This document shows positions 1-64,000 of a DNA stretch of 64,000 bases, piece by piece. Numbering within the stretch: the stretch's first letter is position 1; the number at the start of each line of letters is the position of its first letter. A program made the translations under genes and the position numbers. Under the pieces are notes generated by a model. The model saw only the letters and a program-made list of their open reading frames with translations, was not told the origin of the DNA and made no database searches. Origin of the DNA: Candidatus Sericytochromatia bacterium (GTDB lineage: Bacteria > Cyanobacteriota > Sericytochromatia > S15B-MN24 > UBA4093); NCBI GenBank assembly GCA_036676985.1, contig JAKFBU010000027.1:224001-288000 (forward strand), in the 5' to 3' direction.

Positions 1-2195
1 GCGCGTTCGACCAGGGTGCCGAGCGCATGCTCACGATCCTGGCCACGCATGCGGCGATCGCCATCAAGAACGCCCAGCTCTACCAGACCACCCAGCAGCT
101 CGCCATAACCGACGGTCTGACGGGCGTCTACAACCGCCGCTACTTCCAGCGCATGATCGAAGCGGAGTTCCGCCGCGCGCCGCGCTTCGGCTACCCGGTG
201 GGCCTCATCCTCATCGACGTCGACTACTTCAAGCAGTTCAACGACTCGCATGGGCACCTGCTCGGCGACCAGGTCCTGCGCTCCATCGCCCAGATCCTCA
301 AGGACTCGGTCCGCGAGACGGACGTGGTGGCGCGCTACGGCGGCGAGGAGTTCGCCGTCATCCTGCCCGAGACCAACTCCCAGTACTCGCTGGAGGTGGC
401 CGAGCGCATCCGGAAGAACGTGGCCCGCCACACCTTCTGGGGCCGGGGCCAGACGCCCGTGACCGTGACGGTCTCCATCGGCGTGGCCTCGCGCATGGCC
501 GCCGACATCAAGAGCGACGAGCTGATCGACCTCGCCGACGCGGCGCTCTACGAGGCCAAGGGGACGGGCCGCGATCGCATCTGTACCGCCGGCGAGCACG
601 GCACGGGCTTCATCCTCGCCGAGCCCCGCGCGGATGCCGACGCTCCCAAGCGCCGCGCTCCCGCCCGCAAGCTGACGCTCAACGCCGAGGCCTGGCGCAC
701 CCACCTGGAGGAGAGCATCGCTCCCCTCATGACCCAGCTCGAGGAGCGTCTCGCCGACCAGGAGTTGTCCCTCGACGAGACCGAGCAGGGCCGCTGGCAC
801 GCCACCCTGTCCGCCATCGTCGCGGCCCTCGCGCACCAGCTGGAAACGCCGTCGGAGTCGGGCCGCGTGACGAGCGATCAGCTCGTCACCCACCCCCTCT
901 ACCCGGAGGTCAAGGCGGGGATCACCCACCTGATCCAGCGCGGCATCACGCTCACGCAGAGCGAGAGCCTGGCGCTCGCCATCTGCACGGGCCTCGGCCA
1001 GCACGTCCAGCATGCGCCCTTCTCCCCTCAAGAGCGCCTCCAGGTCCTCTCGGAGGTCGAGCGCTTCACGCACACGCTCCAGCTCGCCATCTCGCAGGTC
1101 TGGCACGACTTCTACCAGCAGACCAACAACCACCTGATGGTCCTGCACGACCTGGAACAGCGCATCACCAACGTCTTCGAGCTCGACGAGCTCCTGGGCG
1201 AGGCGGTGCGGCTGACCTTCGACGCCCTCTCGGCGGACGCGTGCCTGCTGTTCATGCCCGATGCCTCCGGCGACTACCTGCGGGTGCGCGCCTTCGCCGG
1301 CCTCCACCAGAACGAGGCCTACCAGTGGATCATCCCCATGGGGCAAGGGGTGGCGGGCGAGGTCTACGAGACCCTGCGTCCGACGGTCCTGGACGACTTC
1401 GAGGGCGACGACGGCCGCCTCTACCGGCCCGTCTTCGAGAAGTTCCGGGAGTGGACGGGCGTGCGATCGGGCGCGTTCTTCCCGCTCGCCCACCAGGGCG
1501 AGCCGGTGGGCGTTCTCGTCACCTACAGCCGTAACCTGGCGCACTTCGACCCGGCGGGCGTGCGGCTGGGACGGGGTATCGCGGGCCAGCTCGCCGCGGC
1601 CATCTCGCGCATGCAGGCCCAGGACAACCGCCAGGAGACCTTCTTGCAGGCCATCACGGCCCTCGTCGAGTCGATCGAGGCCAAGGACGACTTTGCCCGC
1701 GGCCACAGCGAGACCCTGGTGCGTTATGCCACGGGGATCGGCCGGGCGCTGGAGCTGTCCGAGCAGGACCTCGAGCTCCTGGGTCAAGCGGCCACGCTGC
1801 ACGACCTGGGCAAGATCGGCATTCCCGATCAGCTCCTGCTCAAGCCGGACCGCCTCACGCCCGAGGAGCGCCACACGGTCCAGGCGCACCCCGAGATCGG
1901 CGCCCAGCTCATCTCGACGCTGTCGTCCTTCAAGGACGTGGCCCCGATCGTGCGTCACCACCACGAGCACTGGAACGGCAGCGGCTATCCGGACGGCCTC
2001 AGGGGCGAGGACATTCCCTTGCTGGCGCGGATCCTGGCGATCGCCGAGGCCTTCGACGGCATGACCACGCCCAAGCCGTACCGTGGCGCCATCCCGGTGG
2101 GCGAGGCGCTCTCCGAGATGCGGCACAGCGGCAACTTCGACCCGCGCCTGCTGGACCTGTTCGAGCGTTTGCTTCCGGAGCTGCAACGGGCTTGA
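1..2195 (+). CDS. GAF-GGDEF-(helical)-GAF-HD-GYP diguanylate cyclase/phosphodiesterase, probably 5'-truncated by the window edge
   Basis: AITDGLTGVYNRR, RETD I-site, YGGEEF; second GAF; HDLGK and HHEHWNGSGYPDGL HD-GYP motifs; frame open from the window start. Confidence 0.92.
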   Translation, partial: AFDQGAERMLTILATHAAIAIKNAQLYQTTQQLAITDGLTGVYNRRYFQRMIEAEFRRAPRFGYPVGLILIDVDYFKQFNDSHGHLLGDQVLRSIAQILKDSVRETDVVARYGGEEFAVILPETNSQYSLEVAERIRKNVARHTFWGRGQTPVTVTVSIGVASRMAADIKSDELIDLADAALYEAKGTGRDRICTAGEHGTGFILAEPRADADAPKRRAPARKLTLNAEAWRTHLEESIAPLMTQLEERLADQELSLDETEQGRWHATLSAIVAALAHQLETPSESGRVTSDQLVTHPLYPEVKAGITHLIQRGITLTQSESLALAICTGLGQHVQHAPFSPQERLQVLSEVERFTHTLQLAISQVWHDFYQQTNNHLMVLHDLEQRITNVFELDELLGEAVRLTFDALSADACLLFMPDASGDYLRVRAFAGLHQNEAYQWIIPMGQGVAGEVYETLRPTVLDDFEGDDGRLYRPVFEKFREWTGVRSGAFFPLAHQGEPVGVLVTYSRNLAHFDPAGVRLGRGIAGQLAAAISRMQAQDNRQETFLQAITALVESIEAKDDFARGHSETLVRYATGIGRALELSEQDLELLGQAATLHDLGKIGIPDQLLLKPDRLTPEERHTVQAHPEIGAQLISTLSSFKDVAPIVRHHHEHWNGSGYPDGLRGEDIPLLARILAIAEAFDGMTTPKPYRGAIPVGEALSEMRHSGNFDPRLLDLFERLLPELQRA

Positions 2196-2295
2196 CGCAC
2201 CAGCCGGCTGGCCACTCGTGGGCGAAGCGACACCCCGTCTTGGTTGAATCCACGCAGTTGGTGTATGATTTCTCCCGGTCAAAGGGGGAATCGAC

Positions 2296-2844
2296 GTGCG
2301 TCTCCTGCTTCTATCCAGCCTGCTGATGGCGGCGCTCCTGGCGCCGACGCCCGCCCATGCGGCCTACGGCGGCGACCGGGCGTCGTTCGAGCGGTTCCTG
2401 TACCGGATTCCGAAGTCGAAGTGGAAGATCGTGCCCGACTCCGCGGACGCGGGCGTGCTGTACGCCGGCCGCGTCGGCTCGTTCGCGACCATCGTCCGCG
2501 TCTACTACGAGAACGGGCGGATCGTGCGCCAGAAGGTCGAGGTGGCCCTGCCCACCGAGTCCAACGACGAGTTCGCGCTCGCCATCCTGACGCGCTTCAC
2601 CAGCGAGTTCGTCCGCCATCCGAACGAGCTCAAGCCCGTCATGAACACCATGCGCGCCATGCGGCGCTCGCTCATGGGCTCGGGACGGCGCGTCACGACG
2701 CTGCCGTATCGCGACGCGAACGTGACCCTGAGCCTGGACTCGTCCACCAACGAGTTCAACTCCAAGACCATCGAAGTGCCCTGGGGCATGCTGTACTGGA
2801 AGGCCGAGACGGCACCCAGCCGACCGGCCAAGAAGAAGAGGTGA
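2296..2844 (+). CDS. secreted hypothetical protein
   Basis: GTG start after a GGGGG RBS, signal peptide ending PAHA, GC3-rich codons. Confidence 0.75.
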   Translation: MRLLLLSSLLMAALLAPTPAHAAYGGDRASFERFLYRIPKSKWKIVPDSADAGVLYAGRVGSFATIVRVYYENGRIVRQKVEVALPTESNDEFALAILTRFTSEFVRHPNELKPVMNTMRAMRRSLMGSGRRVTTLPYRDANVTLSLDSSTNEFNSKTIEVPWGMLYWKAETAPSRPAKKKR

Positions 2845-2848
2845 AGGG

Positions 2849-3121
2849 ATGCCGAAGGTCACACGAACCTACGAGACCGACCTGGACGATCTGGGCTACC
2901 AGATCTCGCGTTCGTACCAGTTCACCGAGATCCGCGAGGAGTTCACCAGCGGAGAGGTCTCGGATGACGAGGCCCAGGAGCAGATCTCGGACCTCATCGA
3001 CGTCGGGCGGTGCGTCGTGGACGGCGATCGCGGCAGCGAGCAGCTGCAGTGGGCCCTCTCGGAGGCGGAGATGGCTCGACTGATCTCTCAGCTCTACCGC
3101 CAGTACCTGGGCGCCGACTAG
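2849..3121 (+). CDS. small acidic hypothetical protein
   Basis: follows the previous gene closely, typical codon usage. Confidence 0.65.
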   Translation: MPKVTRTYETDLDDLGYQISRSYQFTEIREEFTSGEVSDDEAQEQISDLIDVGRCVVDGDRGSEQLQWALSEAEMARLISQLYRQYLGAD

Positions 3122-3411
3122 GGTCGGGGCATCAGGCTCCCGACCGTCAGGCCCCGCCTCGAAACCGGCGCGGGATCCGGCGCCTTCTGATCACTCGCCG
3201 CCGGTCCAGGCGCCGAATGGCTCTGCGCCGCGGGCGCCTCGCCCTGCAAGAGCGCCTTGATGCGCGCCCACTGAGACACCTCGGCCTCCACCAACCGCTT
3301 GAGCTCGCTGCGCTGCGGCTCGGACAGGCTGTCGGCATGAGCGCCCAGGCCGGTCAGGAACTTGTCCAGATAACCGAGATCACGGGCAAAGGGCAGGTCT
3401 TGTTCGGCCAT
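3118..3411 (-). CDS. hypothetical protein
   Basis: AAGGAGGG RBS before the ATG (MAEQDLPF...). Confidence 0.65.
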   Translation of the reverse strand: MAEQDLPFARDLGYLDKFLTGLGAHADSLSEPQRSELKRLVEAEVSQWARIKALLQGEAPAAQSHSAPGPAASDQKAPDPAPVSRRGLTVGSLMPRP

Positions 3412-3551
3412 CGGTCCCTCCTTCTTGCGCTCCACTTTACCATGCGGGCGACCCCACGCTCCCCCTTTGGTCAGGCTGCACGATGCCCCCTGGTCACCAT
3501 GCCGCTACACTCCTCACGCTGCTCAGGGAATGGGTAGGAAGGGAGGGTCGA

Positions 3552-3854
3552 ATGGCCGCGAAGTGCACCGCCCTGGCGTTGGCCATGGCGATGGGGCTGC
3601 TGGTCGGCTGCCAGCGCCACGCCGAGACGGGTGGAGGCGGCGGCAGCCCCGAGGAGGGACAGCGCACGCAGGGCGTCGCGACGCCGAGCGTTGGCAGGAC
3701 AACGCCCCCTTACTCCGGGAAGCCGCGAACCACGCCCGCCCCCGGTCACCCGGCGCCGACCGTGCCGCCCAACCCGAAGGCCAAGATTCCGGGCGTCCAA
3801 GAGAAACGTCCCGCCACGCCGCTCGCGCCGACGGCGTCCGCGCGCGGGGAGTAG
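3552..3854 (+). CDS. Pro/Thr-rich small lipoprotein
   Basis: GGGAGG RBS, lipobox LVGC, low-complexity mature part. Confidence 0.65.
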   Translation: MAAKCTALALAMAMGLLVGCQRHAETGGGGGSPEEGQRTQGVATPSVGRTTPPYSGKPRTTPAPGHPAPTVPPNPKAKIPGVQEKRPATPLAPTASARGE

Positions 3855-3933
3855 CCATCTCCCGGCCGGCGCTTGGGAACGCCCGGATCCGCGCCGTATA
3901 CTGCCCACAGGTTCAGCGCAACGAGGAGGTGCC

Positions 3934-4194
3934 ATGAATCGGCAATCAGAGCGTGACCAGTACGGGATTGAACGGAAGGACGCGGAAGTTCGCCTCACGA
4001 CCTTCCTGCACGACACCCTTCGCGAGCCGCAAGCGAAGGTCGCGGACCTGCACCTCGAGGACGGCCGCTGGCAAGGGCGCGTGCAGGGCAGCCAGCGCGG
4101 GATCTCGGTGGTGTTCCTGGTCGAGCACAACGCGGAGGTCGTGCCCGGTCACATGACCGTCGACGCGGCGCCCGACACCCTCAAGAAGCGCTAG
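3934..4194 (+). CDS. hypothetical protein
   Basis: AGGAGGT RBS before ATG 3934. Confidence 0.65.
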   Translation: MNRQSERDQYGIERKDAEVRLTTFLHDTLREPQAKVADLHLEDGRWQGRVQGSQRGISVVFLVEHNAEVVPGHMTVDAAPDTLKKR

Positions 4195-4227
4195 CCCGCG
4201 CTCGGAAGAAGGCAAGGAGGACGGGAC

Positions 4228-4620
4228 ATGGCCAAGTCTAAGCTCGCGCCGACCGTCTCCTTGACCTTCCTCCAGGATCTCGTGCGTCACTACCTCGACC
4301 TCTCGGACCGGATCGACGCCCTCCGGGCCGAGCAGGACAAGCTGGACGCCCAGCTGCGGGTCGCGCTCGAAGTCAGCCCGGACAAGGCCGTCCAAACGGC
4401 CGCCGGCAGCGCCCGGCTCGTCGGGTCCGACCTCGTCACCTACGACCTGGAGACCCTCCAGGAGCACCTTTCCCCGGAGGTCTTCGACCTGGTGACGCAC
4501 CGGCAGGTCGATAAGGACCTGGTCGAGGCCGCGGGCGCCCTCAAGACCATCCCCCCCGAGGTGCTCGATCGCGCGCGGCGCATCACCAAGCGAAAACCCC
4601 AGCTCCGGGTGCGGCGGTAG
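4228..4620 (+). CDS. hypothetical protein, coiled-coil N-terminus and basic C-terminus (phage Gam/Gp157-like appearance)
   Basis: AAGGAGG RBS; heptad region then VDK...KPQLRVRR. Confidence 0.7.
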   Translation: MAKSKLAPTVSLTFLQDLVRHYLDLSDRIDALRAEQDKLDAQLRVALEVSPDKAVQTAAGSARLVGSDLVTYDLETLQEHLSPEVFDLVTHRQVDKDLVEAAGALKTIPPEVLDRARRITKRKPQLRVRR

Positions 4621-4707
4621 CTCGCGCCGCCTCCTGCTGCTGCAATCCCTCCGGCGACCAGGGCGTCGGAGGTATGATGGCATGTCCCCCCTTCAAGCGA
4701 GCCGCCC

Positions 4708-5829
4708 ATGCCAGACCTGAACACTTCCCTGCAAGCCCTCCTCGATGACATGACCACCTCCGGGGCCGAGATCGGCCTCCAGGTCGCCGCCTATTACCGC
4801 GGCGAGCTCGTGGCCGACGTCTGGTCCGGCCTCGCGGACCCGACCAGCGGACGGCCCGTCGACGGCCAGACCCTCTTCACGGCCTTTTCCGCGACCAAGG
4901 GCGTGACGGCGACGGTGATCCATCTGCTCGCGGACAAGGGCCTGCTCGACTACGACGCGCCGATCGCCCGCTACTGGCGCCAGTTCGGCGCCCGCGGCAA
5001 GGAGGCCATCACCGTGGCCCAGGTGCTCGCGCATACCGCGGGCGTGCCGCAGATGCCCCGGGGCGTCACGGTCGAGACGATGATCGACTGGGAGGCCATG
5101 GTCGCGGCCATCGCGGACCTCGAGCCGCTCTGGGAGCCCGGCACGCAGACGGGCTACCACGGCCTGACCTTCGGCTGGATCCTGGGCGAGGTGGCCCGGC
5201 GCGTCACCGGAGAGGCGTTTCCGCGGCTCGTGGACCAGCTGATCGCATCACCCCTGGGCCTCGAAGACCTGTATCTCGGCGTCCCGGAAGGAGAGCTCGA
5301 CCGGGTCGCCACCCTCGCGAGCGGGCCCATCTCCCGCAAGCCCATCTCGCCGGACGCCTTGCTGCTCAAGGCGATGCCCATCAGCGTCAGCCCGCAACCC
5401 AAGGTCTACAACCGCGCGGACGTCCGCCAGGCGGTGCTGCCCGGAGGCGGCGGCGTCATGACGGCGCGCGCCCTGGCCAAGCTGTATGCCGCGCTCGTGG
5501 GCGAGGTCGACGGACGGCGCCTCATGCGGGAAGAGCGCCTCGCCATGGCCACGACCTTGCAGACGGATCGGCACGACCTGGTCCTGGACGAGCACCAGCG
5601 CAAGGCGCTCGGCTACATGCTCGGGTCGGAGACCTCTCCGCTGGGGCCCCTTCCATATGTCTTCGGCCACCCGGGGGCCGGCGGTTCGCTGGGCTTCGGG
5701 GATCCCCGCCACGGCTTCGCCTTCGCGCTCACCAAGAATCGCTTGGTCTGGGACCGGCCGGTGCACGAGACGGCCGCCTTCCGCGTGGGACAGCACCTGC
5801 GGAAAGCGCTGGGTCTGCCGATCTCCTGA
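4708..5829 (+). CDS. serine hydrolase, beta-lactamase (EstA-like) family
   Basis: FSATK (SxxK), LAHTAG, GYHGLTFGW, FGHPGAGGS. Confidence 0.93.
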   Translation: MPDLNTSLQALLDDMTTSGAEIGLQVAAYYRGELVADVWSGLADPTSGRPVDGQTLFTAFSATKGVTATVIHLLADKGLLDYDAPIARYWRQFGARGKEAITVAQVLAHTAGVPQMPRGVTVETMIDWEAMVAAIADLEPLWEPGTQTGYHGLTFGWILGEVARRVTGEAFPRLVDQLIASPLGLEDLYLGVPEGELDRVATLASGPISRKPISPDALLLKAMPISVSPQPKVYNRADVRQAVLPGGGGVMTARALAKLYAALVGEVDGRRLMREERLAMATTLQTDRHDLVLDEHQRKALGYMLGSETSPLGPLPYVFGHPGAGGSLGFGDPRHGFAFALTKNRLVWDRPVHETAAFRVGQHLRKALGLPIS

Positions 5830-5895
5830 CGGAATGGGCGGATCCCCGTCGATCCGCCCAAACGCCGTTCAGCGAGTCGCTGAACGGCGCATTCG

Positions 5896-6147
5896 CTAGG
5901 GACTGGTGCCGGAACCGGTCGATCCGCCCGGATTGCCGGTCGTCCCTGACGAACCGCCATGATGGCCGGACGTTCCACCGCCGCCGCCGGTGGTGCCCAT
6001 GTCCCCGGCACCGCCACCCCCCGTCGTGGGAGACGGCGACATGGTCCTTGTCTCCGTGCCGCCACCGCCGCCCTCGTTGCCTTGGCACCCCGCCAGCACG
6101 AGCGATACGGCCAACAGTCCACCTGCCAACTGCTTGATCACGTGCAC
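5896..6147 (-). CDS. Gly/Thr-rich small lipoprotein (true start may be GTG 6141)
   Basis: AAGGAGGT RBS, lipobox LAGC. Confidence 0.7.
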   Translation of the reverse strand: MHVIKQLAGGLLAVSLVLAGCQGNEGGGGGTETRTMSPSPTTGGGGAGDMGTTGGGGGTSGHHGGSSGTTGNPGGSTGSGTSP

Positions 6148-6435
6148 CTCCTTTTCGAGCCGTGGGCCGTCTCAACCCTCGGCGCCGTCCCAGGATAGCC
6201 CGCGATCGCCGCGGTCCCAAGCCTCAATCACGCCTTGCCAAGGGCGGGCCCGGCGGCTCATGGCCTCGACGCCCCGTCCCTCCAAGGTGACGAACTTTTT
6301 CTCCTCGGCCACCGCCGGAGCGCCGCCCGCGTCGGAACCGGTGACCATGGCTGAAAAGTCTTGTCGGGGAACGCCAGGCCAAGCTAGCAAACAGACCTTA
6401 GCTTAGAGGGGACGTCCCTTCTGGAGGACCGATCC

Positions 6436-6939
6436 ATGGCCGACTCCGCCCCTTCCGATGGCCTCAACCTGGATTCCGACCTGGAGCTACAGGAGCGGGT
6501 CTGGCGCATGGAACGCGTCGGCTGGGTCGTCACCGCCGTCCTGCTAGGTGCGGCCATGCTGGGGGCCTTCGGCGGCACCGGCCTGCTGAGCCGTGGCCAC
6601 CAGACCGAAGGAGACGACCTCAGCGTCGATTTCCCACGGCTCGCCCGGCACTCCACCGAGACGTCCTTCTCGTTCGTCCTGCGCCCGACAGGACCGGAAG
6701 CGGAACTGTGGATCGACAACTCCTTCTTCCAGCACGCCGCGCTCGAACGGGTCGTGCCGGAGCCCGAGGCCATGGTCCGAGACACCGAGCGCACCTACTT
6801 CCGGTTCCCGGCGATCGCCCCCCATGCCCCCTTCCCGATCGACGTTTCGGCCATGCCCATGGGCTACGGTCCGCTCGTTTTCAACGCCGGGAGCACGAAC
6901 GGGCCGTCCACGCGGCTCGTGCTCTTCGTCTTCCCCTAG
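6436..6939 (+). CDS. membrane-anchored hypothetical protein, partner of DUF421
   Basis: GGAGG RBS, N-terminal TM segment, operon with the YetF-like gene. Confidence 0.8.
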   Translation: MADSAPSDGLNLDSDLELQERVWRMERVGWVVTAVLLGAAMLGAFGGTGLLSRGHQTEGDDLSVDFPRLARHSTETSFSFVLRPTGPEAELWIDNSFFQHAALERVVPEPEAMVRDTERTYFRFPAIAPHAPFPIDVSAMPMGYGPLVFNAGSTNGPSTRLVLFVFP

Positions 6940-6951
6940 GAGGCCCGAGCC

Positions 6952-7398
6952 ATGGAATCGGTGATCCGCGCCCTCTTGGTCTATGGCTTCGTGCTGTTGG
7001 TCCTGCGGCTCACGGGACGGCGATCGCTGGGGTCCATGACGGCCTTCGACTTCGTCATGTTGCTCATCATTAGCGAGACGACCCAGTCCGCCATGACGGA
7101 CATGGACAACTCCCTGACCAACTCCTTCCTGCTCATCCTCACCTTCGTCGCCACCAACATCTTCTTATCCCTGGTCAAGGAGCGCTTTCCGAGGCTCGAC
7201 AAGATCATCGACGGCGAGCCCGTCCTGCTCGTCGAGCACGGTCGCCCCATCGAGCACCGGCTCCGCAAGGCCCGGGTCGGCCTCGACGACGTCATGCGCT
7301 CCGCCCGCGAGACCCAGGGGCTCGAGCGGCTCGACCAGGTGAAGTACGCCGTGCTCGAGAGCTCCGGTCACATCTCGATCATCCCCCAGACGCCCTGA
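6952..7398 (+). CDS. DUF421/YetF-family membrane protein
   Basis: GRRSLGSMTAFDF, GEPVLLVEHG, AVLESSGHISIIP. Confidence 0.92.
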   Translation: MESVIRALLVYGFVLLVLRLTGRRSLGSMTAFDFVMLLIISETTQSAMTDMDNSLTNSFLLILTFVATNIFLSLVKERFPRLDKIIDGEPVLLVEHGRPIEHRLRKARVGLDDVMRSARETQGLERLDQVKYAVLESSGHISIIPQTP

Positions 7399-7426
7399 AG
7401 GCCCCTCCCGAACGGGAGGGACCTTC
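7397..7426. terminator. hairpin between convergent genes
   Basis: GAAGGCCCCTCCC-GAAC-GGGAGGGACCTTC. Confidence 0.6.
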
Positions 7427-7455
7427 ATACAGGCGGCCTTGCGGCAGAATTGAGG

Positions 7456-8019
7456 TTAGAGGGGTCGCCGCATGATCTCCTTGCGGAGGTCACGCATCAG
7501 GCCCTTGACCATGTCCAGGCCGATGGATTTACCCCAGACCGGTAGGTAGATCTTGGGCTTGGCATTCGCCTCGTACTCGACGCGCGTGCCGGCTGCCGTC
7601 TTCTCTACCTGCCAAGAGCCCTTGAAGTGGTCGAAGTCATGCTGGGCCACGTCGACGAAGTTGATCCGGTTGTACGGGTCCTCCTGCACCTGCAAGAGGA
7701 CGCGCATCTTCTTGGGGATCGCGAGGAAATAGGAGGTCGATTCCTGGCAAACCAGGATCGAGTCCGTTCCCTCCTTCTTGACGACGCTGGTGCGAACCGA
7801 GGGGATGAAGTCGCCCATCTGTCCGTAATCGGTCAAGACCCTCCAGACGTTGGGGGTTTCGGCCGGGACGGTGAAGCTTCCCCGAAGGGTGTAGACACCC
7901 CTCCCCTCTTCCACGACGTTGACCGTCACGTTGTCGTCCTGTGCGGCCGCGGGTGCGGCCGTCAGGATCGTCGCTACGAGAAGGCCGGACGCATAGGTAA
8001 GGGCTCGGTTCGTCAGCAT
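7456..8019 (-). CDS. secreted SRPBCC/START (polyketide cyclase-like) lipid-binding protein
   Basis: signal peptide; VWRVLTDY..FIP; DFDHFKGSW. Confidence 0.85.
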   Translation of the reverse strand: MLTNRALTYASGLLVATILTAAPAAAQDDNVTVNVVEEGRGVYTLRGSFTVPAETPNVWRVLTDYGQMGDFIPSVRTSVVKKEGTDSILVCQESTSYFLAIPKKMRVLLQVQEDPYNRINFVDVAQHDFDHFKGSWQVEKTAAGTRVEYEANAKPKIYLPVWGKSIGLDMVKGLMRDLRKEIMRRPL

Positions 8020-8045
8020 CGCTCTACCTGCTTCCTTGGGTTCTC

Positions 8046-9374
8046 CTAGAAGGAGTACTGCACGCTACCGCGCAGCTGATACACGAACTGGCGCTCGATC
8101 GAGCCACCCGAAGCGACGTAGGACGTCTGGTCGGGCTGGTTGATCAGGTTGTAAGAGCCGAGTCCGGTCTCATACACGACGGGCGCGTCGATGTAGAAGG
8201 GCATATCGACGGTCAGCTTGAGCTTGTCGCCCATCACGAAGTACGACAGCGACGGGGTGATTTCCTGGATAGGCTTGGCATCCCCGAACAGCGGGAAGGT
8301 CTTGCCCGCGTTCGGGCCGGTGGTCGCCGTGCTGGTGACGGCCATGTTCTTGTCCGGCATCACCACCGCATAGCGGAGACCCGCCTCGATGGGGTTGAGG
8401 TTCAGGGTCGCCTGGGCGCGGCCGCCGTAGAGGTTCAGGTAGCCGAAGCGGTTGCCGAACCCGGAAGCCAGGGCCTCGGCCTCACCCGACAGGGTGCCGC
8501 CGCCGAAGGGCATCCGCGCCACGTAGTCCACGCCACCCTGCCAGAGCTCGCCCTGGACGGCCTTGCCGCCGGCATCCTTCTTGCTGATGTAGGGGTTGTA
8601 GAGCGGGTTGATGAGCCAGTTCTTGTCGACGGTGTGCTTGTTGGTGAGCACGAGGCCGTGGCCGACCATGGTGTCGCGGGTGAACAGGGCGCTCACGCCG
8701 AGCGTCTGGCGGAACCGGTCCGTGTCGAGGTTGTCGTGCTGGCTGAGGGTCCAGGAATCCGTGTCGGCGTCACCGATGGTGGCGCGCACCGTGAGCTGCG
8801 GGATGCCCAGGATCTCGGGGATGTAGCGCTCGGGGACGTCGCGACCGCCGCCGACCATCACGCCGCCCATCACGTTGACGGGGCCCGCGTTGGCCTGGAG
8901 CATCGCGCCGACGTCGCGGCCCATCTTGAACGGGTTCTCGAGGATGGAGCGCGAGTTGAAGGCGAGCGAACCGCTCTCGGACATCAGCTCACGGCCGTAG
9001 GGGTTGCGGAACTGACCGATGCGGTAGTTCACGCCACCGAACAGCGGGCCCGAGGCGTACATATCGAGCAGCGTCAGGTTGACGTTGCCGGTGTAGACGT
9101 CCTCACCGCCGAGGGCGAGCTGCGAGAAGAAATTGGTGTCGCCCTGAGTGCCCTTGACCCAGAGACGCGACTGCTTCTGGAAGACCCAGACGCGGCCGGC
9201 GCTGCGGACCGACTGCTCGCGACCGAGCATCTCGGCCGTACCACCCAGAACGAAGCGACCGCCGACGGTCACCTTCGCGGCGTCCTCATCCTCTTGAGCG
9301 AGGACGGGGGCGCACATGCCCGCCAACACGGCGGTCGTCAACAGAGTTCCTACTGCAATCAACTTGTATTTCAT
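8046..9374 (-). CDS. outer-membrane porin (phosphate-selective porin O/P-like beta-barrel)
   Basis: signal peptide, GQFRNPYGRE and GRDVG motifs, C-terminal VQYSF. Confidence 0.8.
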   Translation of the reverse strand: MKYKLIAVGTLLTTAVLAGMCAPVLAQEDEDAAKVTVGGRFVLGGTAEMLGREQSVRSAGRVWVFQKQSRLWVKGTQGDTNFFSQLALGGEDVYTGNVNLTLLDMYASGPLFGGVNYRIGQFRNPYGRELMSESGSLAFNSRSILENPFKMGRDVGAMLQANAGPVNVMGGVMVGGGRDVPERYIPEILGIPQLTVRATIGDADTDSWTLSQHDNLDTDRFRQTLGVSALFTRDTMVGHGLVLTNKHTVDKNWLINPLYNPYISKKDAGGKAVQGELWQGGVDYVARMPFGGGTLSGEAEALASGFGNRFGYLNLYGGRAQATLNLNPIEAGLRYAVVMPDKNMAVTSTATTGPNAGKTFPLFGDAKPIQEITPSLSYFVMGDKLKLTVDMPFYIDAPVVYETGLGSYNLINQPDQTSYVASGGSIERQFVYQLRGSVQYSF

Positions 9375-9776
9375 TTGCTAATCCGCCACAAACTCTGGCG
9401 GCCTCCTGTGTCCCCATTATCATTTGCCCCCCATGATCCTCCGACCGTAGTTTTTTCGGAGATTTATGACCTCTTAAACAAGCGGATCGTTGGGCAGGCA
9501 TTGGATATACGGAATACATGGCCGGACGATCCGTACAAACTCCGGATGCCGGAAGTCCGCGTTAGTACAACAATCAGTATCAACAGGAAGGGCGGCGAGT
9601 GAAACCGCAAATCAAGAGGTTACGCCCCTTACCTTTATAAGTATCCGTAGTTTCTGCTCAGTAAGTAACGTATCGCGTAAGTCGACCACAAATGTTGAAC
9701 CAAGCGAACACCTTGCACTTGATTAACCGGGTGACCCACAACTTGAGAGCGCCGTAAGAACGGCAAGGAAGAGACC

Positions 9777-10376
9777 ATGAAAGCAACGAAACTGATGATG
9801 GTGGCCGCGAGCCTGCTGGTCGTCGGGAGCATCGCCTGGGCGCCCGCCACGCTCGCCGCCAAGGGCCCCTCGATCGACTTCAGCTCGGACAGCAAGGTCT
9901 GGATGGAAGGCGATTCGACCATGCACGCCTACAAGGCGACCTCGAGCAAGTTCAAGATCAACGCCGACCTCTCGGCGCCCAAGGTTCAGGATGCCAACCT
10001 CGCCGACCTCACGGTGGAGATCCCCGTCAAGTCCCTGAAGTCGGGTGAGGGCGCTCTGGACACCAACCTCTACAAGACGATGGAGGCGAGCAAGTACCCG
10101 ACCATCAAGTTCAACCTGAGCAACGCCAAGGTGAAGGTCTCGGGCTCGGGTGACGTGGACGTCAACGCCGAAGGCGTGCTGAACATCCACGGCCAGGAGA
10201 AGACGGTGGATCTGGTCGCCGAGGGCAAGGTCACCGGCAACACCATCCGCATCAAGGGCAAGAAGGCCCTCTTGATGAGCGACTTCGGCGTCAAGCCGCC
10301 CAACCTGATGTTCGGTGCCATCAAGTGCTCCGACAAGATCACCGTCGGCTTCGACCTGGTCGGCGAGATCAAGTAG
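9777..10376 (+). CDS. YceI-family periplasmic lipid/polyisoprenoid-binding protein
   Basis: signal peptide; GDSTMH, IPVKSLKSG..LD, KYPTIKF, GVLNIHG, MSDFGVKPP. Confidence 0.92.
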   Translation: MKATKLMMVAASLLVVGSIAWAPATLAAKGPSIDFSSDSKVWMEGDSTMHAYKATSSKFKINADLSAPKVQDANLADLTVEIPVKSLKSGEGALDTNLYKTMEASKYPTIKFNLSNAKVKVSGSGDVDVNAEGVLNIHGQEKTVDLVAEGKVTGNTIRIKGKKALLMSDFGVKPPNLMFGAIKCSDKITVGFDLVGEIK

Positions 10377-10406
10377 CGACAAGCGAACCTCCCACGGTTC
10401 CCGAGT

Positions 10407-10437
10407 GGCCCCGCCTGATGTCAGGCGGGGCCTTCTT
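10407..10437 (+). terminator. intrinsic terminator of the YceI gene
   Basis: GGCCCCGCCTGA-TG-TCAGGCGGGGCC followed by TTCTT. Confidence 0.7.
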
Positions 10438-10557
10438 GTCTGAACGGAACAGGGAGCCGGTCTTCGGAGTGAGGGGGCCCATGAGCAAGGCGCCTCGTCG
10501 CGCCTGACGCCCTCTCTGCGGGCGTCGGGGCTTGGAGGCGCCCGCGAGCCGTTCCGG

Positions 10558-11454
10558 TTACACGTACGCGGTCTGGAAGGCGTCCCGGTTGGCCTGGACG
10601 AACTCCGCGAGGGCGCGCGCGGGATGTCCCGCGACGTCCGAGACCGTGCCCGTCAGGCCGGCGCTGCGACCGTCGCGCACCCGGGAAAAGGCCTCGACCA
10701 GGTCATCGGCGAACCAGCCCGGCAATCCGCTCTGCACCAGCGACGAGCGAACCTCCTCGGGAGGCGTCTCCACGCAGCGAATGTCGCGCTGCAGCCCCTC
10801 CGACAGGATGCGCGCCACGTCCGTGAACGACAGCTCTTCGGGACCCGTGAGCTCGTAGACGCGGTGGGCATGACCCGGCTCGACGAGGGCCGCCACGGCC
10901 ACGTCCGCGATGTCCCGGACGTCCACGAGGGCCACCCGTCCGTTCCCGGGCGGGGCGAAGAAGACGTCCTCGGCCATGACGCTCGGGGCCACGACCAGCA
11001 ACAGGGTCTGCATGAAGAAGCGAGGCCGAATGAAGGTATAGGGGACGCCGGACTCCCGGATCGCCGCCTCGATGGTCCAGTTCCACTGGGCATGGACGAG
11101 GTCGGAGCCGGGCTCGGCCCCCAGATCCGAGATCTTCACGATCTGACGGACGCCGGCACGAGCCGCGGCGGCGATGGCCCGGCACTGGAGGGTGACCTGC
11201 TCGGCGGAGCCCGGCGTCACCAGGAAGAGGCGCGAGACGTCGCGACAGGCCCGCTCCAACAACTCGTCGTCGAGCGTGTCCCAGCAAACGGCGTCCATCC
11301 CGCGGGCCTCGAAGGCCTTCGCCAGGTGTGCGCTCGGCGTCAGCACCCGCAATCGAATCTGGCGCTCGAGCAACCGCGCCATGACCTCTTCGCCGCCGTA
11401 CTGGCCCAGGAGCTCCCCGCCCACGCGCCCCGACGCCCCTATCACCAGAATCAT
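10558..11454 (-). CDS. NmrA-family NAD(P)-binding oxidoreductase
   Basis: ILVIGASGRVG, RPRFFMQ, VDVRDIA, YELTGPE. Confidence 0.92.
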   Translation of the reverse strand: MILVIGASGRVGGELLGQYGGEEVMARLLERQIRLRVLTPSAHLAKAFEARGMDAVCWDTLDDELLERACRDVSRLFLVTPGSAEQVTLQCRAIAAAARAGVRQIVKISDLGAEPGSDLVHAQWNWTIEAAIRESGVPYTFIRPRFFMQTLLLVVAPSVMAEDVFFAPPGNGRVALVDVRDIADVAVAALVEPGHAHRVYELTGPEELSFTDVARILSEGLQRDIRCVETPPEEVRSSLVQSGLPGWFADDLVEAFSRVRDGRSAGLTGTVSDVAGHPARALAEFVQANRDAFQTAYV

Positions 11455-11909
11455 GGGTCACCTCCTCGTAAGGGACGCCGCGCGTCCCGGTGGCAATGCC
11501 GGAGCGCCGTCGGAGGCGCCTGCGTACAGTTGCACGACATGGCTGTATCACGTCGCGATTAGCGCAACTATCCGTTAGCACCACGGATCTTGGCCATGGA
11601 AAGGCGCGATCGACCCTTAAAGTGGGAAATGACGTAGATTTTACGGAACGCTGCCGTTACCTGGGGGCACAGGTGTCTCCATGACGCCACGGGGCACCGG
11701 GTGGCCGCCGCCCCTTGCGATCGCTCCCGGAAGCGGCTCATGAACCACGCGTAGCTTCTCCGCTTGACGCCCGCTACCCTGCACGATAGGTTGGACTATC
11801 ACGGCGCGGCCGGCTCGCCGGACGATCGTCCCTCAGCCGACCTGAAACGCGCCATCGCAAGCTTTGAAGCCCCGACACCCACCGTGTCCTATCAGGGAGA
11901 ACGCACCAC

Positions 11910-13139
11910 ATGCAGAAGATCAAGGTGAAGAATCCCGTCGTCGAACTCGACGGCGACGAGATGACTCGCATCATCTGGAAGTTCATCAAGGAGAAGCTGA
12001 TCCTTCCGTACCTGGACATCGACCTCAAGTACTACGACCTGGGGATCGAGTACCGCGATCAGACCGACGACAAGGTCACGATCGAGGCGGCCGAGGCCAT
12101 CAAGAAGTACGGCGTGGGCGTGAAGTGCGCCACCATCACTCCGGACGAGGCCCGCGTCAAGGAGTTCAACCTCAAGAAGATGTGGAAGTCGCCCAACGGC
12201 ACGATCCGCAACATCCTGGACGGTACCGTCTTCCGCGAGCCCATCATCTGCAAGAACGTGCCCCGCCTGGTGCCGGGCTGGACGCAGCCGATCGTCATCG
12301 GCCGTCACGCCTTCGGCGACCAGTACCGCGCCACCGACTTCGTCGTGCCGGGCGCCGGCAAGCTGACCATGAAGTTCGAGGGCGCCGACGGCAAGGTCAT
12401 CGAGCACGAGGTCTTCACCTTCCCCGGCGGCGGCGTGGCAATGGGCATGTACAACCTGGACGAGTCGATCCGCGGCTTCGCCCGGGCCTGCATGAACTAC
12501 GGCCTCCAGAAGAAGTGGCCCGTCTACCTCTCGACCAAGAACACGATCCTCAAGGCCTACGACGGCCGCTTCAAGGACCTGTTCCAGGAAGTGTTCGACC
12601 AGGAGTTCAAGGCCAAGTTCGACGAGCTCGGCATCACCTACGAGCACCGCCTCATCGACGACATGGTCGCGGCCGCCCTCAAGTGGTCGGGCGGGTTCGT
12701 CTGGGCCTGCAAGAACTACGACGGCGACGTCCAGTCCGACACCGTCGCCCAGGGCTTCGGCTCCTTGGGCCTCATGACCTCGGTGCTCCTGAGCCCCGAC
12801 GGCAAGACGGTCGAGGCCGAGGCGGCCCACGGCACGGTGACTCGCCACTACCGCGAGTACCAGAAGGGCAAGGAGACCTCGACCAACCCGATCGCCTCGA
12901 TCTTCGCCTGGACCCGCGGCCTCTACTACCGCGCCCAGTTCGACGGCACCCCCGAGGTGGCCAAGTTCGCCACCTCGCTCGAGGAGGTCTGCGTCGAGAC
13001 CGTCGAGTCGGGCTTCATGACCAAGGACCTGGCCATCCTCATCGGCCCGGATCAGCCCTGGCTCACGACCAACCAGTTCCTCGACAAGCTCGACGAGAAC
13101 CTCAAGAAGAAGATGGGCCTCGCGGCCACCGTCTCCTAA
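11910..13139 (+). CDS. icd: NADP-dependent isocitrate dehydrogenase (eukaryote-like subfamily)
   Basis: [51 protein letters not shown]. Confidence 0.98.
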
Positions 13140-13152
13140 CCGGTCGTAACGC

Positions 13153-13185
13153 CGAAGGCACCCCCCGGATCGGGGGGTGCCTTCG
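13153..13185. terminator. bidirectional terminator hairpin after icd
   Basis: CGAAGGCACCCCCCG-GAT-CGGGGGGTGCCTTCG perfect stem. Confidence 0.75.
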
Positions 13186-13208
13186 CGTTGGGGCCTTGGG
13201 CTCGCCGG

Positions 13209-14021
13209 CTACGCCGCGGTGCCGAACCGGAAGCTCGAGACCACGATGCCGCCGAAGAAGTCGTCCTGATGGTAGACGCAGGCGCCCGGCTCCGCTTCGG
13301 CCGCGCCGACGACGACCATCAGGGGCAGCAGGTGGTCCTCCTGGGGATGGCATTGGCGGGCGGCGGGCGCCTCGGTCCAGTGCTCGAGCCGCTCGGTCCG
13401 CACGTCCGGCTCCGAGCGGGTGAGGACCTGCTGGAGCCAGCCGTCGAACTGGCGAGAGGGCTCATGGGCCTGCGGGCCGAAGTTGCGGAGGTTGTGGTAG
13501 CTCACGCCGCTGCCGACGATGAGCACGCCTTCTTCCCGCAACGGCGCCAGGGCGCGACCGATCGCCACGTGGACCGCCGGGTCGTAGTCCGCCCTGAGCG
13601 AGAGCTGGACCACGGGGACGTCCGCCTCGGGATACATCACCACCAGCGGCACGAACGTGCCGTGGTCAAACCCCCGGCGCGGATCCTGGCGCGCCTCGAT
13701 CCCGGCGTCCACCAACAGCGACTGCACCCGTGCGGCGACCTCGGGCGATCCCGGGGCGGCATACTTGACGCTGTAGGTATGAGGTGGGAAACCGCCGTAA
13801 TCGTAGATCATGGGCGGGTGTTCGCCCGAGGAGACGGTGACCTCCCGCTCCTCCCAGTGACCCGTGATGACGAGCACCGCCTTGGGGCGCGTCCCCAGCT
13901 CGCGGACCATGGCTTCCAGCGAGGCCTTGAGCTCGGTGAACATGGGAGCCCAGTCTTCCATGTACGGCCAGGGGCCGCCACCATGCGATACGTAATACGT
14001 CGGCAATTTGCTGGACGACAT
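13209..14021 (-). CDS. DODA/YgiD-type (LigB family) extradiol dioxygenase
   Basis: SHGGGP, GHWE, RGFDHG, GSGVSYHNL, HPQEDHLLPL. Confidence 0.93.
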   Translation of the reverse strand: MSSSKLPTYYVSHGGGPWPYMEDWAPMFTELKASLEAMVRELGTRPKAVLVITGHWEEREVTVSSGEHPPMIYDYGGFPPHTYSVKYAAPGSPEVAARVQSLLVDAGIEARQDPRRGFDHGTFVPLVVMYPEADVPVVQLSLRADYDPAVHVAIGRALAPLREEGVLIVGSGVSYHNLRNFGPQAHEPSRQFDGWLQQVLTRSEPDVRTERLEHWTEAPAARQCHPQEDHLLPLMVVVGAAEAEPGACVYHQDDFFGGIVVSSFRFGTAA

Positions 14022-14129
14022 GGGACCTCCTCGCCCGCAAGGGGATGACCCGATGCCTTCGGGCTACGGTCCCACTATAGTACTAGTTAGAACTATCGTC
14101 AAGCAGAGCCGTCCGCTCGGGCTCGGGTC

Positions 14130-14621
14130 TTACGAGCCAAGCCTGCGATACCCCTGGTAGTACAGGAGCGGGTCGTTCGGATCGAGCACGCGCAGCCCGA
14201 TCACCTCTCCGACGAACAACGTATGGTCGCCGCCGTCGTATTCCGCCCACGTGCGGCACGCCAGGTTGGCCATGCCAGTGGCGAGCATGGGGATGTCCTC
14301 GTGCCAGTCGTAGGCGAGCTGGGCCTCGACTTCCGGCGTGCGCTTGCCGGCAAAGTAGTTTGAGAGGTGCTCATGCTCGCTCTTCAGCACCGTGATGCCG
14401 AAGCGCCGGGACTCCTGAAGGAAGCCATGCATGGCGGATCCCTTGCCCACCGACACCAGCACCAGGGCCGGCGACAGCGACACGGACGTGAAGGAATTGG
14501 CCGTCATGCCGACGACCTCCTCGCCCTTGGTCGTCGTGACGACCGTGACCCCGGTGGCGAATGTGCCCATGGCCTTGCGGAAATCGGCACTCTCGAAGGT
14601 GGTGGAAATCGGAGCAGTCAT
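14130..14621 (-). CDS. flavin reductase family protein
   Basis: FATGVTVVT, GMTANSFTSVSLSP, GGDHTLFVG. Confidence 0.95.
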   Translation of the reverse strand: MTAPISTTFESADFRKAMGTFATGVTVVTTTKGEEVVGMTANSFTSVSLSPALVLVSVGKGSAMHGFLQESRRFGITVLKSEHEHLSNYFAGKRTPEVEAQLAYDWHEDIPMLATGMANLACRTWAEYDGGDHTLFVGEVIGLRVLDPNDPLLYYQGYRRLGS

Positions 14622-14953
14622 GAAACGGTCCCTTCTAGGCGGGTAGCGCTGGCAAGCGGCCTCTGTCGTCAGCCCGCCGGCCTTGATGTAAGTGGGGTTG
14701 AGCGTTGGTGCGCCCGAGCAGGCTCAAGCCATCCGAGCGTCCCTGAAATTGTAGCACTCGCCGTGGCGGGCCACACCATTTCCACAGCCCACAGCTGATG
14801 ACCGGGACTTCATCTCCCGGCCCGATCAGACACCGACCAGCTCCTCACAGACCCGACTGCCTGGGCATGGGCGGGAACTTCCGAGCCATCCCGGCGGTCA
14901 TGAGCTGAAAGCGGCGAGCCAGGGCTCGCAAAGCAACGGAGCGAGGAGGGACC

Positions 14954-15304
14954 ATGGGTATCGACGGCCTTTCGGGTGGGGGCATGCGCTCGCTGCAGGC
15001 CTGGCAAGTTCGGCGCGAGGCCAAGCAGGTCGCGGAGCCTGATCCCCGCGAGTTCATGGAGTTGGTGGCCGACGTGCCGGGCATGGAGGCGCCGGGCGGC
15101 ATGAGCGGGGTAGCGGCGCTGGAGGCTTCGCGTCGGCTCGAAGAGCTCCGGAAGACCACCATCCCGGACGTGGCGGCGATCGACCAGGCAGGTCTGAGCC
15201 AGCACAACTTCGTCAACCTCGAGATGCAGACGCTGCCCAAGCTCTGGCAGGACGACAACCAGGTCCGCTCGCGGACCCTCCGGGACATGCTGGACGGTCG
15301 ATGA
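14954..15304 (+). CDS. hypothetical protein
   Basis: GAGGAGG RBS, plausible codon usage. Confidence 0.6.
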   Translation: MGIDGLSGGGMRSLQAWQVRREAKQVAEPDPREFMELVADVPGMEAPGGMSGVAALEASRRLEELRKTTIPDVAAIDQAGLSQHNFVNLEMQTLPKLWQDDNQVRSRTLRDMLDGR

Positions 15305-15381
15305 ACAGCCTGGATGGCTGGTCACACCTAGAAGGGTCGGACCGGGGCCCAAGGGCCCGGATGCATGGCTGAGCCTCACGC

Positions 15382-15411
15382 TTGACATGCAAGTCACGGC
15401 TTGCATATTAT
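15382..15411 (+). promoter_or_regulatory. sigma70 promoter with overlapping ArsR-type operator
   Basis: TTGACA (15382) and TATTAT (15406) with palindrome ATGCAAG-N6-CTTGCAT at 15387-15406. Confidence 0.7.
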
Positions 15412-15433
15412 GGACCAGGAGATCTGCTGGAAG

Positions 15434-15727
15434 ATGCCTGATCCTGATGACGACGTATACCGAGCCATTGCCGACCCGACCCGCCGAGCCCTCATGGACG
15501 TGCTCAGCGAGCGCGGGGGGCAGACGTTGTTCGAACTATGCTCCCGGCTGGTCATGCAGCATGGGGTCAGTTCGACGCGACAGGCCATCTCCCAGCACCT
15601 GGAGGTGCTGGAGGCCGCGGGCATCGTCGTGTCCAAGCGTGAAGGCCGGACGAAGCTCCACTGGTTCGACGGCGCACCGCTCAGACACATCCTGGAGCGG
15701 TGGCCCATCCCCCCTCGACAGGAGTGA
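15434..15727 (+). CDS. ArsR-family HTH regulator
   Basis: YRAIADPTRR, RQAISQHLEVLEAAG, REGRTKLH. Confidence 0.92.
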   Translation: MPDPDDDVYRAIADPTRRALMDVLSERGGQTLFELCSRLVMQHGVSSTRQAISQHLEVLEAAGIVVSKREGRTKLHWFDGAPLRHILERWPIPPRQE

Positions 15728-15730
15728 CCC

Positions 15731-16123
15731 ATGAGAATCTACGTAACCTCGGTCTTCGTGGACGACCAGTCCAAGGCGCTCACCTTCTACACCGACGTCC
15801 TCGGGTTCCGGAAAAAGCACGACATTCCGCTCGGCGAGCACTCGTGGCTCACGGTGGTGTCCCCCGAGAATCCGGAAGGGACGGAATTGCTGCTCGAGCC
15901 CGACGTCCACCCGGCGGCGAGGGCGTATAAGCAGGCACTCGTGGAGGACGGCATCCCCTGTGCCTCCTTTGCGGTCGACGATGTTCCGGCGGAGCACACC
16001 CGGCTCTCGGGGCTGGGCGTACGCTTCACCCAGCCCCCACTCGACATGGGGAACGTCGTGACGGCGGTCTTCGATGACACGTGCGGGAACTTGATCCAGA
16101 TCGTCCAGATGAAGGCGGCCTAA
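15731..16123 (+). CDS. VOC/glyoxalase family protein
   Basis: VFVDDQSKALTFYTDVLGF, FDDTCGNLIQI. Confidence 0.95.
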   Translation: MRIYVTSVFVDDQSKALTFYTDVLGFRKKHDIPLGEHSWLTVVSPENPEGTELLLEPDVHPAARAYKQALVEDGIPCASFAVDDVPAEHTRLSGLGVRFTQPPLDMGNVVTAVFDDTCGNLIQIVQMKAA

Positions 16124-16490
16124 GGGAGCCAGCGAATTGGGTGAGCGGCGGCAGATGAAGGCGGCAACGCCGTGAATTCGCCCGTACGCTGAGCACGAAA
16201 CAGCAAGGGAGCCTGGTGGATGACCCACCGGGCTCCCTTGTTGTTCGTGCGCTTGCCGGGAGGGTCTGGGATCTCGACTTACCCCAATGCTGTCGACTAT
16301 GGGTCCTGGCGTCCCATTCGGAATCAAGCGGGCTCAATGGAGGAAGGAGAGCTAGGCAGTTCCAGAAGGGCACTAGCGACGCTGGGTAACAGGAACGTCA
16401 TTCATCCTGATATTGTTCCGGGTCCTGGATCGGCCCTAGAAAGGGGGAGGTTGCGGGAGCAACGAGGCAACGCTCGACAAGGACAGAGGG

Positions 16491-17954
16491 GTGAGCATGA
16501 GAAGAGGAAGGATACGTCTGCTTGTTTTGTCTGCGGCGTTCGCCGGGATCGTGTCCTGCGCCGTTAGCACGGCATGGCCTACCGCCGCGTCCTACAGGCC
16601 GGCGTCCGCCTCGGCATCGCCGACCTCGACTCCCATCGAGACGATTGGATCCTTCGAGGACGTGGTGGTCGATGGAAACGTCACCGATTCCTATTTCAGC
16701 CTGGCGGTCGACATCAACAAGGACGGAAGGTTCGACATCGTCAAGCTGAATCTGGGGCTCGCTGCCGGGGCACGAGGGCCGAACGATCCTCCGCAGGACC
16801 AGCCGGGCCAGATCGTGTGGTACGAGAATCCGAGCTGGAAGAAGCGTGAGATAGCGAGCCTGTCCGTTCCGGTCAGCATGCACCATGCGGATGTAGACGG
16901 TGACGGCTACCAGGACCTGGTCGTGGGTGACCAATATGGGCTTTGCATCTTCAAGTGCAAGCCAGAGAACGGGCGCATCGCATGGTTACGGAACCCCGGA
17001 GCGAACGCCAGCGCGACCTGGAGCCTCCACCCCATCGGGCACCTGATGGCGGTTCATCGCCTGAGGTTTGGTCACTTCACGCAGGACCGGTCACTAGAGC
17101 TCATGGCGTTTCCAGTTGTCGGCGGTACGGATGGTGACGTGCATGCGCCGCTGAAAGTCTTGCTGTTTTCCAGGCCGAGCAACGTCCTCGATGCCAAGCA
17201 GTGGCCAAGCACCATCGCAAACGACACGGTGCGAGCCATGCACGGTGAAACGGTCGGCAAGTTCTCAGGAACGGGCTCGCGCCTCGATTCCGTCCTGCTG
17301 GCAAGTGAAGAAGGCATTTCCCTGCTGCGGTACTTGCCCAACGGAACGTGGGCCACGACCAACATCGCACAAGGAGAGCCGGCAGACACGACCTCGCGGA
17401 ATCCGATCCAATGGAAGGGGAGTGGTGACGTGGACGTGGGCAAGGTCGGCGCGGACAACACGGCCTATATTGTCGCGCTGGAGCCCTTCCACGGGAAAAA
17501 GCTCGTCGTGTACACGAAGGCTGACCAACCTCAGGTGGATCCGAATAACCCGATCGGGAGCGCCCGATGGACCAGAAGGGTCCTCGATACCTTTGGAACG
17601 ACCCAACCCAAAACGGATGAGGGCCCGGGCCACCATGTGCTGACCGGCGACTTCGATGGGGACGGAAGCGACGAGTTCCTCGTGGCGTTACGAGGGCCCA
17701 TGCCGACCCAAGGGGTGTATCTGTACAAGGTGGTCGATCTTGCCGCGGGCAAGTTCGTCCGGCAGCGACTTTCCACCATCTCTGCCAGTCGCCTGGCGAT
17801 CGCGGACTTCGATGGCGATGGTCGGCTCGATGTTGCCAGCGTTCCCTACGTGGTGACGACCTTCTTCAAGGCACAAGACCCCAAGGTGATGCTGTATTTG
17901 AATCGCACCCCTCATGCCAGGCCGGCGGTCAGGGCCGACTTCGTGAAGCCATAG
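16491..17954 (+). CDS. secreted FG-GAP beta-propeller, aldos-2-ulose dehydratase N-terminal domain-like
   Basis: signal peptide; WYENPSW, DQYG, WLRNPG, HRLRFGHFT, EPFHG, DGDGSDEFLVA motifs recalled from fungal AUDH. Confidence 0.8.
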   Translation: MSMRRGRIRLLVLSAAFAGIVSCAVSTAWPTAASYRPASASASPTSTPIETIGSFEDVVVDGNVTDSYFSLAVDINKDGRFDIVKLNLGLAAGARGPNDPPQDQPGQIVWYENPSWKKREIASLSVPVSMHHADVDGDGYQDLVVGDQYGLCIFKCKPENGRIAWLRNPGANASATWSLHPIGHLMAVHRLRFGHFTQDRSLELMAFPVVGGTDGDVHAPLKVLLFSRPSNVLDAKQWPSTIANDTVRAMHGETVGKFSGTGSRLDSVLLASEEGISLLRYLPNGTWATTNIAQGEPADTTSRNPIQWKGSGDVDVGKVGADNTAYIVALEPFHGKKLVVYTKADQPQVDPNNPIGSARWTRRVLDTFGTTQPKTDEGPGHHVLTGDFDGDGSDEFLVALRGPMPTQGVYLYKVVDLAAGKFVRQRLSTISASRLAIADFDGDGRLDVASVPYVVTTFFKAQDPKVMLYLNRTPHARPAVRADFVKP

Positions 17955-17969
17955 GGTTCTCCGCCGTAC

Positions 17970-18010
17970 CAAAAAAGGGGCCCAGTAACCCGGAGCGTTA
18001 CTGGGCCCCT
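17970..18010. terminator. strong hairpin/terminator
   Basis: A-tract + AGGGGCCCAGTAAC-loop-GTTACTGGGCCCCT. Confidence 0.7.
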
Positions 18011-18149
18011 AAATACCCGCAACGGGACAGTGATCGAACGTTTGTGGTCCACTTCATCGCGGCCCTGACCGAGCCCGATGCTCCCGCCGGACAGGATGGA
18101 TCTGACTGGCATTCGAGCACTGTGACGGACGAGGTGCTACCATTGCGGC

Positions 18150-19211
18150 ATGTTGCCGACCGCCGCCGCCATCACCCAAGCTCTGCACGCCGAAGGGTTC
18201 CTGCAAGCTGGCGAAGTTGTCGCCGTCGAAGTGGTCGAATCGTTTCAAGCACTTGCCACCGCTGTCTACCGGTGCCGGCTTCGTTATCGCGACGAGACCT
18301 CGCAGGGCATGCCCGAGACCATGATTTGCAAGGTCTATGGCCCCGAGTGGTACCAGCGTGGAGGGTTGCAGGAAGTCCTGGCTTATCGGCAGATCACAGC
18401 GGCACTGCGCCTATCCATCGCCCCCACGCTCTACGGCCTCATCGACGATCCAGCCGCTGAGACCTGCGTGCTCTTGATCGAGGATCTCGAAACTTGCCAT
18501 CAGCCGGTCGCATCGCCCATGGCCGATGCTTGGCTGGACCTCCTCGTGGACACCCTGGCCGACTTCCATGCCCAGTGGTGGGAGGATCCTGTGCTTCATA
18601 CCGCAGCCTTCCTCCAGCCGGAGGACACCGTGATGCGCATGGCGCAGGCGATTTCGCCCCAAGGGATTCAGGCAAACGCGGCATCAGCGAGAATTGCCGT
18701 CTCGCGCTTCCGGTCGGAGTATGGATCTGAGCTCAGCGAGGAAGAAGCTCACCTCCTCGCGCGACTGGACGCTCGATGGGCTGGCGCTTTCATCGAGCGT
18801 ACCGTCGACCAACGTGGCCTGACCCTGCTGCATGGCGATTTTCACCTCCTCGGCAACGTCTTCACCGCCAGGCAACCCGACGCGGTCAGCCCGATCAAAG
18901 TCATCGACTGGGGCCAGGTCAAGCGTGGCCTGGGGCCGCACGACCTGATGTTCGCCTTGCTGTCGGTTGACGCTGTGGACCGCCGAAGCCGTGACCTCGA
19001 GTTGCTGCGGCGTTATCACCAACGACTCCTGGCGCGAGGAGTCAATCACTATGGCTGGGACCAGTGTCTCTGGGACTATCGCTTCTCCCTCCTTACGAAC
19101 GTCTACCAATCGATCTTTCAGGGGAGCTTGCGATGGTTCAGGAGAACGCTCGATGTGGTCGACCTCTGGGAGGCGCAAGAGCTGCTCAATGGGAGCGCGA
19201 ACACGATCTAG
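18150..19211 (+). CDS. APH/ecdysteroid-kinase-like phosphotransferase
   Basis: LLIEDL, LADFHAQWW, TLLHGDFH, VIDWG, G.HDL. Confidence 0.88.
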   Translation: MLPTAAAITQALHAEGFLQAGEVVAVEVVESFQALATAVYRCRLRYRDETSQGMPETMICKVYGPEWYQRGGLQEVLAYRQITAALRLSIAPTLYGLIDDPAAETCVLLIEDLETCHQPVASPMADAWLDLLVDTLADFHAQWWEDPVLHTAAFLQPEDTVMRMAQAISPQGIQANAASARIAVSRFRSEYGSELSEEEAHLLARLDARWAGAFIERTVDQRGLTLLHGDFHLLGNVFTARQPDAVSPIKVIDWGQVKRGLGPHDLMFALLSVDAVDRRSRDLELLRRYHQRLLARGVNHYGWDQCLWDYRFSLLTNVYQSIFQGSLRWFRRTLDVVDLWEAQELLNGSANTI

Positions 19212-19235
19212 CCTGCCGATGCTCGAACGCCCAAC

Positions 19236-19272
19236 GAAAAAGGCCTCGACTCAATTCACTTGAGTCGAGGCC
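19236..19272 (-). terminator. tRNA-Glu terminator
   Basis: GGCCTCGACTCAA-loop-TTGAGTCGAGGCC then TTTTT on the minus strand. Confidence 0.8.
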
Positions 19273-19278
19273 AATTAG

Positions 19279-19350
19279 TACCCCCGACGGGAGTCGAACC
19301 CGTCCTACCACCTTGAAAGGGTGGTGTCCTAACCGATAGACCACGGGGGC
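19279..19350 (-). tRNA. tRNA-Glu (anticodon TTC), CCA not encoded
   Basis: GCCCCCGTGGTCTATCGGTTAGGACACCACCCTTTCAAGGTGGTAGGACGGGTTCGACTCCCGTCGGGGGTA folds as a cloverleaf. Confidence 0.97.
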
Positions 19351-19426
19351 TAGGACGTGCGCCCGTTCAGCGCGCGTTTATCTAAGATAGTACAAATGCT
19401 GGCCAGTTTCAAGCCCATCGAAGCGA

Positions 19427-20008
19427 TCAATCCCGGCTCCTGAGCGGGCGAGGTGGCTCCCCCTGGAACGGAAAGCGATGTAGGACGCTGTATTGCGCCC
19501 CCTGGGGCGCCAGGATCGACCGGTACAGAGCGGCTTGCTCCACCCGCCAGCGGATGGGTTCCACCGCGACCTCCGCGGCGAGGTCCGCGACCCGCAACGT
19601 GGTCCGCGGGTCGCGCGCGAGCGTGATGTGCGGAGAGTAGGGACGCACCTCGGCGAGGAGGCCCAGATCCGCGATCGCCGCGCGCATGGTCTGCTCCAGC
19701 GCATGCAAGCCCTGCGTTAAATCGTCGACCCCCAGCCAGAGCACGCGCGGCTGCCCGCGCCGGGGAAAGGCGCCCAGGCTCCCCAGGCGCAGCTCGAACG
19801 GCGCGAGGACGTGGCTCGCGTCCGACAGGCGTTCGGCCAGAGGAGGCACCGCCTCCTCGGGGACCTCGCCGAAGAAGTGCAGGGTGACGTGCATGTTGGC
19901 GACCGGCTGCCAGCGCTTCACGTCCACGCGCTCGGCGAGCCCCCGCTCCACGCGCTCGATCTCCCGCTGGGCCTCGGGGGCGATCGCCACGGCCGAGAAC
20001 AGACGCAT
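19427..20008 (-). CDS. thpR: RNA 2',3'-cyclic phosphodiesterase (2H family)
   Basis: MRLF start, HVTL and PHITLAR motifs, PRVLWLG. Confidence 0.93.
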   Translation of the reverse strand: MRLFSAVAIAPEAQREIERVERGLAERVDVKRWQPVANMHVTLHFFGEVPEEAVPPLAERLSDASHVLAPFELRLGSLGAFPRRGQPRVLWLGVDDLTQGLHALEQTMRAAIADLGLLAEVRPYSPHITLARDPRTTLRVADLAAEVAVEPIRWRVEQAALYRSILAPQGAQYSVLHRFPFQGEPPRPLRSRD

Positions 20009-20116
20009 GTCGCCTCCTTTGTAGGACGAGCCGAAGCCGCCCCGATTATAAGCGCGCAATGGACGAAGTCAACGCGGCGCGATCGCCCAAAAATGGAGCG
20101 GGGAAAGGAGGGCTCC

Positions 20117-20581
20117 GTGGGGGAATGGTTTCACCGGTTCGCCGTCAAGATCGCCGAGATGACGGGGACGCCGGGCGTGTTCGTCCTGGCGATCGTCATC
20201 ATCGCCATCTGGGGCCTCTCCGGGCCCATGTTCGGCTATTCGGACACCTGGCAGCTCGTCATCAACACGGGGACCACCATCGTGACCTTCCTGATGGTCT
20301 TCCTCATCCAGAACACCCAGAACCGCGACGCCAAGGCGATCCACCTCAAGCTCGACGAGCTCCTGCGGAGCGTCGAGGGCGCGCGCACGAGCCTGGTGGA
20401 TCTGGAAGAAGACTCCGACGAGGACCTGGAAGCCCTGCGTAAGGAGTTCCAGGAGCTGCACAAGCGGTTCAGCGCCGAGATCGGGCATCCCCCCGCGCCG
20501 GAGAAGCCCAAAAAGACCGATCAAGCACCGGAGTCCGGCCAGACACCGGAACCCGAGAAACCCGCGGACGAACAGCCCTAG
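20117..20581 (+). CDS. low-affinity iron permease family protein
   Basis: SDTWQLVINTGTTIVTFLMVFLIQNTQNRD..AIHLKLDEL. Confidence 0.95.
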   Translation: MGEWFHRFAVKIAEMTGTPGVFVLAIVIIAIWGLSGPMFGYSDTWQLVINTGTTIVTFLMVFLIQNTQNRDAKAIHLKLDELLRSVEGARTSLVDLEEDSDEDLEALRKEFQELHKRFSAEIGHPPAPEKPKKTDQAPESGQTPEPEKPADEQP

Positions 20582-22230
20582 CGGGCGCCGGTCGCCACCG
20601 AAGCAGGGACGGCCCGCGTGCGGGCCCACTGACGGATATCCTCGACCCGCTCGCGCATGGTCACGTAGAGCGGGACCGTCCGCTCGATGGCGCCCACCAG
20701 GTGGTGTGCCAGGAGGTCGGTGCCCGAGTCGAAGGCGTCGTAGAGGCCCGAGATGATGACCTGCTCGATCTCGGCCCCGCTAAAGCCCTCGGTGGCCTCG
20801 ACCAGCTCGTTGAGGCGGAAGAGCATGGGCTTGCGGTTGCGCTTGGTCAGGTGGATCTCGAAGATGGTCTTGCGCTCCCGGGCGTCGGGCAGGTCGATGA
20901 AGAAGATCTCGTCGAAGCGCCCCTTTCGCAGGAGCTCGGGCGGCAGACAGTCGATCTGGTTGGCGGTCGCCACCACGAAGACGTTGGACTTCTTCTCCTG
21001 CATCCAGGTGATGAAGGTGCCGAAGACCCGGGCGGTGGTGCCGCCGTCCACGCTGCCCGAGCTCTGCATGCCCGAGAAGCCCTTCTCGAGCTCGTCCACC
21101 CAGAGCACGCAGGGGGCGATCGCCTCGGCGAGCTTGATGGCTTTGCGCATATTCTCTTCACTAGAGCCCACCAGGCCCCCGAAGAGCTTACCCACGTCGA
21201 GGCGAAGCAGCGGCAGCTGCCAGTTGCTCGCGATGGCCTTAGCGCTCAGGCTCTTGCCGCATCCCTGGACGCCCGTCAACAAAACGCCCTTGGGCTCAGG
21301 GATCCCGAACTCCCGGGCCTCGCGGGTGAAGGCGCGGGAGCGCTTACGCAGCCAGTCCTTGAGGTTCTCCAGGCCGCCTACGTCCGAGAGCGACTCCTCG
21401 GCGGGGTAGTAGTCCAGGATGCCCGACTTCCGTATGATGAGCTGCTTCTCGGCGAGGATGGCGTGGATGTCCGAGGGATCCAGCGTGCCGTCGTTCATAA
21501 GGGCAGCAGAGAAGGCGTTGTCCGCCTCGTCCAGCGTGAGGCCGAGGGCCGCTTCCAGGAGCTTGTCCTTGTCCTCGGGCTTGAGGCGCACGTAGGCCTT
21601 GCCGAACTGGGCCGTCTGCTGGATCTGATCATCCAGCAAGGACAGGAGCTCCTCACGATCGGGCAGGGGGAAATCGAAGACCACGAGCTCTTTCTCGAGC
21701 TCCTGGGGGATGTTGAGGACGGGCGAGACGAGGAGCACCGCTTTTCCCGTCTGTCGGTCGCGCCGGAGGTCGTGATAGATGTCGCGTAGCATGCGCACGG
21801 CCGCGTTGCGCTCTGGGTTGAGGTCATGGCCCATCCAGGGATGCAGGTCGCAGAAGACGAACAGCCCCGAGATGTCCATGCGCTCGACCGCGCGGAGCGC
21901 CGTGAGCGGGTCGCCGATGGTCTTCTGGTCGAAGCAGCGGCCGTCCTGGAGGTTGATGAGGCCCTTGGTGTAGGTCCAGACGAACATGGCCTTGCCGAGC
22001 CCGTAGCGGGCCTGCAGGCCGGAGATGAAGCGCCGCTCCTCCCAGGTCGACACGTAGATGATGGGATAGCACGCCTTGATGAACGTATCGAGGCCAGCGA
22101 GCTGCTGGTGCCGGCGGCGGATCGGGGGGCGCTGCTGGCCCATGGGCCTGAGGGGCGGCGGGTTGCCGTTCGGCATGGAGGGCGCCGGGCGCCCTATGGT
22201 ACGGCTCTTGTTGGGATCGAACTGGTCCAT
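20578..22230 (-). CDS. Ycf46-like AAA+ ATPase
   Basis: [32 protein letters not shown], degenerate N-terminal AAA-like domain. Confidence 0.93.
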
Positions 22231-22284
22231 GCTCCCCCCTTCGGTCGGTCGGGGATCTTGTACCCGAAGGGGCGCTCGCCGACT

Positions 22285-23745
22285 CTAGGGACTTTCGATC
22301 GTCAGCAGCTGGGGCGGGGTGGCGTCCGCCGGGAAGAGCAGGGTCGTCGTGACGTCGAACCGCGTGCGGGCCGGGACCTCGAGCGTCACGAAGGGCGGCA
22401 TGGCCTGGCCATGCTGGATGACCAGGTGCACGAAGCGCTGCTGCCGCTGGCCCGCCTCGTCGAACCACTCGACCCGCACCGGGCCGCGGAACATGACCGG
22501 CCGGTTGGGCGGATCCACGTAGACCGCCGCCGAGGCCGGCCGATCCCCCACCACCTTGGACGGGTGCGAGAGCGAGAGCGCAAAGGTGCGAGGCACCTCC
22601 GACTGGTTGTCGAGCGGGATGCGCAGCTCGTAGGTGACGCCGTAGTTGCCGTGCGCCTGGTAGGCGCTGCCCACGTAGCGCTTGACCATCGGCGCGCTCT
22701 GGACCTGGCCGGTGCCGAGCGTGTTGAGGACGGCCGTGGCGATGGGGTAGCCCTGACGCTCACCGGGTCCGGGCAGGCGCAGGCCCGAAAAATCAGCCGT
22801 CCAGCGATCGCCCTTGCTGACCCCGGCCACGCGACCGTAGCGGAACGGCCCCTGCGGCAAGGGCTCGCCCGGGACGTATGGGGTGGCGGGGGGCTCCGCC
22901 GGCCCTGCCCGGCGAGCAGCCAGGAGCACGGCGAGGAAGTCGTCGGGAACAGGGACCGTGAAGGCCCCGCTCGGAGACTTGGGAGCAAAGTACGCGACCT
23001 CGGAAAGGCTCACGGGGCCGTCGCTCCGCATCCGCATGAGCGTGGTGCGGCCGTTGGTCGGCGGGCCGATCTCGACGGTGGTGGGGATGCTCCAGTGGTA
23101 GAGCAGCACCGTCTGCCCGGGCGGCAGCGAGAAGCGCGCGGGCGCGATGGGCGAGCGGCCATGCAGCATCTCGGTGGCGATACGATCGCCGGGGCCCGCG
23201 TAGATGGTACCCTCGGGGTCGAGGAGCAGGGGTTGAAGGGACTTGAAGGGGGCGTCCGGCTGGCTGAGGAAGCTGGCTCCGGACAACATGTCCAGGGTGA
23301 CGGGGCGCTCCGCGCGGTTCGTGGCGAGGAAGCCGAGGTAGAGGAGCTTCTCGCCGGGGACCAGGTCCTTGGCGATGTGATGGGAGAAGACGCTGAAGTC
23401 GCCCTCGAAGGCCTGGTCCAGGAACACGGGGGCGTCGTCGGTCGCCGGCGGCGTCATGGTCGAGAGCAGGATGCCCGGCTCCTGCACGATCTCCGGGTTG
23501 TTGCTGTTGAAGACGAGCGTGTTGTCGAGTCCCCCGGGCAACGGCTGGATGCGCACCGGGACCTGGACGGGGACCTGTGGGCGCGGGGTGGGCGTGGGCA
23601 CGGGCATGCCGGGCTCCGGACGGCGCTGGGACACTGCCGCGCACCCCGCCGCGAGCGACAGGATCGTGCAGGCGATCGCCAAATGCTGTAGCCGGAAGCC
23701 CTTGACTTCAATGGCCACCGGAAGTCGGGAGTTCATGCGCTTCAT
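22285..23745 (-). CDS. DUF3370-family lipoprotein
   Basis: PLPGGLD..VFNSNNPE, GILLST, LSQPDAPF, AHGNYGVTY, YP/FPADATPPQLLT; start uncertain. Confidence 0.85.
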   Translation of the reverse strand: MKRMNSRLPVAIEVKGFRLQHLAIACTILSLAAGCAAVSQRRPEPGMPVPTPTPRPQVPVQVPVRIQPLPGGLDNTLVFNSNNPEIVQEPGILLSTMTPPATDDAPVFLDQAFEGDFSVFSHHIAKDLVPGEKLLYLGFLATNRAERPVTLDMLSGASFLSQPDAPFKSLQPLLLDPEGTIYAGPGDRIATEMLHGRSPIAPARFSLPPGQTVLLYHWSIPTTVEIGPPTNGRTTLMRMRSDGPVSLSEVAYFAPKSPSGAFTVPVPDDFLAVLLAARRAGPAEPPATPYVPGEPLPQGPFRYGRVAGVSKGDRWTADFSGLRLPGPGERQGYPIATAVLNTLGTGQVQSAPMVKRYVGSAYQAHGNYGVTYELRIPLDNQSEVPRTFALSLSHPSKVVGDRPASAAVYVDPPNRPVMFRGPVRVEWFDEAGQRQQRFVHLVIQHGQAMPPFVTLEVPARTRFDVTTTLLFPADATPPQLLTIESP

Positions 23746-23977
23746 GGGTCCCCACGGGGTATAATCGACCGTTGCCGATCCATCCTACCATCCTAGAGGA
23801 AGAGGGCCGATGGCCACCCCCGTCGAACGCGTTTGTGCCGACTCCTTCCTGTCCGCAAGGCAGCTAAAGGAAGCCTCCTTGCGGGGTATGGACTAAAGGA
23901 CACCTTCCAGGCGACCGCGGGCGTCGCTTCGCCGCGGCGCTGAACCACCCGGATCCCTATCCAGAATCGAGGTAACC

Positions 23978-24454
23978 ATGGCGAACAACAACGTGATTGC
24001 CGGGCTCAAGAAGGCCTGGGACGACACCCGGTCCTTGCCGGACGGAAACGCCGCCTTCAGCGCCCTCTTCGGCAAGCTGGTCCCCTACGCGGCCACCATC
24101 GACCCGCTCGTCGTCCAGCTCGAGGCCGGGCACGCCCGGATCCAGATGCAGGACCGCGAGCCCGTCCGCAACCATCTGAGCTCGGTGCACGCCGTGGCGC
24201 TCATGAACCTGGGCGAGATGACGAGCGGCCTGGCCCTCGCCTACTCCCTGCCCGAGGACGGCCGCTCGATCCTCACCAAGCTGACCATGGAGTACTTCAA
24301 GAAGGCACGCGGCCCCCTGGAGGCCGAGTGCCGCTTCACGGTGCCGGAGTTCCCCGAGAAGTCCGAGCATCACCTCGAGATCCCCATCCGGGACGCCGAG
24401 GGTGAGGTGGTGGCCAAGGCCACGGCAATTTGGCTCGTGGACCGCAAAGCCTAA
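23978..24454 (+). CDS. hotdog-fold thioesterase (DUF4442/PaaI-like)
   Basis: PYAATI, NHLSSVHAVAL, YFKKARG. Confidence 0.9.
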   Translation: MANNNVIAGLKKAWDDTRSLPDGNAAFSALFGKLVPYAATIDPLVVQLEAGHARIQMQDREPVRNHLSSVHAVALMNLGEMTSGLALAYSLPEDGRSILTKLTMEYFKKARGPLEAECRFTVPEFPEKSEHHLEIPIRDAEGEVVAKATAIWLVDRKA

Positions 24455-24651
24455 GCGCCTTTTAATCCAAGCCCCTGACCCGCCGTGATCACCGCACGGC
24501 GGGTCTAGTCTACGGAGCAGTCGGCGGAACGGGCCTCGGAACGGCAATCAGGTTTGATTTTTGCGCCCAAACTGCCTATACTGAGCCGGTGAGATGAGGC
24601 CTGTCATCCCTGTCGTCGCGGCCTCACGCCCCCTGCATCGAGGATCCAATC

Positions 24652-26073
24652 TTGAGCGAACAGCAGCAGAAAAAGCCGTATCACTACTTCCCCGATCGCG
24701 TGTACCACACCGTGCAAGACTGGCCCGAGGCCGGCAAGGGCCTGGCCCGCGCGCACCAGCTCGGACCCGAAGGGACGATCGCCGAGGTCCGTACCGCCAA
24801 CCTGCGCGGTCGCGGCGGCGCCGGCTTCCCGGCGGCCATCAAGTGGGCGAACATCCGCGCCGACAAGTGCCCCATCAAGTACACGGTCTGCAACTCGGCC
24901 GAAGGGGAGCCCGGCACCTACAAGGATCGCTGGCTCATCCGCCACAACCCCTACATCATCCTCGAGGGCGTCGCGATCGCGGCCTACGCGCTCGGCGCGA
25001 AGGAAGCCTACATCTGCATGAAGGTCATCTTCGAGCGCGAGTACGACCGCCTGACGGCCGCCCGCGACGAGATGGTCGCGGCGGGCATGCTGGGCGACAT
25101 CCCCGTCCACATCGTCAAGGGTGCCGACGAGTACCTGCTCGGCGAGGAGCGCGGCCTGCTGGAGGCCATCGAGGGCAACTTCCCGTTCCCCCGCGTGTCG
25201 CCCCCTTACGTGCACGGCCTCTTCACGGCGCAGGGCATGTTCTCGGCCGAGACCGAGGAGAACAACCCCGCCTGCGTCAACAACGTCGAGACCCTGACCC
25301 ACGCCTGCAACATCCTGCGCGAGGGCGTCGACTACTTCAAGTCGGTCGGCACCGAGGCCACGCCGGGCACCACCATCTTCACGCTGCAGGGCGACGTGGA
25401 GCGCCAGGGCATGTACGAGCTGCCCATCGGCACCTCGTTCCGCCACCTGCTCGAGGAGTGCGGCGGCGGCATCAAGGGCGGCCGGCAGTTCAAGATGATG
25501 CTCTCGGGCGTGTCCTGCGGCGTCCTCACCAAGAACCACCTGGACACCCCCATGGACTTCGCGACCATGAAGGCCGTCGACTCGGGCCTCGGCTCGGGCG
25601 GCTACATCATCTTCGACGACACCTGGAACGCGGTGGACATCGCCTACGCGTACTCCAAGTTCCTCGCCAACGAGTCCTGCGGCCAGTGCCCCTCGTGCAA
25701 GATGGGCACCGCCGAGATCACCATCGCCCTCGAGAAGCTCTCGTACGGCGTCGGCAGCCAGGAAGACCTCGAGACCATCGAGAAGGGCCTGGGCCTCGTC
25801 GCCACGGGCAACCGCTGCTTCCTCCCGGTGGCCGAGAAGGCGCTCATCCGCAGCATCTTCTCGAACTTCCCCGAGGATTTCCAGGCGGCCCTCAAGCCCC
25901 GCGCCGACCGCAAGGAGCCGCCGGTGGCCAAGATCCTGGACTTCAACCCGGAGACCCGCGAGTTCACGTACGACCCCAAGTATCCGTACAAGCGTCCCGA
26001 CGGCCGCTACAACAGCAAGGCCGAGGGTCCGTACCGCTATACCTTCACCGAGAAGGTCAAGGCGCACGTCTAG
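24652..26073 (+). CDS. stand-alone NuoF/HoxF-like FMN-[4Fe-4S] NADH dehydrogenase subunit
   Basis: LRGRGGAGFP, CNSAEGEPGTYKDR, NNVETL, ESCGQCPSC...C. Confidence 0.92.
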   Translation: MSEQQQKKPYHYFPDRVYHTVQDWPEAGKGLARAHQLGPEGTIAEVRTANLRGRGGAGFPAAIKWANIRADKCPIKYTVCNSAEGEPGTYKDRWLIRHNPYIILEGVAIAAYALGAKEAYICMKVIFEREYDRLTAARDEMVAAGMLGDIPVHIVKGADEYLLGEERGLLEAIEGNFPFPRVSPPYVHGLFTAQGMFSAETEENNPACVNNVETLTHACNILREGVDYFKSVGTEATPGTTIFTLQGDVERQGMYELPIGTSFRHLLEECGGGIKGGRQFKMMLSGVSCGVLTKNHLDTPMDFATMKAVDSGLGSGGYIIFDDTWNAVDIAYAYSKFLANESCGQCPSCKMGTAEITIALEKLSYGVGSQEDLETIEKGLGLVATGNRCFLPVAEKALIRSIFSNFPEDFQAALKPRADRKEPPVAKILDFNPETREFTYDPKYPYKRPDGRYNSKAEGPYRYTFTEKVKAHV

Positions 26074-26095
26074 GCTCGAATCGGGCTATAACCGA

Positions 26096-26123
26096 AAAGG
26101 GGCGGGGTAACCCGCTCCTTTTT
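26096..26123 (+). terminator. terminator after the NuoF-like gene
   Basis: AAAAGGGGCGGG-GTAA-CCCGCTCCTTTTT. Confidence 0.75.
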
Positions 26124-26153
26124 GCATCCGAGGACCGCGAGGACCCGCTACGC

Positions 26154-27428
26154 ATGCGCAACGGACTGTTTTTGGGCACCTTGATCCTGGCGCTCGCCGG
26201 CGGCCAGGGGCTCGCCCTCGGCCTCACGCCGGCAGCGGCGGGTACGAAAGCAGCGGCCGCCGGAACGGGCACCGTCGTGCTGGCCGGCGGCGGCCTGTCG
26301 GACGACAACCGCGCGCTCTGGCAGGCGCTGTGCCAGGCGGCTCGATCCGTGAGCAGGCACGAGCGCCCGCGCATCGCCGTCATCGGCAGCGGGCGCCCCT
26401 CGTTGCAGGTTGCCAGGGCCGCCTTTTACCAGGACGAGGACGGCCACCTCTCGTATCAGAACCTCTTCAGGCGCTACGGATTCGATCCCGTCTTCGTGCC
26501 CATTGCCATCGACGCCTACCGCTCGGTCAACTCGGACCCCGCCGTCGTCTCGTTGGTCACGGGCGCGGATGCCGTCTGGTTCGGCGGGGGGTCGCAGGCC
26601 TACCATGCGCGGTGCTTCCTACAGGACGACGGCTCGGATACGCCCTTGATGACGGCGGTCCGCGGCGTGCACCGCAAGGGCGGGGTCGTGGGCGGCACGA
26701 GCGCCGGGGCGGCCGTCATGGACGAGTTCACCTACGGCGAGGCCCGGAGCCACGGCTACTTCCTCGCCAACAGCCTGCCCTACCGGCCGCTCGCGGCCAT
26801 GCACGACGGCCGGGATTCCTCGCTCGCGTCCGAGGGTCCGGGCGGCGGCTACACCCGCGGCCTCGGAATGGTGGCGGACATCGATGCGGCCGTGGACACC
26901 CACGTGAACGCCCGCGGCCGCTACGGCCGGGTGATGGTCGCCATGCGCGCGCTGAAGTACCGCTACGGCATCGCCGTCTCCGAGGACACGGCCCTGTTCA
27001 TCAAGGGCAAGCGCGGCACGGTCATGGGCGCGGACCGCGTGCTCATCGCGGACGGGACAGCCGCACGCTACGGCTCCGACCAATACTTCCAGGTCTCGGA
27101 CCTGATGCTCTCGAGCCTCCGGGGCTCCGACGGCTTCGACTTCGCGACGGGCACGGCCACGAGTGCCAGGCCTGCGGTCTCGGGGAACGGGACCGCGCCC
27201 GGGTTCGATGCCTCCGACGTGTTCGGCGGCGCCGAGTTGCCCAAGGCCCTCGAGACGCTCGGTGCCTCGGGCCAGTCCGCGGCCTCGGGCAGGTCGCGGG
27301 AGGTCACTCCGACGGGCTTCCGGCTCGACCTGAAGCGATCGCCCCGGACCCTCGCCACCCGGGATCCCGCCACCGGCCGGCTCAGCGTCCTCCACGTCAC
27401 GGCCACCGTCACGCCCACCGCACCCTAG
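26154..27428 (+). CDS. secreted cyanophycinase-like serine peptidase (S51)
   Basis: signal peptide; LAGGG, WFGGGSQ, GGTSAGAA, DTHVNARGRYGR. Confidence 0.88.
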   Translation: MRNGLFLGTLILALAGGQGLALGLTPAAAGTKAAAAGTGTVVLAGGGLSDDNRALWQALCQAARSVSRHERPRIAVIGSGRPSLQVARAAFYQDEDGHLSYQNLFRRYGFDPVFVPIAIDAYRSVNSDPAVVSLVTGADAVWFGGGSQAYHARCFLQDDGSDTPLMTAVRGVHRKGGVVGGTSAGAAVMDEFTYGEARSHGYFLANSLPYRPLAAMHDGRDSSLASEGPGGGYTRGLGMVADIDAAVDTHVNARGRYGRVMVAMRALKYRYGIAVSEDTALFIKGKRGTVMGADRVLIADGTAARYGSDQYFQVSDLMLSSLRGSDGFDFATGTATSARPAVSGNGTAPGFDASDVFGGAELPKALETLGASGQSAASGRSREVTPTGFRLDLKRSPRTLATRDPATGRLSVLHVTATVTPTAP

Positions 27429-27458
27429 CGCCCGCTGCTATTCCATAAGGAGACTGCC

Positions 27459-28772
27459 TTGAAACGCTTCGCCCTTGCGATCGCCCTCCCCATGCTCCTC
27501 GTCGGCCCCGCGCTCGCCGCCGACCCGGGACAGCAGGCCAAGGCCCTGATGAAAGGGTACTTCGACTCCTACGTCGCGGACCTGCGCACCATCACGAACA
27601 TCGACTCGGGCACCGGGGACGCGGAGGGCAGCCGGAAGATCGCGGAGTTCCTCAAGGGCAAGCTCGAACCCATGGGGGCAAAGGTCGAATTCCGGAGCAA
27701 CGCCCGCTCGACCCACGTCATCGCCCGCTTCAAGGGTGAAGGCCGGCTCAAGCTCCTCTTGATGGCGCACACGGACACGGTGTTCCTCAAGGGCGACGCC
27801 GCCAAGCGTCCCTTCCGGATGGACGCCCAGCGCCGGGCATACGGCCCGGGGGTTGGAGACGACAAGGCCACGGTCATGCAGACCGTCTACGCCATGCAGG
27901 TCCTCAAGGACCTGGACCACCGCAAGTACGGCGAGATCGTCCTCTACTTCGACGGCGAGGAAGAGACGGGCTCGGACCTGACGGAGGCCATCATCAAAGA
28001 GCTTTCCGCCAAGGTCGACGCGGTGCTCGTCCTGGATACGGCGCGCCCCAACTGGGGCATCGTGACCAAGCGCAAGGGCCGGGCCGAGTACGAGATCAAG
28101 GTATCCGGCCGCTCGGGGCATGCGGGTAACGCGGCCCACCACGCGGCGAGTGCGGTCATGGAGCTCGGGTACCAGCTCACGAAGCTGCACCAGCTGGCGA
28201 GCCCGTTGCCCAAGGATCCCGGCGCCTTCACGCGCGAGAGCCTGGAGCAGCGGGGCATCAAGGAGCACGGGCAGTTCGTGCCGGCCAACACCATCAACGT
28301 GGGGGTGATCCAGACGCCCAACCAGAAGCTGAACGTCATCCCGGACCAGGCGGTGGCGAAGCTGGAAGTGCGCTGCTTCGAGACCAAGGAGCAGGAGCGG
28401 CTGGACCGGGCCATCCGGGCGCTGGCAAAGCAGCCGACGGTGGGTGGGACGACGGTGACGGTCACGGGCGAGATGACGGGCACGCCCATGGAGAAGACTC
28501 CTGCGGTGCAGGTGCTCGTGGATGCCTACCGGGACGTGGTGAAGCGGGAGTACGGGGCGGAGGTCATCGAGTACTCGGCGGGCGGGCTGACGGACGGGAA
28601 CATCTCGTCGCCCTACGCGCCGACCATCGATGCCCTGGGCATCGAGAACTACGACGAGCACACGGACCGGGAATGGGTGGACCTGAACACGGTCGAACCG
28701 CGGACGGTGGCACTCGTGAGGCTGATCCAGGAGCTCGAGGGGCGGCTGGATTTGCTCAAGAAGGCGCGGTAA
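27459..28772 (+). CDS. secreted M20 metallopeptidase (carboxypeptidase G2-like)
   Basis: signal peptide; AHTDTVF, GPGVGDDK, EETGS, GHAG, TDGN, H..REW. Confidence 0.93.
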   Translation: MKRFALAIALPMLLVGPALAADPGQQAKALMKGYFDSYVADLRTITNIDSGTGDAEGSRKIAEFLKGKLEPMGAKVEFRSNARSTHVIARFKGEGRLKLLLMAHTDTVFLKGDAAKRPFRMDAQRRAYGPGVGDDKATVMQTVYAMQVLKDLDHRKYGEIVLYFDGEEETGSDLTEAIIKELSAKVDAVLVLDTARPNWGIVTKRKGRAEYEIKVSGRSGHAGNAAHHAASAVMELGYQLTKLHQLASPLPKDPGAFTRESLEQRGIKEHGQFVPANTINVGVIQTPNQKLNVIPDQAVAKLEVRCFETKEQERLDRAIRALAKQPTVGGTTVTVTGEMTGTPMEKTPAVQVLVDAYRDVVKREYGAEVIEYSAGGLTDGNISSPYAPTIDALGIENYDEHTDREWVDLNTVEPRTVALVRLIQELEGRLDLLKKAR

Positions 28773-28797
28773 CGCGGTTCTTTCGGCTGCTCACTTT

Positions 28798-28931
28798 ACC
28801 CCCCCTTCCCCCCCTGCCTCGCAAGGGGGGCACAAAGAGTCCTGCTGCGCAGGTTTTGACGCGTGAGAAACCTTTGAGGAATCTGCCCCCGCCAGGGGGC
28901 CGTCCACCAAAAGCCCCCCTTGCGAAGCAGG
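28798..28931. repeat. REP-like inverted-repeat doublet, right arm interrupted by IS481 (continues 30201-30220)
   Basis: 34-bp arm ACCCCCCCTTCCCCCCCTGCCTCGCAAGGGGGGC; the reconstructed right arm matches its reverse complement with 1 mismatch. Confidence 0.85.
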
Positions 28932-30200
28932 TGTATAGACCGGACACATGGGTAACAGGTGTTCGGGGACATGGGTAACACTTACCCATCCACTCTGAGG
29001 TCTACTTCTGCCACCCGTTGGTGGCAGAAGTAGACCTCGAATCTTCCGTCATCCAGGGTGGGGCGCAGGGCTACGGGCAGCCCCTTGAAAGCAATGCCCA
29101 CCTTATGAATTCGGTTCTTGTAATGGATTTCGCCCTTCTGCTGGACCTTACGCACGATATCGTCCGGACCGTATTCGATGGGCGGTAGCTGCTCGGGGTA
29201 GTCACGCCAACTCACCCGGTAGCGGCTTCCCGGGACGTCCATGTTCAAGGCCGAGTGCGGGCGTTCGTAGTTGTAGACGTGCAGCCACTCGTCAAAGTGG
29301 TACTGGCAGTGTTTCAGGTCTCTAAAGCTACGGTTGTTAAGGACTTCCGCCTTGAGCGTCCGGTGGAAGCGCTCGTCCTTTCCCTGCGTCTGGGGGTGGA
29401 AAGGCCGAGAATGACTCACACGGATACCCAGCCGCATGAGCCATACCGTGAAGGCCGTGTAGTCATGCATCCCAGAGGATCCCCAAGGCGGCCCATTGTC
29501 CATGGACATCCTGTCGGGGAGACCATATCGCCGGAAGGCCTCGGTTAAGCGGGATTGGACCGTGCCTCCCTTTTCGTTTGGGCACGCCTCGAGGACCAAG
29601 GCGTAGCGCGAGTGGTCGTCTAGAACCGTCAGGGGATGGCATTTGCCTTCCCCCGTCTCGAAGTAGCCTTTGAAATCCATCTGCCAGAGTTGGTTGGGAG
29701 CCTTGTGCTCGAAACGTTGCCAAGGCTTGTGCTTCTTGGCTTCCTTGGGGTCGAGAAGACCATGCTTACGGAGGATCTCGGTGATCGTCGAAGCCGCGGG
29801 CACCCCTTCTACCCCTAGCTTGATCAAGCGAGACCTGAGCAATCGCCCACCCCAAGCAGGGTGTGCCTGACGTAGCGTCAGGATTCGCTCCACTACTGCA
29901 TCAGGCGTCTGCTTGGGTGACGAATGGGGACGTCTAGTTCGGTCTTCTAGACCGCTCAGTCCAGCTTCTTTGAAGCGATGGAGCCACTTGTAGGCTGTCT
30001 TCGGGGCGATTCCAAAGCGTCGACAAAGTTGAGAGATATTAGCCCCCGGGGCACTGGCCAGGAGCACGAACTCGGTTCGCAAAGACATGGTTGAAACCTC
30101 TCGCCATGGCATCGATCGTCCTCCTTCTTGGAAGACGATCGTGCCTCAGAGTGTTACCCATGTCTCCGAACGAGTGTTACCTATGTCCCCGGTCTATACA
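28932..30200 (-). mobile_element. IS481-family insertion sequence, 1269 bp, 5-bp target duplication GCAGG
   Basis: TGTATAGACCGG...CCGGTCTATACA terminal inverted repeats with internal repeated ATGGGTAACA; GCAGG at 28927-28931 and 30201-30205; lower GC than flanks. Confidence 0.96.
28982..30112 (-). CDS. IS481-family DDE transposase
   Basis: MPWREVS start, HTH, WQMDFKG, LDDHSR, DNG, PQTQGKDERFHRTLK. Confidence 0.96.
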   Translation of the reverse strand: MPWREVSTMSLRTEFVLLASAPGANISQLCRRFGIAPKTAYKWLHRFKEAGLSGLEDRTRRPHSSPKQTPDAVVERILTLRQAHPAWGGRLLRSRLIKLGVEGVPAASTITEILRKHGLLDPKEAKKHKPWQRFEHKAPNQLWQMDFKGYFETGEGKCHPLTVLDDHSRYALVLEACPNEKGGTVQSRLTEAFRRYGLPDRMSMDNGPPWGSSGMHDYTAFTVWLMRLGIRVSHSRPFHPQTQGKDERFHRTLKAEVLNNRSFRDLKHCQYHFDEWLHVYNYERPHSALNMDVPGSRYRVSWRDYPEQLPPIEYGPDDIVRKVQQKGEIHYKNRIHKVGIAFKGLPVALRPTLDDGRFEVYFCHQRVAEVDLRVDG

Positions 30201-30231
30201 GCAGGGGGGGAAGGGGGGGTGGTAACTCGGT

Positions 30232-30702
30232 TCAGGGCAACTTCGGCTGCACCGGCCGCGGCACCTCGGGGTTCACCTCGAGCAACCGCACCTCGTCCCC
30301 CACCCGCATGGTGCCGCCCACCACCACCCGGGCCAGCTGCCCGCGCCGGCCCCAGCTCTCCTTGAGCAACCCCGGGCGGATCCGGTTGACCTTCGAGCAG
30401 GGCACGCACGTCATCGTCAGCTCCACCACCACCTCGGGCCCGAGCGCGATCCGCTGCCCCGGCGGCAAGGTCTCCAGGGGAATCCCCGCCACCAGGACGT
30501 TCTCCTTCAGCGCTCCCGGCGCAAGTCCCAGCGCCTCCCGGTCCGCGTCATCCAGCAAGAGCACCTGGCGCTTGCCGCCTGCCCGCTTCATGAAGTGGCG
30601 ATCGCCCACCAGGCCCCGCTCCGCCACCGCCTCGGCCACCGCCACCGGCGTCACGGGCGTCTCGCGCTCCATGGCCAGGTGCAGCCCCACGATCTCCGCC
30701 AT
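30232..30702 (-). CDS. MOSC domain protein
   Basis: GLVGDRH, RQVLL, ENVLV, CVPC, RRGQLARV. Confidence 0.9.
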   Translation of the reverse strand: MAEIVGLHLAMERETPVTPVAVAEAVAERGLVGDRHFMKRAGGKRQVLLLDDADREALGLAPGALKENVLVAGIPLETLPPGQRIALGPEVVVELTMTCVPCSKVNRIRPGLLKESWGRRGQLARVVVGGTMRVGDEVRLLEVNPEVPRPVQPKLP

Positions 30703-30705
30703 CCG

Positions 30706-31869
30706 CTACTCCTTGATCCGGCCGTACTTGCGCATGACGTCCTTCAGGCGATCGAGCGGCAAGGCGAAGACCTTGTTCCCATCCCGTCCCTCGGTCGTCG
30801 TGGCCATGGTCAGCGCGTTGCCGATGGCCTCCTCGACGGCCTCGGCCGTCGCCTCGAAGAGGGGCGTGAGGTGCGTGTTGTCGTAGGCCGTGATGGCCAT
30901 GGTGGGCTCGTCCGGATAGTGCGGCACCACCGTCGCCGTCGAGAAGGCGAGCATGAAGTCCCCAGAGCTGTGCGCCGCCGGGCTGCCCGTCCGTGCGAGC
31001 CCCATGGCCGCGCGCTTGGCCACCCGCTGGAGCTGATGAGGCAAGAGGGGCGCGTCGGTCGCCACGATGGCGATAATCGAGCCCTCGCCAGGCTTGCGGA
31101 GGGGCATGAGATCGGAGATCTCGCGACCCACGGGCACCCCGTCGATGCGCAGGGCCGAGCGTGCGCCCATGTTGCAGTTCACGAGCACGCCCACCGTGTA
31201 GCCGCCGGCGTCTTTCGGCAGCACCCGGCTCGCGGAGCCGATGCCCCCCTTGAAGCGGTAGCTCACCATGCCCGTGCCCGCCCCCACGGCTCCCTCGGCC
31301 ACCGGCCCGGTCTTGGCGCCCTCGATGGCCGCGAGCACGTCCTGCGGCTGCACGTGCCGCCCTCGCTGGTCGTTGAGGAAGGAGTCGTCGCACTCGGCCA
31401 CCACCGGGAGGACCACGTCGTCGGTGATGCCCATCTGGGGATAGCGCTTCGCCATCCAGGTGACGACGGCGTCCGAGACCTTGCCGACGCTCAGGGTGTC
31501 CGTGAGCAGGATCGGCGTCTCCAGCCAGCCTGCCTCGTTGATCCAGCTGAGGCCCGTCATTTCACCGTTGCCGTTGAGGACGAAGCCGCCGGCGAAGACC
31601 TTCTTGTTCCAGACGTCGTCGCGGGGCACGATGGCCGTCACGCCCGTGCGCACGGGGCCCTGGCCGGGCACGAGCTTGCCCGAGCCGCGGTTCAGCGTGA
31701 CCTGGCCAACCTTGACGCCGGCCACGTCCGTGATGGCGTTCCAGCGGCCGGTCGGATACTGGCCGATGGCGACGCCGAGCTCGCGCAGGCGCTGGCGCGG
31801 GGGCTCGGCCGCGAGGGCCGAGGTCGATAGGGTGACGAGGGCGAGGGCAGCGACGGCGATGCGGGACAT
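30706..31869 (-). CDS. secreted P1/DmpA-family aminopeptidase
   Basis: signal peptide; NAITDVAGVKVG, NGNGEMTG, GAVGAGTG, GSII (autocleavage site), SGDF. Confidence 0.94.
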   Translation of the reverse strand: MSRIAVAALALVTLSTSALAAEPPRQRLRELGVAIGQYPTGRWNAITDVAGVKVGQVTLNRGSGKLVPGQGPVRTGVTAIVPRDDVWNKKVFAGGFVLNGNGEMTGLSWINEAGWLETPILLTDTLSVGKVSDAVVTWMAKRYPQMGITDDVVLPVVAECDDSFLNDQRGRHVQPQDVLAAIEGAKTGPVAEGAVGAGTGMVSYRFKGGIGSASRVLPKDAGGYTVGVLVNCNMGARSALRIDGVPVGREISDLMPLRKPGEGSIIAIVATDAPLLPHQLQRVAKRAAMGLARTGSPAAHSSGDFMLAFSTATVVPHYPDEPTMAITAYDNTHLTPLFEATAEAVEEAIGNALTMATTTEGRDGNKVFALPLDRLKDVMRKYGRIKE

Positions 31870-31979
31870 GGAAGCTCCTCCAGGCAGGCGTGCAGCTTCC
31901 AAGGTGCGACAGCGGACATTGCCTGTCAAGCGCGGGATGCAGGGCCGGCCCGGCGGGGTAAGATGGAAGCGGAGGACGT

Positions 31980-33704
31980 ATGGCCGACGCCACGATACAG
32001 GGAATCAAGGCCTTTCAGGCCGGTCGCTACGCGGAGGCGATCGTCGCCTTCGGCCACGCCCTCCAGGCCCATCCCGAGGATCCCAAGCTCCACCTGCTCC
32101 TGGGCCGGGCCTACCACCACAATGCCCAGTTCGCGCTCGCGCAGGCGCACTACGAAGCGGCGATCGCCGCCACCGAGAACCCGAGCCTCGTCGCGGTCGC
32201 CCAGCAGGGCCTGGACATGGCCGTCCGCCAGACCGTGCCCACGGCCCCCCAGGCCGCTCCCGCCCCGCCGCAGCTTCCCGCGCGACCCCGGGCCGATCGG
32301 CTCGTCTGCCCCGCCTGCGGCGAGGCGCTGCCCGCGGGCGCGTGCGTCTGCGGGTTCGCCGTCGCCGATCCCGAGCGCCTCGGCCTGGACCTGGTGCATG
32401 CCTTCAGCGCCCGCCACGAGGTGCTCGTCGTCGTCCGCAAGGGCCTGGACCACTACCTCATCGACCCGGATCAGGTGCGCTACCGGTCCGGAGGCGACAG
32501 GCTCCACCCGGTGGATGCCCGGCTGGTCTTTCCCCCGGTCCACGGCGTGCCCGCTCTCTGGGAGTACGAGCTCTCCCCCCTCCAGTCGCCCGGCCTCAAG
32601 GTCATGCTCTCCCCCATGCCGGGCAAGCCGGGTCAGAACCGCCTCCTCAGCTTCGAGGCGTTCGCGGCCGAGGTGGCGGCCATGCTCGGCCAGGAGGCGC
32701 CGATCCCGCTGCCTCCGTTCGATGCCGCCGCCCTCTACCGCCGCTGCAAGCTCCTGCCCAAGGGCGAGCTCGTCCGGATCCAGTCCGTCGCCGACCACTG
32801 GGGCATGACCTTCGGGCAAGCCCTCATGAAGTCGAGCCAGAGCCCGCCCCGCCTCCTGCTTCAGGCGATGCTCGGGGAGGACGTGATCTTCCGGCCCACC
32901 AACCGCATGTCCAACAGCCTGGCAGGCGCGCTGCTCGCCGACGGCCTGATCTCGCCCGAGACGGTGACGGACCTGCTCGCGCGGCAGGTCGAGTACCCGC
33001 GGAGCATGGCGCAGTTGGTGCTCTCGGCCATGGGCCTCCAGGAGGCGGACGTCGCCCCCTACCTCGAGTCGCTCCGCGCCCAGCGCCCGGTGCGACCGGT
33101 GCGCGATCGCCTCGGTGAGCTGCTCGTCGCCCAGGGCGCCATTTCCCGCGCTCAGCTCGACGAGGCCCTGATTCAGGCCAGGGGCCGCTCGGAACTCCTG
33201 GGCTCGGTACTGGAGACCCTGGGGACCCCGCGCAAGGCCATCGACCGGGCCCTGCACCACCAGCGGGTCAAGGATCAGCTGCGCTTCGGCGGGCAGGTCC
33301 GGCTCGGAGAGATCCTGGTCAAGCGGGGGGTCATCAGCCGGCAGCAGCTCCTGGAGGCCCTCGTCGAGCAGATCGACCAGCCGTTGCCCCTGGGCGAGCT
33401 CTTGATCCAGCGGGGCTCGGCCACGCCCGAGCAGGTCTACCTGGCCCTCTGCCAGCAGGAGACCACCCTCGACGCCTTCGTCCGCATCGAGGTCGACCTG
33501 GAGGGCAAGGACGAGGCCCCCTCGTCGGGAAACGTGCTCAGCTTCTCCATCGACCTGGACAAGGAGAAAGAGCGCCTGGGCTCGCTGTTCGGCAACTTGA
33601 AGCAGGGCTTCCAGAGCGGGCTCAAGGAGGTCCGGACCGCCTTCCAGGCCATCCAGGAAGCCTCCGCCGTGCCCCCCGGCAAAGAGGGGATTGACAACTT
33701 TTAG
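31980..33704 (+). CDS. TPR + Zn-ribbon + multiple MshEN-like (c-di-GMP-binding) repeat protein
   Basis: N-terminal TPR, CPAC..CVCG, RLGELLVAQGAISRAQLDEAL, RLGEILVKRGVISRQQLLEAL, PLGELLIQRG. Confidence 0.85.
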   Translation: MADATIQGIKAFQAGRYAEAIVAFGHALQAHPEDPKLHLLLGRAYHHNAQFALAQAHYEAAIAATENPSLVAVAQQGLDMAVRQTVPTAPQAAPAPPQLPARPRADRLVCPACGEALPAGACVCGFAVADPERLGLDLVHAFSARHEVLVVVRKGLDHYLIDPDQVRYRSGGDRLHPVDARLVFPPVHGVPALWEYELSPLQSPGLKVMLSPMPGKPGQNRLLSFEAFAAEVAAMLGQEAPIPLPPFDAAALYRRCKLLPKGELVRIQSVADHWGMTFGQALMKSSQSPPRLLLQAMLGEDVIFRPTNRMSNSLAGALLADGLISPETVTDLLARQVEYPRSMAQLVLSAMGLQEADVAPYLESLRAQRPVRPVRDRLGELLVAQGAISRAQLDEALIQARGRSELLGSVLETLGTPRKAIDRALHHQRVKDQLRFGGQVRLGEILVKRGVISRQQLLEALVEQIDQPLPLGELLIQRGSATPEQVYLALCQQETTLDAFVRIEVDLEGKDEAPSSGNVLSFSIDLDKEKERLGSLFGNLKQGFQSGLKEVRTAFQAIQEASAVPPGKEGIDNF

Positions 33705-33718
33705 AATTAGTCTAAAAT
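33691..33718 (+). promoter_or_regulatory. promoter (TTGACA/TAAAAT) with overlapping Irr/PerR-type box TTTAGAA-TTA-GTCTAAA
   Basis: 17-bp near-palindrome at 33700-33716 between the -35 and -10. Confidence 0.75.
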
Positions 33719-33725
33719 GAGATCT

Positions 33726-34148
33726 ATGAAAGCACAGGGAATCGAGAAGCATCACATCGAGCAGGAGCTCCGCGACAAGGGCATCCAGCCCACCGCGCAG
33801 CGGGTCGAGGTGCTGTTCCACCTGCGCACCGGCTGTCACCACACGGCCGACGAGCTCTACGAGATCCTCAACGAGGAATTCTCCAAGGTCTCGCGCGCCA
33901 CGGTCTACAACACGCTCAACCTCCTGAAGGACCATGGCCTCATCGGCGAGGTGGTCGTCGAACCGGGCAAGTCCATCTTCGATGCCAACGCGCATGCCCA
34001 CTACCACTTTTACAACGTCGACACCAAGGAGCTCATCGACATCCCCGCCGACCAGATCTGCGTGACCTGCCTGCCGGGTTACCCCGCGGGCAAGGAGTTC
34101 CTCGGCGCCGACGTGATCATCCGCATCGGCGAGCCGGCGAGCGAGTAG
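33726..34148 (+). CDS. Fur-family regulator, Irr/PerR-like (no structural CxxC pairs)
   Basis: TAQR, HHTADELY, SRATVYNTL, HAHYHFY. Confidence 0.92.
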   Translation: MKAQGIEKHHIEQELRDKGIQPTAQRVEVLFHLRTGCHHTADELYEILNEEFSKVSRATVYNTLNLLKDHGLIGEVVVEPGKSIFDANAHAHYHFYNVDTKELIDIPADQICVTCLPGYPAGKEFLGADVIIRIGEPASE

Positions 34149-34164
34149 TTTTTTTTGCCCCTGA

Positions 34165-34181
34165 CTTAGACTTTGTCTAGG
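34165..34181 (+). promoter_or_regulatory. second Fur-family box upstream of the reductase operon
   Basis: CTTAGAC-TTT-GTCTAGG, same core as the box at 33700. Confidence 0.7.
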
Positions 34182-34212
34182 TCTATACGGTATCTACACA
34201 GGGAGTGTTACG

Positions 34213-34347
34213 ATGTATGAAGACCTCTACAACGAGGCGATGGTTCACTTTGCGTGTACCGGCTGTCAATCGATGAGCGATGCGGACGGGGACGAGCCCG
34301 TCGCAGGAAGGGACGCCAACGCATGGAACGATTCGATCTCATCGTGA
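34213..34347 (+). CDS. putative 44-aa acidic CxxC peptide
   Basis: GGGAG RBS, MYEDLYNEAMVHFACTGCQSMSD..., overlaps the reductase start. Confidence 0.4.
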   Translation: MYEDLYNEAMVHFACTGCQSMSDADGDEPVAGRDANAWNDSISS

Positions 34348-35804
34348 TCGGCGCGGGGAGCGCGGGCTTTGCCGCCGCCCGCGTCGCGGCCTCCGATCTC
34401 GGCGCTAGGGTGGCGTTGGTCGACAAGGGTCCCCTGGGCGGGCTGTGCATCCTGGCCGGCTGCATGCCCTCGAAGGCGCTCATCCAGTCGTCGAACGCCG
34501 CGCACCTGGTCGCGAAGTCCCAGGAGTTCGGGATCGTCGGGGCGACGGGCAAGCCGGACTTCCAGGCCATCATGGCCCGCAAGGACCGGCTCATCAAGGG
34601 CTTTGCGGACTACCGCACCGAGAGCATCGAGTCCCTGCCGAACACGGAGCTCGTCTTGGGCGCGGCACGCTTCATCGACCAAAAGACCATCCAGGTGGGC
34701 GATCGCACCCTCACGGCGCCGAAGTTCATCCTGGCTCTCGGCTCGACGCCCATGATCCCGCCCATTCCGGGGCTGCGCGAGACGGGCTTCATGTTGAGCG
34801 ACCAAGCGCTGAGCCTGGAGACCCAGCCCGAATCCCTCGTCATCATCGGTGGCGGCATCATCGCCCTGGAAGCGGGGCAATTCTACGCCCGGATCGGTAC
34901 CAAGGTCACGATCCTGGAGGCCGCGCCACGGCTGATCGCCCGAGAGGACGAGGACGTCTCCGAGGTGATCACCCACCGCCTGCGGCAAGAAGGTGTCGAC
35001 GTCTACACGGGCATCAAGCCGCTATCCGTCGAGCGACGGGGCGACCTCAAGGTCGTCCGCTTCCAGACATCCGCCGGCCAGAGCACCGAGGTCGCGGGCA
35101 CGGATCTCTTGGTGACGACGGGGCGCGAGCCGAACGTCAAGAGCCTGGACCTCGAGAAGGCGGGCGTTCGGATGGAGGGCCGGCGCATGGTGCTCGATCG
35201 CTGCATGCGCACGACCAACCCCGACGTCTATGCCGCGGGTGATGTGACGGGCGGGTCTTATCTGGTGCATGTGGCGATCGCGGACGGCGAGCTCGCGGCG
35301 CGCAACGCCCTGATGGGCTGTGCGCCCACGCCGGCGGCCGAGCACCTGTTCATCTCGGCGGCCTTCACCGAGCCCAACATCGCCCGGGTGGGGCTCTCGG
35401 AGCTGGAGGCCAAGCAGCTGGGGCGCGAGGTCCTGGTGGGGCGGTACCGGTTCCGGGACCACGGCAAGGCCGAGATCCTGGACGAGACGGACGGCTTCGT
35501 GAAGCTGATCGCCGATCCGCGCACGGGTGAGATCCTGGGGGCGACCATCGTGGGTCCGCACGGCGCGGAGCTCATCCACGAGATGGCGTGCGCCATCACC
35601 TTCCGGGCGACGGTCGAGCAGTTCCTCAAGGTGCCGCACGTGCACCCGACCCTCGCCGAGATCCTCACCTACCCGGCCGAGGAGATCATGGAGCTGATGC
35701 GCACCCGCGCCCGGGTCCAGAGCACCCTTTACCCTTCCGGCTACAACGACCAGGACGAGGAGTCCGCGTTCGAGGTGCAGGCCAAGAAAGGAGCCAACGC
35801 ATGA
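34323..35804 (+). CDS. class I pyridine nucleotide-disulfide oxidoreductase (LpdA/RclA-like)
   Basis: GAGSAG, GGLCILAGCMPSK, GGGIIALE, AAGDV, HPTLAE. Confidence 0.93.
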   Translation: MERFDLIVIGAGSAGFAAARVAASDLGARVALVDKGPLGGLCILAGCMPSKALIQSSNAAHLVAKSQEFGIVGATGKPDFQAIMARKDRLIKGFADYRTESIESLPNTELVLGAARFIDQKTIQVGDRTLTAPKFILALGSTPMIPPIPGLRETGFMLSDQALSLETQPESLVIIGGGIIALEAGQFYARIGTKVTILEAAPRLIAREDEDVSEVITHRLRQEGVDVYTGIKPLSVERRGDLKVVRFQTSAGQSTEVAGTDLLVTTGREPNVKSLDLEKAGVRMEGRRMVLDRCMRTTNPDVYAAGDVTGGSYLVHVAIADGELAARNALMGCAPTPAAEHLFISAAFTEPNIARVGLSELEAKQLGREVLVGRYRFRDHGKAEILDETDGFVKLIADPRTGEILGATIVGPHGAELIHEMACAITFRATVEQFLKVPHVHPTLAEILTYPAEEIMELMRTRARVQSTLYPSGYNDQDEESAFEVQAKKGANA

Positions 35805-36043
35805 TGAAGCTTTACCAGTTCGAGGGCTGTCCCTACTGCAAGATGGTGCGGGAGAAGCTCTCGGAGTTGCAGATCACCTACATCAACGTCAACGTTCCCC
35901 GCGACAAGAGCCGGCGCCAGGAGGTCATCCAGGTCTCGGGGCAGCCGTCGGTGCCGGTCCTGGTGGACGGGGACACGGTGCTCGACGACGAGGAGAAGAT
36001 CCTGCCGTATCTGATGGAGAAGTACGGAGCGGCCAAGGTCTAG
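35801..36043 (+). CDS. glutaredoxin / GST-N-domain protein
   Basis: LYQFEGCPYC, QPSVPVLVD; ATGA overlap with the reductase stop. Confidence 0.92.
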   Translation: MMKLYQFEGCPYCKMVREKLSELQITYINVNVPRDKSRRQEVIQVSGQPSVPVLVDGDTVLDDEEKILPYLMEKYGAAKV

Positions 36044-36117
36044 GTCCTTTGCCCCTCGCCGGATCCGGCGAGGGGCGTTATCATGGGGCGTCTTCCCGCT
36101 ATCGATTCGAGGCCCCC

Positions 36118-36351
36118 ATGGCACAGTGCCCGGAATGCACCTACGACGTCCCCGCCGGCTCGCCGGTCTGCTCGACCTGCGGGGCGAACATGCCCGTGGG
36201 TGACAGCGAGGCGCCGGCGGGTAAGACGGCCTCCAAGGGGATGGACGAGATGCTCCTGCGGGGGGTGATCGGGTTTCTGATCGTGTGCGTCTTGGGGGCG
36301 GCCGCTTTCACGGTCTATTCCATCTTCGCGCAGATCCTGACCAAGCCATAA
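36118..36351 (+). CDS. zinc-ribbon + TM small protein
   Basis: CPEC...CSTCG, C-terminal TM helix. Confidence 0.8.
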   Translation: MAQCPECTYDVPAGSPVCSTCGANMPVGDSEAPAGKTASKGMDEMLLRGVIGFLIVCVLGAAAFTVYSIFAQILTKP

Positions 36352-36414
36352 GGAACCCGTTCGCCTTTCGACCTGGCTCAAGACGAACGGTTCCTTATTC
36401 CCTCGTCGTGGCGC

Positions 36415-37680
36415 TCACCTCAGCCCCTGAGCCTCCAGGTGCTTCTCCTCGAACCGGGCGATTCGCGGGTTGAGGGAGGCCACGATCCCGACCAGGGCCA
36501 CGCACGCCAGCCCGCCTAGCGTCACCGCCGGCCCCGCGCCCAGGAACTGCGCGACCACCCCCGCCTCGAACTCGCCGAGCTGGTTGCCCGACACCGCAAA
36601 GAAGTAATTCACCCCGCCGATCCGGCCGCGCATCTCCTCGGGCGTCAACAGCTGGCGAATGCTCTGCCGCATGGTCATGCTGATGGTGTCGGCCACCCCC
36701 GTCAGCGCCAGCATGGCCCACGACAGCCACATGTGCCGCGACCAGCCGAAGACCGCCGTTGCAAGACCGTAGACCAGGATGGTCACGAGCACCACCCGCC
36801 CCGGATGCCGCGGCCGTCGCAACAGCGTCACGCCCGCCGCCCCGATCATCGCGCCCAGCGCCGGCGCCGAGGACAAGAGGCCCAGCCCCTGCGGGCCCAC
36901 CTGCAGGATGTCGCGCGCGAACACCGGCAAGAGCAGGAGCGATCCGCCGAACAAAACGGCGAAGAAGTCCAGGAGCATCAGGGACAGGATGATGCTCTCG
37001 CGGCGCAGGAAGGAGAAGCCCTCCTTCAGGCGGCGCATCGCGGCGGCAGCCGAGCGATCGTCCAGTACATGCTCCGCGAAGGCCTGAGAAGGCCGCACCA
37101 TCAGGAGGACGACGAGGACCGCCAGGAAGGACGTCGCATCCACCATGTAGGCGACGCCCACTCCCCACCCCCCGATGATGAGGCCGCCGAGCGCCGGACC
37201 GAGCACGCCCGCCAGGCTCCACGAGAGGTTGTTCAGCGTGATGGCGTTGGTCATCATGCCGCGCGGCACCAGCGACGGCACGATGGCCGAGTGCGTCGGA
37301 CCGTCGATGCTCGAGGCCGTGGCCATCAAGAGGATGATGAGGTAGAGCATCCAGACCGAAGCCGTGCCCGTCAGGGCGAGCCCCGCCAGGAGGGCCGAAA
37401 AGGCGAGCAGCAGCGTCTGCGTGATGATCAGCAGCCTGCGCCGGTCCATGCTGTCCGCGAGCACCCCGCCGAACAGGGAGAACAGGATGACGGGCGCGGC
37501 CTTGATGAGCCCGATGAGCCCCAAGCTCAGGGGCTGGTTGGTCAGGAGATAGACCTGCCAGGCCAGGGCCACGGTGGTCATCTCACCGCCCAGCTTGGAC
37601 AGGGTGTTGCCGATCCAGTAGAGGCGAAAGTCGCGCACCTGGAGGGACTGGAAGGCGTCGGGATTGATCAGTCGGTTCAT
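36415..37680 (-). CDS. MFS transporter (EntS/H+ antiporter-like)
   Basis: GGVLADSMDRRRLL, multiple TM segments, TPEEMRGRI. Confidence 0.93.
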   Translation of the reverse strand: MNRLINPDAFQSLQVRDFRLYWIGNTLSKLGGEMTTVALAWQVYLLTNQPLSLGLIGLIKAAPVILFSLFGGVLADSMDRRRLLIITQTLLLAFSALLAGLALTGTASVWMLYLIILLMATASSIDGPTHSAIVPSLVPRGMMTNAITLNNLSWSLAGVLGPALGGLIIGGWGVGVAYMVDATSFLAVLVVLLMVRPSQAFAEHVLDDRSAAAAMRRLKEGFSFLRRESIILSLMLLDFFAVLFGGSLLLLPVFARDILQVGPQGLGLLSSAPALGAMIGAAGVTLLRRPRHPGRVVLVTILVYGLATAVFGWSRHMWLSWAMLALTGVADTISMTMRQSIRQLLTPEEMRGRIGGVNYFFAVSGNQLGEFEAGVVAQFLGAGPAVTLGGLACVALVGIVASLNPRIARFEEKHLEAQGLR

Positions 37681-37741
37681 CTGAAAGCCTGGTATGCTCT
37701 AGTCGGGAAGACCGTCACTCCCCTGGGATCTAGAGTACGCG

Positions 37742-38608
37742 ATGATGGGCATCTTGTGGGCGGCCGTGGCCTCCATCGGCTGGGGCACCGCCGACTTCTT
37801 CGCCAAAGTGAGCTCCGAGCGCATCGGCGCAAGCTCCACCCTGTTCTGGATGCAGGGCGTGAGCGCGCTGGCCCTGGGCCTGCTCATCCTGCTCACGGGC
37901 GCATGGCCCGCGGCTCCTGGCTGGGCCTGGGCCGGGGCCCTCGCGCTCGGCCTGAGCAACATGGTGGCCGTCTTCTTCCTGTACCGCGCCTTCGAGGTGG
38001 GCAAGCTCTCCCTGGTCTCGCCCATCGCTTCGAGCTTTCCGGCCGTCAGCCTCCTGCTCGCCCTGATCTTCCTCGACGCCCCCTGGACGCCCCTCAAGGC
38101 GGCGGGCATCGTGACCATCCTCGGAGGCACGCTCCTCGCCTCCCTGGTCCCGGGCGACGCATCGGCCGAGGAGCGCCTGCGCCCCGTCGCCAACGGCGTG
38201 CCCGAGGCCCTCGTGGCATGCCTCGTCACGGGGGGCACCATGTTCGGGCTCGCCTACGTGGCCGAGCCGCTCGGCAGCCTGACGTCGACCTGGGTCCTGC
38301 GGGCGGTGGCCACCGCCCTCCTCTTGATCGGCCTGGGCCTGCGGCGGGCCATCGTGGCGCCGCCCACGGGGCGCCTCTGGGCCGTGGTGCTCGCGGTGGC
38401 GGCCTTCGACACGCTCGCCTTCGTGGGGTACAACCAGTCGCTCGTGGGCGGAGAGGTGGGTCTCGCCGCCCCCATCTCGGGCACGTTCGCCATCGTGACG
38501 CTGGTGCTCGCACGCGTGGTGCTGAAAGAGCGCCTGAAGCCCCACCAGTGGCTGGGGGTGCTCGCGGTGCTCACGGGAATCGGGCTGGTGTCCCTGCCTC
38601 AGGGCTGA
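37742..38608 (+). CDS. EamA/DMT-family transporter
   Basis: two repeated halves, about 10 TM, VLKERL. Confidence 0.9.
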   Translation: MMGILWAAVASIGWGTADFFAKVSSERIGASSTLFWMQGVSALALGLLILLTGAWPAAPGWAWAGALALGLSNMVAVFFLYRAFEVGKLSLVSPIASSFPAVSLLLALIFLDAPWTPLKAAGIVTILGGTLLASLVPGDASAEERLRPVANGVPEALVACLVTGGTMFGLAYVAEPLGSLTSTWVLRAVATALLLIGLGLRRAIVAPPTGRLWAVVLAVAAFDTLAFVGYNQSLVGGEVGLAAPISGTFAIVTLVLARVVLKERLKPHQWLGVLAVLTGIGLVSLPQG

Positions 38609-38931
38609 ACCCGCAGGTGCTCCACCTCGGGGGCGATCGCCGCGAGGGCGATCGCCCCCTTGTCCGTGAGCGAGCGCCACGTCATGACGAGCACGCCCTT
38701 GCGCAGGGTCTCCTCGCTGTGCTGGCGCAGGAAGCGCACGTCCTCGCCCAGGAGGATGCTGCCCTGCTCGCGACCCTCGGGGCGCATGCCGCCCAGCTCG
38801 TCGGCCAGGTAGGCCGTCAGGTCGTTGACGAGCTCCACGTTCTCCTTGTCGTCCAGGGTGAGGCGCAGGGTGAGCTCGTAGGGATGCTTGGGGCCGGGCT
38901 CGGGTTCGGCCCGCTTGAACCAGTTGCGCAT
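38599..38931 (-). CDS. hypothetical protein
   Basis: GGAGG RBS, ATG MRNWFKR. Confidence 0.65.
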   Translation of the reverse strand: MRNWFKRAEPEPGPKHPYELTLRLTLDDKENVELVNDLTAYLADELGGMRPEGREQGSILLGEDVRFLRQHSEETLRKGVLVMTWRSLTDKGAIALAAIAPEVEHLRVQP

Positions 38932-38950
38932 GCGCGTGCCTCCAAGAAAC

Positions 38951-38980
38951 GCGAGGGAACCGGTCTCCCGGTCCCCTCGC
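38951..38980 (-). terminator. terminator hairpin downstream of the DUF1292 gene
   Basis: GCGAGGGGACCGG-GAGA-CCGGTTCCCTCGC + GTTTCTT on the minus strand. Confidence 0.6.
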
Positions 38981-38994
38981 AAGTCTGGCCTTTT

Positions 38995-39074
38995 AGAGCA
39001 CCTAACAAAACCAGGCATGTGAAACCTTTGGCCGCCTATCGGCGGCTCGTAGGAACAGTCTTGTTAGGCGCTCT
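38995..39074 (+). repeat. 80-bp palindromic miniature element, copy 1 (intergenic)
   Basis: ends AGAGCACCTAACAAAAC ... GTCTTGTTAGGCGCTCT; homologous to 42180-42259 on the minus strand. Confidence 0.9.
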
Positions 39075-39080
39075 CGTGGC

Positions 39081-39347
39081 CTAGTGGTGGGCGTGGCCCT
39101 CGAGGTGCGAGATGACGTGGTTGAACTCGTTCTCGTCCTCGATGTTGACGAGCGTGTCGTTCTCCATGCGCATGAGGAGCACTTCGGGCTCGTCGGCCTC
39201 GACGTTCTCGGGCTTGGTCAGCAGGGCGTACTGCTTGCCGTGGATCTCGACGACGTCGAGGATGACGAAGTCCTCTTCGTTGCCGTCCTCGTCGACCATC
39301 GTGATGACGCTCAGTTCCTGCTCGTCGTCGTGTTCGTGCTCAGCCAT
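39081..39347 (-). CDS. DUF1292 domain protein
   Basis: ITMVDEDGNEEDF..LDVVE..GKQYALL...IEDENEF. Confidence 0.88.
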   Translation of the reverse strand: MAEHEHDDEQELSVITMVDEDGNEEDFVILDVVEIHGKQYALLTKPENVEADEPEVLLMRMENDTLVNIEDENEFNHVISHLEGHAHH

Positions 39348-39447
39348 CGGGATTGAACTCCTTATTTCGGGGAACGACTCAGCGCTCCGTCGGCGCCTTG
39401 GTCAGCACCTGCTTCAAAGTAGATGATTATACTACCATCCGGGCACT

Positions 39448-39651
39448 CTAGCCCTCGGCCGGTAGCTGAAAGCTCTCGTCTCCCATGGCGACCTCGGCCC
39501 GCTCGCTCATCCTCGCCCTTTCCGCCGCGGAGAGGGGCTCGTGGCAGAGATGGCAGCGCTCCGGGAGGGCGCGGGTCTCGCGGGCCGTCTCGCCCCAGTG
39601 CAGCTTTTCGTGACAGTGGGGGCACTGGGCGGTGTAGATGAGGATGGGCAT
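39448..39651 (-). CDS. small Cys-rich (CPHCH/CHLCH) Zn-ribbon-like protein
   Basis: two CxxC pairs, GGAG RBS. Confidence 0.6.
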   Translation of the reverse strand: MPILIYTAQCPHCHEKLHWGETARETRALPERCHLCHEPLSAAERARMSERAEVAMGDESFQLPAEG

Positions 39652-39787
39652 GGGGCGGACTCCGGGGCTCGGGCGACAACGCTCCAGCCTAAGGCCTATC
39701 GCCTGGGGCGACAAGGGCAAGGCCGCCAACGCCGGAACGCCCGACCCGGCAGGCGAACCTACGGGGTCGGGCGTTTCGGGGGCGGGG

Positions 39788-40051
39788 CTACGCCCGGATC
39801 TTGGTGAAGCAGGGGCGACAGTAGACCGGCTTGCCGTTGGTCGGCTCGAAGGGCAGGGTGGTCGCCGCCTGGCAGGCGCTGCAGATGGCCGGGTAGTCCG
39901 GCCGCGAGCTGAAGCGGCCCACACCGCCCAGCGACGGCGCCTCGGGAGCGCGGGAGCGGGAAGCGGAGGGCTTCTTCTTCCGCTTCTTGTATTTCATGGC
40001 GTACTCCTCGTTCCGCCGGATCTTCTCGAGCTTGGTCTTGTTCTTGCCCAA
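39788..40051 (-). CDS. CxxC-x17-CxxC domain protein with basic N-terminus
   Basis: AICSACQAATTLPFEPTNGKPVYCRPCF; AGGAGG RBS before TTG. Confidence 0.85.
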   Translation of the reverse strand: MGKNKTKLEKIRRNEEYAMKYKKRKKKPSASRSRAPEAPSLGGVGRFSSRPDYPAICSACQAATTLPFEPTNGKPVYCRPCFTKIRA

Positions 40052-40256
40052 AACGACCTCCTGCTGTGCTGTGGTGGCACCCCATCAACAGGAGCATCCT
40101 AAGCCGATCCGGCGAACGGTCCGTAGTGGCCGGCGGCCAAGATCATCGGCAGTATTGCCGAAGTTTGTTAAATATTATTACGAGTTAGCGTTTCCATATC
40201 AATAGCATCACCCCCGGCTCGAGGATCGAGCCGGGGGTGGCAAAGGGGGCGACGGG

Positions 40257-40721
40257 CTAGGTGGTGAGGCGATCCTTGAGGGCCCGGCGCAGGAGGGAGC
40301 GTTGCTTGCGGAGGCTGTCGAGGGCCGACTTCAGCTCATCGGTGGAGTGGGTCTGGAGCAGCTCGGTCACCTTGATCTTGCTCGAATGGCGGTTTTCCAG
40401 CTTGGTGATCCGCTCGTCGAGGCGTGCGATGCGCTCCATCATCGAGTCGTGCAGGCGATCGCGCTTTTCCTTGAGCTCCTGCAGGATCTCGACCGGGCTG
40501 CGGCGGTTACGGCGCCCGGCGGCAGCCTTGGCGGTCTTCGCCGCCTTCTCCATCACGCCGGCCTTGCCCTTGGTGGGGGTCGAGGTCGCCTTGCCCTTGG
40601 CGGGCGCAGGGGACTTGGTCGCGGTCGCCTTGGGAGTCGCCACCTTGACCGATCCGTTCGCCGAGGCGCGGCGAGACGACTTCTTCTGAGCCGGCTTGGT
40701 CAACAGCTGGGGCATGAGCAC
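40257..40721 (-). CDS. basic Lys/Ala/Pro-rich + coiled-coil protein (candidate nucleoid-associated)
   Basis: histone-H1-like N-half, helical C-half, GGAGGAG RBS, downstream hairpin 40209-40239. Confidence 0.75.
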   Translation of the reverse strand: MLMPQLLTKPAQKKSSRRASANGSVKVATPKATATKSPAPAKGKATSTPTKGKAGVMEKAAKTAKAAAGRRNRRSPVEILQELKEKRDRLHDSMMERIARLDERITKLENRHSSKIKVTELLQTHSTDELKSALDSLRKQRSLLRRALKDRLTT

Positions 40722-40909
40722 TCCTCCATCATGTCAGCGAATCCTGGCCGTCCGTGGGCGGCATCCGCTGGAACGTCGTAAAGCTTGTTTGCTGAATGTA
40801 ACAAATGTTTAAGCGACTGACAACTCCCCGACCGGCCTCGACGGCGCTTTTTTTCATGGGAAACGTCCCGGCCTGCTCGCGCGGGCCGGGACGTTTCGAA
40901 GGGGGGAGG

Positions 40910-42289
40910 CTACTTCAGGGCGGCGAGGAACTCGTCCCACTGGGTCTTGGCGGCAAACGAGGTGTCCTTGTAGACGGGATCGACCTGGCCCTTGAGCGGC
41001 AGGTAGATCGAGAGGCCGCGGGGCACCTTCTTCTCCTCGCGGGCGCTGCGGGACATGAGGATGGCCCCGCGGCCGTTCTTGAAGAGGGCGTCGTCGACGC
41101 GCTGGCAGGCGGCCTGGACGCGGGCGTCGGGCACGCGCAGCTTGAGCTGGTCGGCGACCTCGTTGAGGTCCCGGTGGTCGAAGTCCGTCTTGTCGTAGCC
41201 CGAGACCGAGAAGGGCTCGACCTGCTTGAGGGAGAGCTGGATGGCGCTCTTGTACTGGGGCATGGCCGCCATGAGGGCGCGCGCCAGCTCGTCGACGGCC
41301 GAGGCCACGTCGTCGGCCTTGGAGAGGTCGATGGCCGACAGCGTGAAGAAGCGCTTGTCGTCGCCCTTGCGGTTGGCCTTGAGCACCAGGGTGCGGCCCA
41401 TGGCCGCCGCGTCCTGGACGGGCTTCTTGGCGAGCTCGGCGAGGGTCTTGTCGTAGTCCATGCCGAGCGGGTAGGAGGCATCCTCGCTCGCGACCATGAC
41501 CTTGGCGGCGTCCTTGAGCTCGTAGGCGACCTCGGCGGTGGCCATCAGGCAGGCGTCGAAGGAGACGAGGTCCAGCTTGCGGCCGCCCGAGCCGCCCTTG
41601 AGGGCCTGGGCGAGCTGCGGCAGGCGGATGATGGAGGCGGCCATGTCGTCCTGGGCGATGCCGTAGTAGCCGCCGCCGTGGCTGTTGATGTCGAGCCAGC
41701 GGAACTGACCGGGGTAGTCCCCGAAGCCCCACTTGACCGCACGGCGCAGGATCTCGGGCGAGCCCGTGTTCATGTCGCCGCGCTTGTCGGCGGGCACGTA
41801 GGGGCTCGTGACGGCCGCGGGCTTGGCATCCTGGCGGACGTAGTAGCGGTAGGTGTTCCGGGGACCGAAGTCGTCGGTATAGGCGAGCACGTTGACGTTC
41901 TGGCTGGAGCCCGCCTTCTCGAGGGTGTTCAGGTGGTCGGAGAGGGTCGTGCCCAGGTTGTTCTCGAGGGCCTTGTAGGTGAGGAAGGTGACGGGCTTGG
42001 TCTTGCCGACGGTGGGCAACTGCTTGACGAGGGTGCCCTGGGCCGTCTCCTGGAGCCTGGCCTTGGTGATCTGCTGCTCGATCTCGGGGTAGTCCGCGAG
42101 CGCCTCGAGGCTGTCGCCGGCTCCCATGGGGAGCGGCCCCCCGGCCAGACCGCAACCGGTCAGGGCGTAGAGGCTGATGAGAGCGCCCGACAAAACTGTT
42201 CTTTCAAGCCGCCGGATGGCGGCCATAGGCTTCACATGCCTGGTTTTGTTGGGTGCTCTCAAGGCCAGTAGTCCAAGGCGTCGAGCCAT
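40910..42289 (-). CDS. clostripain-family (C11) cysteine peptidase lipoprotein with an in-frame repeat insertion in its signal peptide
   Basis: ENNL, DINSHGGG, SFDACLMA, lipobox LTGC. Confidence 0.92.
   Translation of the reverse strand: MARRLGLLALRAPNKTRHVKPMAAIRRLERTVLSGALISLYALTGCGLAGGPLPMGAGDSLEALADYPEIEQQITKARLQETAQGTLVKQLPTVGKTKPVTFLTYKALENNLGTTLSDHLNTLEKAGSSQNVNVLAYTDDFGPRNTYRYYVRQDAKPAAVTSPYVPADKRGDMNTGSPEILRRAVKWGFGDYPGQFRWLDINSHGGGYYGIAQDDMAASIIRLPQLAQALKGGSGGRKLDLVSFDACLMATAEVAYELKDAAKVMVASEDASYPLGMDYDKTLAELAKKPVQDAAAMGRTLVLKANRKGDDKRFFTLSAIDLSKADDVASAVDELARALMAAMPQYKSAIQLSLKQVEPFSVSGYDKTDFDHRDLNEVADQLKLRVPDARVQAACQRVDDALFKNGRGAILMSRSAREEKKVPRGLSIYLPLKGQVDPVYKDTSFAAKTQWDEFLAALK
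42180..42259 (-). repeat. 80-bp palindromic miniature element, copy 2 (in frame within a CDS)
   Basis: AGAGCACCCAACAAAAC ... GTTTTGTCGGGCGCTCT on the minus strand. Confidence 0.9.
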
Positions 42290-42348
42290 CCGTCACTCCC
42301 GGGAAAGTAAGAAGAGAGGTCCCCGTGCCGGGGACCTCTCGGCGAGGG

Positions 42349-43233
42349 TTACTGCTCCGAGCGGTAGTCGCCGGTCCAGATGTCGCGGGCCGTGCTCTCG
42401 AAGACCTCGTAAGGCATGTGGAAGTAGCCGCTGTCGCCCCAGGCGTCACCCCACGAGTTGCGGACCGTCACGATCTGCTTCTGGTTGTCGTAGCCGACCG
42501 CGAGGACCGCGTGGCCGCCCAGGCGCTTCTCGCCGGCCTTGGGAACGGGCATCATGCCGTCCTTGCCGATGCTGCGGAAGCTCTCCATGACGTCGTAGGC
42601 GAAGAGGACGGGCATGCCCTTGGAGAGCGCGACCTTGGTGTCCTCGAGGCCGTTGATGCGGATGAACTGGTCGTACTTGAACTCCTTGGCCGTGTCGTAG
42701 GCGGCGGCAGGAGGCGTGAACGAGAACTTGGTGATGTCGTAGGCCCAGCTCTCCTCGGTGGCGATGCCGGTGCGGGAGACGACCTCGACGTTGTCGGTGT
42801 TGGTGGAGCCGGAGTCGCGGCCCTTGTCCCAGCGCGATTCGTAGTAGAGGAAGAGGGCCGACAGGGGCACCTGGCGCTCGCCGTCCTTGCGGATCATGTA
42901 CTCGCGGAAGCCCTTGCCCATGGCGAAGGCGGTGCAGGCGCCGAGCTTGCCCTGGTTGGCGACGGGCGAGCAGTACTGGCGGTTGTCCATCTTCACGGGC
43001 AGGAGGGTCTGGCGGGGCAGCTTGGTGACCTTGTGCTTGTTGGCGACCTTCTGGTAGCGGGTGTCGCTGAAGCCGAGCACGAACTCCTGACCGCCCTTGG
43101 TCTTGATCGAGGGCAGCTCCTCGACGTCGGACGGCATGCGGGCGGTGACGCCGGAGGCTCCGCAACCGACCACGGAGGCCACGACGCTCGCGAGGATGGC
43201 AACCGGCAGGACCCGCTTCAACTTCTTCGACAC
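42349..43233 (-). CDS. papain-family (C1A) cysteine peptidase lipoprotein
   Basis: lipobox VVGC, NQGKLGACTAFA, GHAVLAVGYD, RNSWG. Confidence 0.95.
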   Translation of the reverse strand: MSKKLKRVLPVAILASVVASVVGCGASGVTARMPSDVEELPSIKTKGGQEFVLGFSDTRYQKVANKHKVTKLPRQTLLPVKMDNRQYCSPVANQGKLGACTAFAMGKGFREYMIRKDGERQVPLSALFLYYESRWDKGRDSGSTNTDNVEVVSRTGIATEESWAYDITKFSFTPPAAAYDTAKEFKYDQFIRINGLEDTKVALSKGMPVLFAYDVMESFRSIGKDGMMPVPKAGEKRLGGHAVLAVGYDNQKQIVTVRNSWGDAWGDSGYFHMPYEVFESTARDIWTGDYRSEQ

Positions 43234-43400
43234 GCTTCGCTCACTTTCTCAGATCGACGACCGCACTTGTTAGGGGGGTTATCGGGCGGTGGGCGGGGCG
43301 AGTCGGTTATATGAAGGCGAAGGATGGCTTAAGTTACGGTTAATTTACACCCGGAGGGGAGTTAACCGTTTTGAGGGGCTCGTACCGGAGGGCACTGCTC

Positions 43401-43508
43401 TGGACCCCCGCTTGCGCGAGGGTGACGGACCGGTCACTAACGCTCGAATAGCATTCACATGAAGACCTGAGTTGGCGCTCCCGTCACCCTCGCGCAAGCG
43501 GGGGTCCA
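43401..43508. repeat. REP doublet (REPIN-like): perfect 28-bp inverted repeat with 52-bp spacer
   Basis: TGGACCCCCGCTTGCGCGAGGGTGACGG / CCGTCACCCTCGCGCAAGCGGGGGTCCA. Confidence 0.88.
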
Positions 43509-43536
43509 CCGTCGCCCCATGAGGTGGCGTCAGGTG

Positions 43537-44223
43537 CTAGGCAGAAGCCAGCGTCCGCCCGTACGCACACGCCGTAGCAAGCGGGCACTCCCCGCAGCGC
43601 GGGGCCTGCGGGTGGCAGAAGTGGTGGCCCAGCCCGTCGATGAGGGCGTGGTACTCGTTGAAGAGCGGCACGTCCGCCTCCAGGCGCTCCATGAAGAACC
43701 GGCGCATGGGCTCGTAGCCGATGCGCTCGTGAAAGTACCCGAGGCGGCTGAAGATGCGCCGGGTGTAGGCGTCCACCACGAAGCTCGGGTGCTCGGCCGC
43801 GTACAGGAGGATGCAGTCCACCGTCTCCGGCCCCAGGCCATGCACGGCCAAGAGCTCCGGCCGCAGCTCGGCCATGGGCCGCGCGAAGAGCCGGGCCAGC
43901 TCCCCGTCGTAGCGCTCGACCACATGCGCTGCGAGCGACTTGAGCTTCCGGGCCTTGGCCTTGAAGAAGCGCGACGGGCGGATGAGCGTCTCCAGCACCT
44001 CGTCCGGGGCCGTGTGGAGGGCATGCCAGTCCATCATCCCCGCCGCCTTGAGCTGCGCGAGGCACTTCTCCACGTTGCGCCAGGCCACCGACTGGGTGAG
44101 CAGAGCCCCCACCATCATCTCGGTGGCGGACTCCGCCGGCCACCAGCCGCGCGGGCCGAAGTGGGCGAAGAGGCGCTCGTAGAGCGCATGCAAATCGGTT
44201 GAACGGGCGTCTTGCAAAATCAC
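43537..44223 (-). CDS. endonuclease III-related HhH-GPD DNA glycosylase with FCL Fe-S motif
   Basis: WWPAE, ALLTQ, GLGPETVDCILLYA, VVDAYTRR, C..QAPRCGECPLATAC. Confidence 0.92.
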   Translation of the reverse strand: MILQDARSTDLHALYERLFAHFGPRGWWPAESATEMMVGALLTQSVAWRNVEKCLAQLKAAGMMDWHALHTAPDEVLETLIRPSRFFKAKARKLKSLAAHVVERYDGELARLFARPMAELRPELLAVHGLGPETVDCILLYAAEHPSFVVDAYTRRIFSRLGYFHERIGYEPMRRFFMERLEADVPLFNEYHALIDGLGHHFCHPQAPRCGECPLATACAYGRTLASA

Positions 44224-44370
44224 GAAGGCAGTATACCAGGCGATGACCGGAGTCACACCGGACGAGTGACCTTCGTCGAAGAACACATGGCCGTAACAAA
44301 CGATCAATCGAGGGTTCAGGCCCGCGGGACATAAGAGGATCAGGCGAGGGTTATCCAAAGGAGGTGCAAG

Positions 44371-44517
44371 ATGGTGGTTTACGTCCTCGGGTTCGTCGCC
44401 CTGAGCGTGATCAGCAACGGCGCCCTCATGTGGCTGGTCCGCCGGGCCCCCGTCGTCGAGGGCCGCCCGCGCGCCCACATGATGCCCAAGCCGCCGGAGC
44501 TTCCCCTCGTGGGCTAG
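44371..44517 (+). CDS. 48-aa single-TM small protein (not in the ORF track)
   Basis: AAAGGAGGT RBS, MVVYVLGFVALSVISNGALMWLVRR..., terminator hairpin at about 44545-44570. Confidence 0.65.
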   Translation: MVVYVLGFVALSVISNGALMWLVRRAPVVEGRPRAHMMPKPPELPLVG

Positions 44518-44711
44518 CCCCAAGCGTCCTCATCCCCCGCTTCGACCCGCCCTCTGGGGCGGGTTTTCCTTGTCGAACGCCCGCCCCTTGTCAACATATC
44601 AACGTGAACCTGGCCCGATCCCACGGCTGGAGCGGAGTCGGCATCCCGTCTATCACACGTTGATTTGCTTCCGTAGACACCGCGTCCGGCGATGGTTTAG
44701 GCTCCATGCAT

Positions 44712-44725
44712 CGAACAAGTGTTCT
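44712..44725 (+). promoter_or_regulatory. SOS (LexA) box, Gram-positive type
   Basis: CGAAC-AAGT-GTTCT 20 bp upstream of the dnaE2 start. Confidence 0.8.
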
Positions 44726-44745
44726 AACGCTTCGGAGGCCGACCC

Positions 44746-47700
44746 ATGAGCCAGCTTGTCCACCTGCAAACCCACTCCGTCTACTCGCTCCGCCGCAGCC
44801 TGCTCGGGATCGACGCCCTGGTGGCGGCCGTCGCCGAACGCGGACACCGGGCCGTCGCCCTCACGGACGTCGACGGCGTCTATGGCATGGTCCCCTTCGT
44901 CAAGGCCGCCCGCTCTGCCGGCGTGAAGCCCATCGTCGGCGCGGAGCTGACGCTCGACGTACCGGGCCTCGTGGCCGACAAGCCCCACCGCGTCACCCTC
45001 CTCGCTCGCGACGCCCGGGGCTACTCCAACCTCTCGCGGCTCGTCAGCCGCTTCCACCTGACGGACCGTGTGGGCGTCGGGCTCGCCGACCTCGCCGCCC
45101 ATGCCCGGGGGCTCACGCTCCTGACCGGCGGCCAGCACGGTGCGCTTCCCCGCATGCAGGCGACCATGGGGCCTGATGCCGCCCTGAAGCTCCTGGGCGA
45201 CTGGAAGGACGCCTTCGGCCCCGAGCACTGCCACGTGCAGCTCGGGCCCTGGTGGCCCGCCTCACGCCTCCTCGAGCTCGCCGACAAGGCGGGCCTCGGC
45301 GTGGTCGCGGCCCAGGAGGCATGCTACCTCCGGCCCGAGGAGGAGGAGACCTGGAAGCTCTTGCAGGCGGGCCACGGCCTGGGCCACCCGGCGCCGGGGC
45401 CGCGCCACCTCGCGACCGACGCGGAGCTCCTCAGGGCCTGGAAGGAGGTCCCCCGGGCGATCGCGGCCATGGGGGCGATCGCCGAGACCTGCCGTTACGA
45501 GCCCGTGTTCGGCGTGCCGCGCCTGCCCGAGTACCGGGGCATCGAGGGGCTCTCGAACCCGGACTACCTGCGTAGGCTCTGCGCGGAGGGCCTCGAGCGC
45601 CGCTACGCGGGCCGCCCCCTCCACGCCGAGGCAAGAGAGCGCATGCAGTACGAGCTCTCCGTCATCGAGCAGATGGGCTTCGTGGACTACTTCCTCATCG
45701 CCTGGGACATCGTGCGCTTCGCCCGGAGCCGGGGGATCCCCTACATCCCCCGCGGGAGCGCGGCGGGCAGCCTCGTCCTCCACCTCTTGGACGTGACCTC
45801 CATCTGCCCTTTGGAGCACACGCTCTGCTTCGAGCGCTTCCTGCATGTGGAGCGCAAGGCCCTGCCCGACATCGACATGGACTTCGACTGGGAGCGCCGG
45901 GACGAGCTCATCGACTACTGCTTCTCGATCTACGGCGAGGACCATGTGGCCCGCATCGCCACCCACCAGCACCACGGCCCGCGCGGGGCCATTCGCCTGG
46001 CGGGTGCGGCCCATGGCCTCGAAGAGGAGACGGTGGGCAAGCTCGCCCGCAAGATGCCCTGGTCGGGGCCGGTCGCGAGCGCTCCGGATATCCAGGGTCT
46101 GCCCCTGCACAAGGAGCCCTACAAGAGCCTGATCGCCACCGCCGACTCCTTCCAGGGGCTGCCCGATCACCTGAGCCTGCACCCCTGCGGAATCGTCATC
46201 AGCCGCGAGCCCCTCACCGAGGTCGTCCCCCTCGAGGCCTCGGCCATGGGGCCCATCGTCACTCAGTTCGAGATGCACGGGGTCGAGGAGGTGGGCCTCC
46301 TCAAGATGGACCTCCTGTGCAACCGCAACCTACGCATCCTTGCGGACGTGGTGGCCCTGGTCGAACAAAGGCACGGCATCCGCCTGGTGCCCGACGAGCT
46401 CCCTCTGGACGACGCGCGGGCCTTCGAGCTCATCCGCACCGGGCGCACGCTCGGCATCTACCAGCTCGAGTCGGGCGGCGTGCAGGGTCTCCTGCGCCAG
46501 TTCCTGCCGACGCATGTCGAGGACATCACGGCCATCACGAGCCTCTACCGCCCGGGGCCCATCGACGGGGGCATCACGCCCCGCTACGTGGCCAGGCGCC
46601 ACGGCCAGGAGCCCGTCACCTACCCGGACCCGTGCCTCGAGGGGGTCTTGAAGCACACCTACGGCCTCATCCTCTTCCAGGAGCAGTGCCTCCAGGTGAC
46701 CTCGGTGTACGCCGGCATGAGCATGGGCGCCTCGGACAACCTGCGCCGGGGGATCGCCAAGCGCATCCGCCCGGAGGTGGAGCGCATCAAGGCCCCCTTC
46801 TTCGAGGGTGCTGCACGGCTGGGGCGCGACCCCAGGTGCACCGAGGAGGTCTGGCGGTTGCTCGAGAGCTTCGCGGGCTACGGCTTCGTCAAGGCGCACG
46901 CGGCGTCGTGCGCGTCCTTGGCCGTGCGCGAGGCCTACATCAAGGCGCGCTGGCCCGTCGAGTACCTCGCCTGCGTGCTCTCCACGGGCATGGGCTACTA
47001 CCCGGCCCGGGTGTACGTCGAGGACGCCCGCCACTTCGGCGCCGAGATCGCCCTGCCGTGCGTGAACCGCTCGGGGGCGACCTACACCGTCGAGGGCGAG
47101 AACGTCCTGCGCGTCGGCCTCTCTTACCTGCATGGCATCGGCCCGGCCGGGGTGCGCGCGATCCTGGACGCCCGCGAGGCCGGGCCCTTCACGAGCCTCG
47201 CGGATCTCAAGCACCGCACGGGCCTCGCGCGCCCGGAACTGGAGACCTTGATCCGGCTGGGCGCCTGCGAGTGCTTCGGCCTGAGCCGCCCGGTCCTGTT
47301 GCGGGAGCTCTCGGGGCTCGGCAAGAGCACCCCACCGCCCGCCTCGCAGCTGAGGCTCTTCACGGAGGTGGACCGTCCGGCTCCCAAGGTGCCCGATCAC
47401 GGGGACTACCCGCTCGCCATGCGGCAGTCCATCGAGCGGGAGATGCTGGGGTTCACGGTCACGGTCCAGCCCCTGCCCCGGGAGGTGGGCAGCGTCTCCT
47501 TCGCCGAGGCCAAGGCGCTGCCGCGCAAGGCCCGGGTGAGCGTGGTGGCGGAGGTCGTCTCGCGCTTCGGCCACCGGACCAAGAAGGGCGAGCGCATGTC
47601 CTTCCTCACGCTCTCGGACGGCGTGGAGCACTGCCAGGCCGTGCTGTTCCCGGAGGCCTACCGCCGGCTGTCCGCGGCCTCGCGGCGGGGACCCGCCATG

Positions 47701-47790
47701 TTCTCGGGCGTGGTCGAGCAGGATCGCGGGGAGTTCCTGTTGGTCGTCAACGAGATCGAGGCCCTGAGCGATCGCTGGGGGGTGTCCTGA
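44746..47790 (+). CDS. dnaE2: accessory C-family DNA polymerase III alpha (DnaE2-like, SOS-inducible)
   Basis: PHP HLQTHSVYS, RGSAAGS, PDIDMD, YRPGP, GYGFVKAHA, OB fold, QLRLF clamp motif. Confidence 0.9.
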   Translation: MSQLVHLQTHSVYSLRRSLLGIDALVAAVAERGHRAVALTDVDGVYGMVPFVKAARSAGVKPIVGAELTLDVPGLVADKPHRVTLLARDARGYSNLSRLVSRFHLTDRVGVGLADLAAHARGLTLLTGGQHGALPRMQATMGPDAALKLLGDWKDAFGPEHCHVQLGPWWPASRLLELADKAGLGVVAAQEACYLRPEEEETWKLLQAGHGLGHPAPGPRHLATDAELLRAWKEVPRAIAAMGAIAETCRYEPVFGVPRLPEYRGIEGLSNPDYLRRLCAEGLERRYAGRPLHAEARERMQYELSVIEQMGFVDYFLIAWDIVRFARSRGIPYIPRGSAAGSLVLHLLDVTSICPLEHTLCFERFLHVERKALPDIDMDFDWERRDELIDYCFSIYGEDHVARIATHQHHGPRGAIRLAGAAHGLEEETVGKLARKMPWSGPVASAPDIQGLPLHKEPYKSLIATADSFQGLPDHLSLHPCGIVISREPLTEVVPLEASAMGPIVTQFEMHGVEEVGLLKMDLLCNRNLRILADVVALVEQRHGIRLVPDELPLDDARAFELIRTGRTLGIYQLESGGVQGLLRQFLPTHVEDITAITSLYRPGPIDGGITPRYVARRHGQEPVTYPDPCLEGVLKHTYGLILFQEQCLQVTSVYAGMSMGASDNLRRGIAKRIRPEVERIKAPFFEGAARLGRDPRCTEEVWRLLESFAGYGFVKAHAASCASLAVREAYIKARWPVEYLACVLSTGMGYYPARVYVEDARHFGAEIALPCVNRSGATYTVEGENVLRVGLSYLHGIGPAGVRAILDAREAGPFTSLADLKHRTGLARPELETLIRLGACECFGLSRPVLLRELSGLGKSTPPPASQLRLFTEVDRPAPKVPDHGDYPLAMRQSIEREMLGFTVTVQPLPREVGSVSFAEAKALPRKARVSVVAEVVSRFGHRTKKGERMSFLTLSDGVEHCQAVLFPEAYRRLSAASRRGPAMFSGVVEQDRGEFLLVVNEIEALSDRWGVS

Positions 47791-48971
47791 TGGCCCGGAG
47801 CATCATGCACGTGGACATGGATGCGTTCTTTGCCTCCATCGCGCAACTCGACAACCCGAGCCTCCGGGGCAAGCCCGTCATCGTGGGCGGCCACTCGATC
47901 AAGCGCGGGGTGGTGGCGAGTGCGAGCTACGAGGCGCGGGCCTTCGGCGTGCGCTCGGCCATGCCTCTCTACAAGGCCGTGGAGCTCTGCCCCCATGCCA
48001 TCCGGGTGACGGTCCGCATGGACCGCTACCGCGAGGTGAACCGCCAGCTCCAGGAGATCTGGGGGCGCTTCGCCCCCCTGGTCGAGCCCGTGGGCTTCGA
48101 CGAGGCCTACCTCGACATGACGGGCACCGAGGCCCTCCTCGGCCCGCCCGAGCAGGTGGCCTACGCCATCCGGGCGGCCATCCTCGCCGAGACGCAGCTC
48201 AGCGCCTCGGTGGGGGCCGGCAGCTCGAAGCTGCTGGCCAAGATCGCCTCGAAAGCGGCCAAGCCCTCGGGCGTCTGCGTCGTGCCCCAGGGCGAGGAGA
48301 TGGAGTGGCTGCACCCGCGCGACGTGGGGCTCATCCCGGGCGTCGGGCACCGCACCCGCGAGCGGCTGGAGGCCCTGAACATCCGCACCATCGGGCAGCT
48401 CGCCGACGAGAGCCTGGAGAAGCTCATCGAGGACTTCGGTGCGCAGGGAGCGGACCTCTACCTCATCGCCCAGGGCAAGGATCCCCGTCCAGTGACGCCT
48501 GGCGGGCCGCCCAAGAGCATCGGGGGCGAAGAGACCTTCGACGGCGACAGCGCGGATCCCGTCTACCTGCGCCGCCGCCTGCTCAAGATCGTCTGCGAAT
48601 TGGGCTACCGCCTGCGAAAGCAGGGCCTGACGGCCGCGACCGTCTCGGCCAAGCTGCGCTACGCCAAGACCTTCGAGACGCTCGAGCGGAGCCTGACATT
48701 GCTTGCGGCCTCGGACGACGACGACGTCTTCTACGAGACGGCCTGGAAGCTCCTGAAGGCGGGGTGGGACGGCAAGCGCCCCCTGCGGCTGGTGGGCGCC
48801 ACGCTCTCCAACTTCCAGCCGAACGCCCAGCTCACGCTGTTCTCCATGGGCAAGAGCCGGAACTCGACGGCCCTGCACCAGGCCCTGGACAACATCCGCG
48901 GGCGCTACGGCCTGGAGGCGGTGCAGCGAGGGGCGTTGGTGGGCGATCGCCGCGCCCGAAAGCGGAGGTAG
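47790..48971 (+). CDS. dinB: Y-family DNA polymerase IV
   Basis: HVDMDAFFAS, SYEARAFGVRSAMP, FDEAYLD, AKIAS..KP, QLTLF; TGATG coupling to dnaE2. Confidence 0.95.
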   Translation: MARSIMHVDMDAFFASIAQLDNPSLRGKPVIVGGHSIKRGVVASASYEARAFGVRSAMPLYKAVELCPHAIRVTVRMDRYREVNRQLQEIWGRFAPLVEPVGFDEAYLDMTGTEALLGPPEQVAYAIRAAILAETQLSASVGAGSSKLLAKIASKAAKPSGVCVVPQGEEMEWLHPRDVGLIPGVGHRTRERLEALNIRTIGQLADESLEKLIEDFGAQGADLYLIAQGKDPRPVTPGGPPKSIGGEETFDGDSADPVYLRRRLLKIVCELGYRLRKQGLTAATVSAKLRYAKTFETLERSLTLLAASDDDDVFYETAWKLLKAGWDGKRPLRLVGATLSNFQPNAQLTLFSMGKSRNSTALHQALDNIRGRYGLEAVQRGALVGDRRARKRR

Positions 48972-48975
48972 GAGC

Positions 48976-49242
48976 ATGCACGAGTTGAAGCAGCGACCGT
49001 TCGAGCTCCTCATGCTCCTGGTCTCGTTCCACGAGCGCCGACGCCAGCCGCCCTCCCTGCGGGAGCTGGCGAAGCTCTTGGGGATAGGATCCGTCTCGAC
49101 GGTGCACCACCACGTGACGGTGCTCGAGCGTGAGGGCTACCTTGAGCGCCTGCCCACGCAGAACCGGGCCATCCGGCTGACGGACAAGGCCTTCGAGCAC
49201 TGCCGGCAGTCGCTAAGGACCAGACGCACGGGCCAACGCTAG
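48976..49242 (+). CDS. LexA N-terminal DNA-binding-domain-only protein
   Basis: PPSLRELAKLLGIGSVSTVHHHVTVLEREGYL...RAI; no Ala-Gly site or peptidase domain. Confidence 0.85.
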   Translation: MHELKQRPFELLMLLVSFHERRRQPPSLRELAKLLGIGSVSTVHHHVTVLEREGYLERLPTQNRAIRLTDKAFEHCRQSLRTRRTGQR

Positions 49243-49362
49243 CCCCCGAGCGTCCCTCCGTCCTCCTGAAGCGAGCAAGCGACCGGATTTAGGGCGAATT
49301 GCCCGCTAAGCTTCGGCCGGAGTACCCGTGAACCGAAGCTTGCCCCGTGCAAGCATGGCGCC

Positions 49363-50001
49363 ATGACCACGATCCGCAAACTCGTCCCGCGGGCGATCGT
49401 CCTGCTCGGACTCCTGAGCCCGACCGGGTGCGAGGGCCCTCGACCGGTCGCCCTGCTCGCCTTCTGGGACGCGAGCGCCTCCTCGCTCCCCTTCCAGAAG
49501 GAGTGCCAGGAGATCATCCCGCAGCAGACGCGGCGGCTGCTCCCCAAGGACTCCCTGAGCCTGTACCGGGTGGCCCAGACCGTGACCACCGTGCATGCGG
49601 GCCCCGCGCTCGGCAACAGCCTGAAATCGACCTTCCGGACCTACTTTCAGGTCGATCCGAAGGAGCGGGGCACGTCCATGGGCATGGCCTTCCGCCTGGC
49701 GAGCCGCGACGCCCACCAGCTCGCAACAGCAGGCTATCGCCCGGTCATCCTGTTCCTCGGGGACCTGGCGGACGAACGCGGCCCGGGCACCGAGAACATC
49801 GACTGGGAAAGCCTGCCCCGCCTCGCAGCCGAGCTGCCGCCCGAGACCAAGATCGTCTGCATGTTCAGCGAGCCGCACTTCACCGAGCGTCTCACCTCGA
49901 GCCTGCTGCCCATCCTCAAGGATCGCCTGATCCTCATCAACCCGGAGCTCGCCCGGAGCACCGGCGGGCGCCGGCTCCTGCGCGACGCGATCGGACGCTA
50001 G
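49363..50001 (+). CDS. VWA-like lipoprotein
   Basis: lipobox-like PTGC, MIDAS-like DASAS...GT...FLGD. Confidence 0.7.
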   Translation: MTTIRKLVPRAIVLLGLLSPTGCEGPRPVALLAFWDASASSLPFQKECQEIIPQQTRRLLPKDSLSLYRVAQTVTTVHAGPALGNSLKSTFRTYFQVDPKERGTSMGMAFRLASRDAHQLATAGYRPVILFLGDLADERGPGTENIDWESLPRLAAELPPETKIVCMFSEPHFTERLTSSLLPILKDRLILINPELARSTGGRRLLRDAIGR

Positions 50002-50010
50002 GAGGACACC

Positions 50011-50835
50011 ATGAGCGAACAAGGCAACGTCCTCGCCGAGGCCTTGCTCCAGGCCATCCAGGCCTACCATGCCCATGGCACCAAGGAAGCCGACCTTCGC
50101 CTCGGCCGCGACGACGAGGCCCTCAGAGAGTGGAAGGTCCAGCGCAAGGAGCACCTGCTCGAGGTCAAGGCGCGCGCTCGCGCCTACGAGAATCAGCAGG
50201 ACCTCACGCCGACCGAACGCCAAGAGCTCGGCAGGCGGGGGCACGGCCTGCTCAAGCGGCGCTACGGCCTGTACGTCCTGTCGGGTCTCGTCATCATCGT
50301 GGCGAGCTACCCGGCGAGCCTCTCGGCCGCCACCATCCTCGGCGCCCCGATCACCATGGTCGGGGACATGAAAGTCGTCTGGCCCTTGTGGGTCTGGTTC
50401 TCGCTCTTGGTCCTGGTCGCCGAGCTCCTGCTGGTGACGAGCATCTCGCGGCTGCTCTGGCATGCCGACGTGAGCGCGAACCTCGAGACGGCCCAGGCCC
50501 TGGACGAGTCGGAGCGACGCCAGGGCAAGCGCATGGAGATCCGGGATCCGGCCCAGCAGAAGCGGGCCCGGCTCTGGCTGTGGGGGCAGATCGCGCTCGC
50601 GACGATGCTCGTCCTCATCGACTTCGCGGCCAACGTCCAGTTCCTGTTGACCGAGAGCGAAGCCAGCATGGGCCTCTCCTACTTCCTGGCCTTCGCGGGC
50701 TTCATCTCCTTCATCGGCATCTCCGTCCTGCTCGGCCGCGCCAAGCACCAGGAGGACTGGATCGATAGCGCCCTGCGCAAGAAGCGGGATCCCAAGAACC
50801 GACACTTCGGCGGCCTCGCCAACGGCGGACTCTAG
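50011..50835 (+). CDS. multi-TM hypothetical membrane protein
   Basis: AGGAGG RBS, helical N-terminus, about 4 TM segments. Confidence 0.75.
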   Translation: MSEQGNVLAEALLQAIQAYHAHGTKEADLRLGRDDEALREWKVQRKEHLLEVKARARAYENQQDLTPTERQELGRRGHGLLKRRYGLYVLSGLVIIVASYPASLSAATILGAPITMVGDMKVVWPLWVWFSLLVLVAELLLVTSISRLLWHADVSANLETAQALDESERRQGKRMEIRDPAQQKRARLWLWGQIALATMLVLIDFAANVQFLLTESEASMGLSYFLAFAGFISFIGISVLLGRAKHQEDWIDSALRKKRDPKNRHFGGLANGGL

Positions 50836-50936
50836 CCCGTCGATTCGGGGTCTCGAGCACCCGCCGCTGCGACAATCGTGGGCATTTGGGGTTTAAAGCA
50901 GATAGCCGTTCGCACCGCCCCCCCCCCAGAGGCCCC

Positions 50937-53918
50937 ATGCACGAATCAACCCTTTCCACCTCCTCCGTCACCTCGCCGACCGGGCGCGTGACGCTCGTCT
51001 TCACGGACGTCCAGGGCTCCACCAACCTCTGGGAGCGCCACACCGACGCCATGCGCGCCGCCCTGACGCTGCACAACCAGGAGCTCCGGCAGTTGCTCGC
51101 CCAGAGCGGCGGCTACGAGGTGAAGACCGAGGGCGACGCCTTCATGCTCGCCTTCACCAGCCCCGATGCCGCCCTGCACTGGTGTCTCGCGGCCCAGGAG
51201 ACCCTGCTCGGGCTCGACTGGCCCCACGAGCTCTTGAGCCACGAGGACGCCTGCGAGGTGCACCGCCCGGACGGCACCCTCCTCTTCCGGGGCTTGCGGG
51301 TGCGCATGGGCCTCCACACCGGCGAGCCCGAATGCCGCCCGGACCCCGTGACCGGCCGCATGGACTACTTCGGCCCCATGGTCAACCGTGCCGCCCGCAT
51401 CGCGAGCGCGGCCCACGGCGGCCAGATCGTGGTCGGATCCGACGCCTGGAAGGCACTCGAGACCCGGCTCGCGGAGCTGGGATCCCCCGAGGCCCGCGAG
51501 CTCGGAACCTTCCACTTCAAGGGCCTGCTCGAGCCAGAAGCCCTCGTGCAACTGCTGCCGAGGACGCTCGGCGATCGCGCCTTCCCGCCTCCCAAGGCGC
51601 AGGACGTCAAGAAGACCAACCTGGTCCCGAATCCCAGCCGCTTCATCGGACGCGCGAACGACCTGCGCCGGCTGCAGGACCTCTTCGGCGAGGGGTCCCG
51701 CCTCGTCACCCTGCTCGGCCCCGGCGGCACGGGCAAGACCCGGCTCTCCCAGCAGTTCGCCGTCGAGAACCCGGGCGACTTCGAGGGGGGCGCGTGGTTC
51801 TGCGATCTGACCGAGGCCACCACGGTCGAGAGCATCTGCGAGGCCGTCGCCGCCGTCCTGGACATCCCCCTGACCGTGGCCCGAACCGACGCCGACATGG
51901 TGCGCCGGATCGGAGACGCGCTCGCCGGCCGCTCGCGAACGCTCGTCATCCTCGACAACTTCGAGCAGCTGGTCGAGCAGGCCGCAGCCACCGTCGGCCA
52001 GTGGCTGAAGCAGGCCCCGCAGGGGGTCTTTCTCGTCAACTCGCGCGAGCTCCTGCGTCTGCCGGGCGAGGTGGCCTACGAGCTTTCCCCGCTCGGCCTG
52101 CCGAACGACCCGGCGGACATCGCGGGATCGGAGGCCGTGCAGCTCTTCGTGGACCGCGTGCGCGCCGTCCGACAAGACTACGAACTCGCCGACAGCGAGG
52201 CCGCAACCGTCGCCGAGATCGTGCGCCAGCTGGACGGCATCCCGCTCGCCATCGAGCTCGCCGCGGCCCGCATGAGCGTGCTCACCGCCGCCAAGCTGCT
52301 CGAGCGCCTTCCCAGGCGCTTCGACCTGCTCTCGAGCGGCAGGCGGGATGCCAGCGCGCGCCAGGCGACCCTCAAGGGCCTCATCGACTGGTCCTGGAAC
52401 CTCCTGCAGCCCTGGGAGCAGGCCGCGCTGATGCAGTGCTCCGTCTTCCGGGGCGGCTTCACCCTCGAGGCCGCCGAGGCAGTCCTGGACCTCTCGGACT
52501 ACCCCGACGCCCCCTGGACCATGGACGTGATCCAGAGCCTGCGCGAGAAATCGCTGCTCAAGACCCAGCCCTGCTCTCTGGAGCCGCGCTTCGGCATGTA
52601 CCTGAGCATCTGGGACTACGCGCACCTGAAGCTGGAGGCAATGGGACCGGCAGACGCCGTCCGTGACCGCCATGCGGCTTACTACCTGGACATGGCGCAG
52701 CATGCCAGGGGCATCCTGACCGACCCCAAGACGCTCCCGCGGCTGGCCGTCGAGCGCGAAAACTTCCACGAGATCCATGCCCGGGCCAGCGCCATCTCCC
52801 CGCCCACCGCCGAGAGCGTCAACCGCACTCTGCAGGCCGCCCTGGCGCTCGACCCCGTCCAAACCGTCCGGGGGCCCTTCGGCCCGCACTTCCAGCTCCT
52901 GGACCATGCCCTGCGCCATGCCGAGCTGCCGGGCGTCTCGGCTGCCCTGCGGGGACGGGCCCTGGATGCTCGGGGACGTTGTAACCGCTTGCTCGGCAAG
53001 ATGGCCGAAAGCCTCCAGGATCATCAACAGGCGCTCGCGCTCGCCACCGAAACCGGCGACATGGAGCTCGAAGCCATCAGCAGCCAGATGATCGGACTCA
53101 TCCATCAGAACACGGGCGCCCTGACAGAGGCCAGACAGTGCTACGACCGGGCCCTCGCCATCGCCCAGACGCTACCCGTCAACCCCTACGAAGGCCGCAT
53201 CATGATGGCCATGGGCTACCTGCACCTCGAAGAGGGGCAGCCCGAAAAGGCCCTTCCTATCCTCATCCGATCCGTCGAACTGCTGCATGCCATAGGAGAC
53301 GAGCGCTTCGAGGGCATTGCCCGCAGCCACCAGGGCTATGTCCTGCTCGAATTGGGACGCAACGACGAAGCCTACAAGTGCTTCGAGGCCGCGATCCAGC
53401 TCTGCCGCAAGGTGGGCGATCGCCGCTTCGAGGGGATCATCTACGGCACCTACGGTGATCAGGCCTTCCTCGAATGGCGCCTGGACGATGCCCTCCTCCA
53501 CTACGAGCGGAGCCTCGCCATGGTCCGGGAGGTGGGCGAGCTCCGGTTCGAGAAGCTGTACATGTGTCGCAAGGGAGGCGTACTGGCCGCCATGGATCAG
53601 CACGCCGAAGCCGAACGGGTCCTGGAACGCGTCGGCGCGAACCTGTCGGAGGCCTTCGACCCGGTCAACCGGACCGTGATGGCCCTCCATGCCGCCCAGC
53701 TGCAGCTGGCCCGCGCCCGAGCCGCCACGGCCGCCGGGGGGTACGACGTCGGGCCATGGCTCGCGGACATCCAGACGCTGCTCACGGAGTGCGAGGAGCC
53801 CGGCCCGGCCACCCCGGAGCATCCGAACGGCCAACCCTCCAAGGTCTCGCAGTCCGACGAGATCCGGCTCTCGGTGCGCATGCTGCGCCGCGACCTCGCG
53901 CGGCCGGACTCCAAGTAG
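50937..53918 (+). CDS. class III adenylate cyclase - STAND NTPase - TPR protein
   Basis: FTDVQGST, VKTEGDAF, DYFGPMVNRAARI; GPGGTGKT, LDNFE, LDGIPLAIELAAAR; TPR repeats. Confidence 0.93.
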   Translation: MHESTLSTSSVTSPTGRVTLVFTDVQGSTNLWERHTDAMRAALTLHNQELRQLLAQSGGYEVKTEGDAFMLAFTSPDAALHWCLAAQETLLGLDWPHELLSHEDACEVHRPDGTLLFRGLRVRMGLHTGEPECRPDPVTGRMDYFGPMVNRAARIASAAHGGQIVVGSDAWKALETRLAELGSPEARELGTFHFKGLLEPEALVQLLPRTLGDRAFPPPKAQDVKKTNLVPNPSRFIGRANDLRRLQDLFGEGSRLVTLLGPGGTGKTRLSQQFAVENPGDFEGGAWFCDLTEATTVESICEAVAAVLDIPLTVARTDADMVRRIGDALAGRSRTLVILDNFEQLVEQAAATVGQWLKQAPQGVFLVNSRELLRLPGEVAYELSPLGLPNDPADIAGSEAVQLFVDRVRAVRQDYELADSEAATVAEIVRQLDGIPLAIELAAARMSVLTAAKLLERLPRRFDLLSSGRRDASARQATLKGLIDWSWNLLQPWEQAALMQCSVFRGGFTLEAAEAVLDLSDYPDAPWTMDVIQSLREKSLLKTQPCSLEPRFGMYLSIWDYAHLKLEAMGPADAVRDRHAAYYLDMAQHARGILTDPKTLPRLAVERENFHEIHARASAISPPTAESVNRTLQAALALDPVQTVRGPFGPHFQLLDHALRHAELPGVSAALRGRALDARGRCNRLLGKMAESLQDHQQALALATETGDMELEAISSQMIGLIHQNTGALTEARQCYDRALAIAQTLPVNPYEGRIMMAMGYLHLEEGQPEKALPILIRSVELLHAIGDERFEGIARSHQGYVLLELGRNDEAYKCFEAAIQLCRKVGDRRFEGIIYGTYGDQAFLEWRLDDALLHYERSLAMVREVGELRFEKLYMCRKGGVLAAMDQHAEAERVLERVGANLSEAFDPVNRTVMALHAAQLQLARARAATAAGGYDVGPWLADIQTLLTECEEPGPATPEHPNGQPSKVSQSDEIRLSVRMLRRDLARPDSK

Positions 53919-53988
53919 GCGCACCGGAAGTCGATCGTCCCCCCAGGCCAATCACACGATCCCAGCCTGGATATGGGACACTGGCGGC

Positions 53989-54675
53989 ATGCGCACCGCC
54001 GAACTCCTGACGCTCCTCCAGCGGTTGGGCCTCTACTTCGTCGTCACCCTCTCTCTGGCCTTCCTGGCGCTCGCAGGCTTCGCCGAGCTCGCCGAGGAAG
54101 TCCTCGAGGCGGAATTCAGGGGCTTCGATCGCACCGTACTCACCTGGGTCAACGCGCACGTGCGCCCGGAGTGGACCCCGTACGTCCTGGAGCTCTCGTT
54201 CCTCGGCTCGCCGCTCGGCATCTCCCTCTGCGGCCTGCTGTTCGGCGTCCTGCTGCTCGGCCGAAAGAAGGCCTGGGACGCCCTGACCCTCCTGGTCCTC
54301 CTCTTCGGAGCCGGAGCCCTGACCGTGGGGCTCAAGAGCCTCTTCCGTCAGCCTCGGCCCGACCTCTTCCCACCCCTCACCCTCGAGACCAGCTTCGGCT
54401 TCCCGAGTGGCCACGCCCTGCTCGGGACCTGCTTCTTCGGCTACGTCGCCTACTGGATCGTCGCCCAGGGCCCCAGGAGCTGGTGGCGCTGGGTATTGGC
54501 CGCCCTGTGCCTCGCAACGGCCGTCCTCATCTCGCTCAGCCGCCTGTACCTCGGCGTCCACTGGCCCACCGACCTCGCGGCCGGGACCCTCGTGGCAATC
54601 TTCTGGCTGTCAGGATGCCTATCCATCCGGCGCTGGATCGCCGTCACCCACGCCGGCACGGAAGGGCCGGGCTAG
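53989..54675 (+). CDS. PAP2-family membrane phosphatase
   Basis: K...RQPRP, FPSGHA, SRLYLGVHWPTD. Confidence 0.95.
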   Translation: MRTAELLTLLQRLGLYFVVTLSLAFLALAGFAELAEEVLEAEFRGFDRTVLTWVNAHVRPEWTPYVLELSFLGSPLGISLCGLLFGVLLLGRKKAWDALTLLVLLFGAGALTVGLKSLFRQPRPDLFPPLTLETSFGFPSGHALLGTCFFGYVAYWIVAQGPRSWWRWVLAALCLATAVLISLSRLYLGVHWPTDLAAGTLVAIFWLSGCLSIRRWIAVTHAGTEGPG

Positions 54676-54750
54676 CAGCACCTACTCACTATCCCGACAA
54701 CAAATTCCGTTTGTCTTGAGCCAGGTCGAAAGGCAAACGGTTCCTTACCC

Positions 54751-55299
54751 CTAGCCACGCTCGTAGGGCGTGAACACCTCCACCCGCTCGACGCCGGCCG
54801 AGGTCGTGAATTCGAGGTCCCAGCCCTCGATGGGGATGAGATCGAGCTGGCGGTTGCTCGCGATGAAGGGGATGAACCCCGCGAAGGTCAACGCCTGCCG
54901 CTTGCCCTTGGCAAGGGTCAGGCCCGGCAGGCGGATGGAGGCCGGACGGCTCGACGCTTTGTCGCCCAGCTGGTGCTGGGTCTCGGCCTGAAAGACGTCG
55001 CTCGGCAGCGCGAGCAGGTCGCGCGTGACGTACTCTCCGAGCGCGAAATTGACCTGGAGCTGGGTCCCGGGCACCCGCTCATGGCTGAGCCGGATCCGCT
55101 GCAGGGTGACAGGCCCATACAGCGCCCGGATCGTGAGGTTGACGTGGTAGTAGAGGCGCGGACCCGAGCGCGGCTCCGCGACGGCCGCCTCGATCGTCAC
55201 CTGCAGGGTCGGCTTCCGGAAGAGCTGGACGACGAACCAGGAGCTCGCAACGAGCCCCAGGACGGCGACCACGAGTTTGAGGCTTTCCAGGACGTCCAT
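54751..55299 (-). CDS. N-terminally anchored hypothetical protein
   Basis: N-terminal TM segment, beta-rich soluble part. Confidence 0.7.
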   Translation of the reverse strand: MDVLESLKLVVAVLGLVASSWFVVQLFRKPTLQVTIEAAVAEPRSGPRLYYHVNLTIRALYGPVTLQRIRLSHERVPGTQLQVNFALGEYVTRDLLALPSDVFQAETQHQLGDKASSRPASIRLPGLTLAKGKRQALTFAGFIPFIASNRQLDLIPIEGWDLEFTTSAGVERVEVFTPYERG

Positions 55300-55381
55300 C
55301 GCTACGTGACCCAGGGCAAGGAGTGCCTCCCTATCCTAGCATCACCGGACGAGGAGGGGCCTTGCCTCGGGTCACGATGCG

Positions 55382-55861
55382 CTAGATTCCATTCTCGACC
55401 ACCGGAAACCCGGCCTCCTTCCAGCCGGCGATGCCGCCCTGGAGGAGAAGCATGTTCGTGTTCCCGTAAACCTGATTGACCGCTTGCGCCACACGGGCGC
55501 TACTCGCCTCGTCCACTCAGGCACAGTACAGGACGATGGTCTGATCTCGGCTCAACGTGGGGCCCCACACCTGATAGTCGGCACCCGGCAACGAGATCGC
55601 GCCCGCGATGTGCAGGAGGTCATAGGAAGCGCGGCCCCGGACGTCCGCGATCACGATGTTCTCCCCCTGCGCGATCCGAGTCTGCACCTGCTGGGGCGTG
55701 ATCCGCGTGAGGGAGAAGACGCCGGGCGCGGGTTTGGCTGCTGACTGGGGCGGTTCGGTGCTGCCGCCCGGCGTCGTGGTCGGTGGAGCGTTCGGGGGGG
55801 TCGTGGTGCAGCCCCACAGGACGATGGAAGATAGGGCAATGAATAGGGCTAGGCGTCGCAT
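55382..55861 (-). CDS. rhodanese-domain lipoprotein, probable selenoprotein (CxU, TGA at 55517-55519)
   Basis: lipobox LWGC, DVR...HIAGA, VLYCA-TGA-VDEASSARVAQ...LLQGGIAGWKEAGFPV-TAG. Confidence 0.85.
55486..55516 (-). promoter_or_regulatory. candidate bacterial SECIS stem-loop
   Basis: GCGCC-CGUGU-GGCGC hairpin beginning 16 nt after the UGA. Confidence 0.5.
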
Positions 55862-55985
55862 GGCCGTCTCCTGTTCGAAGGCATGGTTCCTTGCTCTACG
55901 AACGATAATGGACTTCCCGAACCGGGGACACGTCCAGTTTTCCAGGAGATTTTCGGCCGCCCTGTCAGGCTCCGGAGATGCCCGG

Positions 55986-56423
55986 CTAGCCTACCCGCGT
56001 CGCCTTGTACGCCGCTCGGCAGATGGCCAGCGGGGCCGACTCGGCCCGGGCGGAGGCCTCGACCAGCTCGGAGTCCTTGCCGCTGGGGGCGGGGCGCTGG
56101 AACCTCAGCGTGCAGACCCACTCACCGCCCTGAAGGCGCAGGTCGACCTGATCGTAGCCCTCGACCAGGGCCCAGGCCGCGCCGATGTCCGTCGAGTACT
56201 TGGGCAGCGCCTTGATCGAAAAGGTCGCAGGCGTGGCGTAGAGGTTGAGCGTCTCGGCCTCTTCGGCGCTGACCTGCTTGAGATCCTTGCCGCTCGGCAG
56301 GAGCCAGTGGGACGAGGCCAGTCCCAGGCGGATGGGGCCCTCGCCCTCCACCCAGCGCCAATCGAAGAAGAGGTGCGCGATCATCGCATCGCGCTCACGG
56401 ACGGACATTTCGGCTTTGCTCAT
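55986..56423 (-). CDS. phage ABA-sandwich (BC1872-like) domain protein
   Basis: RERDAMIA, PKYSTDIGAAWALVE, SAPLAICRAA. Confidence 0.75.
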   Translation of the reverse strand: MSKAEMSVRERDAMIAHLFFDWRWVEGEGPIRLGLASSHWLLPSGKDLKQVSAEEAETLNLYATPATFSIKALPKYSTDIGAAWALVEGYDQVDLRLQGGEWVCTLRFQRPAPSGKDSELVEASARAESAPLAICRAAYKATRVG

Positions 56424-56522
56424 GGCTCAATTATAGCAACGAAGCCAGCCTGCGCGACAAGCCTCAGGGGCGGCACGACTCGCGTGCCGCCCCTGAGGTC
56501 CGAAGTCCCGTGATCGTGCGCG

Positions 56523-56822
56523 CTAGTCGAAGTCGAAGAGCTCACCGAGGAAGGACTTGTGCTTCTTCTTGTGGTAGCCGTGCCCCTCCTTGTAGTACTC
56601 GCCGTCGTACCGCGGGGGATAGGGCTGCGCCTGAGGGGGATGCGTCTGTGCCTGCGGCCGCATCTCGGCCCGGGGCGCGGCATTAGGAATCGATCGCTCG
56701 ATGATCTTGTCCAACTCGCCGCGGTCCAACCAGACGCCGCGGCACTGAGGGCAGTAGTCGATCTCGATCCCCTGGCGGTCCGACATCACGAGCGCTGCGG
56801 TCTTACAGACAGGACAGTTCAT
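56523..56822 (-). CDS. zf-TFIIB domain protein
   Basis: MNCPVC...RQGIEIDYCPQCRGVWLDRGELDKII...SFLGELFD. Confidence 0.93.
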   Translation of the reverse strand: MNCPVCKTAALVMSDRQGIEIDYCPQCRGVWLDRGELDKIIERSIPNAAPRAEMRPQAQTHPPQAQPYPPRYDGEYYKEGHGYHKKKHKSFLGELFDFD

Positions 56823-56943
56823 AAATCCCTCCATTGTTGGGCGTCATCTTTCTCTATGACAACCGAGAGATCCGAGAAGTTCCCCGGGCCGTACGACCGG
56901 CACGGACCAGCAGCATCGGCGATGGCCCGATCAGCAAACTTGC

Positions 56944-56966
56944 GGATATCCGGATAATCACATATG
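56944..56966 (+). promoter_or_regulatory. candidate ArsR/SmtB operator
   Basis: ATATCCGGATAATCACATAT imperfect inverted repeat just upstream of the ArsR ATG. Confidence 0.45.
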
Positions 56967-56974
56967 CTTGGCTG

Positions 56975-57358
56975 ATGAAATCGCACGATCTACCCAGGAA
57001 GCCGCACCCCGTCGAACTCACGGCGGTCATCAAGACCTTCAAGGCCTTGTCGGATGCCACTCGCCTGCGGATCGTCCTCCTGCTTGTCCACGGTGAACAG
57101 TCGGTTGGGGACCTCGTCGCCAGCCTCGACCTGCCCCAGAGCACCGTCTCGAGACACCTGGCCTTGCTCAGGGCCGCAGAGCTCGTGGAAACGCGGCGCG
57201 TGGGCAGTCATATTCATTACCGGCTCATCAACGCGCACCTGGGTGACCTGGTGCTTCAGGCGTTCTCTCACGCCGAACACGAGCGCCTCGGTCTTCCGGA
57301 CCATGGGTCGAGCGCGGGGCCACTTACCAACCACCACCATCCTGCCGAAAGTTGTTGA
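56975..57358 (+). CDS. ArsR/SmtB metalloregulator
   Basis: FKALSDATRLRI, QSTVSRHLALLR, His-rich alpha5 (HAEH...DH). Confidence 0.92.
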   Translation: MKSHDLPRKPHPVELTAVIKTFKALSDATRLRIVLLLVHGEQSVGDLVASLDLPQSTVSRHLALLRAAELVETRRVGSHIHYRLINAHLGDLVLQAFSHAEHERLGLPDHGSSAGPLTNHHHPAESC

Positions 57359-58662
57359 GGATGCTTCAACCGATATCTCCACACCGCATGACCGTTGCTC
57401 GTTCGACGTCCTGCCCCCCCGCCGTGGCGCGACTCCTTCAGGGGACGCTCGTCGTTCAGCTGATCGGGCTCCTGGCCGTCTCCCCATGCGGAGCACAATC
57501 GACCACCTGGAGCGAGGACCAAGCAGTCGCCGCGTTTCTCGCTCGGAGTCCGCTGGTTGCTGCCGCCAAGCAGCAGGTCCAGGTGTCCGGTGCCGACGTT
57601 ATCGGCGCCAGCATCAGAGCCAACCCCGTGCTGGAGGTAGCCCGAGAGCAGGTGTTCCCGGCCGCAGGATCGAGCGAAGAAAACCGCTTAGGCCTCCAGG
57701 TGCCGATCTCGCTGCCAGGGAAGCGTGATCGGCGGGTCGCCATCGCCCAGTCCGGGGTGGCGATCGCTCAGGCCAGGGTCCAGGAGCGCCTCCAGGAGCT
57801 GACCCTCGAGTTCCGTTCGGTGTATGGCGAGGCCTACGCCGCTGCCGCCCGCGGCGAGGCCCTGGCAGCAGACCTGGCCGGGCTGCGCCGCATCGAACGG
57901 GTCATCGAGGCCCGTGCCAAGGCGGGGGAGAGCGCCGGCTACGATCTCATCCGGGTGCGTCTCGCGCGCTCCGCGGCCGAAGCCAGACTGGCCTCGGAGC
58001 GAGCAGAAGCCGAGCGCCAACGGGCTCGCCTTGCCGGCTTGGCGGATCTGGCGGCGACCGGCTCCCTCAAACTCGGCACTCCGACTCCTTTGCCCTCGGA
58101 GGACGACCTGATCACCTACGCCTTGGCGCACCGTTCCGAACTCCTCACCGTGCGCGCCGAACGTGCACGGGCCGAGCAGGCGATCGACCTGGCCCAGCAA
58201 CACCGTTGGCCGGACCCCGCCGTTGCGGTCGGCCTCAAGCACACCAGTGAGCCGACCTCGCAGGGACTGGGCTACACCCTCGGTCTCACATGGCCGCTTC
58301 CCTTCTTCGATCGGGCCCAGGGCGAAGCGGCCCGAGCCAGCGCGGAGCGCGAGCGCCTGGGGCTCCAGGAGGCGGCGATTGTCGCCCGGCTACGCAGCGA
58401 CGTTCCGGCCGCCCGCAAGGCCCTTCAGCAACGGTTGGACGCCCGGGCGCGCTTCGAGCGAGACGCCCTCGCGCGGCTGCCCGAGATGACGCGCATTGCC
58501 GAAACCGCCTACACGGAAGGGGACCAAGGCATCGTCTTGCTGCTGGATGCAAGCCAAGCCGCCCTAGACACCCGGCTCCAGGCCATCGACCTGGCGCTTT
58601 CCGTCCATTCCGCCCAGCTCGAACTCGAGCGCCAGGTTGGCGCTCCGCTCACCCGCCCGTAA
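57352..58662 (+). CDS. TolC/CzcC-family outer-membrane factor (start uncertain)
   Basis: NPVL, PLPFFDRAQG, AYTEG...LLDA. Confidence 0.9.
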   Translation: MLRMLQPISPHRMTVARSTSCPPAVARLLQGTLVVQLIGLLAVSPCGAQSTTWSEDQAVAAFLARSPLVAAAKQQVQVSGADVIGASIRANPVLEVAREQVFPAAGSSEENRLGLQVPISLPGKRDRRVAIAQSGVAIAQARVQERLQELTLEFRSVYGEAYAAAARGEALAADLAGLRRIERVIEARAKAGESAGYDLIRVRLARSAAEARLASERAEAERQRARLAGLADLAATGSLKLGTPTPLPSEDDLITYALAHRSELLTVRAERARAEQAIDLAQQHRWPDPAVAVGLKHTSEPTSQGLGYTLGLTWPLPFFDRAQGEAARASAERERLGLQEAAIVARLRSDVPAARKALQQRLDARARFERDALARLPEMTRIAETAYTEGDQGIVLLLDASQAALDTRLQAIDLALSVHSAQLELERQVGAPLTRP

Positions 58663-58672
58663 AGGAACCAAG

Positions 58673-60250
58673 ATGAAGCGCCTGTCGATCGTCCTTCTCG
58701 CCTCGTCCCTCCTCGTCCTCGCCGGTTGCCGCCCGCAAGCCGAGTCGTCGCATGAGCAGACGGGACACGAGCACGCCCAGCCGGCCACCGAGCTGCCGGT
58801 AGAGGCCGTCACCCTTTACACCCCCAAGAGCGAGCTGTTCGCGGAGCACCGCACCTTCGTCGTGGGCGAGGAGGCGAAGCTCGCCGCTCATATCACGGAC
58901 CTGCGCGATTGGTCGCCCGTGACCGAGGGGCGCATGGAGGCCGTCCTGATCGATGCCAAGGGGCGCGAGACCGTGTTCCCCGTGGACGGCGTACTGCGAC
59001 CCGGAATCTTCCAACCGATCATCAAGCCGAGCGTGGCAGGGGAGTACGAGCTGCTGCTCCGGCTTACGTCACCCCGACTGTCGGACACCATCCGGGCGGG
59101 CAAGGTGACGGTCCATCCGGACGCGAAGGCGGCTCTGGCCACCGCGACCGAGGAGGACGCCTCCCCCGAGGAAATCAGCTTCCTCAAGGAGCAGCAGTGG
59201 AAGATCGGCTTCATGACCCGACCCGCGGCCATCGGAAGCGTCCAGGAAGGCACGACCCTCCAGGGCGTCGTCACCGCAGCGGGTGGTCATGACGTGGCCA
59301 TCACCTCTCCGGCGGACGGTCGCCTCGTCGTGGGCCAAGGCCGCCTGCCGACGCTGGGATCCGAGGTCCGAGCCGGCGAGGTGCTCGCCGTCCTGACGCC
59401 CTTCGAGGGGGCGGACACGGACCGGGTGCTGCTGCGGAAGGAGGTCAAGACGGCCGAGGCCACCCTCCGTCAGGCCAAGCAGGAGCTGGCGCGCGCCGAG
59501 CGCCTGTTCGCGGCGCAAGCGATCCCCGGCAAGCGGATCGACGAGGCAAAGACGGCCGTGTCGGTCGCAGAGGCCCAGCTGATGGCCGCCCAGGACCACC
59601 TCCAGGCAAAGGAGGCGACCTTGAGAGGGGCAGGCGGCGTCACCGAGGAGAGCTTCCGGCTCACTGCCCCGATCAGCGGCACGGTGGTCGAGGCCAAGGC
59701 GGTGCCGGGCGCTGCCGTGACGAGCGGGGCGCCGCTCTACCGCATTGTCGACCTGCGCACGGTCTGGGTCGAGGCCCGGGTACCGGAAGCCGACCTCAAT
59801 CATGTCGCCAAGGCGGGCGGCGCAGAGATCTCCGTCGCGGCGGCGGCCCCCGTGACCGTCGGCAAGGGGCGCGGTGGGCTGGTGACGGTCGGCAGCGTGC
59901 TGGATCCGGTGAACCGGACGGCTCCGGTCGTCTACGCGGTTCCCAACCCGGACCGGACCTTCCGCATCGGGATGACGGCCGAGGTGCGGGCCCTCACGGG
60001 GCCGACCCACCCCGCTCCGGTGCTCCCCAAGGACGCCGTGGTCGACGACAACGGGCGGCCCATCGCCTACGTCCAGACGGGCGGAGAGAGCTTCGAGCGA
60101 CGGGAGCTGAGGCTGGGCGCCAAGCAAGGGGATCTGGTGCAGGTGCTGTCCGGCATCTCGGCCGGTGAGCGCGTGGTCACGCGCGGTGGCTACGAGATCC
60201 GCCTGTCGACCCTGTCCAATGCCGTGCCGGCTCACGGGCACGAGCACTAG
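58673..60250 (+). CDS. CzcB-like RND periplasmic adaptor lipoprotein
   Basis: lipobox LAGC, His-rich ends, APISG, GERVV, HGHEH. Confidence 0.93.
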   Translation: MKRLSIVLLASSLLVLAGCRPQAESSHEQTGHEHAQPATELPVEAVTLYTPKSELFAEHRTFVVGEEAKLAAHITDLRDWSPVTEGRMEAVLIDAKGRETVFPVDGVLRPGIFQPIIKPSVAGEYELLLRLTSPRLSDTIRAGKVTVHPDAKAALATATEEDASPEEISFLKEQQWKIGFMTRPAAIGSVQEGTTLQGVVTAAGGHDVAITSPADGRLVVGQGRLPTLGSEVRAGEVLAVLTPFEGADTDRVLLRKEVKTAEATLRQAKQELARAERLFAAQAIPGKRIDEAKTAVSVAEAQLMAAQDHLQAKEATLRGAGGVTEESFRLTAPISGTVVEAKAVPGAAVTSGAPLYRIVDLRTVWVEARVPEADLNHVAKAGGAEISVAAAAPVTVGKGRGGLVTVGSVLDPVNRTAPVVYAVPNPDRTFRIGMTAEVRALTGPTHPAPVLPKDAVVDDNGRPIAYVQTGGESFERRELRLGAKQGDLVQVLSGISAGERVVTRGGYEIRLSTLSNAVPAHGHEH

Positions 60251-60259
60251 GAGGTCGGC

Positions 60260-63200
60260 ATGCTGGATCGCATCATTCAGTGGGCGCTGGGCAACCGCCT
60301 TCTGGTCCTGGCCTTAGCGGCCGCCCTCCTCATCGGTGGAACGTGGACGGCCAGCCGGATGCCGGTGGACGTGTTCCCCGATCTGACGGCTCCGACGGTC
60401 ACCGTGCTTGCCGAGGCCCATGGCCTCGCTCCCGAGGAAGTCGAGAGCCTGGTGACCTTCCCGATCGAAACGGCGATGAACGGCGCCACGGGCGTCCGCC
60501 GGGTTCGCTCCAGCACGGCCGCGGGCATTTCCGTCGTCTGGGTCGAGTTCGAATGGGGCACCGACATCATCCGGGCCCGTCAGCTCGTCAACGAGAAGCT
60601 GCAGCTCGCCCAGGCGAACTTGCCCGAGGATCTGCCGCCGCCCGCGCTCGCCCCGGTGTCGTCCATCATGGGCGAGATCATGTTCATCGGGATGAAGGGC
60701 AATGACCGGGCCACGGCCATGGACGTCCGCTCCGCGGCGGACTGGGTCGTGCGTCGTCGCCTCCTGGCGTTGCCCGGCGTGTCCCAGGTCATTCCCATGG
60801 GGGGGGATGTCAAGCAGTTCCAGGTGCTTGTCGATCCCGCCAAGCTCCAGGCCCGTGGGCTGTCGCTGAGCCAGGTCGCCGACGCCGTGTCGCGATCCAA
60901 CCGCAACGTCTCGGGGGGCTTTTACGTCTCGGGAGGCCAGGAGTACTTGATCCGGGGCCTCGGGCGGGTGCAAGGCCCTGAGGACGTGTCGGCGGCCGTG
61001 GTCGCGCTGCGCAACGGCGCCGCGGTCCGGGTGGGAGACGTCGCCGAGGTGGGGGTCGGTCCGGCCCTCAAGCGTGGGGTGGGCTCGCTCAACGGCGAAC
61101 CCGCGGTCGTGCTCGCCATCCTCAAGCAACCCGACGCCAACACCCTCGAACTGACCGAGCGGGTCGACCTGGCGCTGGACGAGATCCAGGCCTCCCTGCC
61201 ACCGGGCATCACCATCGACCGGCACAACTTCCGACAGTCGGACTTCATCGCGCGGGCCGTCACCAACGTGGAACACGCTCTGCGGGACGGGGCCATCCTG
61301 GTGGCGGTCATCCTCCTGGCCTTCCTGCTCAACGTGCGGGCGACCGTCATCTCGCTCATCGCCATCCCGCTGTCGCTCCTGGTGGCCATTCTCGCGCTGA
61401 AGGCCATGGGCGGCTCCATCAACACCATGACCCTCGGCGGCCTGACCATCGCCATCGGCGCCCTGGTGGACGACGCCATCATCGACGTCGAGAACGTCCA
61501 CCGGCGCCTCCGGGAGAACCGCGCGAAGCCGGAGGCCGAACGCCGCCCCGCCCTCGCAGTGGTCTTCGACGCCAGCCGCGAGGTGCGCGGCGCCATCTTC
61601 TTTGCGACCCTCATCATCATGCTGGTCTTCGTCCCGTTCTTCTTCCTCTCCGGGGTGGAAGGACGCCTCCTGAAGCCGCTGGGCATCTCGTACCTGGTCG
61701 CCATCTTCGCCTCTCTGGTCGTGGCGCTGACCGTGACGCCGGTGGCTTGCTACTACTTGCTCGGCCGCGAGCGGGGGCACGGCGAGGAGCGCGAGAGTGT
61801 CGTCGTCAGGTCTCTCAAGCGCGCTTACCAACCGCTGCTCGAGAAGGCGCTCGTCCATCCCCGAACGGTCATCGGCGCCTCGGTCGCCCTCTTGGTCGTC
61901 GCGCTCGCGATGGTGCCGTTTCTCGGACGCGCCTTCCTGCCGGAGTTCAACGAGGGCGCGCTGACCGTGAGTGCGGTGACGCTGCCGGGCACGTCCCTGG
62001 AGACGTCGGACGACCTGGGCCGGCGCCTGGAGCAGATCATGCGGTCCTTCCCGGAGGTCGAGACGACCTCGCGGCGCACCGGTCGGGCCGAGCTCGACGA
62101 GCATGCGCAGGGCGTCAACTCCTCCGAGATCGACGTGGTCTACCGGCTGAAGGATCGCTCGAAGGAGGCCTTCCAGGACGAGCTTCGCAAGGCCGTGTCG
62201 GTCCTGCCGATGAGCATCAGCTTCGGGGGCCCGCTGGCGCACCGGATCGACCACATGCTCTCGGGCACCCGCTCGAACATCGCCGTCAAGGTCTTCGGCG
62301 AGGATCTCGGGCGTTTGCGCACCATCGGCAAGCAGATCGAGGCGGCCATGCAGGACGTTCCCGGCGTGGTGGACCTGTCGGTGGAGCAGCAGGTCGAGGT
62401 TCCACAGCTGGCCATCCGGTACGACCGCGCGGCCCTGGCTCGCTTCGGGCTGACCACCGGGGAGGTGGGCGAAGCCATCGATATGGCCTTCCAGGGCGAG
62501 GTCGTCTCGAAGGTGCTGGAAGGGCAGCGGACCTATGACCTGCTGATCCGGTACCCGCAGAGCGCGCGACAAGACCTGGCGGCGATCGCCAATACGCTGG
62601 TGGCCCTTCCGGAAGGCGGGATGGTCCCGTTGAAGTCGCTCGCGACCCTGACCCAGGAGCGGGGGCCCAACACCATCTCGCGCGAGAACGTCCAACGCAA
62701 GATCGTCGTCTCGGCGAACGTGTCCGGCCGGGATCTGGCCCGCACGGTGGAGGATATTCGGGGCGCGATCGCCGCGAAGGTGAGCATGCCGACCGGTTAC
62801 TACGTGGTCTATGGGGGTCAGATCGAGAGCGCAGATGCCTCCGCGAAGCTCCTGGGCTGGCTGACCGCGGCGGTGATCGTCGGCATCGCGCTGATCCTCG
62901 TGGTCGCGCTCCGGTCCTGGCGGGCGGCCCTCATCGTCATGGCGAACCTGCCGCTCGCCTTGATCGGCGGGGTGCTAGCGGTCCGGGCCTCGGGGGGCGT
63001 GCTCTCGGTGGCCTCGCTGGTGGGGTTCATCACGCTGTTCGGGATCGCAACCCGCAACGGGCTGATGATGATCACGCACTACCACCACCTCTTGGAGGTG
63101 GAGGGCAAGGACTTCCGCACCGCCGTCGTCCAGGGCTCGCTGGAGCGGCTGAGTCCCATCCTGATGACGGCGCTCACAGCGGGCCTGGCCCTGATCCCCC

Positions 63201-63412
63201 TGGTGCTGCGAGCGGGTGAACCTGGTAACGAGTTGCAAGCGCCCATGGGCGTGGTCATCCTCGGCGGGTTGCTCACCTCGACGTTCCTGAACATGGTGGT
63301 CATCCCGGCGCTCTACCTGCAGTTCGGCCGGCCCCGGCCCACCGACGCTACGGTCGCCTCGTTGGCCGCCGATCACGCGATGGGACAGACCGAGCGACTC
63401 CGGTCTTCCTAG
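60260..63412 (+). CDS. CzcA/CusA-family heavy-metal RND permease
   Basis: PVDVFPD, AIGALVDDAIIDVEN, FLPEFNEG, ERLSPILMTA. Confidence 0.95.
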   Translation: MLDRIIQWALGNRLLVLALAAALLIGGTWTASRMPVDVFPDLTAPTVTVLAEAHGLAPEEVESLVTFPIETAMNGATGVRRVRSSTAAGISVVWVEFEWGTDIIRARQLVNEKLQLAQANLPEDLPPPALAPVSSIMGEIMFIGMKGNDRATAMDVRSAADWVVRRRLLALPGVSQVIPMGGDVKQFQVLVDPAKLQARGLSLSQVADAVSRSNRNVSGGFYVSGGQEYLIRGLGRVQGPEDVSAAVVALRNGAAVRVGDVAEVGVGPALKRGVGSLNGEPAVVLAILKQPDANTLELTERVDLALDEIQASLPPGITIDRHNFRQSDFIARAVTNVEHALRDGAILVAVILLAFLLNVRATVISLIAIPLSLLVAILALKAMGGSINTMTLGGLTIAIGALVDDAIIDVENVHRRLRENRAKPEAERRPALAVVFDASREVRGAIFFATLIIMLVFVPFFFLSGVEGRLLKPLGISYLVAIFASLVVALTVTPVACYYLLGRERGHGEERESVVVRSLKRAYQPLLEKALVHPRTVIGASVALLVVALAMVPFLGRAFLPEFNEGALTVSAVTLPGTSLETSDDLGRRLEQIMRSFPEVETTSRRTGRAELDEHAQGVNSSEIDVVYRLKDRSKEAFQDELRKAVSVLPMSISFGGPLAHRIDHMLSGTRSNIAVKVFGEDLGRLRTIGKQIEAAMQDVPGVVDLSVEQQVEVPQLAIRYDRAALARFGLTTGEVGEAIDMAFQGEVVSKVLEGQRTYDLLIRYPQSARQDLAAIANTLVALPEGGMVPLKSLATLTQERGPNTISRENVQRKIVVSANVSGRDLARTVEDIRGAIAAKVSMPTGYYVVYGGQIESADASAKLLGWLTAAVIVGIALILVVALRSWRAALIVMANLPLALIGGVLAVRASGGVLSVASLVGFITLFGIATRNGLMMITHYHHLLEVEGKDFRTAVVQGSLERLSPILMTALTAGLALIPLVLRAGEPGNELQAPMGVVILGGLLTSTFLNMVVIPALYLQFGRPRPTDATVASLAADHAMGQTERLRSS

Positions 63413-64000
63413 CGGCCGGTGCGCGTGGCATTCAACGCGGCCTTTAGGCCTTCGGAGAGCTGGCGGGTGGGGCCGACGCCCCAGTAGTGGAGGAACATGA
63501 TCCGCGGGCTCTCCATGGTCATGTGGTTGTGGATGGCCACGACGTTGATGTTCGCGCGCCGTAGGGCCTTGAGCACGCCCTGCAGCTCGTCTTCGAGCAT
63601 GGCGAAGTCCCCGTCGACCACTGCCCGGTCGTCGCTGCCGACGAAGGCGGCCCACGTGTTCACGCCCATGGTGTTGCCGACCGTGACCCCGTGCATGGTC
63701 GTGGTCCGGCCGATTGTGACCTTGTAGACACCATTGGTCAGATCGCCCTTGTAGCCCAAGATGGCCTCGATCTTCGTGGGGTCGAGGCTGGTGCGGCTCG
63801 GGTCAAGGTCGGCGGTCGGGGTCTCGCCCTTTCCGCCCTTCGTCTCGTCGATCTTGGCCAGCACCTTTCCGACAGCCGAGGCCAGGCGCATCTGGTCACC
63901 CATGCCCCCGATGTGCATGAACATCACCTTCGGCTTGTCCCAGAAGAAGTGATTGTGCAGGGCCGTGACTTCCAGCCCATTGTCAAGCGCCACGCTCATG
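63409..64000 (-). CDS. DUF1259 (LppY/LpqO) domain protein, 5'-truncated by the window edge
   Basis: two ALHNH/AIHNH..P..MFxH repeats, VDGDF. Confidence 0.9.
   Translation of the reverse strand, partial: MSVALDNGLEVTALHNHFFWDKPKVMFMHIGGMGDQMRLASAVGKVLAKIDETKGGKGETPTADLDPSRTSLDPTKIEAILGYKGDLTNGVYKVTIGRTTTMHGVTVGNTMGVNTWAAFVGSDDRAVVDGDFAMLEDELQGVLKALRRANINVVAIHNHMTMESPRIMFLHYWGVGPTRQLSEGLKAALNATRTGR

Follow-up and report, generated by a model that had tools for sequence, protein, structure and literature searches.

The 27 residues that lengthen the signal peptide of a C11 (clostripain-family) peptidase of Candidatus Sericytochromatia very probably derive from a MITE of the IS5 family, which has been inserted in frame in the signal region of this lipoprotein gene and has been tolerated there with near-neutral effect. 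The gene and the insertion, which we refer to as copy A, are located in the 64,000-nucleotide stretch of contig JAKFBU010000027.1 that was analysed as a whole and that we refer to as the window; the features that are discussed below are listed in Table 1.

According to the explanation that we propose, an IS5-family DDE transposase would recognise the ends of the MITE and would duplicate a 3-nt TWA/TNA target. Copy A would have landed in the C11 signal-peptide region after the split from the 82% identical relatives, in an open frame and between the n-region and the h-region, with the hydrophobic core and the lipobox left intact; the inserted peptide would do no more than extend the N-terminal part with its positive charges, which grows from 19 to 46 residues. 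The precursor would still be exported, cleaved and lipidated at Cys46, leaving the mature enzyme unchanged, and the insertion would therefore be tolerated and near-neutral.

Table 1. Positions in the window of the two MITE copies, of the C11 peptidase gene and of the neighbouring features.
Feature	Position	Strand	Remarks
C11 (clostripain-family) cysteine peptidase lipoprotein gene, 459 aa (P0001)	40910..42289	-	
Native ATG	42287..42289	-	GGGAG at 42296-42300, spacer 6 nt
27 inserted codons (residues 11-37)	42179..42259	-	between charged n-region and hydrophobic h-region
Internal ATG from the element (Met22)	42224..42226	-	inside predicted hairpin; no clear Shine-Dalgarno sequence
Lipobox cysteine codon (Cys46 in LTGC)	42152..42154	-	cleavage and lipidation expected here
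Terminator-like hairpin of the upstream papain-family (C1) peptidase gene	42314..42340	-	some 25 nt upstream of the start codon of the C11 gene
MITE copy A (80 nt, palindromic)	42180..42259	+	family-alignment orientation on the + strand, antisense to the host gene
Core GAGC...GCTC of copy A	42181-42258	+	
Left flanking triplet TGA	42178..42180	+	apparently one copy of the 3-nt target duplication, decayed; middle base at a third codon position
Right flanking triplet TCA	42259..42261	+	apparently the second copy of the duplication; one base different from the left triplet
Copy B of the MITE	38995..39074	-	intergenic; 6 nt past the DUF1292 gene stop codon, before a terminator-like hairpin
DUF1292 gene	39081..39347	-	borders on copy B with its 3' end
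Terminator-like hairpin downstream of copy B	38950..38981	-	

The palindromic repeat and its IS5-type ends

The initial annotation had described an element with terminal inverted repeats that occurs twice in the window, and this description has been confirmed: the two 80-nt palindromic copies, A and B, are 85% alike in opposite orientations (BLASTN within the window, E = 2.7e-20) and form an inverted pair of 84 nt (38992-39075 and 42179-42262; 85% complementary within the window). The 17-nt terminal motif has exactly four occurrences in the window, which are the two ends of each copy; a match with one mismatch at position 62559 does not belong to an element, and no third copy has been found in the window by blastn or nhmmer. 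The MITE consists of a 78-nt core, GAGC...GCTC, with an inner G+C hairpin and terminal inverted repeats of 17-18 bp; it has no transposase coding capacity, the only open frames within its 80 nt having 27 codons. Both copies fold as long hairpins: the energies of copy A are -50.9 kcal/mol (+ strand; z -6.7) and -42.6 kcal/mol (- strand; z -5.5), and those of copy B are -44.1 and -37.8 kcal/mol on its two strands; in each of these four folds, 0 of 200 shuffles folded as well. If copy B is co-transcribed with its neighbours, its transcript has the family-alignment orientation.

Beyond the window, a genome scan with a 22-nt pattern, which needs at least one exact end and gives copy numbers that are lower bounds, has returned 44 loci; in 12 of them nhmmer has found full-length elements, seven in the MAG DATNQJ01 and five in the MAG JAKFCW01, both of which are high-GC. 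The palindromic repeat thus occurs beyond chance, on the basis of these 12 further full-length copies elsewhere, and the further genomic copies that the idea of a repeat family called for do exist. The dispersed copies amount to 14, two in the window and 12 in the two MAGs, with 96.6% of the outer-stem cells paired; 12 of the 14 are intergenic and two are located in genes, both in signal peptides. In synteny, the retrieved loci have nothing in common with the window but the element itself.

Perfect direct triplets (TAG, TTA, TAA and TTA) flank four of the 14 copies, and five more copies have triplets that are off by one base; perfect triplets are also found in four of six other elements that have the same ends (L001, L044, L019 and L040). 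The duplications of the two coding copies, i.e. copy A and a copy at locus L028 that is described below, have decayed (TGA/TCA and AGA/TCA, respectively), and so their exact junctions are those that we infer; the model of a 3-nt duplication for copy A rests on the perfect TTA/TAA/TAG duplications that are seen elsewhere. When the triplets are taken as TNA, both empty sites, as reconstructed on the coding strand, translate to the residues of the closest homologues (AFIS in P0004 and RLTA in P0123). The 78-nt core and the 3-nt TWA/TNA duplication add up to 81 nt, and every insertion consequently adds 27 codons. This length, and the fact that two of the six frames through the consensus are open, would explain why the element is tolerated in frame; both open frames encode a basic stretch and then a hydrophobic one (RAPNKT...LLGAL).

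The same terminal sequence is carried by elements that encode, or have encoded, a transposase. L044, from Massilia, spans 1439 bp, is flanked by a TTA duplication and is perfect at both of its ends; its transposase (267 aa) scores 238 bits against the NCBIfam model transpos_IS5_3 (NF033580; cut-off 110) and also matches Pfam DUF4096 and DDE_Tnp_1; L001, located in a MAG, measures 725 bp and contains remnants of a transposase between its perfect ends, again with a TTA duplication. Of the 32 loci that do not contain the MITE, 20 have a relative of the L044 transposase next to the matched end; in most Massilia copies, the MITE-type end is found only at the 3' terminus of the transposase gene, while the other end begins with GGGTCG. 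PMC2516522 describes, for the IS427/IS1031-group elements of the IS5 family, a 3-nt insertion site with TAA duplicated, and, for IS1237/ISLxx6, a 3-nt TTA/TAA duplication as in the MITE. The MITE differs from such IS5 elements in being devoid of a transposase, and no autonomous partner accompanies it: no IS5 transposase is found among the 43 GC3-supported ORFs (of 52) that were scanned in the window, and no transposase-bearing element with these ends has been seen in the 12 MITE loci of the two MAGs. The only insertion sequence of the window, at 28914-30218, is of the IS481 family and its ends are unrelated to the MITE.

The element is short, carries no transposase gene, has inverted repeats and a target duplication, and occurs in dispersed copies with filled and empty sites, as prokaryotic MITEs do; it shares its ends with an IS5-family DDE element and is flanked by a 3-nt TNA/TWA duplication, as is expected of an IS5 derivative. 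Judged from these sequence features, the family is an IS5-derived MITE and not a new kind of repeat, and it is presumably mobilised in trans by an IS5-family transposase. A TWA target is also known from the eukaryotic PIF/Harbinger-Tourist elements, which offer a parallel. The transposase-bearing insertion sequence with the same ends that was proposed at the outset has been found in the form of these IS5-family elements, but in other taxa and not in this lineage.

Two in-frame insertions in lipoprotein signal peptides

The ORF that hosts copy A matches Pfam Peptidase_C11 (E 1.1e-36), has a GC3 of 0.94 and encodes a His204 and a Cys247 that are invariant in 20 aligned sequences; the nearest named homologues of its product are Candidatus Sericytochromatia and Cyanobacteria MAG proteins. 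Its translation agrees with the N-terminus that had been written out in the initial annotation. The signal peptides that are cleaved by signal peptidase II consist of a charged n-region, an h-region and a lipobox that ends in cysteine, and these features are found in P0001: a positive n-region is followed by a hydrophobic h-region, with a hydrophobic stretch of 13 residues preceding the lipobox LTGC at residues 43-46. Among 46 printed N-termini of homologues, the complete ones mostly end, on reading, in similar lipobox-like motifs.

Copy A contributes exactly 27 codons to this gene, placed between its original codons 10 and 11, and the comparison with homologous proteins has shown that none of the 18 aligned homologues whose N-terminus is complete contains the resulting segment. 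The empty site is represented by P0003 and P0004, which are 82% identical to P0001, share its lipobox and its first six residues (MARRLG), and have 432 aa, i.e. 459 minus 27; the claim that 27 codons had been inserted in the signal peptide is thereby borne out. None of the 46 printed N-termini contains the segment apart from P0002, an independent near-identical record, which begins at the internal ATG of the element and includes the last 16 inserted residues; that the element supplies such an ATG had also been recognised from the start.

A further in-frame copy, L028, is located in a different genome, in the gene of an unrelated lipoprotein (P0122, 244 aa) that belongs to the family DUF3108_like and not to C11. 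L028 has been inserted in the same orientation and in the same frame as copy A, and at the same site, the boundary between the charged and the hydrophobic parts of the signal peptide; its 27 residues are absent from all 10 aligned homologues of P0122, including P0123, which is 91% identical and has 217 aa, i.e. 244 minus 27. For both genes, the empty sites have been demonstrated at the protein level. Other proteins with the inserted peptide have been sought in two weak tests: among 669 candidates, where a 46-aa query was compared with longer proteins, only P0002 was found, and a profile search of 1.84 billion representatives gave four hits, three of which are unrelated tandem-repeat proteins, while the fourth, P0135, has the look of a spurious ORF with its start in a copy of the element; no further in-frame case has thus come to light.

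Since the signal is removed at the lipobox cysteine, the mature proteins would be unchanged in both coding copies. The C11 gene looks intact, to judge from its GC3 of 0.94, from the invariant His204/Cys247 pair and from the element-encoded residues in P0002; it most likely still works, because the export signal is cut off the protein. The suggestion of a coding-compatible repeat family that remodels proteins has been upheld, and none of the refuting conditions that the initial annotation set has come true; “remodels”, however, is an overstatement, with only two of the 14 copies located in genes and with mature proteins that would not change.

The inserted codons have a GC3 of 0.59 compared with 0.94 for the C11 gene; the insertion is therefore young, and it may be mildly harmful or inactivating. 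The GC3 values of the coding copies (0.59 and 0.56) are, marginally, the highest of the 12 that were measured (0.37-0.52 in the others); as a guide to the start codon, codon-usage amelioration of the insert has been set aside as uninformative.

Start codon and alternative readings

The native ATG, preceded by a good Shine-Dalgarno sequence and predicted to lie outside the hairpin, is most likely where translation of the C11 gene starts: neither this ATG nor its ribosome-binding site is paired in the centroid fold, while the internal ATG is located within the hairpin. It is rather unlikely that the internal ATG (Met22) has become the working start, with a signal peptide of 25 residues, the N-terminal half of which would be encoded by the element, and with the old start and its ten codons left as a relic. 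Such a start would agree with the independent record P0002, which has been called from the internal ATG, with the properties of the 25-residue version, which carries a net charge of +2 and leaves hydrophobic core and lipobox as they are, and with the GTG that occurs at the equivalent place in L028. However, a strong motif, GGGAG or GGAGG, still precedes the native ATG of both genes at a spacing of 6 nt (in the L028 gene it is GGAGG), no comparable Shine-Dalgarno sequence precedes the internal ATG, which is buried in a hairpin of -42.6 kcal/mol, and the ten upstream codons are still in frame, with their first six residues matching the homologues. The mature protein would be identical with either start.

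Another reading, which we consider unlikely, holds that the family persists chiefly for its role as a structured RNA, for example as a processing site, a stabiliser or a weak terminator in the spacers of operons, with the family-alignment strand being functional and the coding insertions being by-products. The non-Watson-Crick pairs of the outer stem are distributed as 38 G.T against 4 A.C, with 28 of the 38 coming from two positions that are fixed in the 14 copies; the family-alignment strand folds more strongly in 11 of the 14 copies, by 4.3 kcal/mol on average; and three pairs have changed on both sides (4 cells), which was reached by 2 of 500 shuffles for the four cells and by 21 of 500 for the three pairs, although the copies are related and this control therefore overstates the covariation. 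Among the intergenic copies, the family-alignment strand is, on reading, the sense strand in eight, the opposite strand in two and ambiguous in two, but a split of 8 to 2 falls short of significance (about 0.11 in a two-sided binomial test). A terminator-like hairpin and a T-run are found inside the element; nevertheless, inverted repeats are required by a transposase in any case. No Rfam family matches the element: at the gathering thresholds of Rfam 15, the window yields a tRNA and nothing else, and the scans by E-value have given no hit that is centred on the element, only weak ones far below the gathering thresholds, which lie in the flanks of copy A and around the terminator hairpin next to copy B; one of these, Atu_L6 (9.9 bits against a threshold of 100), lies near copy B and runs into the element. 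An RNA role is, moreover, compatible with the identity of the element as a MITE, and the two are not mutually exclusive.

The insertion could have damaged the C11 gene, with the long, charged signal peptide and the hairpin cutting translation or export and setting the gene on its way to a pseudogene; we regard this as quite improbable. The insertion is young (GC3 of 0.59 against 0.94 for the gene), it raises the net charge of the signal peptide from +2 to +8, and it places a very stable hairpin 28 nt after the start. On the other hand, the frame of 459 codons is fully open and its His/Cys pair is conserved, an insertion of the same kind has persisted, independently, in the gene of another lipoprotein in a different genome, and element-encoded residues are also present in the independent record P0002.

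The coincidence of the two coding insertions would find an explanation if the element were shaped for secretion signals, i.e. if it were a mobile signal-peptide module that could persist preferentially in the genes of exported proteins and retune their export signals, or even create new ones: both coding insertions would then be expected at the same sub-site and in the same frame. We hold this to be very unlikely. The constant length of 27 codons for core and duplication fits such a module, as do the in-frame ATG or GTG of many copies and the two open frames through the consensus, whose basic and hydrophobic stretches resemble an n-region and the start of an h-region.

Finally, an ancestral segment that was lost in the other lineages, or an assembly artefact, would account for the open reading frame and for nothing beyond it, and can practically be dismissed, given that this DNA is also found outside coding regions and in a gene of an unrelated family, that the 18 homologues lack the segment, as do all 46 printed N-termini but P0002, and that this independent record has element-encoded residues.

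Known repeats and consequences for annotation

The element belongs to a known sort of repeat, a MITE with in-frame insertions as in the Rickettsia palindromic elements (RPEs). The literature search has found no paper that combines “Sericytochromatia” with “MITE”, and a search with an 11-nt word from the end of the repeat has returned unrelated primer matches only; PMC2653234 has no bearing on the element, and PMC12730594 offers no detail on target sites.

RPEs are described, in passages of PMC10969869 and PMC3184786 (Delihas 2011), as short palindromic mobile repeats that are located in frame in protein genes and are read as an extra peptide that is compatible with function; the former source, a review, gives a length of about 100-150 bp and places nearly half of the copies in ORFs. 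Our element behaves alike, being palindromic, inserted in frame and compatible with the host protein, and the analogy with RPEs that was drawn in the initial annotation is apt as a description of this behaviour. The likeness is one of behaviour, and there are clear differences: the element has 80 nt and occurs in a high-GC relative of cyanobacteria and not in Rickettsia, as the nearest named homologues of the C11 protein indicate, its genic copies are only two of 14, both in signal peptides that are cleaved off, and it has a recognisable parent transposon family, IS5.

ERIC, BOX/RUP, BRE, the Anabaena MITEs and Nezha resemble the element in being short and mostly intergenic, with inverted repeats, a stable RNA hairpin and occasional in-frame gene fusions, as described in passages of PMC3184786 and PMC10969869; they belong to another sequence family and to another host lineage, and those passages do not mention, for any of them, two independent insertions at the same signal-peptide sub-site. 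REP/BIME repeats, which depend on RAYT tyrosine transposases, are likewise palindromic, repeated and mostly extragenic. REPs have 20-40 bp and a GTAG or CGTC tag at one end, according to the abstract of PMC3733652; an identity with REP/BIME has been rejected on account of the 80-nt length of the element, its GAGC...GCTC ends, its target duplication and the sharing of its ends with DDE (IS5) elements.

For a barely studied lineage that is related to cyanobacteria, the finding contributes a MITE family whose IS5-type parentage has been identified. Its two coding copies are two independent natural examples in which, as far as sequences can tell, the junction between the charged and the hydrophobic parts of a lipoprotein signal peptide apparently accepts an insert of 27 residues, i.e. 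a natural experiment on signal-peptide tolerance that is suited to reporter fusions. For annotation, the element explains the odd, over-long N-terminus of the C11 protein; it can also mislead gene calling, as is seen in P0002, which was called from the internal ATG, in P0135, which looks like an ORF that a copy has seeded, and in the ORF 38599..39018 of the window, which starts inside copy B.

The element in the window and the C11 gene that hosts it

The window holds an 80-nt palindromic element twice, in opposite orientations: copy A lies within the gene of a C11 (clostripain-family) peptidase lipoprotein, while copy B is intergenic. The duplication and the palindrome reported in the initial annotation are confirmed by the repeat search, which finds an inverted pair with 84-nt arms at 85% complementarity, and by BLASTN inside the window, which aligns the two copies with E = 2.7e-20 and returns no third copy. 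Exact matches to the 17-nt terminal motif number four in the window, each of them an element end; a one-mismatch match at 62559 is unrelated to the element. Both copies fold into a long hairpin enclosing an inner G+C hairpin (copy A: -50.9 kcal/mol on one strand and -42.6 on the other; copy B: -44.1 and -37.8), with z-scores from -3.6 to -6.7 and 0 of 200 shuffles folding as well. A mechanical ORF begins at an ATG within copy B and runs in frame across a terminator hairpin into the next gene, whose more plausible start is the ATG at 38932, with GGAGG 7 nt upstream; P0135, an entry of the protein library, also resembles an ORF that owes its start to an element copy.

Residues 11-37 of the 459-aa Peptidase_C11 protein are encoded by the element. 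A search with this protein returned 196 relatives, and the query was aligned with 19 of the best matches, P0005 being N-terminally incomplete in this alignment; the 27 residues are absent from all 18 homologues with a complete N-terminus, which bears out the in-frame insertion into a lipoprotein signal peptide that had been proposed. The empty site that was to be sought in orthologs is found in the closest two homologues, P0003 and P0004 (82% identity), which are 432 aa long, exactly 459-27, and whose N-termini, MARRLGFFALLSLFALTGC and MARRLGILAFISLFGLTGC, match the window protein in residues 1-6 and in the lipobox. Among 46 N-termini inspected, the segment occurs in none apart from P0002, an aligned protein that differs from the window protein by two substitutions and begins at the internal ATG of the element; by inspection, the complete N-termini among the 46 mostly end in a lipobox-like motif. 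Judged by sequence comparison, the segment is an insertion and not an ancestral part of the protein. The host gene appears intact, given its GC3 of 0.94 and the invariance of His204 and Cys247 across the alignment; the GC3 of the inserted codons is 0.59, which indicates a recent event and fits the absence of the segment from relatives at 82% identity.

Coordinates of the features discussed, in the window and at loci returned by the end-pattern scan
Sequence	Position (strand)	Feature
Window	16000-19350	Region of lower GC (about 0.61)
Window	19279-19350 (-)	tRNA gene
Window	28914-30218	IS481-family insertion sequence, complete
Window	28982-30112 (-)	IS481-family transposase, 376 aa; Pfam rve, rve_3, LZ_Tnp_IS481
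Window	36349-36397	Second palindromic repeat
Window	54707-54747	Second palindromic repeat
Window	38599-39018 (-)	Mechanical ORF
Window	38995-39074	Copy B
Window	40910-42289 (-)	C11 peptidase gene
Window	42180-42259	Copy A
Window	42349-43233 (-)	C1 (papain-family) peptidase gene
L017	1340-1522	Short element sharing ends
L019	1292-1522	Short element sharing ends
L036	1399-1522	Short element sharing ends
L040	1422-1522	Short element sharing ends
L039	1425-1522	MITE copy with extra segment
L044	2402-2776	SpoIIAA-like ORF, 124 aa

The family and its IS5 parentage

A scan of a species-representative genome collection with a 22-nt degenerate end pattern yielded 44 loci; the scan requires one exact end, so that the MITE copy numbers are lower bounds. 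With an nhmmer model built from the two window copies, full-length elements were found in 12 of the 44 loci, at least seven in the MAG DATNQJ01 and at least five in the MAG JAKFCW01 (Candidatus Sericytochromatia LC031), supplying the further genomic copies that the initial annotation had called for. DATNQJ01 is labelled Stenomitos sp., which may misstate the organism: it has the MITE in common with a Candidatus Sericytochromatia MAG, and its seven loci (L002, L011, L014, L027, L028, L030 and L038) have 64-69% GC. The window has 66.8% GC, and the named relatives of its C11 protein are Sericytochromatia and Cyanobacteria MAG proteins.

In the 14-copy alignment, the core extends from GAGC to GCTC around a conserved inner hairpin, and the outer stem of 17-18 bp is paired in 96.6% of cells. 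The 3-base flanks of the core form a perfect direct repeat in four copies (TAG, TTA, TAA, TTA) and are one base apart in five more; perfect direct triplets also flank four of six other elements that share the ends. The flanks are direct repeats in 8 cases and of the inverted type in 3, which identifies the triplets as duplicated target rather than as a continuation of the inverted repeat. With 78 nt of core and 3 nt of duplication, each insertion adds 81 nt, or 27 codons. Two of the six reading frames of the consensus are open and, owing to the palindrome, both start with RAPNKT and end with LLGAL. Inside the L039 copy lie 18 additional nt that fold into a small hairpin of their own; at six codons in length, this segment keeps the frame open.

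Pattern matches outside the two MITE-bearing MAGs are not noise: of the 32 loci that lack the MITE, 20 have a relative of one transposase next to the matched end. The element at the L044 locus (Massilia) measures 1439 bp, has both ends perfect, is flanked by a TTA duplication and encodes a 267-aa transposase (NCBIfam transpos_IS5_3, 238 bits at a cut-off of 110; also Pfam DUF4096 and DDE_Tnp_1). L001, a deletion derivative of 725 bp, also has perfect ends and a TTA duplication; it retains transposase remnants, and its sub-terminal bases resemble those of the MITE. The 80-nt element is an IS5-derived MITE, as its ends are shared with IS5-transposase elements and its 3-nt duplication is as in IS427/IS1031-type IS5-family elements, for which excerpts of PMC2516522 describe a 3-nt site with TAA duplicated. 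MITEs appear to have arisen from these IS5-type ends more than once: four short elements (101-231 bp) from four other phyla, in MAGs including Omnitrophota, Rhodothermales and Verrucomicrobiota, combine the terminal repeats of the MITE with unrelated cores, two of them with perfect TAA or TTA duplications. A transposase-bearing element with the same ends, as sought by the initial annotation, is present in another taxon (L044, Massilia), but no transposase-bearing partner was found among the 43 of 52 window ORFs scanned or in the MITE-bearing loci.

In the majority of Massilia copies, the motif occurs at one end only: in eight IS5-family copies (L005, L007, L012, L015, L031, L020, L033 and L034), the repeat is confined to the transposase 3' end and overlaps the stop codon there, and the opposite end of the shared sequence starts with GGGTCG. 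The SpoIIAA-like ORF within the L044 element may be a passenger gene.

Placement, signal peptides and start codons

Real frames were picked by codon-position GC, and three candidates spanning an element were inspected; by this reading, 12 of the 14 copies are intergenic. Several of these lie directly against a stop codon or ribosome-binding site, as would be expected in a genome of 66% G+C when the target is TWA. The sole coding copy besides copy A, at L028, sits after residue 9 of P0122, a DUF3108_like lipoprotein of 244 aa whose native ATG has GGAGG 6 nt upstream; orientation and frame are those of copy A, and in both proteins the insert separates the charged start from the hydrophobic core with the lipobox at its end. 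The 27 residues are absent from 10 of 10 aligned P0122 homologues, including P0123 (91% identical; 217 aa, i.e. 244-27). The duplicated triplet has the same codon register in both genes, with its middle base at the third codon position, and reading the triplets as TNA gives predicted empty sites that encode the residues present there in the closest homologues (AFIS in P0004, RLTA in P0123).

In the C11 protein, the signal peptide would have 46 residues instead of 19 as a result of the insertion, and a net charge of +8 instead of +2, with the best hydrophobic window and the lipobox predicted to stay untouched; cleavage is predicted at Cys46 and would release the same mature enzyme, so the insertion would be tolerated. 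A tolerance filter is our preferred explanation for both coding copies being in signal peptides; this placement, with mature proteins that are expected to be unchanged, speaks against the suggestion of the initial annotation that the element remodels proteins; the reading given there is otherwise supported. These results show a mobile element family, an in-frame insertion and a host gene that looks intact. The native start is probably the one used, since a good Shine-Dalgarno sequence precedes its ATG, which the centroid fold leaves unpaired, whereas the internal ATG lies within the hairpin; translation may possibly begin at the internal ATG, from which the P0002 record is called, and the mature protein is identical from either start.

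A role of the family as RNA is suggestive only. The family-alignment strand gives the better RNA fold in 11 of 14 copies and is, on our reading of the gene frames, sense for eight intergenic copies and antisense for two, although this split is not significant; the non-canonical pairs of the outer stem are 38 G.T versus 4 A.C, but 28 of the 38 come from two positions fixed in all copies. Double-sided changes occur at three pairs, and no Rfam family matches the element.

In-frame gene fusions are known for MITEs and small repeats, namely RPEs, BRE, ERIC, BOX and Anabaena MITEs (excerpts of PMC10969869 and PMC3184786). In a non-exhaustive search, we found no mention of repeated insertion into signal peptides in these excerpts and no paper on MITEs in Sericytochromatia; in-frame MITE-gene fusions are already documented, and the Sericytochromatia family is the new addition.

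Other features of the window

The C1 gene lies directly upstream of the C11 gene; a terminator-like hairpin and about 25 nt are all that separate the two, and a promoter would not fit between that hairpin and the C11 ribosome-binding site. The IS481-family insertion sequence (GC 0.58, below its surroundings) has 69-nt inverted ends, 80% complementary, and a GCAGG 5-bp direct repeat at both junctions; it was rejected as the parent of the MITE, its ends being unrelated. The region of lower GC adjoins the tRNA gene and encodes an FG-GAP/beta-propeller protein as well as one of the phosphotransferase family, with no integrase seen in it. The two copies of the second palindromic repeat (about 34-48 nt) are 94% complementary, with the loop inverted between them; the copy at 36349-36397 folds as a long hairpin where two genes converge, resembling a bidirectional terminator.
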